Of a stretch of 20,000 bases of DNA, positions 1 to 20,000 are shown in pieces (within the stretch, counting starts at the first letter, position 1; every line of letters begins with the position of its first letter). The notes below the pieces were generated by a model. The model was given only the letters and a program-made list of their open reading frames with translations. It searched no databases and was not told the origin of the DNA. Made by a program: the position numbers and the translations under genes. The DNA is from an uncultured virus (IMG/VR IMGVR_UViG_2236876025_000003) (lineage: Duplodnaviria > Heunggongvirae > Uroviricota > Caudoviricetes), in the IMG/VR virus record IMGVR_UViG_2236876025_000003; one strand, written 5' to 3'.

Positions 1-483
1 TTCACATTGCCGCATAATGCATTGTATGATTCCGTCATGAGTATGAATACTTCCAGTATATTCCGTGGCGCATGCTATGGAAACTCTGCAGGTTTCGGTG
101 ATGTTCTCGGTAACTGGAATGCAGCTCTTATGTGGCTTGAACAAGCAAAGCTTGATTTCGGTGAAGCATATCAGGTAAGATATAACGATAAGGAAAAAGA
201 ATTAAGTATTTGGCCTACACCTAGACATCCTGTTCGCGGTATTATGGAAGTATATAAGCGTCAAAGAAGCGTAAAGATATTTAACGATATCATGTTCAGA
301 AAGCTCGTTGTAGCGCGCTCTGGCATGATATGGTGTAATTCTTTGCGTAAATATTCTATTACAATTGCCGGTGGTGGTCAGCTAAATGCTGATAGCCTAT
401 ATTCAAGCTATAAGGAAGAATACGATTACTGTCTTGAAAATATCAGGCTCGAATCACCAAATGCTGATTTCTATATTGCGTAA
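1..483 (+). CDS. T4 gp13-like neck/head-completion protein, 5'-truncated by window edge
   Basis: Frame is open from base 1. The C-terminus FNDIMFRKLVVARSGMIWCNSLRKYSITIAGGGQLNADSLYSSYKEE...LESPNADFYIA matches the pattern of gp13 C-termini (WVKDYATAL...LPGGVTIDG...PFGILVG). Confidence 0.75.
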   Translation, partial: FTLPHNALYDSVMSMNTSSIFRGACYGNSAGFGDVLGNWNAALMWLEQAKLDFGEAYQVRYNDKEKELSIWPTPRHPVRGIMEVYKRQRSVKIFNDIMFRKLVVARSGMIWCNSLRKYSITIAGGGQLNADSLYSSYKEEYDYCLENIRLESPNADFYIA

Positions 484-488
484 AATAA

Positions 489-512
489 AAAAGCGGTTTA
501 CAAACCGCTTTT
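489..512. terminator. Bidirectional intrinsic terminator between convergent genes
   Basis: AAAAGCGGTTT-AC-AAACCGCTTTT perfect inverted repeat with A/T tails, lying between stops at 483 (+) and 511 (-). Confidence 0.85.
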
Positions 513-526
513 ATTTTTCTATATTT
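496..526 (+). promoter_or_regulatory. Early-type promoter-like site pointing antisense into the 511..1284 gene
   Basis: TTTACA (497-502) - 17 bp - TATATT (520-525). The flanks GTTTACAAA...CTATATTTAATA closely match the promoter at 16864-16898. Confidence 0.5.
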
Positions 527-1284
527 AATATTTGGAGTAACCGTCTACTATCGTTATTGCTGATTATTTCTTGCATACGATTGACTGTGCCAATATACCT
601 GATATAACTCGGTGGAATATTTTGCGTTACGTATCTTGCTGGACATGTAGAGCCATATTCATTATCATAATGTGTCTTTAATCCGTCAGGCAATCTGACC
701 ATATAAACGTATTGACCATAGCCGTCTGCGCCAATTGAACGTATAAGTGTTCTGATTGCGCCAACGACACGTTTATCAAAATTTTTGTCGTCACGTTCCA
801 GATTACCAGATACGTCTTCCATTTTCCATAGGTATACGCGCTTGTCAGGATAAATAATGCCACGTTTGACTGTTCCTGATCTATCCATTTCTGGATCTAA
901 TGAATCTTTGGCGATTAAACCGGATTTTAAAATTTTAGTCGGTACTACTTTAGTAAAATGTAGGTAAATCCCGCTATAGAATGAGTCATTATCGTCATAA
1001 TACCCATGGTCTATCGTATTCAGTTTGAGTAGATTTATTGTGTTATGCCTGATATATGATATATACCAGCCGTATTTTTGAAGAAGCTTGTCGAATTCAG
1101 TCATTTTCATGCCGTGCAGTTCTAGTTCATCCAGCACTGTATCTCTATTGATGTCGACAGAGTTTACATAATTTCCATCTGGTACATTGCCCATGTAATG
1201 TATCTGGAAATCGTCATTTTTCCATAATGTATCTCTCAGCTTGTTAGCTGGAATGGCAAGTTCTAAAAATTCATTTAATTTCAT
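511..1284 (-). CDS. Putative ADP-ribosyltransferase-fold protein (KptA/Tpt1-like), likely virion-packaged
   Basis: 257 aa. Motifs YLHFT..ILKSGL, RVYL, YVYMVRLP and RYVTQNIPPSYI parallel KptA-type LYHGT..I..GL / VHLS / VPP.Y. N-terminus MKLNEFLE; late promoter 4 nt upstream. Confidence 0.6.
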   Translation of the reverse strand: MKLNEFLELAIPANKLRDTLWKNDDFQIHYMGNVPDGNYVNSVDINRDTVLDELELHGMKMTEFDKLLQKYGWYISYIRHNTINLLKLNTIDHGYYDDNDSFYSGIYLHFTKVVPTKILKSGLIAKDSLDPEMDRSGTVKRGIIYPDKRVYLWKMEDVSGNLERDDKNFDKRVVGAIRTLIRSIGADGYGQYVYMVRLPDGLKTHYDNEYGSTCPARYVTQNIPPSYIRYIGTVNRMQEIISNNDSRRLLQILNIEK

Positions 1285-1288
1285 ACAT

Positions 1289-1300
1289 TATTTATAAATA
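1289..1300. promoter_or_regulatory. Overlapping divergent T4-type late promoters
   Basis: Palindrome TATTTATAAATA gives TATAAATA on - (1296-1289, 4 nt before ATG 1284) and on + (1293-1300, 10 nt before ATG 1311). Confidence 0.8.
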
Positions 1301-1310
1301 GTGCATACGT

Positions 1311-1610
1311 ATGAAATTATATATTTGCCATTATCCTGGATGCACCTATAAGACGGAAAACAGAAGTAAGATAGACTTTCACCATATTGTTCCACGAGAA
1401 TTATGGCCAAGGTTGAACCAAAATGTTACATTGAGTTTTTGTCCGACACATCATAGGCTTATTTATCATCCTGAAGTAAAGAGTGGCGCACACAGCATAA
1501 AGACAGAAGACAGTCTTGAAATACTCGGCATATTTAAATCGACACACGGTTATTCTGTAGAATATAGAAATGCTGATGGCATTGAATTTTTTGAGGATTT
1601 TGACAAATAA
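1311..1610 (+). CDS. Small HNH endonuclease-like protein with Zn ligands
   Basis: CHYPGC...DFHHIVP...NVTLSFCPTHHRLIY, an HNH beta-beta-alpha pattern with Cys/His Zn ligands. Confidence 0.75.
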   Translation: MKLYICHYPGCTYKTENRSKIDFHHIVPRELWPRLNQNVTLSFCPTHHRLIYHPEVKSGAHSIKTEDSLEILGIFKSTHGYSVEYRNADGIEFFEDFDK

Positions 1611-1638
1611 AAAACTCAAATAAAAATTTACATGTCTC

Positions 1639-1668
1639 GTTTACAAGGTTTTACAATTTACTATATTT
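1639..1668 (+). promoter_or_regulatory. Early-type (sigma70-like) promoter of the long + strand gene run
   Basis: GTTTACA (1639-1645) - 16 bp - TATATT (1662-1667), with the same TTTACTATATTT core as 16883-16894. SD-like AAGGA before ATG 1709. Confidence 0.65.
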
Positions 1669-1708
1669 TACACATACAATGAAATTGTAAAACATAAAGG
1701 AAATAAAA

Positions 1709-2002
1709 ATGGAAAATAATTTTAATACTAACGATTACGTTATGAATACTGTTACTGGTAAGGCATATATCGTAACTACTGATACCGTTCAAACACGCGG
1801 ACGTCGTCAGCTTGCTGGCACAGGTATTCGCAATCCGGAACTTACGCAGGTCGTAGAAAACCATCTTGAATCACTTGATGGCACTGCCGCTATTGTCTGT
1901 TACCACGCAGAAAGAATCCTTCGTGGTAAGCATAAACAGTCTGAACACGATAAGCAGATTCTTGCAATGTATCGTGCACTCCGTAAGTTGGTAATCGCAT
2001 AA
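1709..2002 (+). CDS. Hypothetical protein, 97 aa
   Basis: AAGGAAAT RBS-like sequence upstream; first ORF after the promoter; no family recognised. Confidence 0.8.
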   Translation: MENNFNTNDYVMNTVTGKAYIVTTDTVQTRGRRQLAGTGIRNPELTQVVENHLESLDGTAAIVCYHAERILRGKHKQSEHDKQILAMYRALRKLVIA

Positions 2003-2016
2003 TTATTTAATTGCTA

Positions 2017-2673
2017 ATGAACTGCTATTTTGTTAATAATATAAACGTTCCTAAATGCACGTACGTTCGTCGTGCTGAATGGTTCGACCGTATTATTGAT
2101 AAATACTGTTTACCGGCTGACGCTATTTGTATTGCGGGTGGTATATCCGAATATTTGGATATGGAAATAGCTTTTTTAATTAGATTAGCACAGAGATATC
2201 CAAAGGTCGTATATATTTTAGGTGGTTGTGATTTCAAGAGCGATATACCACTCGCGAACAAATTTGGTAGATTTGATAATTGTTTTAACAAAATTCAGAA
2301 AAATAAATGTACCCCCGAGAGAATAGATGGCAATAAAATTTGGATAGATAAGCTTGTTCTCGGGGGTTCTTTAGGTTTTGATCGATATGAAGATATCAAA
2401 AAATGGGACTGGTGGTCAAAAGACAAGGATGAAATTTATAATTTTGAAAGAAACCGTCTTTTATCAGTCATAAATAAAGAGCCGATACCTGACATCGTTC
2501 TGTCTTATTATTCTCCTGACGCGATGCAAATAAATTCTACTGCCAAGATATGGCATTATGGGTTCGGTAAAAAACAAGAAATCATAGAGAAAAACGGTAA
2601 TCTGATTTTAAATAACAGTTGTGATGTTACGAATAGTAAATATTCGAAAAAAGACTTTTTAATTAATCTATAA
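2017..2673 (+). CDS. Calcineurin-like metallophosphoesterase-fold protein, probably catalytically degenerate
   Basis: The layout ADAICIAGGIS / VVYILGGCDF / IVLSYYSP / IWHYGF maps onto MPP motifs AGD, GNHD, H and GHxH with the metal ligands replaced. ATG 2017 preferred over TTG 2011. Confidence 0.6.
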   Translation: MNCYFVNNINVPKCTYVRRAEWFDRIIDKYCLPADAICIAGGISEYLDMEIAFLIRLAQRYPKVVYILGGCDFKSDIPLANKFGRFDNCFNKIQKNKCTPERIDGNKIWIDKLVLGGSLGFDRYEDIKKWDWWSKDKDEIYNFERNRLLSVINKEPIPDIVLSYYSPDAMQINSTAKIWHYGFGKKQEIIEKNGNLILNNSCDVTNSKYSKKDFLINL

Positions 2674-2683
2674 TGGAGAAACT

Positions 2684-3358
2684 ATGAGAATTCTAGACAA
2701 TAATGTATTGATTGATGAAAATAAATCGGTCGATCATCTTTCTGCTGGCGTATTTCTTATTCCAGGTGTTGGAACTATTCCGATGGCTTACGGTAGAATT
2801 GTTAAGCTTGGCGAAGGACTTGATAATCCGGAAGTCGAAAATGATAAAATTCCATTTTTCGTAAACGTGAATGACTACGTGGTTTATAATCCAGGTGTGG
2901 CGATCCCGATCGAAACCGTAATAAAGAAAGATGGTGTAACTAATAAAAAGAAGAATTTTAAATTAAGCGCAGGTGAATGTATGTTGGTGCTCGAAGAAGA
3001 AGATGGAAAGACCATCGGTATTAAGAAAATGCTTGAAAACTATCTTTTGCTGAAGATGGAAACCAATGCAGACAAGAAAAGCGGCAATAAGATTTATTGT
3101 CCGGAATATAACGCAGACAGTAGTATCGTTACTGGCACTGTCATTATGACTGGCCCGGGCCGTTATAACTATAAGCTCCGTAAGCAAGTTCCATGTCAGG
3201 CAAAGGTTGGCGATGTTGTTGCATTTGCAAGCGTAAAGAAGATTGCGCTCAATATTCCAGTAAAACAGGCAGACGGTAAAATCGTAAAAGAACAGTATTT
3301 TATGATTCCTGATACCGCAGTAGAAGCAATTTTGGAAAACGATGAAGCGCTCAACTAA
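2684..3358 (+). CDS. groES: Tandem double GroES (Cpn10) co-chaperonin
   Basis: Two GroES-like repeats: MRILDNNVLI..SAGVFLIP..YGRIVKLGEG..VNVNDYVVY and MLENYLLLK..SGNKIYCP..TGTVIMTGPG..AKVGDVVAF..YFMIPDTAVEAIL. GGAG SD upstream. Confidence 0.85.
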   Translation: MRILDNNVLIDENKSVDHLSAGVFLIPGVGTIPMAYGRIVKLGEGLDNPEVENDKIPFFVNVNDYVVYNPGVAIPIETVIKKDGVTNKKKNFKLSAGECMLVLEEEDGKTIGIKKMLENYLLLKMETNADKKSGNKIYCPEYNADSSIVTGTVIMTGPGRYNYKLRKQVPCQAKVGDVVAFASVKKIALNIPVKQADGKIVKEQYFMIPDTAVEAILENDEALN

Positions 3359-3659
3359 AATAATTATCGGTGTAAGCATTGTTGTTTACTCTTTTATAAT
3401 AGGTCTTTTTGGCCTATTCGGAGAGAGTATTCAAAATGCTTTATTTTTCTTTTTAAAGAATGTCTTGCCATATATTTTCATTTTATTCGGTTATTTTCTT
3501 GCTGTATTTTTACCAATAAGAATTACACAGGCATTGGAAGAAAATAAAAAAAGGCAAGAAGAATTTAATAAAGATGTAGAAATGGTATTACGCGCAAAAA
3601 GAGAAAAGGAAATTCAAGAAAATATTCTTAATGCGCTAACAGATGAGGATAGAGTATGA
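3342..3659 (+). CDS. Hypothetical membrane protein (2 TM helices plus charged C-terminal tail)
   Basis: Hydrophobic segments IIIGVSIVVYSFIIGLFGLFG and VLPYIFILFGYFLAVFLPI. Confidence 0.75.
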   Translation: MKRSTKIIIGVSIVVYSFIIGLFGLFGESIQNALFFFLKNVLPYIFILFGYFLAVFLPIRITQALEENKKRQEEFNKDVEMVLRAKREKEIQENILNALTDEDRV

Positions 3660-4102
3660 GTAATGAAAATATCGTAAGAACTGCAATTAAGCCTACGCAT
3701 TATTGTGATAACGCTATAAATATCGAACCTATTGAAGTCGCACGTCATTTGAATTTTGATTTAGGAAATGTTTGGAAATATTGCGCACGTTATCTTGGCA
3801 AGCATACGCCAGGCACGGATTTAGGCAAGGCAATTTTCTATATGGACGATTTCCGTAAAAACTGGGTTGACGACGTAAATGAATGTATTTACGTGCATAA
3901 GCTCCCGCAAGAAATTATTGAAATGATGATTAAGTTCATTGACGCAGAAACTAGGCCAGAAGTAAAAAATATGTTTACTCTTGTTCTTGAAATTACGACA
4001 GAAAATCGTATTCGTGATATTAAAGAATTTGACCTCGTCAGATATGAACTTTTACAATATGCTAAGACATTTCCGGATGCGGACTTGAAAGACTTAGAGT
4101 GA
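3656..4102 (+). CDS. DUF3310-family protein (T7 gp1.7 nucleotide kinase-like)
   Basis: KPTHY..IEPIEV..LNFDLGNVWKYCARY..K..DLGKAIFY is the DUF3310 signature. Confidence 0.8.
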   Translation: MSNENIVRTAIKPTHYCDNAINIEPIEVARHLNFDLGNVWKYCARYLGKHTPGTDLGKAIFYMDDFRKNWVDDVNECIYVHKLPQEIIEMMIKFIDAETRPEVKNMFTLVLEITTENRIRDIKEFDLVRYELLQYAKTFPDADLKDLE

Positions 4103-4109
4103 GGTTGAT

Positions 4110-4490
4110 ATGCTTACAATCTCTAATGTCAGAGTTCTTCCGTTAAAATTTAAACTTAAAAATGGTGTCGTTGGTTTAGCTCAAGTATCATTCAAGGGTG
4201 GTTTGCTTATAACTGGCCTTGAACTTATTGAACGCAATAACAAACGATTTATCCAATATCCAAAGAATCCGAATAATAATAGGGGCCTTTGTTATTGTCA
4301 GCCATTGAATTCTGTATTATCAGGCGTCATCGAAAAGAAAGTTTTCGAAGTCTATGATAAACTTAAAAACCAGCAAGTCGGTAATGTAGACCTAAACGAT
4401 GATTTCGTTGATACTGCAATAACCGAGCTTTGCAACACGTTCCACCTCAATACAAGCGACGAACAAAATGAAGAAACAAAAACAATTTAA
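4110..4490 (+). CDS. spoVG: SpoVG-family nucleic-acid-binding protein
   Basis: ISNVRVLP..GLAQVSF..LLITGLELIE..FIQYP..CQPLN..IEKKVFEVY matches SpoVG. GAGGT SD upstream. Confidence 0.8.
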   Translation: MLTISNVRVLPLKFKLKNGVVGLAQVSFKGGLLITGLELIERNNKRFIQYPKNPNNNRGLCYCQPLNSVLSGVIEKKVFEVYDKLKNQQVGNVDLNDDFVDTAITELCNTFHLNTSDEQNEETKTI

Positions 4491-4758
4491 AATGCCACCG
4501 CTTTTTAAAAAAGATCGTGACATGTTGTCGATTATAAACAATCCTGAAAAAATGAAGGCATTGAAAGAAGTAGTCGACCAAGCTGCAAAAGTTTCTGAAA
4601 ATCTAAAACATTTTAAAGATTTGCAGGCATGGTATGCTTATGTTATTACTATCCTGCCAGACTTTGAAAATATGTCTAACTTCAAAAATCAATTGGAAGC
4701 ATTAATAAATGAATATTGTAATGAATCAGAAAGAAATAACACCGTTGAACATGGTTAA
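4468..4758 (+). CDS. Hypothetical protein, 96 aa
   Basis: ORF tiles the operon and overlaps its neighbours; start uncertain. Confidence 0.65.
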   Translation: MKKQKQFKMPPLFKKDRDMLSIINNPEKMKALKEVVDQAAKVSENLKHFKDLQAWYAYVITILPDFENMSNFKNQLEALINEYCNESERNNTVEHG

Positions 4759-4933
4759 GACTGTATATGCATCAGTTTTAGAAGACCTGCATGAACATTT
4801 CGAAGACTATGCCAAGGTTTTTGTTAAAAATTACGACACATATAATGAAGAAGAAATGAAGGTAATTATTAACAAGAATGATGAACTCAGTAAAAAGATT
4901 AACGCATTTTTAGGAAAGAACAAGCTTGTATGA
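4709..4933 (+). CDS. Hypothetical protein, up to 74 aa
   Basis: Fills the gap; ATGA overlap with the next gene; start uncertain (4709, 4721 or 4751). Confidence 0.6.
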   Translation: MNIVMNQKEITPLNMVKTVYASVLEDLHEHFEDYAKVFVKNYDTYNEEEMKVIINKNDELSKKINAFLGKNKLV

Positions 4934-5229
4934 GTTTTAAACTAGGACACACGTATGACGCGGCAGACGGTAATAAATATACTTGTATAATGCTGGAAAA
5001 CGGTTTTGGAATATTTAAGCTTAATAAAATTCAGAAGCGTTTTAAAATTACCAAATATTGCGGCGTTGATTCAGTTATTCAATATGGTAATGTTTTAATT
5101 AAATCTGAAACTATTGCGCCGAAGGACGATGATGAATTTGATTTGCCCAAACAGCCAGTAATTTACACGTTGAACAAAAATAATGAAAGGTATATAGATG
5201 TTTTCAAACGACACAAAGCAGCAAACTAA
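4930..5229 (+). CDS. Hypothetical protein, 99 aa
   Basis: ATGA-coupled start; small beta-rich N-terminus (FKLGHTY..YTCIM). Confidence 0.75.
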   Translation: MSFKLGHTYDAADGNKYTCIMLENGFGIFKLNKIQKRFKITKYCGVDSVIQYGNVLIKSETIAPKDDDEFDLPKQPVIYTLNKNNERYIDVFKRHKAAN

Positions 5230-5890
5230 AGTAGAAAAAAATTCAGCGAATATCGAAGTCGATAATCCGGAAACTGAAGAACAGCAGACTTCGGAACAAG
5301 TTGAAGGTCAGCCGGTAAATCTTGGCGAACTTGGTAATTATTTCGATGTTGTTCGTAATAATTATTTTGAAGTCAATCGTGTAATTTTTATAATTGGTCC
5401 GATTACTTGGGAAAACATGATACACGTCATTCAGAAGCTCTCTTTCTATGATGATGGTTCCAAGAATCCGATTACAATTTATATTTCCTCACCAGGAGGC
5501 GAATGTGATGCTGGTTTCGCAGTTATTGACTGCATGAACAAGCTTAAATCGAAAGGCATCGTAATCAATACGATTTGTATGGGTTCATGTTCTTCTATGG
5601 CATCCGTTATTTTGGCAAGTGGAACTATTGGCAATCGCTATGCATTCCCGTCATCAAGAATTATGATTCATCAGGCTGGTATCGAAGCTACTGGCGGTAA
5701 GTTGCAGGATATTCAGATTATTCAGCACGAACTCCAGGTTTGGACTGACTGTATGAATAAGATTTTCAAAAAGCAAACAAATAAGACGATCGATGAACTT
5801 AAGAAACTTACTTCATTCGATAATTATATGTCTGCTTCTGAAGCTAAACGAATCGGTCTTGTAGACCATGTAAATGCAAAGATGGTATGA
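5198..5890 (+). CDS. clpP: ClpP-type protease subunit
   Basis: RVIFIIGPI, ITIYISSPGG, GSCSSMASVILASG (Ser), SRIMIHQ (His), FDNYMSASEA (Asp), GLVD. Acidic N-terminal extension. Confidence 0.92.
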   Translation: MFSNDTKQQTKVEKNSANIEVDNPETEEQQTSEQVEGQPVNLGELGNYFDVVRNNYFEVNRVIFIIGPITWENMIHVIQKLSFYDDGSKNPITIYISSPGGECDAGFAVIDCMNKLKSKGIVINTICMGSCSSMASVILASGTIGNRYAFPSSRIMIHQAGIEATGGKLQDIQIIQHELQVWTDCMNKIFKKQTNKTIDELKKLTSFDNYMSASEAKRIGLVDHVNAKMV

Positions 5891-6144
5891 TTAAAGAATT
5901 AGTTGACAATATCTTATCAATAGATAATATAGAAGAAACTTTCTTAGGCCTTGATGATGAGTCTACAAAAGAGTATTATGCTCTTTTGATAGCCTCTCTA
6001 GGCTATTTTAATTATCTAATTATTTCTAACGTATTTGCGGCGTTATTACATAATATCATTGAAAACGCAAAACACGTAACAAAAGAAGATCTTGATGAAA
6101 TTTTTGAATATCTGATGGATTTAAGTTTAAACGAGATTAAATAA
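5887..6144 (+). CDS. Hypothetical protein, 85 aa
   Basis: ATGA overlap with clpP. Confidence 0.7.
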   Translation: MIKELVDNILSIDNIEETFLGLDDESTKEYYALLIASLGYFNYLIISNVFAALLHNIIENAKHVTKEDLDEIFEYLMDLSLNEIK

Positions 6145-6145
6145 T

Positions 6146-6547
6146 ATGGAAGAACTGAACCATAAAAAATCACTATTGACTTATCTTAAAAATTTGTCAA
6201 AGACGACTACCACAAAAACCCAAAAAGAAACAAACGATTATGACGGTATAAAAGCCATCATTGAATTTCTCCATATGGATGGTGCAGACGATTGTATTTT
6301 ACAAATTGCCGAAAAGCTGACAATCGATAGCGAATATGACGATTTTTATGAACACTTTGAAAATCTGGATTCCGTTCTCAATCTTATTTGTTTAAAAGAA
6401 ACTGAACCAGAAAGATATTATAATGTAGTTCATTTTGAAAATATCTTAATAAATATTTTGGCTTCTATTATGGGCCTTAAATATAGAATTGTACTTAATC
6501 CAGAAGACTTATTACATCCGTATTATTTGACATTAACGCATAAATAA
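6146..6547 (+). CDS. Hypothetical protein, 133 aa
   Basis: Starts 1 nt after the previous stop. Confidence 0.75.
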   Translation: MEELNHKKSLLTYLKNLSKTTTTKTQKETNDYDGIKAIIEFLHMDGADDCILQIAEKLTIDSEYDDFYEHFENLDSVLNLICLKETEPERYYNVVHFENILINILASIMGLKYRIVLNPEDLLHPYYLTLTHK

Positions 6548-6559
6548 CAAAAAGAGAAT

Positions 6560-6567
6560 CATAAATA
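6560..6567 (+). promoter_or_regulatory. Possible late promoter variant CATAAATA
   Basis: One mismatch to TATAAATA, intergenic, 20 nt before ATG 6588; a second copy at 6539-6546. Confidence 0.35.
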
Positions 6568-6587
6568 TATAAAATTGGTATTAAACA

Positions 6588-7646
6588 ATGAGTAATGATT
6601 TCTTAGAATACTATCATCGTGAAAGTAAGAAACATGCTGTTACTGAAGAAGAACAGCTTGCTCTTCATAAAAAACAAATGGAGATGGAGTCTAAAAGACA
6701 CCAATTAGAAGACGACGACGATTTTTATAATGAAGAAGTGCCTGTACAGGAATCTACACGCGTTAATGTGCCTACGAAAAAACTTCCGCCTAAACGTCCG
6801 ATTGTTCCGCCTGCACCACGTCAGGTACCATCTCGACCGGCAGCTGTGCCAGCTACACCAGCACCGGCACCGGTTAATCGTGTACGCACACGTGCATCAT
6901 CCCAAATGGATGAAGCTCTTGCTATGATTGATAAAATCACTGACAAGATTACTGGCATGTTTTTTAAATATGGTTTTGACGGTCTTGAAAAGATTAGTCG
7001 TCATTTAAATGAAGATATTGAAGAAATTGTAAATCCGCAGCCAACATATCGAGAAGATTATAATGAATCTTATAATGCGAACGAAGAACGCATACTCGAA
7101 CTCGAAGAAGAAAATAATAAACTCCGTAGATTACTCGAAAGACAGTTAGAACGTAGCAAGGCAGAAGCTGCTGAAACGCCTGTTGCACGTAAGCCAGTAA
7201 AGCCTGTTATCGAAGAAACTACGATTGATGAATCGGTAGACGATGTTCCAGAAGAACTTGAAGAAGTCGACGAATCATATGGAATGCCGGAAACTGATTC
7301 TGAAAAACTAAACGAACAATTTATTTCCATGAACCAAAACATGGATATTAATGCTCTGGGCGCATCGTTGACACAACAAGCTGCAATACAAAAACGTAGT
7401 GAATCCGCTGGTGATACAAGACTGGCACAGGTAGCCGCACGTGCAGAGATGCTCCAACAATCGATGAATAAAAAAATCGATGATAAAATTGCGTCTGTCG
7501 AACAACAACAAGCAGAGTCATTCCAACAATCTGAAGAATTGGAAATTATTGATGTCGAAGAACCGACACAGCCAATCGAAAATGTAAAGTCTACTCCTGC
7601 TGCAGAATCTAAGAAAAAAGTCTCTAAAAAGAAAAAGTCTAAATAA
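6588..7646 (+). CDS. Hypothetical low-complexity protein (Pro-rich, acidic and coiled-coil segments, basic tail), 352 aa
   Basis: [52 protein letters not shown]-terminal [11 protein letters not shown]. Confidence 0.85.
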
Positions 7647-7903
7647 TGAAAAATAAAAATAAAAAAGATCTAAAACCTAAGTCTGAGAAAACAAATATAT
7701 CTGAAGTGGAGGTAGAGGGAACGGTAATAGAAGCCAGGCCCAATGCCATGTTTGATGTGAAATTGGACAATGATAACGTAGTTCTATGTACAATTTGCGG
7801 CAAGATAAGAGTTAATCGTATTCGAATCTTGCCAGGTGATCGCGTTAAAGTTGGTCTGAGTATATACGATTTAAATAAAGGAAGAATACTTTTTAGATTA
7901 TGA
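7646..7903 (+). CDS. infA: Translation initiation factor IF-1
   Basis: [53 protein letters not shown] is the IF-1 S1 fold; Lys-rich N-terminal extension. Confidence 0.95.
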
Positions 7904-8130
7904 TCCCGGAATATAAAAGAGATAAAGCCAATCCGCTTAATATTGAAACCGCATTACAGAATTTACCTGAAATTGCTGCGCTTGCCGCACAGCAAGATAC
8001 TTGGTCACAATATGAACAGCCAGCAGATTTCTCGGATATACCGCCTGAATATCAAAAGTTAATTCCTGACAATGTTCGCAAAAATCAAGAAGATACGCGA
8101 ATATATAATATTTGGTTAACAAAACAATAA
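7900..8130 (+). CDS. Hypothetical protein, 76 aa
   Basis: ATGA overlap with infA. Confidence 0.7.
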
Positions 8131-8148
8131 AATCAAGAGGTAAAAACT

Positions 8149-8355
8149 ATGATGCAAAACGGAAATAATTTTAATGATGCTGTTGACTCTGAAGACGTTC
8201 TTGTCAATTCAGTTCGTGCAATTAAGCTTTATATTATCGCACGTATGGATGAAGCAAAGAAGGATAGAACTCCAGAACCGATGCTCAAGTTCAAAGAAGG
8301 CTACATCAAGGGTCTCGAGGACATCCAAGCATTTGTTAAGAAACTTAGCATTTAA
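8149..8355 (+). CDS. Hypothetical protein, 68 aa
   Basis: GAGGT SD upstream; followed by a hairpin. Confidence 0.75.
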   Translation: MMQNGNNFNDAVDSEDVLVNSVRAIKLYIIARMDEAKKDRTPEPMLKFKEGYIKGLEDIQAFVKKLSI

Positions 8356-8371
8356 TTAGATTTCCAAAAGA

Positions 8372-8405
8372 AAAAATTCATGATTCTTATGAGTCATGAA
8401 TTTTT
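8372..8405 (+). terminator. Stem-loop (probable terminator) before the polymerase gene
   Basis: AAAAATTCATGATTC-TTAT-GAGTCATGAATTTTT, with one G-U pair. Confidence 0.7.
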
Positions 8406-8456
8406 CTATCTTTATAATATAAAATCCGTATAAGACAGAGAGTTGAAGGATAAATA

Positions 8457-11400
8457 ATGGAAGCATTCAAAAATTGTTATTATGATAGATTTCATAAGAC
8501 AATATATTTGAAAGAACAACATACGAAAGGCTGGTCAAAGCATAAATATCAGCCGTGGTGTTATATAACGGACACTACTGGTAAATCAAATATATTGGAC
8601 ATTTATAAGCGTCCGGTTATGCGATACGAGTACAAGGACAATACGGTCATTGAAGCTTTAAAGCAAAACCCGGATATGATTGTCGCTGAATCTGACTTAA
8701 AACCTGAAGTCAAGTTCATGCATGAAAGATACGATAAAGAAGACTTAAAAGTCGATATTGATGACTGGAATATAGGTCTATTCGATATCGAAGTCGCGGG
8801 ATCATCGAAATTTTACGACACGCATTTAATTGAAATCCGCGACTTACAAAGAGGCAAATTCGAAAGAATTGAATTATTTCTTTTTGATACAAAATATAAG
8901 AAAGAAGACTGGGAAGTTTTCGATATCGAGAAAAAATGCTGGGTTAAATACATAAATTCGTGTTTTGTATCTTACGAATTCCCGGCGCCAGAAAAAGCCG
9001 ACTGGCCAATTAACCTTATTTCTTTATATTCGACTAAGGATAAAAAATTATATACTTGGGGCACTAAGCCATATGATGACTTAGATGAACCTATTGATAA
9101 TTATTTGTATTGTAGAACTGAAGTTGACCTTGTACGCAATTTCATGAAATGGTTTGCAAGGCAAGATTTTGATATGCTTTCTGGTTGGAACTCGGAAGCA
9201 TACGATATTCCGTATATTTGTAATAGATGTGCTAAGTTAAGAAAAATTAATAATGTTCAGACTGAATGGGAATGCTGTTTAAGTCCGTTTAATAAGCTGC
9301 CAGAAAGACACGATATTAAAGATAGAAAGCTTGAAGATGTTGATCTTGGCGCTACTTTTACTGTTCCTGGTTTATATTTGATTGACTTCATGAAGTTATA
9401 TAAGACGTTTGGCAACCATCCGCCTCTTCCGTCTTATTCATTGAACTATATCGCTGCACGAGAACTCAGCGACGGTAAATTAAAATATGAAGGCTCTATT
9501 AATGAAGTCTATAAAGATCAATGGTGTAAGTTTGTTCGATATAACAGAAAGGACGTTACCATTCTGGTTGACCTGTTCTATAAGCTTAAACTGTTCGAAC
9601 TTATTATTGAATACGCATTTAACTGTATAGTTACCGTCGACCGTGTAGAAAATAAAGTTCCTACGACGACTGGTTATTTTATTAAGTTCCTCCATGCTAC
9701 TGGACGTGTGCTTAACGATAAGAAAGAAGAACATATCGACTGGTGGACTAGAGAAGAATGCTATAAGGTAAAACAAAAAGACGGCACGATTTACTATCAG
9801 AATACTGAATGGGAAGATAACGTAGAATTTAAGAAATATCTTCTTAAATATGACATGTATAAATGCTTGAAGACTGAAGAAGAAATCAAGCCAGAAGTTT
9901 TAAGTATTTGGAAGCCGAAGAAAATAAACGGTGTTCAATATAATGCATGGCAAGTATTTAAACGAGATTTAGAATTATTTAAGGATTGGCCGCATCCGTT
10001 CCCTGAATTCCAGGTTAAGGCTGGATATTGCTATGACTATCCGGGTAGATTCGATGACGATATGTCGTTCGATATTACCTCGTCATATCCACATCATATC
10101 ATGATGTTCAACATGTCTCCGGAAACTAAGGTTATCCGTCCTACTCGTTCTCAGATTGAATCTGGCGAAGTCATTATGACAGACGTAGCAGAAGTCGGAT
10201 TCTTAAGAACTGACGACGCGATTATGCCTAATGTCATTAAGCAAGTCTTTAATGAAAGAAAAGTTTGGAAAAAGAAAGAAGAAGAAGCTATTGAAGCTGG
10301 CGATAAGGAAATGGAAAATCTTTGTCATAACCGGCAACAGATTAAGAAACTTATCATTAACAGTATGTATGGCGTTTCGCTTGCACCTGGCTTCCATTTC
10401 TATGACCCGGATATCGCACGTTGTATTTGTCGTTGTGCCCGTGTAACTCTTCGTGACTGGCTGTCTCGTTACTGTAACGAATATTACGTTTCTACAAAGA
10501 TAATCAGAGATATCGAAAAGTATTTCAATATCACTCTTAAGAATAAGGCACCGTTAAAACTCACGAACCGTGACTTCGCAATTGTCCATAATGATACTGA
10601 CTCGTGCTATATCTGTGTTCATGAACTTAGACAGAGACTTATCGAAGAAGGCGTTTATTCTAACAGGAAAACAAAACCTTTGCTTTACCCGGAAGACGGA
10701 ATGTCTGACGAACAGCTTGCTGAAATGCACAAGAAGAATCGTGAAATCATGGACTACAACAAAACCGTAGCCGATGAATATAGAGATTTCTTTAGCCATG
10801 CTGAAGCTATGTTCCAGGATTTCTTTAATCAGGTACTTGAAATCAGGGCAAAGAAGTCAAAGGTAAACCAGCTTATCAAGTTCAACCGTGAAAACATCTT
10901 TAGCAACATGTTCTGTTTCGCGAAGAAGTTATATATCGGTTCAGTTGTAGACAGTGAAGGCGCATTATATCCGTTAGAAGGCATCGATAAGGAAGTTCTT
11001 ACCGACGAAGAAAAAGCAACATTGCCTAAATCTATGTTGAAGCATCCGGAAGGACCTAAACATAAAATCATGGGCGTTCCTATCAAAAAGTCCACGATGC
11101 CTGACTTCTGTAAAATCGCAGCAGAAAAACTTGCATTTGACATTTCCGCTGGTATGACCAAAGAAGACGCCGATGATTTTATTATGAAGGTCTACGAACA
11201 ATACCGTAATAGCGATATTAACGATATATCGGCCGTCATTGGTATTTCCAACTATAAGAAATACATTCCGCACGATATAGATTATTACGTAAAAAACGGC
11301 CTTGAGTTCGAAAAGGGCAAAAACGCGTCCGTTATTTTCGGCGCGAAAGCTGCATTGACGTATAACTACATCTTGGCGAAAAAGAAATTTAAGTTGACGC

Positions 11401-11681
11401 CGATTCAGAATAACTCCAAGATGAAATACATCTACGTAAAGCCGAATAACGAATTCAAATACAAGAATCTGGACAAGCATACGATTGAGCCGGTGACATT
11501 TGTCGCTTTCGTTGACCAATGGCCGAAAGAATTCGATTCGCTTTTTGAAATCGACCACGAGACTATGTTCAGAAAGTCATTCTGTGCATTGTTCGAGTCA
11601 ATGTATGAAATCAATAAGTGGCTAGAACCTGGTAAACATCTTACCTTGGAAAAATCAACGCTTTGCGACTTATTTTGCTAA
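8457..11681 (+). CDS. Family B DNA polymerase (T4 gp43-like) with 3'-5' exonuclease
   Basis: ExoI FDIEV, ExoII GWNSEAYDIPY, ExoIII YNRKDV, motif A SFDITSSYPH, motif B KKLIINSMYG, motif C HNDTDS, AKKLY, KIMGVPIKKS. Confidence 0.97.
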   Translation: MEAFKNCYYDRFHKTIYLKEQHTKGWSKHKYQPWCYITDTTGKSNILDIYKRPVMRYEYKDNTVIEALKQNPDMIVAESDLKPEVKFMHERYDKEDLKVDIDDWNIGLFDIEVAGSSKFYDTHLIEIRDLQRGKFERIELFLFDTKYKKEDWEVFDIEKKCWVKYINSCFVSYEFPAPEKADWPINLISLYSTKDKKLYTWGTKPYDDLDEPIDNYLYCRTEVDLVRNFMKWFARQDFDMLSGWNSEAYDIPYICNRCAKLRKINNVQTEWECCLSPFNKLPERHDIKDRKLEDVDLGATFTVPGLYLIDFMKLYKTFGNHPPLPSYSLNYIAARELSDGKLKYEGSINEVYKDQWCKFVRYNRKDVTILVDLFYKLKLFELIIEYAFNCIVTVDRVENKVPTTTGYFIKFLHATGRVLNDKKEEHIDWWTREECYKVKQKDGTIYYQNTEWEDNVEFKKYLLKYDMYKCLKTEEEIKPEVLSIWKPKKINGVQYNAWQVFKRDLELFKDWPHPFPEFQVKAGYCYDYPGRFDDDMSFDITSSYPHHIMMFNMSPETKVIRPTRSQIESGEVIMTDVAEVGFLRTDDAIMPNVIKQVFNERKVWKKKEEEAIEAGDKEMENLCHNRQQIKKLIINSMYGVSLAPGFHFYDPDIARCICRCARVTLRDWLSRYCNEYYVSTKIIRDIEKYFNITLKNKAPLKLTNRDFAIVHNDTDSCYICVHELRQRLIEEGVYSNRKTKPLLYPEDGMSDEQLAEMHKKNREIMDYNKTVADEYRDFFSHAEAMFQDFFNQVLEIRAKKSKVNQLIKFNRENIFSNMFCFAKKLYIGSVVDSEGALYPLEGIDKEVLTDEEKATLPKSMLKHPEGPKHKIMGVPIKKSTMPDFCKIAAEKLAFDISAGMTKEDADDFIMKVYEQYRNSDINDISAVIGISNYKKYIPHDIDYYVKNGLEFEKGKNASVIFGAKAALTYNYILAKKKFKLTPIQNNSKMKYIYVKPNNEFKYKNLDKHTIEPVTFVAFVDQWPKEFDSLFEIDHETMFRKSFCALFESMYEINKWLEPGKHLTLEKSTLCDLFC

Positions 11682-11685
11682 AATT

Positions 11686-11714
11686 AAGACTGTTCTAACA
11701 AGGACAGTCTTTTT
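11686..11714 (+). terminator. Intrinsic terminator after the polymerase gene
   Basis: AAGACTGTTCT-AACA-AGGACAGTCTT followed by a T run. Confidence 0.8.
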
Positions 11715-11716
11715 GT

Positions 11717-11724
11717 TATAAATA
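11717..11724 (+). promoter_or_regulatory. T4-type late promoter
   Basis: TATAAATA-ATGT-ATG(11729); the 18-mer TATAAATAATGTATGAAA is identical to the one opening the 511..1284 gene. Confidence 0.85.
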
Positions 11725-11728
11725 ATGT

Positions 11729-14590
11729 ATGAAAAAGCTATTACTTGAATCAATCGATAATGAAAGCCGAAAGGCCGCAATAACATTCTTGCAGAATAAC
11801 TTTAAGCGCTGTTTTACACTGGATAAACAGGATTTGACAGACGACGAGAAGCAAAAGCTCTGTCAAGAATATGTAAAGACTGTTGAAATCAACTACTGTA
11901 TTCCATGGGATGCAGGTGGATGTAACTGGACAAAGGCATTGATTATGGCTCTTGTCCGCATTCTTAAAACAGAATGTAATGACGGTACATCCAGACCGGT
12001 AAATACCAGAATGAAAGCACAACTTAAAAAAGTTGCTTTTGCTGCCATGATGTACAGACAAAAACAGGTATGGGATGGCGTTCCTAAAGATAATATCATG
12101 TCAAAGGACGCCGACGGTAAGAATTTCTACCAGTTGTCCGCCCTCGTTATGCCGCAATATGATGAATTGATGAGCATATATCTGAACGGTTACGGTAACG
12201 TATGGGCAGGAAAAGAAGCACAGGCAGAAGTTGCCGCCAGAAAGCGCGCCGAGAAAGATGCGGCAAATAATCAGAGATTCCAAGAGCTTTTAGCTAAAAT
12301 TGAAAACGGCGGGGAACTGAATGCTGAAGAAAAGGCATTCGTCGAACGTATGAAAGCAAAGCAGGCACAGCAAAATGTGCAGGCGCCGGCAGCAGAACAA
12401 CCAGCAGAAGAACCTGAACCTGAAGTAATAGACGACCCGTGGGCAGAAGATAACGGCTTTACTGACGAGCATCCAAGACCGTACATGAAAGGCCGATTCA
12501 GAATCGGTACTACAGGTTACTGGGCTGTAAGAATCGACCAATACGAACAGTCTAAAACCTGGTGGTGGTGGACTTATCCGAACTGCCCATATCCGACCCA
12601 GATTGACCATACCTGGTGTATTACAAACCCGAATTCTCGTAACTTCTTCTATTACGGTATCGGTACTACAGTAACGGCTTATTACGTATTCAAAGAAGGT
12701 TTTGAAAAACTGAAAAGACCGTCTGTGTCAGCTGATGCGCCTTATGATGAATGGGGTAAGAGTTTAATCTGTATCATGATTGACAGATATTTTAACGATA
12801 CTAAATCTACGGTACATGTCTGTTCTTCAAGATATAACCAGGCACAGCCAAACAACCAACATGGCTACGGTAACGGTTACGGTAACTCCTTCATGGGTCA
12901 AAGCGTTCAGAAACTCGCAGAATTGTTCGGTTGTTCCAAGCAAGAAATTTATGACAAATTTGTCTATAAACTCGCTAATGAAGTCGGCCAGGACCGTCAG
13001 GCACCAAACGCCCAAGAAACAAAGAAAATTCTTAATGACATCAACCAATGTAAGACACCGGATGTTGACGAATTTAGAATGTATTCGCCAGCAACTAATG
13101 GTGTAGACCTTGATGCCGGTTACAAAGTATCGATGGACGGGTACAGCACATTCTATTATAGAGGCACCTTTGTTACGCCGTGGGTAAAATCATTGCTTGT
13201 TACTTCGACGCCGCAGAATATGTACTTGTATTATACTGTCAATGACCAGACGTATGTAGTAAACACCGCAGGTAAACCATTATTCAATGAAAGCCTGAAG
13301 GGTAAATGGGATATAACGCCAAGTAACGATGATAAGTATTTAATATTCCGTAATAGCGCAAACAATAAGTCATTAATTTTCGACTGTACAAAGAACAAAT
13401 GGCTTGGTAGCGGATATATAAATGACGTTATAGATACTTATAAATATCCGTTCGTAAGCACCGATGATGGCAATATCTATGAATACATACCGCGTCAAAA
13501 TAAATTTGTAGATGCGAAAGATAAGCTTAGCAATTTTGCAAATAGGCGAGTTGAAGGTCTTGGATCATTCAATGTTATAAATGCAAGCTTTATTCAGTAT
13601 CAAAGAGGTGGTAATATACTTGTAAGGCGAACCGGCGAAGAAAAAGAAATCGGCTTCAATAACCTTATTAACAATAATGTTGCGTTCAATATACGTGATA
13701 GAAAGGCGTTATTCAATAACGGAACGCTTGTAGATTTCTCCGAAGAATATAATAGGCTGTCTGATGAAGGTTATATACGTAGTTCTATTTACTATCCGCA
13801 ACAACCGGTGGCAAAACCATATGTTATGTACTTTGCCTATAGGGATAATATTAATGAATTCCAGCTACACTTAATCACGTCCGAAGGTGAAAGTGTTACA
13901 AAGACTATAGATTATCCGGACATGTATTACAATAATTTCTACACGCTTACAGACAAATCATACTTGGCAATATTCACGAAACCAGGTGGCGAAAGCGTTG
14001 CACATCTGATAAACATCGTAAACGGTAAGGAAATCGAAATCGTAAAGACTTTCAAGACTTATGACTTGAAACGATATACAATAAATGGCAAAACCTATAT
14101 AGTCTATAAGATAAATGGTCAACGCGCTGAAGTCTATGATTCCGATACCGGAAAAATGATATTCAGAGTACCTAGAAACATGCATATGGCAACAAAAATT
14201 ACCAGCTTGAAAGTATCTTCTGATGGCATCCTTATAAGAGTCGGTTTGAACCATAATGATTATCTTGCCTGGGCGAATACCGATGTGATTATTCCAGCAA
14301 CGAGCAGACAGACTATCTGTATGGGCAACGGTTATGTTTATGTAAAAACCGGAGATAGTGCCAAGGTATATGACGATCGCGGTACCGTGGTATTCGATGG
14401 CAAGTTCAACTTCGGTTCATGCTTCAACGGCGGCGGTATAGCGTCAGTCGTAAATGACGAAGGCAAGACAGTTTACTTCAACCTCGATAACGAATACTCG
14501 GAAAAACTCGAAGACATCGTTGAATCAAGGAAACCGAAGAAGAGGCCGAAAACAAACTATATACTCGAAGCTGCGGCTTACTTCTGTTAA
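11729..14590 (+). CDS. Large multidomain late protein, 953 aa, putative virion-packaged effector
   Basis: MKKLLLES N-terminus; helical region; Q/A/P/E linker; aromatic-rich core (TWCIT..FFYYG..YYVFK..PYDEWGKSLICI..SSRYN); long beta-repeat C-terminal half. Confidence 0.85.
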   Translation: MKKLLLESIDNESRKAAITFLQNNFKRCFTLDKQDLTDDEKQKLCQEYVKTVEINYCIPWDAGGCNWTKALIMALVRILKTECNDGTSRPVNTRMKAQLKKVAFAAMMYRQKQVWDGVPKDNIMSKDADGKNFYQLSALVMPQYDELMSIYLNGYGNVWAGKEAQAEVAARKRAEKDAANNQRFQELLAKIENGGELNAEEKAFVERMKAKQAQQNVQAPAAEQPAEEPEPEVIDDPWAEDNGFTDEHPRPYMKGRFRIGTTGYWAVRIDQYEQSKTWWWWTYPNCPYPTQIDHTWCITNPNSRNFFYYGIGTTVTAYYVFKEGFEKLKRPSVSADAPYDEWGKSLICIMIDRYFNDTKSTVHVCSSRYNQAQPNNQHGYGNGYGNSFMGQSVQKLAELFGCSKQEIYDKFVYKLANEVGQDRQAPNAQETKKILNDINQCKTPDVDEFRMYSPATNGVDLDAGYKVSMDGYSTFYYRGTFVTPWVKSLLVTSTPQNMYLYYTVNDQTYVVNTAGKPLFNESLKGKWDITPSNDDKYLIFRNSANNKSLIFDCTKNKWLGSGYINDVIDTYKYPFVSTDDGNIYEYIPRQNKFVDAKDKLSNFANRRVEGLGSFNVINASFIQYQRGGNILVRRTGEEKEIGFNNLINNNVAFNIRDRKALFNNGTLVDFSEEYNRLSDEGYIRSSIYYPQQPVAKPYVMYFAYRDNINEFQLHLITSEGESVTKTIDYPDMYYNNFYTLTDKSYLAIFTKPGGESVAHLINIVNGKEIEIVKTFKTYDLKRYTINGKTYIVYKINGQRAEVYDSDTGKMIFRVPRNMHMATKITSLKVSSDGILIRVGLNHNDYLAWANTDVIIPATSRQTICMGNGYVYVKTGDSAKVYDDRGTVVFDGKFNFGSCFNGGGIASVVNDEGKTVYFNLDNEYSEKLEDIVESRKPKKRPKTNYILEAAAYFC

Positions 14591-14594
14591 AATT

Positions 14595-14622
14595 AAAATG
14601 ACCAGTTTTTACTGGTCATTTT
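14595..14622. terminator. Bidirectional intrinsic terminator
   Basis: AAAATGACCAGT-TTTT-ACTGGTCATTTT perfect 12 bp stem between convergent stops 14590 and 14625. Confidence 0.9.
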
Positions 14623-14624
14623 TA

Positions 14625-15389
14625 TTATCTGTTTTTCGTCAAGAACTTATTTTTTATTTCAGGCGTAGTCAAGAACTCGATTCGCATATCCTTCAAGCGT
14701 TTTAACGGCTTTATATTCAATTCGTTTTCTACCGTCGTACCGTGCTTGCCGATTAAATACGCGCTAAATGCCCAATATATGTCATTCGGCTCCGCATAAC
14801 CGTATACTATGACTGGAATATGCGTATATTTTTTCTTCTCGTTGCCCCATGCGCTTGCAAACGTATATGCTACATCGACAGACGTAGAATACGAATTATA
14901 TTCCTTTGACATGTTATCAAGATATTTCAACAGGTCTTCAGGTCGTTCACTCGTGGCTCGCCAGGCATCATATACGTCTTTCTTTAAAGAAATCCCGCGG
15001 AATACCTTGATATAACCCTTTTTAAACTTGTTCAAGAATTCAAGAATGTCCCTAATCTGCTTAGGGAATTTTCCAGCCATGTTATACAGTTCATCGACAG
15101 TCATGATGTCATTGTAATAATCCCTGAATTTCTTGAATTTTTCAGGATTCGTTTCCATGCCCTTGTCAATGATACCGTCCAATGCAGCAGATATCAATGT
15201 AGCATTGTCACGTTTCTTATTATGCATCCATTTGGCACCGTCTCGGTCCGTATACGTGTCATCTTCGACATAAGGATATTCAATGTCTTTCTTATGTGCA
15301 TTCATGTTATCTATATGAGTCTGAAACCTGTCAGCGTCATATAAAGAATAATCTGGATTCTCTGTTAAAAACTGCTTAAAATTTTTCAT
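14625..15389 (-). CDS. Putative R-S-E class ADP-ribosyltransferase, 254 aa
   Basis: IKVFRG, NSYSTS..VAYTFA, VENEL (ExE). N-terminus MKNFKQFLTE. Paralog of the N-terminal half of 15386..16840. Confidence 0.7.
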   Translation of the reverse strand: MKNFKQFLTENPDYSLYDADRFQTHIDNMNAHKKDIEYPYVEDDTYTDRDGAKWMHNKKRDNATLISAALDGIIDKGMETNPEKFKKFRDYYNDIMTVDELYNMAGKFPKQIRDILEFLNKFKKGYIKVFRGISLKKDVYDAWRATSERPEDLLKYLDNMSKEYNSYSTSVDVAYTFASAWGNEKKKYTHIPVIVYGYAEPNDIYWAFSAYLIGKHGTTVENELNIKPLKRLKDMRIEFLTTPEIKNKFLTKNR

Positions 15390-16840
15390 CGTCCTACCTG
15401 TTGCAATGCTATGCCGTTCTTTACAATAAACGAATACCTGTTACCATTACTGGATATAATACCGTCAAATGTCATTGTATTCAAGTCAAAATCAATCCTG
15501 TCAAACAACCTAAGTATTATTCTTATAATACATGCGCCACGTTTATTGACAACCGTATATTTGTTGTTAGGCAACTTGACAATATAATATTCTTCTGCAT
15601 GCCATACACTCGGTTCTCGAGAATATATGTTACCAGGAGCTCTCTGTATGTCCTTTGCCTTGAAATTAAATAATTCCTTACCTGTTACACAGTTGACAAG
15701 CTGCATGCTCCTATCCTCGTTATATACCATTATATTCTCGCTGTCAACAGCCTTGATATATCGATTTATCCTTGCATATTTCTTTCCTATCTGACCTACG
15801 CCTTCCTTGTAGATATACCAGTGATTGCCTTCGTTGGTATCTTCATTATATTCTGTATCAGCTATCGCATATATATTTTCCTTTATTTCGGAAATATACA
15901 TACCGAAAGGCGTTATCATCTTGTTATTCTTTACGAACACATGGAAACCGCCGAGCCTGCAGTCTAATACGGTTTTGTCGAAAGAATCAGCTTTCTCAAC
16001 CTTGTCGAATACTTTTTTCGGATCCTTGGTAGCATCCAGCTGAGCCTGGATCTTCTTTACGTCAAGAATACTTTGCGCATACGTCTTACGTTCCTTGTCG
16101 ATGTCATGCACGATTCTTAAATCATGCAGTTCCTTAAGGTTATTGACGTTCAACTCGTATTCACCGCAACCGCGATGCCTTCCCATCAAATACGCCGTAA
16201 ACGCCCAGTATATGTCATTCGGTTCTACCATGGCAGATATCATCACAGGCACAAGCTTGTCATTGTCTATCGCATCCGCCATAAAACCGAACGCCGTCAT
16301 AGGACATGTACTGAACGAATTGAATAGCTTCGTCCTGTTGTCTATCTTGTTGAGCAACGATAGGCTAGGCTTGCCGGAATTCTTGATATATTTCTCGTAG
16401 TCGATTTTCTTCAAGATAAACCCTCTATAGACTTTAATCCTGCCGGTCTTGTATTTACCAAGGAACTTCAAAATCTCGTCTATCGTGTCCTTATGCGCGG
16501 AACAGAGCGAATAAAAATCGTCTTCCCGACCGCTCCTGTACAGTTCTGCTTCCTGCTTCGCATAAGGAATCCCGTCATCGGTCATCGAATCGATTATGCC
16601 ATCCAAAATCGCGGACTTCAACGTCATGTCGTCTCTCGCCTTGACCTCAATCCATTTCAATCCCTTATAATCCTGGTATCTCTTGTCATCCTGATACTGA
16701 ATCATATTCTGGCGCATCTGGTTCTTTTCTTTATTCCGCTCCTGCGCCTTATGTACCTGGTCGATATGATGCCCAAGCCTACGCATGTCCAGCGACGTAA
16801 ATTCCGCGCTCTCGCCTATAAAATCCCTTAAACTCTTCAT
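15386..16840 (-). CDS. Putative R-S-E class ADP-ribosyltransferase with beta-repeat C-terminal extension, 484 aa
   Basis: IKVYRG, NSFST..TAFGF, GEYEL (ExE). EPNDIYWAF shared with its neighbour. N-terminus MKSLRDFIGES. Confidence 0.7.
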   Translation of the reverse strand: MKSLRDFIGESAEFTSLDMRRLGHHIDQVHKAQERNKEKNQMRQNMIQYQDDKRYQDYKGLKWIEVKARDDMTLKSAILDGIIDSMTDDGIPYAKQEAELYRSGREDDFYSLCSAHKDTIDEILKFLGKYKTGRIKVYRGFILKKIDYEKYIKNSGKPSLSLLNKIDNRTKLFNSFSTCPMTAFGFMADAIDNDKLVPVMISAMVEPNDIYWAFTAYLMGRHRGCGEYELNVNNLKELHDLRIVHDIDKERKTYAQSILDVKKIQAQLDATKDPKKVFDKVEKADSFDKTVLDCRLGGFHVFVKNNKMITPFGMYISEIKENIYAIADTEYNEDTNEGNHWYIYKEGVGQIGKKYARINRYIKAVDSENIMVYNEDRSMQLVNCVTGKELFNFKAKDIQRAPGNIYSREPSVWHAEEYYIVKLPNNKYTVVNKRGACIIRIILRLFDRIDFDLNTMTFDGIISSNGNRYSFIVKNGIALQQVGR

Positions 16841-16844
16841 GATA

Positions 16845-16852
16845 TATTTATA
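16845..16852 (-). promoter_or_regulatory. T4-type late promoter
   Basis: The minus strand reads TATAAATA-TATC-ATG(16840). Confidence 0.85.
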
Positions 16853-16863
16853 CCCTAAAAACA

Positions 16864-16894
16864 GTTTACAAATCGGAGAATGTTTACTATATTT
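16864..16894 (+). promoter_or_regulatory. Early-type promoter
   Basis: TTTACA (16865-16870) - 17 bp - TATATT (16888-16893); ATG 16901 follows after 7 nt. Confidence 0.75.
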
Positions 16895-16900
16895 AATAAA

Positions 16901-17416
16901 ATGGACGCAAATTTAATGACGGTATTCAAACATGCCGAAGAAAGACTGAAAGAAAAATACCCGTGCTATAAAATATATTTCTATAATACCCTGGCACGGT
17001 ATGACATCGCCTCGAAACAGTCGATGACACTCGATATCATCTACAATGACACGAATGTCACTTTCCAGTATGACGAAGACCTCAACCCTTGGTCATCCAC
17101 CATCGAACCGCTCAAGTTGCAGCTGACAAAGACCTACGAGATCGGCGACAAGGGAAAATACAGAAACCCGCTTCCGGGCTTCATCGACATACCGATCCCA
17201 GTAAAATGCTTCGATACCGTCATGAAGAACCTCGACATAAATATCATATTCAACGAAATCCAGGACATAAACGACTTAATGGCCAGCAGGGAAACAATCG
17301 AACCACACGGATTCCTCGCACTCACGCAGGCGACATATAGAAAAATCGCCTTCCTGCTGGACCTAGCGAAAATACCAGAAAATGAGAATATACATACGAA
17401 AATTCGAAGACCGTAA
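16901..17416 (+). CDS. Hypothetical early protein, 171 aa
   Basis: Start moved from 16880 (inside the promoter spacer) to in-frame ATG 16901. C-terminal AFLLDLAKI motif. Confidence 0.75.
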   Translation: MDANLMTVFKHAEERLKEKYPCYKIYFYNTLARYDIASKQSMTLDIIYNDTNVTFQYDEDLNPWSSTIEPLKLQLTKTYEIGDKGKYRNPLPGFIDIPIPVKCFDTVMKNLDINIIFNEIQDINDLMASRETIEPHGFLALTQATYRKIAFLLDLAKIPENENIHTKIRRP

Positions 17417-17807
17417 ACAGACACTATACTACTATATCGACGTAAACGACATCGTAAATGACACCGCACCGGAAGTCAGCATAAACACCTATACCATAAC
17501 AATACCCGACGTCGTAAACGGCAATATAAAATTCAGACACGAAGACCGCATGAACATACGCGTCAACTATAACGACGGTCATGGCAAACCATGGGCACAG
17601 TTCCTGAACATATGCGACAACCTACAGATAAGGCTCGTCACGAACGAACATGTCCACCCGAACAAAATCCTCATGAACTGGACCAAACTGGACAAAAATA
17701 CAATACACTATATCGCAAACATACTAGAACTGGCCATCGCCATCCACAGAATCGATAAACTAAAAGATACGCCATGTATAACGAACAGCCAGAACAATAC
17801 TATATAA
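17382..17807 (+). CDS. Hypothetical protein, 141 aa
   Basis: Overlapping, tiling ORF in the early operon. Confidence 0.75.
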   Translation: MRIYIRKFEDRKQTLYYYIDVNDIVNDTAPEVSINTYTITIPDVVNGNIKFRHEDRMNIRVNYNDGHGKPWAQFLNICDNLQIRLVTNEHVHPNKILMNWTKLDKNTIHYIANILELAIAIHRIDKLKDTPCITNSQNNTI

Positions 17808-18283
17808 AATACATCAGAAACCACTTCAAAAAACTAAAGAACAGTCCGGCAGGTTTCAACGTATGCGAATCATACGACTACATCAAGTCTAATCTGGACT
17901 TCATAACGCTCGACTGCTGCCGTAGAGGAAAACCCGACATCTTTGCCAACTACGCCATATTCCATAAAAACAATTCATGGGAAGTCAGCGTTTCATCACT
18001 CTATACAGATATCAAAGCAGATATCAAAGAATTATCTATCATAAAAGTACAGTGGATGCTGCCACAGAAGCTGCTCGCCCGCGAATCTTTCAAATTCGAT
18101 TCCGCCCTGGACCTCATAAACTTCATCGATGCCGTACCGGTAGAAGAAATCATATCCAACTTGACCGCCATAACCTTCATACAGAAAGACGACAATACGA
18201 TAGAACCGAATCCAACAGACATGGCAAAAATGCTACAGTTCAGAAACGAACTCCAACTCCGCGCCGCGATGTCATCCCTATAA
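17774..18283 (+). CDS. Hypothetical protein, 169 aa
   Basis: Overlapping, tiling ORF ending at the repeat region. Confidence 0.75.
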   Translation: MYNEQPEQYYIKYIRNHFKKLKNSPAGFNVCESYDYIKSNLDFITLDCCRRGKPDIFANYAIFHKNNSWEVSVSSLYTDIKADIKELSIIKVQWMLPQKLLARESFKFDSALDLINFIDAVPVEEIISNLTAITFIQKDDNTIEPNPTDMAKMLQFRNELQLRAAMSSL

Positions 18284-18470
18284 AAACCGGACCGGATTGC
18301 AAAAAATTTTTAAAAAATTTTTCAAATGACATCATTTCCAAAATTACGCCCGCCCGGGGGGAAAATTTCCCGTATACCGAAAAACCGAAAACCGATAATA
18401 GGATTAACCGAAACCGAAAACCGGATTAACCGAAAAATTTTAAAAAATTTTTTATTTTTAGAAGAGACCG
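18284..18470. repeat. Same-strand ACCG repeat array with duplicated A/T palindromic block
   Basis: ACCG at 18286, 18291, 18376, 18384, 18391, 18407, 18413, 18420, 18429 and 18467. GGATTAACCGAAA twice. ACCGGATT..AAAAATTTT(T)AAAAAATTTTT at 18291-18322 and 18420-18453. Confidence 0.85.
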
Positions 18471-18591
18471 ACACACACGGCAAGATGCGCCACTAAAGCC
18501 CCCGGCCTGTCGGACGCCGAGGTTTAATGCCTATAGGGACCTAAACACATTTTTTTGAAGCCCGATCTCAATTTGCACTGGGGTGTCACGG

Positions 18592-18647
18592 ATAGGGGGG
18601 CCCCCGGGGGGGGCGCCCCCCCTATTTTGACGTCGGAAATGACGTCG
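18592..18647. repeat. G/C homopolymer palindrome cluster followed by TGACGTCG direct repeat
   Basis: ATAGGGGGG-CCCCCGGGGGGGGCGC-CCCCCCTAT, containing the perfect palindrome G7-CG-C7 (18607-18622). TGACGTCG at 18628 and 18640. Confidence 0.85.
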
Positions 18648-18771
18648 TGAAACTTGACATATCTGAGTTATATCGTCACAGATCCCGTCGATATCTCAGG
18701 CATTTTGACAGACATGCCGACGGTCGTCGTGTCGGGTACAGTGTCAGACAGTATGACGACGGCAGGGACGG

Positions 18772-18802
18772 GTTTACGAACTCAGGTACAATAACTATAT
18801 TT
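18772..18802 (+). promoter_or_regulatory. Early-type promoter
   Basis: TTTACG (18773-18778) - 17 bp - TATATT (18796-18801); ATG 18809 follows after 7 nt. Confidence 0.7.
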
Positions 18803-18808
18803 GTTCTC

Positions 18809-19129
18809 ATGAATGTATGGATCACTCGCAAACGAGACTGGACCAAGTCAGGACCGGAACAGGTATACCTGACTTGCGCGAATGGGTTCTATCCCGGAGC
18901 TTTCACGAAGACTTCCGATGCCGTAATGCATTTCGCAGGAATTGAATGCACAGATGCGAATTTCCGTATACCGGATAAAGCCGTCCTAGATTGGTATTAT
19001 GTATATCCAGGAGATACGGTAATATACTGGAAAGACGGCACAAGCTATTGGAACAAGGTCAATACCGAGTCAGATGCGATTTCCCTGTGTAACGAGATGA
19101 GTTTTTTACTGGATCTGGCGAGGATATGA
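18809..19129 (+). CDS. Hypothetical early protein, 106 aa (paralog of next gene)
   Basis: Start moved from GTG 18647 to ATG 18809 on promoter geometry. C-terminus VYPG..GTSY..NEMSFLLDLARI. Confidence 0.75.
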   Translation: MNVWITRKRDWTKSGPEQVYLTCANGFYPGAFTKTSDAVMHFAGIECTDANFRIPDKAVLDWYYVYPGDTVIYWKDGTSYWNKVNTESDAISLCNEMSFLLDLARI

Positions 19130-19419
19130 TTTGTCACGTAACAACGCATATGGGACTTACAGATAGGATGGAAACAGTTACGTCGCTGGAGATGAACCAG
19201 GAGACAGGAGGGATGGACATCAATGGCGTAAGGGATTCGATTCCCGATACCAGTCCCGATCTGCCGATATTCCCTATGGACACCATCGTAGTGTACCCGG
19301 ACACGATGCTGGAATTCCTCTGTAAAGGCAAGTCGTATTCGTACAGGGTCAGGAACAAGCCCGACATGTACAGGATAATCAGCGAGGTCAATTTCCTGCT
19401 AGAGCTGGAGAAGATATGA
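19126..19419 (+). CDS. Hypothetical early protein, 97 aa (paralog of previous gene)
   Basis: ATGA overlap. C-terminus VYPD..GKSY..SEVNFLLELEKI. Confidence 0.8.
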   Translation: MICHVTTHMGLTDRMETVTSLEMNQETGGMDINGVRDSIPDTSPDLPIFPMDTIVVYPDTMLEFLCKGKSYSYRVRNKPDMYRIISEVNFLLELEKI

Positions 19420-19832
19420 TAGTAAAGGTAGCGACAGTAGAGGTACATAAGTTTCTGGCGAATGCCAAGAAATTTCTGCTGGAAGAAGCGGATAAAGGCA
19501 TTGCTCGCAGTATGGGAGAAATTCCGGATTACATGTGGGATTTCGTGTGCAGCAAGGTGACAGATGTCAAACATAACAGTAATTTCGCGGGTCTGTACGA
19601 GATTGCGGGTACGATTGCCGAATGCGATACCGAGAATAAGACAGTGAAGCCGGAGAAGGAGAATGTCCAATACCTTTGGATGATCCCGGCCGTATTCTAC
19701 GTGAAGGACGACATTACCGGTACGGACGGGTTAAGCTATGTCGAGACCAGAGGAGCGGCGAACGTATTCATTAACGAGATGCAGGTACGCATCGGCCTGA
19801 ACAAGGCTCTGGAGGAAGCAGATGAAGTGTAA
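19416..19832 (+). CDS. Hypothetical protein, 138 aa
   Basis: ATGA overlap with the previous gene. Confidence 0.8.
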   Translation: MIVKVATVEVHKFLANAKKFLLEEADKGIARSMGEIPDYMWDFVCSKVTDVKHNSNFAGLYEIAGTIAECDTENKTVKPEKENVQYLWMIPAVFYVKDDITGTDGLSYVETRGAANVFINEMQVRIGLNKALEEADEV

Positions 19833-20000
19833 GACAGAGACAGTGATCGGCGTGCAGGATTCGATGGAGAATGTCCTTTCCCTGGAGAAGATAGCAGATG
19901 CAGGAGGATTCTGGATATCGGGCATCAAGGAGCAGATCGGGGACCAGGTGCGCGTCGGCCGGATCGCCCTGCACCTCGGGGCGAAGGTCGTATTCACCGG
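19822..20000 (+). CDS. Hypothetical protein, 3'-truncated by window edge
   Basis: ATG 19822 opens a frame with no stop to the end of the window: MKCKTETVIGVQDSMENVLSLEKIADAGGFW... Confidence 0.65.
   Translation, partial: MKCKTETVIGVQDSMENVLSLEKIADAGGFWISGIKEQIGDQVRVGRIALHLGAKVVFT

What the first reader, a model, noticed from the sequence alone, without database searches (positions are those of the whole stretch)
18284..18770. Candidate replication origin or genome end at a sharp GC-skew switch
Seen: the largest non-coding gap (about 490 bp). The + strand is C-rich to its left (17701-17760: 18 C, 7 G) and G-rich to its right (19381-19440: 19 G, 8 C) although genes on both sides are on +, so the skew is not explained by coding direction. 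The gap holds ten same-strand ACCG repeats, a duplicated A/T palindromic block and G/C palindromes. Established: a C-rich to G-rich switch marks bidirectional origins, and iterons plus AT-rich unwinding elements are typical of them. Inference: a single fixed origin, unlike the multiple R-loop origins of T4, or the joined ends of a linear genome.
Basis: partly seen in the sequence, partly recalled or inferred. Interest (0 to 1): 0.7.

Follow-up and report, generated by a model that had tools for sequence, protein, structure and literature searches.

The report
Edge of giant phage terminal repeat
A short gene-free stretch in a cow-rumen giant phage marks the point where sequencing depth doubles, so it is most likely the start of a 71-76 kb block packaged twice, once at each end of the virus chromosome, which would be longer than any such repeat we found reported and would make these "circular 420 kb" genomes about 490 kb long.

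Summary
In detail: a 525-bp gap (18284-18808), ten ACCG, two A/T blocks, a G/C palindrome and a skew switch. The window is part of an uncultured T4-like rumen jumbo phage. The element's layout recurs in relatives down to 50% polymerase identity, but its short repeats do not keep their sequence, so they are poor iterons.

After removing coding effects, three complete or near-complete relatives each show two sharp flips, this element and a simpler inverted copy 71-76 kb away, with GC-richer codons between them. Contig depth is about 2.1-fold higher inside that arc than outside, in two runs of one sample (possibly the window's source). Two other samples lean the same way and one shows no step. 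XacN1, with a proven 66-kb terminal repeat, has its two strongest flips at the repeat edges; permuted T4 has none.

Best reading: the left edge of a 71-76 kb direct terminal repeat (0.85). The fixed ends likely also start replication by T4-type strand invasion (about 0.5). No raw reads were available, so the cut site is unmapped. The scan noted a similar end-flip earlier in a marine giant phage (e1-8175417).

The parts
18284..18808 (.). Non-coding end element (site 1): junction between the unique region (left) and the inferred long terminal repeat (right)
   Evidence: 69% identical in G001; layout kept in G001, G002, G003, G014, G017 and G006; no credible Rfam match (best E 0.94)
18301..18322 (.). 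A/T-tract block 1 (A6 T5 A6 T5), quasi-palindromic
   Evidence: conserved columns in alignment A3; XacN1 has two similar blocks within 150 bp outside its proven repeat start
18335..18361 (+). Conserved linker TTTCCAAAA followed by GCCCGCCCGGGGGG
   Evidence: kept in 5 of 6 aligned sequences, absent in G003
18376..18432 (+). Seven of the ten ACCG, as short AACCG(A)-type direct repeats; sequence and number vary between relatives
   Evidence: AACC/AACCAG in G001 and G002, GTAGCCATAG in the G017 type, none recognisable in G003
18433..18459 (.). A/T-tract block 2 plus ATTTTT; the second site 71 kb away in G001 carries an inverted likeness of the repeats plus this block
   Evidence: in run X5 one contig (depth 6.47) ends and the next (depth 13.3) begins at 18441
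18464..18478 (+). Conserved GAGAC..ACACAC motif
18545..18556 (+). Conserved ACACATTTTTTT motif
18580..18625 (.). GGGGTGTCA followed by a G/C-run palindrome; most conserved core; candidate terminase or nicking site (inferred)
   Evidence: GGGG(T/C)GTCA on this strand occurs once per genome, at the element, in G000-G003 (about 1-2 per genome expected by chance); hairpin z -2.3, 8 of 200 shuffles as stable
18626..18770 (.). Tract rich in TGAC/GTCA/GACGTC words, inside the inferred repeat
16880..18283 (+). Three + strand orphan genes with strongly C/A-rich synonymous sites: the skewed flank in the unique region
   Evidence: C 364, G 235, A 523, T 282
18809..20000 (+). First small genes of the inferred terminal repeat, GC about 0.49 against 0.36 elsewhere
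   Evidence: no Pfam or PHROG match

Best explanation
The gap is a conserved non-coding element at one edge of a 71-76 kb block whose contigs are sequenced about twice as deeply as the rest of the genome, and it is most likely the left end of a long direct terminal repeat of this T4-like rumen jumbo phage. The packaged DNA would be repeat-unique-repeat, about 487-495 kb, which assemblers collapse to a 411-424 kb circle or near-circle. Shown: a conserved, unique element; a second, inverted and simpler element at the other edge in three relatives; flips at both; a depth step. Inferred: the terminase or a partner recognises the A/T-tract blocks and the G/C core and cuts or nicks just inside block 2 (somewhere in about 18430-18620), and displacement synthesis between the nicks at the two sites copies the repeat. 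Also inferred (about 0.5): because the ends are fixed, T4-type recombination-dependent replication always starts at these two points. The 3' end of the left terminus would invade the inner copy of this element and run leftward into the unique region, leaving the minus strand single-stranded for a few kb, which would give the strong C/A-rich flank. The right end would do the mirror image, and the two forks would meet mid-way through the unique region.
For: Depth, per contig, on G001 337-357 kb across site 2: X3 825-1039 inside vs 441-444 outside; X4 1041-1180 vs 511-567; ratios of means 2.11 and 2.05; X11 6.2-11.1 vs 3.3-6.0; X5 12-15.8 vs mostly 5.5-5.8. At this element: the X3 contig that spans it (10,903 bp, identical to the window) has depth 636.6, between the two levels, against 593-614 predicted for a step in the gap; X5 goes 6.47 to 13.3 at 18441; X11 about 2-5 left vs 7-12 right. 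Two flips per genome, 71.0, 75.6 and 75.7 kb apart, in G001, G002 and G003, giving near-constant virion sizes of 495, 491 and 487 kb. XacN1: the top two flips in 319 kb fall within 0.7 kb of its known repeat edges (z 5.6-8.5, next 3.5 or less), with a GC step and A/T blocks; T4 has none above z 3.6. Synonymous asymmetry switches at 0.50, 0.53 and 0.53 of the unique arc after detrending. G001 encodes UvsX, gp32, gp41, a UvsW-type helicase, an SbcD/gp47-like nuclease and T4-type terminase genes. PhageTerm paper (PMC5557969, passages): terminal repeats arise by extension from staggered nicks and show twice the coverage.
Against: Depths are per-contig averages from assemblies, not reads, and the tool warns that summed depth is no copy number. 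The strongest data (X3, X4) are one sample that may be the window's source. They were laid at 80% likeness on a relative, so that those contigs belong to the window's phage is inferred from their several-hundred-fold depth. I used only the rows displayed (687 rows of table 8 were not shown). Run X9 shows no step at the element (about 5.9-7.2 left, 5.1-8.1 right, with no contig over 17490-18640). X5 holds more than one strain, and summed depth left of the element reaches 11-13 in places, so its step may be strain splitting. The implied step position from X3 ranges over 16.4-18.6 kb. The arc is GC-richer, so library bias could add depth. Controls are uneven: CBB shows weak flips, with none standing out at its repeat start; PA5oct shows one at its right edge. 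In G003 the flip at this site is only z 3.6-4.1. Terminase likeness does not discriminate: 35% to XacN1 and 35% to T4.
Confidence: 0.85

Rival explanations
1. Two true replication origins in inverted orientation on a permuted or circular genome. The arc between them is over-represented because it is replicated early, or is tandemly duplicated, not because it is terminal.
For: Both sites are C-to-G flips, the sign expected of origins; synonymous asymmetry rises and falls inside the arc as well as in the unique region; A/T-rich blocks plus short repeats resemble origin anatomy.
Against: The depth ratio is close to 2 in two libraries with two flat levels rather than a gradient; the repeats are not conserved; XacN1 shows the same two-flip pattern at proven repeat edges.
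Confidence: 0.07
2. A pac site: headful packaging starts at this element and ends roughly 70-75 kb past one genome length, so only the left end is fixed.
For: This site is more elaborate and more conserved than site 2; virion length is nearly constant across three relatives, as headful filling would give; the terminase is T4-like.
Against: Site 2 has its own A/T-block element and a sharp flip in all three genomes; depth just right of it is already at the low level; a full two-fold step would need almost every virion to be the first of its series.
Confidence: 0.06
3. A single fixed bidirectional origin with ACCG iterons.
For: The genome-wide minimum of synonymous-site asymmetry lies at or near the element in G001, G002 and G003.
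Against: Raw skew minimum is elsewhere; a second flip of similar or greater strength exists; ACCG is not conserved; it does not explain the depth step.
Confidence: 0.015
4. A chimeric assembly join between two phages of different GC content.
For: GC steps from about 0.36 to about 0.49 near here and the contig ends 1.2 kb later.
Against: The same element with the same flanking genes lies inside independent assemblies, including two circular ones; one X3 contig spans it with no mismatch.
Confidence: 0.005

Closest known systems
Xanthomonas jumbo phage XacN1, 65,875-bp direct terminal repeats (PMC5852040; passages read)
   Same: T4-type terminase; repeat collapsed in the first assembly and recognised by two-fold coverage; in my analysis, skew flips at both edges, higher GC inside, and two A/T-tract blocks just outside the repeat start.
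   Different: The repeat here is inferred to be 71-76 kb. XacN1 puts its tRNA genes in the repeat; these phages keep most outside (6 of 50, 8 of 47, 2 of 48 inside) and carry genes such as DNA ligase, GroEL, thymidylate synthase and an SbcD-like nuclease inside (G001). I saw no G/C-palindrome core at the XacN1 edges. XacN1 ends are proven; these are not.
PA5oct (39,080-bp repeat; PMC7318152, passages) and CBB (22,456 bp; record annotation)
   Same: Jumbo myophages with long terminal repeats rich in small genes; GC higher inside near the edges; a flip within about 0.5 kb of the right edge in both.
   Different: Much shorter repeats; weaker flips, and no clear one at the CBB repeat start; no likeness seen by eye to this element's motifs.
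Phage T4 (headful, circularly permuted; recombination-dependent replication; recalled, with PhageTerm table seen)
   Same: Same replication and recombination gene kit and gp17-type terminase.
   Different: T4 has random ends and shows no flip above z 3.6 in the same scan.
T5 and SPO1 long terminal repeats (about 10-13 kb; sizes as cited in PMC5557969 and PMC5852040)
   Same: Fixed ends with a repeat generated by synthesis from staggered nicks.
   Different: Five to seven times shorter; different phage families; not tested here.

Membership tests
Long direct-terminal-repeat phages (T5/SPO1/XacN1/PA5oct type) | About two-fold coverage between two fixed points | tested here: met
   Contig depth ratios 2.11 (X3) and 2.05 (X4), one sample; X5 and X11 lean the same way; X9 shows no step
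Long direct-terminal-repeat phages (T5/SPO1/XacN1/PA5oct type) | Read-start peaks on opposite strands at the two edges | not testable with these tools
   All 20 runs listed were kept as contigs
Long direct-terminal-repeat phages (T5/SPO1/XacN1/PA5oct type) | Physical genome longer than the assembly by the repeat length | not testable with these tools
   Uncultured; predicted 487-495 kb
Long direct-terminal-repeat phages (T5/SPO1/XacN1/PA5oct type) | Repeat present once in a circular assembly, both edges at fixed non-coding sites | tested here: met
   G001 and G002 have only a 127-bp end overlap; both flips fall in or beside intergenic A/T-block elements in G001-G003
Long direct-terminal-repeat phages (T5/SPO1/XacN1/PA5oct type) | Terminase grouping with known long-repeat jumbo phages | tested here: inconclusive
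   Best hits are cyanophages and pelagiphages at 37-42%; 35% to both XacN1 and T4; no tree built
Iteron-type theta origin | Repeats of conserved sequence bound by an initiator | tested here: not met
   Repeat sequence and number differ among six aligned relatives
Iteron-type theta origin | One site at the genome-wide skew minimum | tested here: not met
   Raw minimum elsewhere; two flips per genome; only the synonymous-site minimum falls here
Iteron-type theta origin | Cognate initiator gene nearby | tested here: inconclusive
   Flanking genes have no Pfam or PHROG match and differ between relatives
T4-type headful, circularly permuted packaging | Even coverage, no fixed ends | tested here: not met
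   Two depth levels; flips absent in T4 itself

The most novel reading that the evidence does not exclude
This rumen jumbo-phage group has the longest terminal repeats yet seen (71-76 kb, about 15% of a 490-kb virion), defined by a family-wide end element, and its fixed ends act as the two replication starts by strand invasion. The resulting pair of local skew flips around a codon-shifted block is a sequence-only signature that can expose hidden giant repeats in 'complete circular' huge-phage genomes. Some of the 'bidirectional origins' read from GC skew in such genomes, and possibly the disputed size of phage G, would then be terminal-repeat edges.
Probability: 0.45. Interest if true: 0.75.

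Novelty: new variant of a known kind. Interest (0 to 1): 0.6.

Why it matters
Long terminal repeats vanish in metagenome assemblies, so the size, gene dosage and injection order of huge phages are misread. Here a 411-424 kb assembly probably stands for a virion of about 490 kb with ligase, GroEL, thymidylate synthase and a recombination nuclease gene in two copies (G001). The XacN1 paper (2018) called 66 kb the longest known repeat, and my searches turned up nothing longer. The library lacks most subscription papers, so this is not proof of a record. How such long repeats are copied and cut is not settled as far as I recall; a conserved element with sub-motifs gives a defined target for testing. 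About 30% of huge-phage genomes were reported to show skew 'indicative of bidirectional replication' (PMC7162821, passages); some may be repeat edges. Genes also change codon GC according to whether they sit in the repeat, a natural experiment on early-gene adaptation or gene conversion.

Tried and rejected
Raw cumulative GC skew of G001: follows gene direction, with only a local minimum here. Non-coding RNA: best Rfam match E 0.94. Promoter or terminator as the explanation: one promoter-like site, as expected by chance; the palindrome scores as a terminator, but it follows no gene directly. Cultured relatives by DNA: none; polymerase only 24-28% to cyanophages. Relatives via the left flanking gene: none. 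An exact 16-mer gave G001 plus one chance hit. A degenerate core pattern was mis-spaced and gave 32 matches I treat as chance. A linker pattern found nothing in metagenome contigs. Weak hits in G022 and G029 are short A/T stretches in another context, not the element. Of 28 related records searched by DNA only 3 matched strongly; most are fragments. G004 (56% complete) has no flip; the top flip of G005 is an A/T-rich gap without the core motif. A search for the window strain's own site 2 returned only G001. Contig starts lie 136-269 bp left of the core in 4 of the 17 passing loci and none ends within 600 bp to its right; repeats can break assemblies there, so I do not use this to place the cut. 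Biased gene conversion as the sole cause of high GC: non-coding GC differs little (+0.04, +0.06, -0.01) while third-codon GC differs by 0.16-0.21, which leans towards codon selection but does not settle it. Supplements of the XacN1 and PA5oct papers (coverage plots, PhageTerm report) were not opened; they bear on the exact control coordinates.

Full report
Context. The window is the last 20 kb of a 71,625-bp linear virus record, G000. It encodes a T4 gp43-type polymerase, ClpP, GroES, IF-1 and a SpoVG-like protein. No cultured phage matches the region by DNA, and the polymerase is only 24-28% identical to cyanophage enzymes. Of the 20 runs listed as holding the DNA, most are bovine or gut metagenomes by their record, and all are kept as contigs. 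A close relative, G001 (424,163 bp, polymerase 95% identical), carries a T4-like replication and packaging gene set. A polymerase alignment reached 44 loci, among them G002 (415,750 bp, 67%) and G003 (411,059 bp, 98% complete, 53%). The host is unknown. The top three GroEL hits in a partial scan of genomes are Fibrobacterota at 57-59%, a weak hint.

Observation. The gap is 525 bp. The A/T double block and the G/C run pattern occur only at this element in G000 and G001. One refinement: + strand genes here are normally G-rich, so the anomaly is mainly the C/A-rich left flank. At synonymous sites the 2 kb left of the core show -0.15 to -0.24 in 10 of the 11 loci with data (12 examined, several near-identical; G006 -0.09), whichever way the genes point. 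The right side ranges from -0.07 to +0.08. In the G017-type loci the raw flip is not visible at all.

Conservation. The element is 69% identical in G001. A DNA search of 28 related records matched 3 strongly (G002, G014, G017). In G003 and G006 it was found from the skew flip and then read by eye. A two-motif pattern gave 46 metagenome and 6 viral matches, of which 17 of 52 passed my filter; some are the same record twice. The shared order is A/T block 1, a linker with a GCCCG..GGGG run, variable short repeats, A/T block 2, ACACAC, ACACATTTTTT, GGGG(T/C)GTCA, a C/G run palindrome, and a TGAC/GTCA-rich tract. The ACCG repeats are the least conserved part.

Whole-genome pattern. Raw cumulative skew in G001 follows gene direction and has only a local minimum here. 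After subtracting codon-position expectations, each of the three large genomes shows two flips: G001 at 275.9 and 347.1 kb (z 8.7 and 7.1), G002 at 405.6 and 65.3 kb (5.8 and 6.8), G003 at 351.3 and 16.2 kb (3.6 and 7.6). The second site also has A/T blocks followed by short repeats; in G001 its reverse complement resembles the repeats plus block 2 of site 1. The arc between the sites measures about 71.0, 75.6 and 75.7 kb. Third-codon GC is 0.43, 0.44 and 0.52 inside against 0.28, 0.23 and 0.35 outside. The effect is positional. Between G002 and G003, 16 orthologues that lie inside only in G003 differ by +0.28 and 12 inside only in G002 by -0.10, against +0.11 for 167 pairs outside in both (p 3e-7 and 5e-8). 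In G001 the high-GC zone spills 5-10 kb beyond both sites, as if the edges or genes had moved recently. Cumulative asymmetry at synonymous sites is lowest at 276.4 kb (G001), 405.6 kb (G002) and 356.5 kb (G003), and turns at 0.50, 0.53 and 0.53 of the unique arc after detrending (raw 0.39, 0.50, 0.53).

Depth. Laying contigs across site 2 of G001 at 80% likeness gave two levels among the displayed deep contigs. In X3 these were 825, 898, 909, 987 and 1039 inside against 441 and 444 outside. In X4 they were 1041, 1094, 1094 and 1180 against 511, 515, 557 and 567. The ratios are 2.11 and 2.05. X11 gave 6.2-11.1 against 3.3-6.0, and X5 12-15.8 against mostly 5.5-5.8. At the window's element one X3 contig identical to the window spans about 11243-22145 at depth 636.6; a step in the gap predicts 593-614, and no step would give about 442 or 930. 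X5 steps from 6.47 to 13.3 at 18441 and X11 from about 2-5 to 7-12. Against: X9 shows no step; X5 is a strain mixture; X3 and X4 are one sample and may be the window's source; these are contig means; many table rows were not shown.

Controls. XacN1 has 65,875-bp repeats found by two-fold coverage and pulsed-field size (PMC5852040, passages). In the same scan its two strongest flips over 318.8 kb lie within 0.7 kb of the two edges (z 5.6-8.5, next 3.5 or less). GC rises from 0.46 to 0.56 at the repeat start, and two A/T-tract blocks lie within 150 bp outside it. T4 shows nothing above z 3.6. CBB and PA5oct show weaker versions, with none standing out at the CBB start; the PA5oct start shows a raw change from -0.12/-0.20 to +0.01/+0.18.

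Mechanism. Shown: the element, its partner, the flips, the codon shift and the depth step. From established knowledge: terminal repeats are made by extension from staggered nicks and give double coverage (PMC5557969, passages); T4-like phages start forks by 3'-end invasion, and single-stranded DNA loses C by deamination (both recalled). Inferred: the virion is repeat-unique-repeat at 487-495 kb, and the cut lies just inside A/T block 2, by analogy with XacN1 and because the repeat tract at site 2 already sits at the low depth level. The left end carries a 3' end on the minus strand. Invading the inner copy of this element, it would extend leftward and displace the minus strand, predicting a C/A-rich plus strand on the left that fades over a few kb, as seen. 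The right end predicts the mirror image, seen strongly in G001 (+0.21) and more weakly in G002 and G003. Displacement synthesis through the repeat predicts weaker skew inside, seen as +0.02 to +0.06 right of site 1 and -0.08 to -0.19 left of site 2. I put the terminal-repeat reading at 0.85 and the end-invasion account of the skew at about 0.5.

Novelty. Long terminal repeats in jumbo phages are known (XacN1; PA5oct, PMC7318152, passages; CBB). New here are the size, the conserved end element in an uncultured rumen group, the replication genes inside the repeat and the positional codon shift. Eight literature searches (listings and abstract starts only, apart from the five papers read in passages) showed no longer repeat and no paper using paired skew flips to find repeats; most subscription journals are not in the library. 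Verdict: real, explained, a new variant of a known kind; interest 0.6.

Noticed in passing
Phage G record JN638751 (loci L342-L366), about 372 kb: One very strong flip at 371.7-372.2 kb (z 9-11), with synonymous asymmetry rising from there to the record end; a second flip is weak (24.9 kb, z about 4; record end, z 3.1) and there is no clear GC block. The arc from 372 kb to the end is about 125-127 kb, close to the gap between the 499-kb sequence and the 626 kb said to be packaged (PMC12484599, passages). That paper reports a 127-bp repeat, the same length as the assembly overlap in G001 and G002, and explains the size gap by DNA modification. A lead only.
   Followed up: partly
L006:8647-9570 (-) and L015:5460-6377 (+), G001: Two separate genes of about 307 aa match terminase large subunit families; the matching frames in T4 and XacN1 are 556-610 aa, so the terminase may be split or duplicated.
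   Followed up: no
L020:10000-12716 (-), G001: NAD-dependent DNA ligase in two frames about 760 bp apart; possibly an intron or inserted gene.
   Followed up: no
G001 (L006, L012, L022, L026, L027): 50 tRNA genes and a tmRNA; 44 of the 50 lie outside the inferred repeat, the reverse of XacN1.
   Followed up: partly
window 2684-7903: Cluster of host-like genes beside the polymerase: GroES with a long N-terminal part (224 aa), SpoVG-like, ClpP, IF-1.
   Followed up: no
window 14625-16840 (-): Two neighbouring orphan genes (254 and 484 aa) share sequence with each other (cross matches) and have no Pfam or PHROG match.
   Followed up: no
G001 350-360 kb and 270-275 kb: Genes just outside the inferred repeat keep repeat-like codon GC, and several have orthologues inside the repeat in G002 or G003: the edges may have shifted recently.
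   Followed up: partly
G003 16.3-16.6 kb (L112): Site 2 carries a tandem array of GGCGGGCC-containing units of about 25-42 bp, unrelated in sequence to the repeats at other sites.
   Followed up: no
window 18006-18029: A 12-bp tandem duplication in the last left-flank gene is missing in the strains of runs X5 and X11.
   Followed up: no
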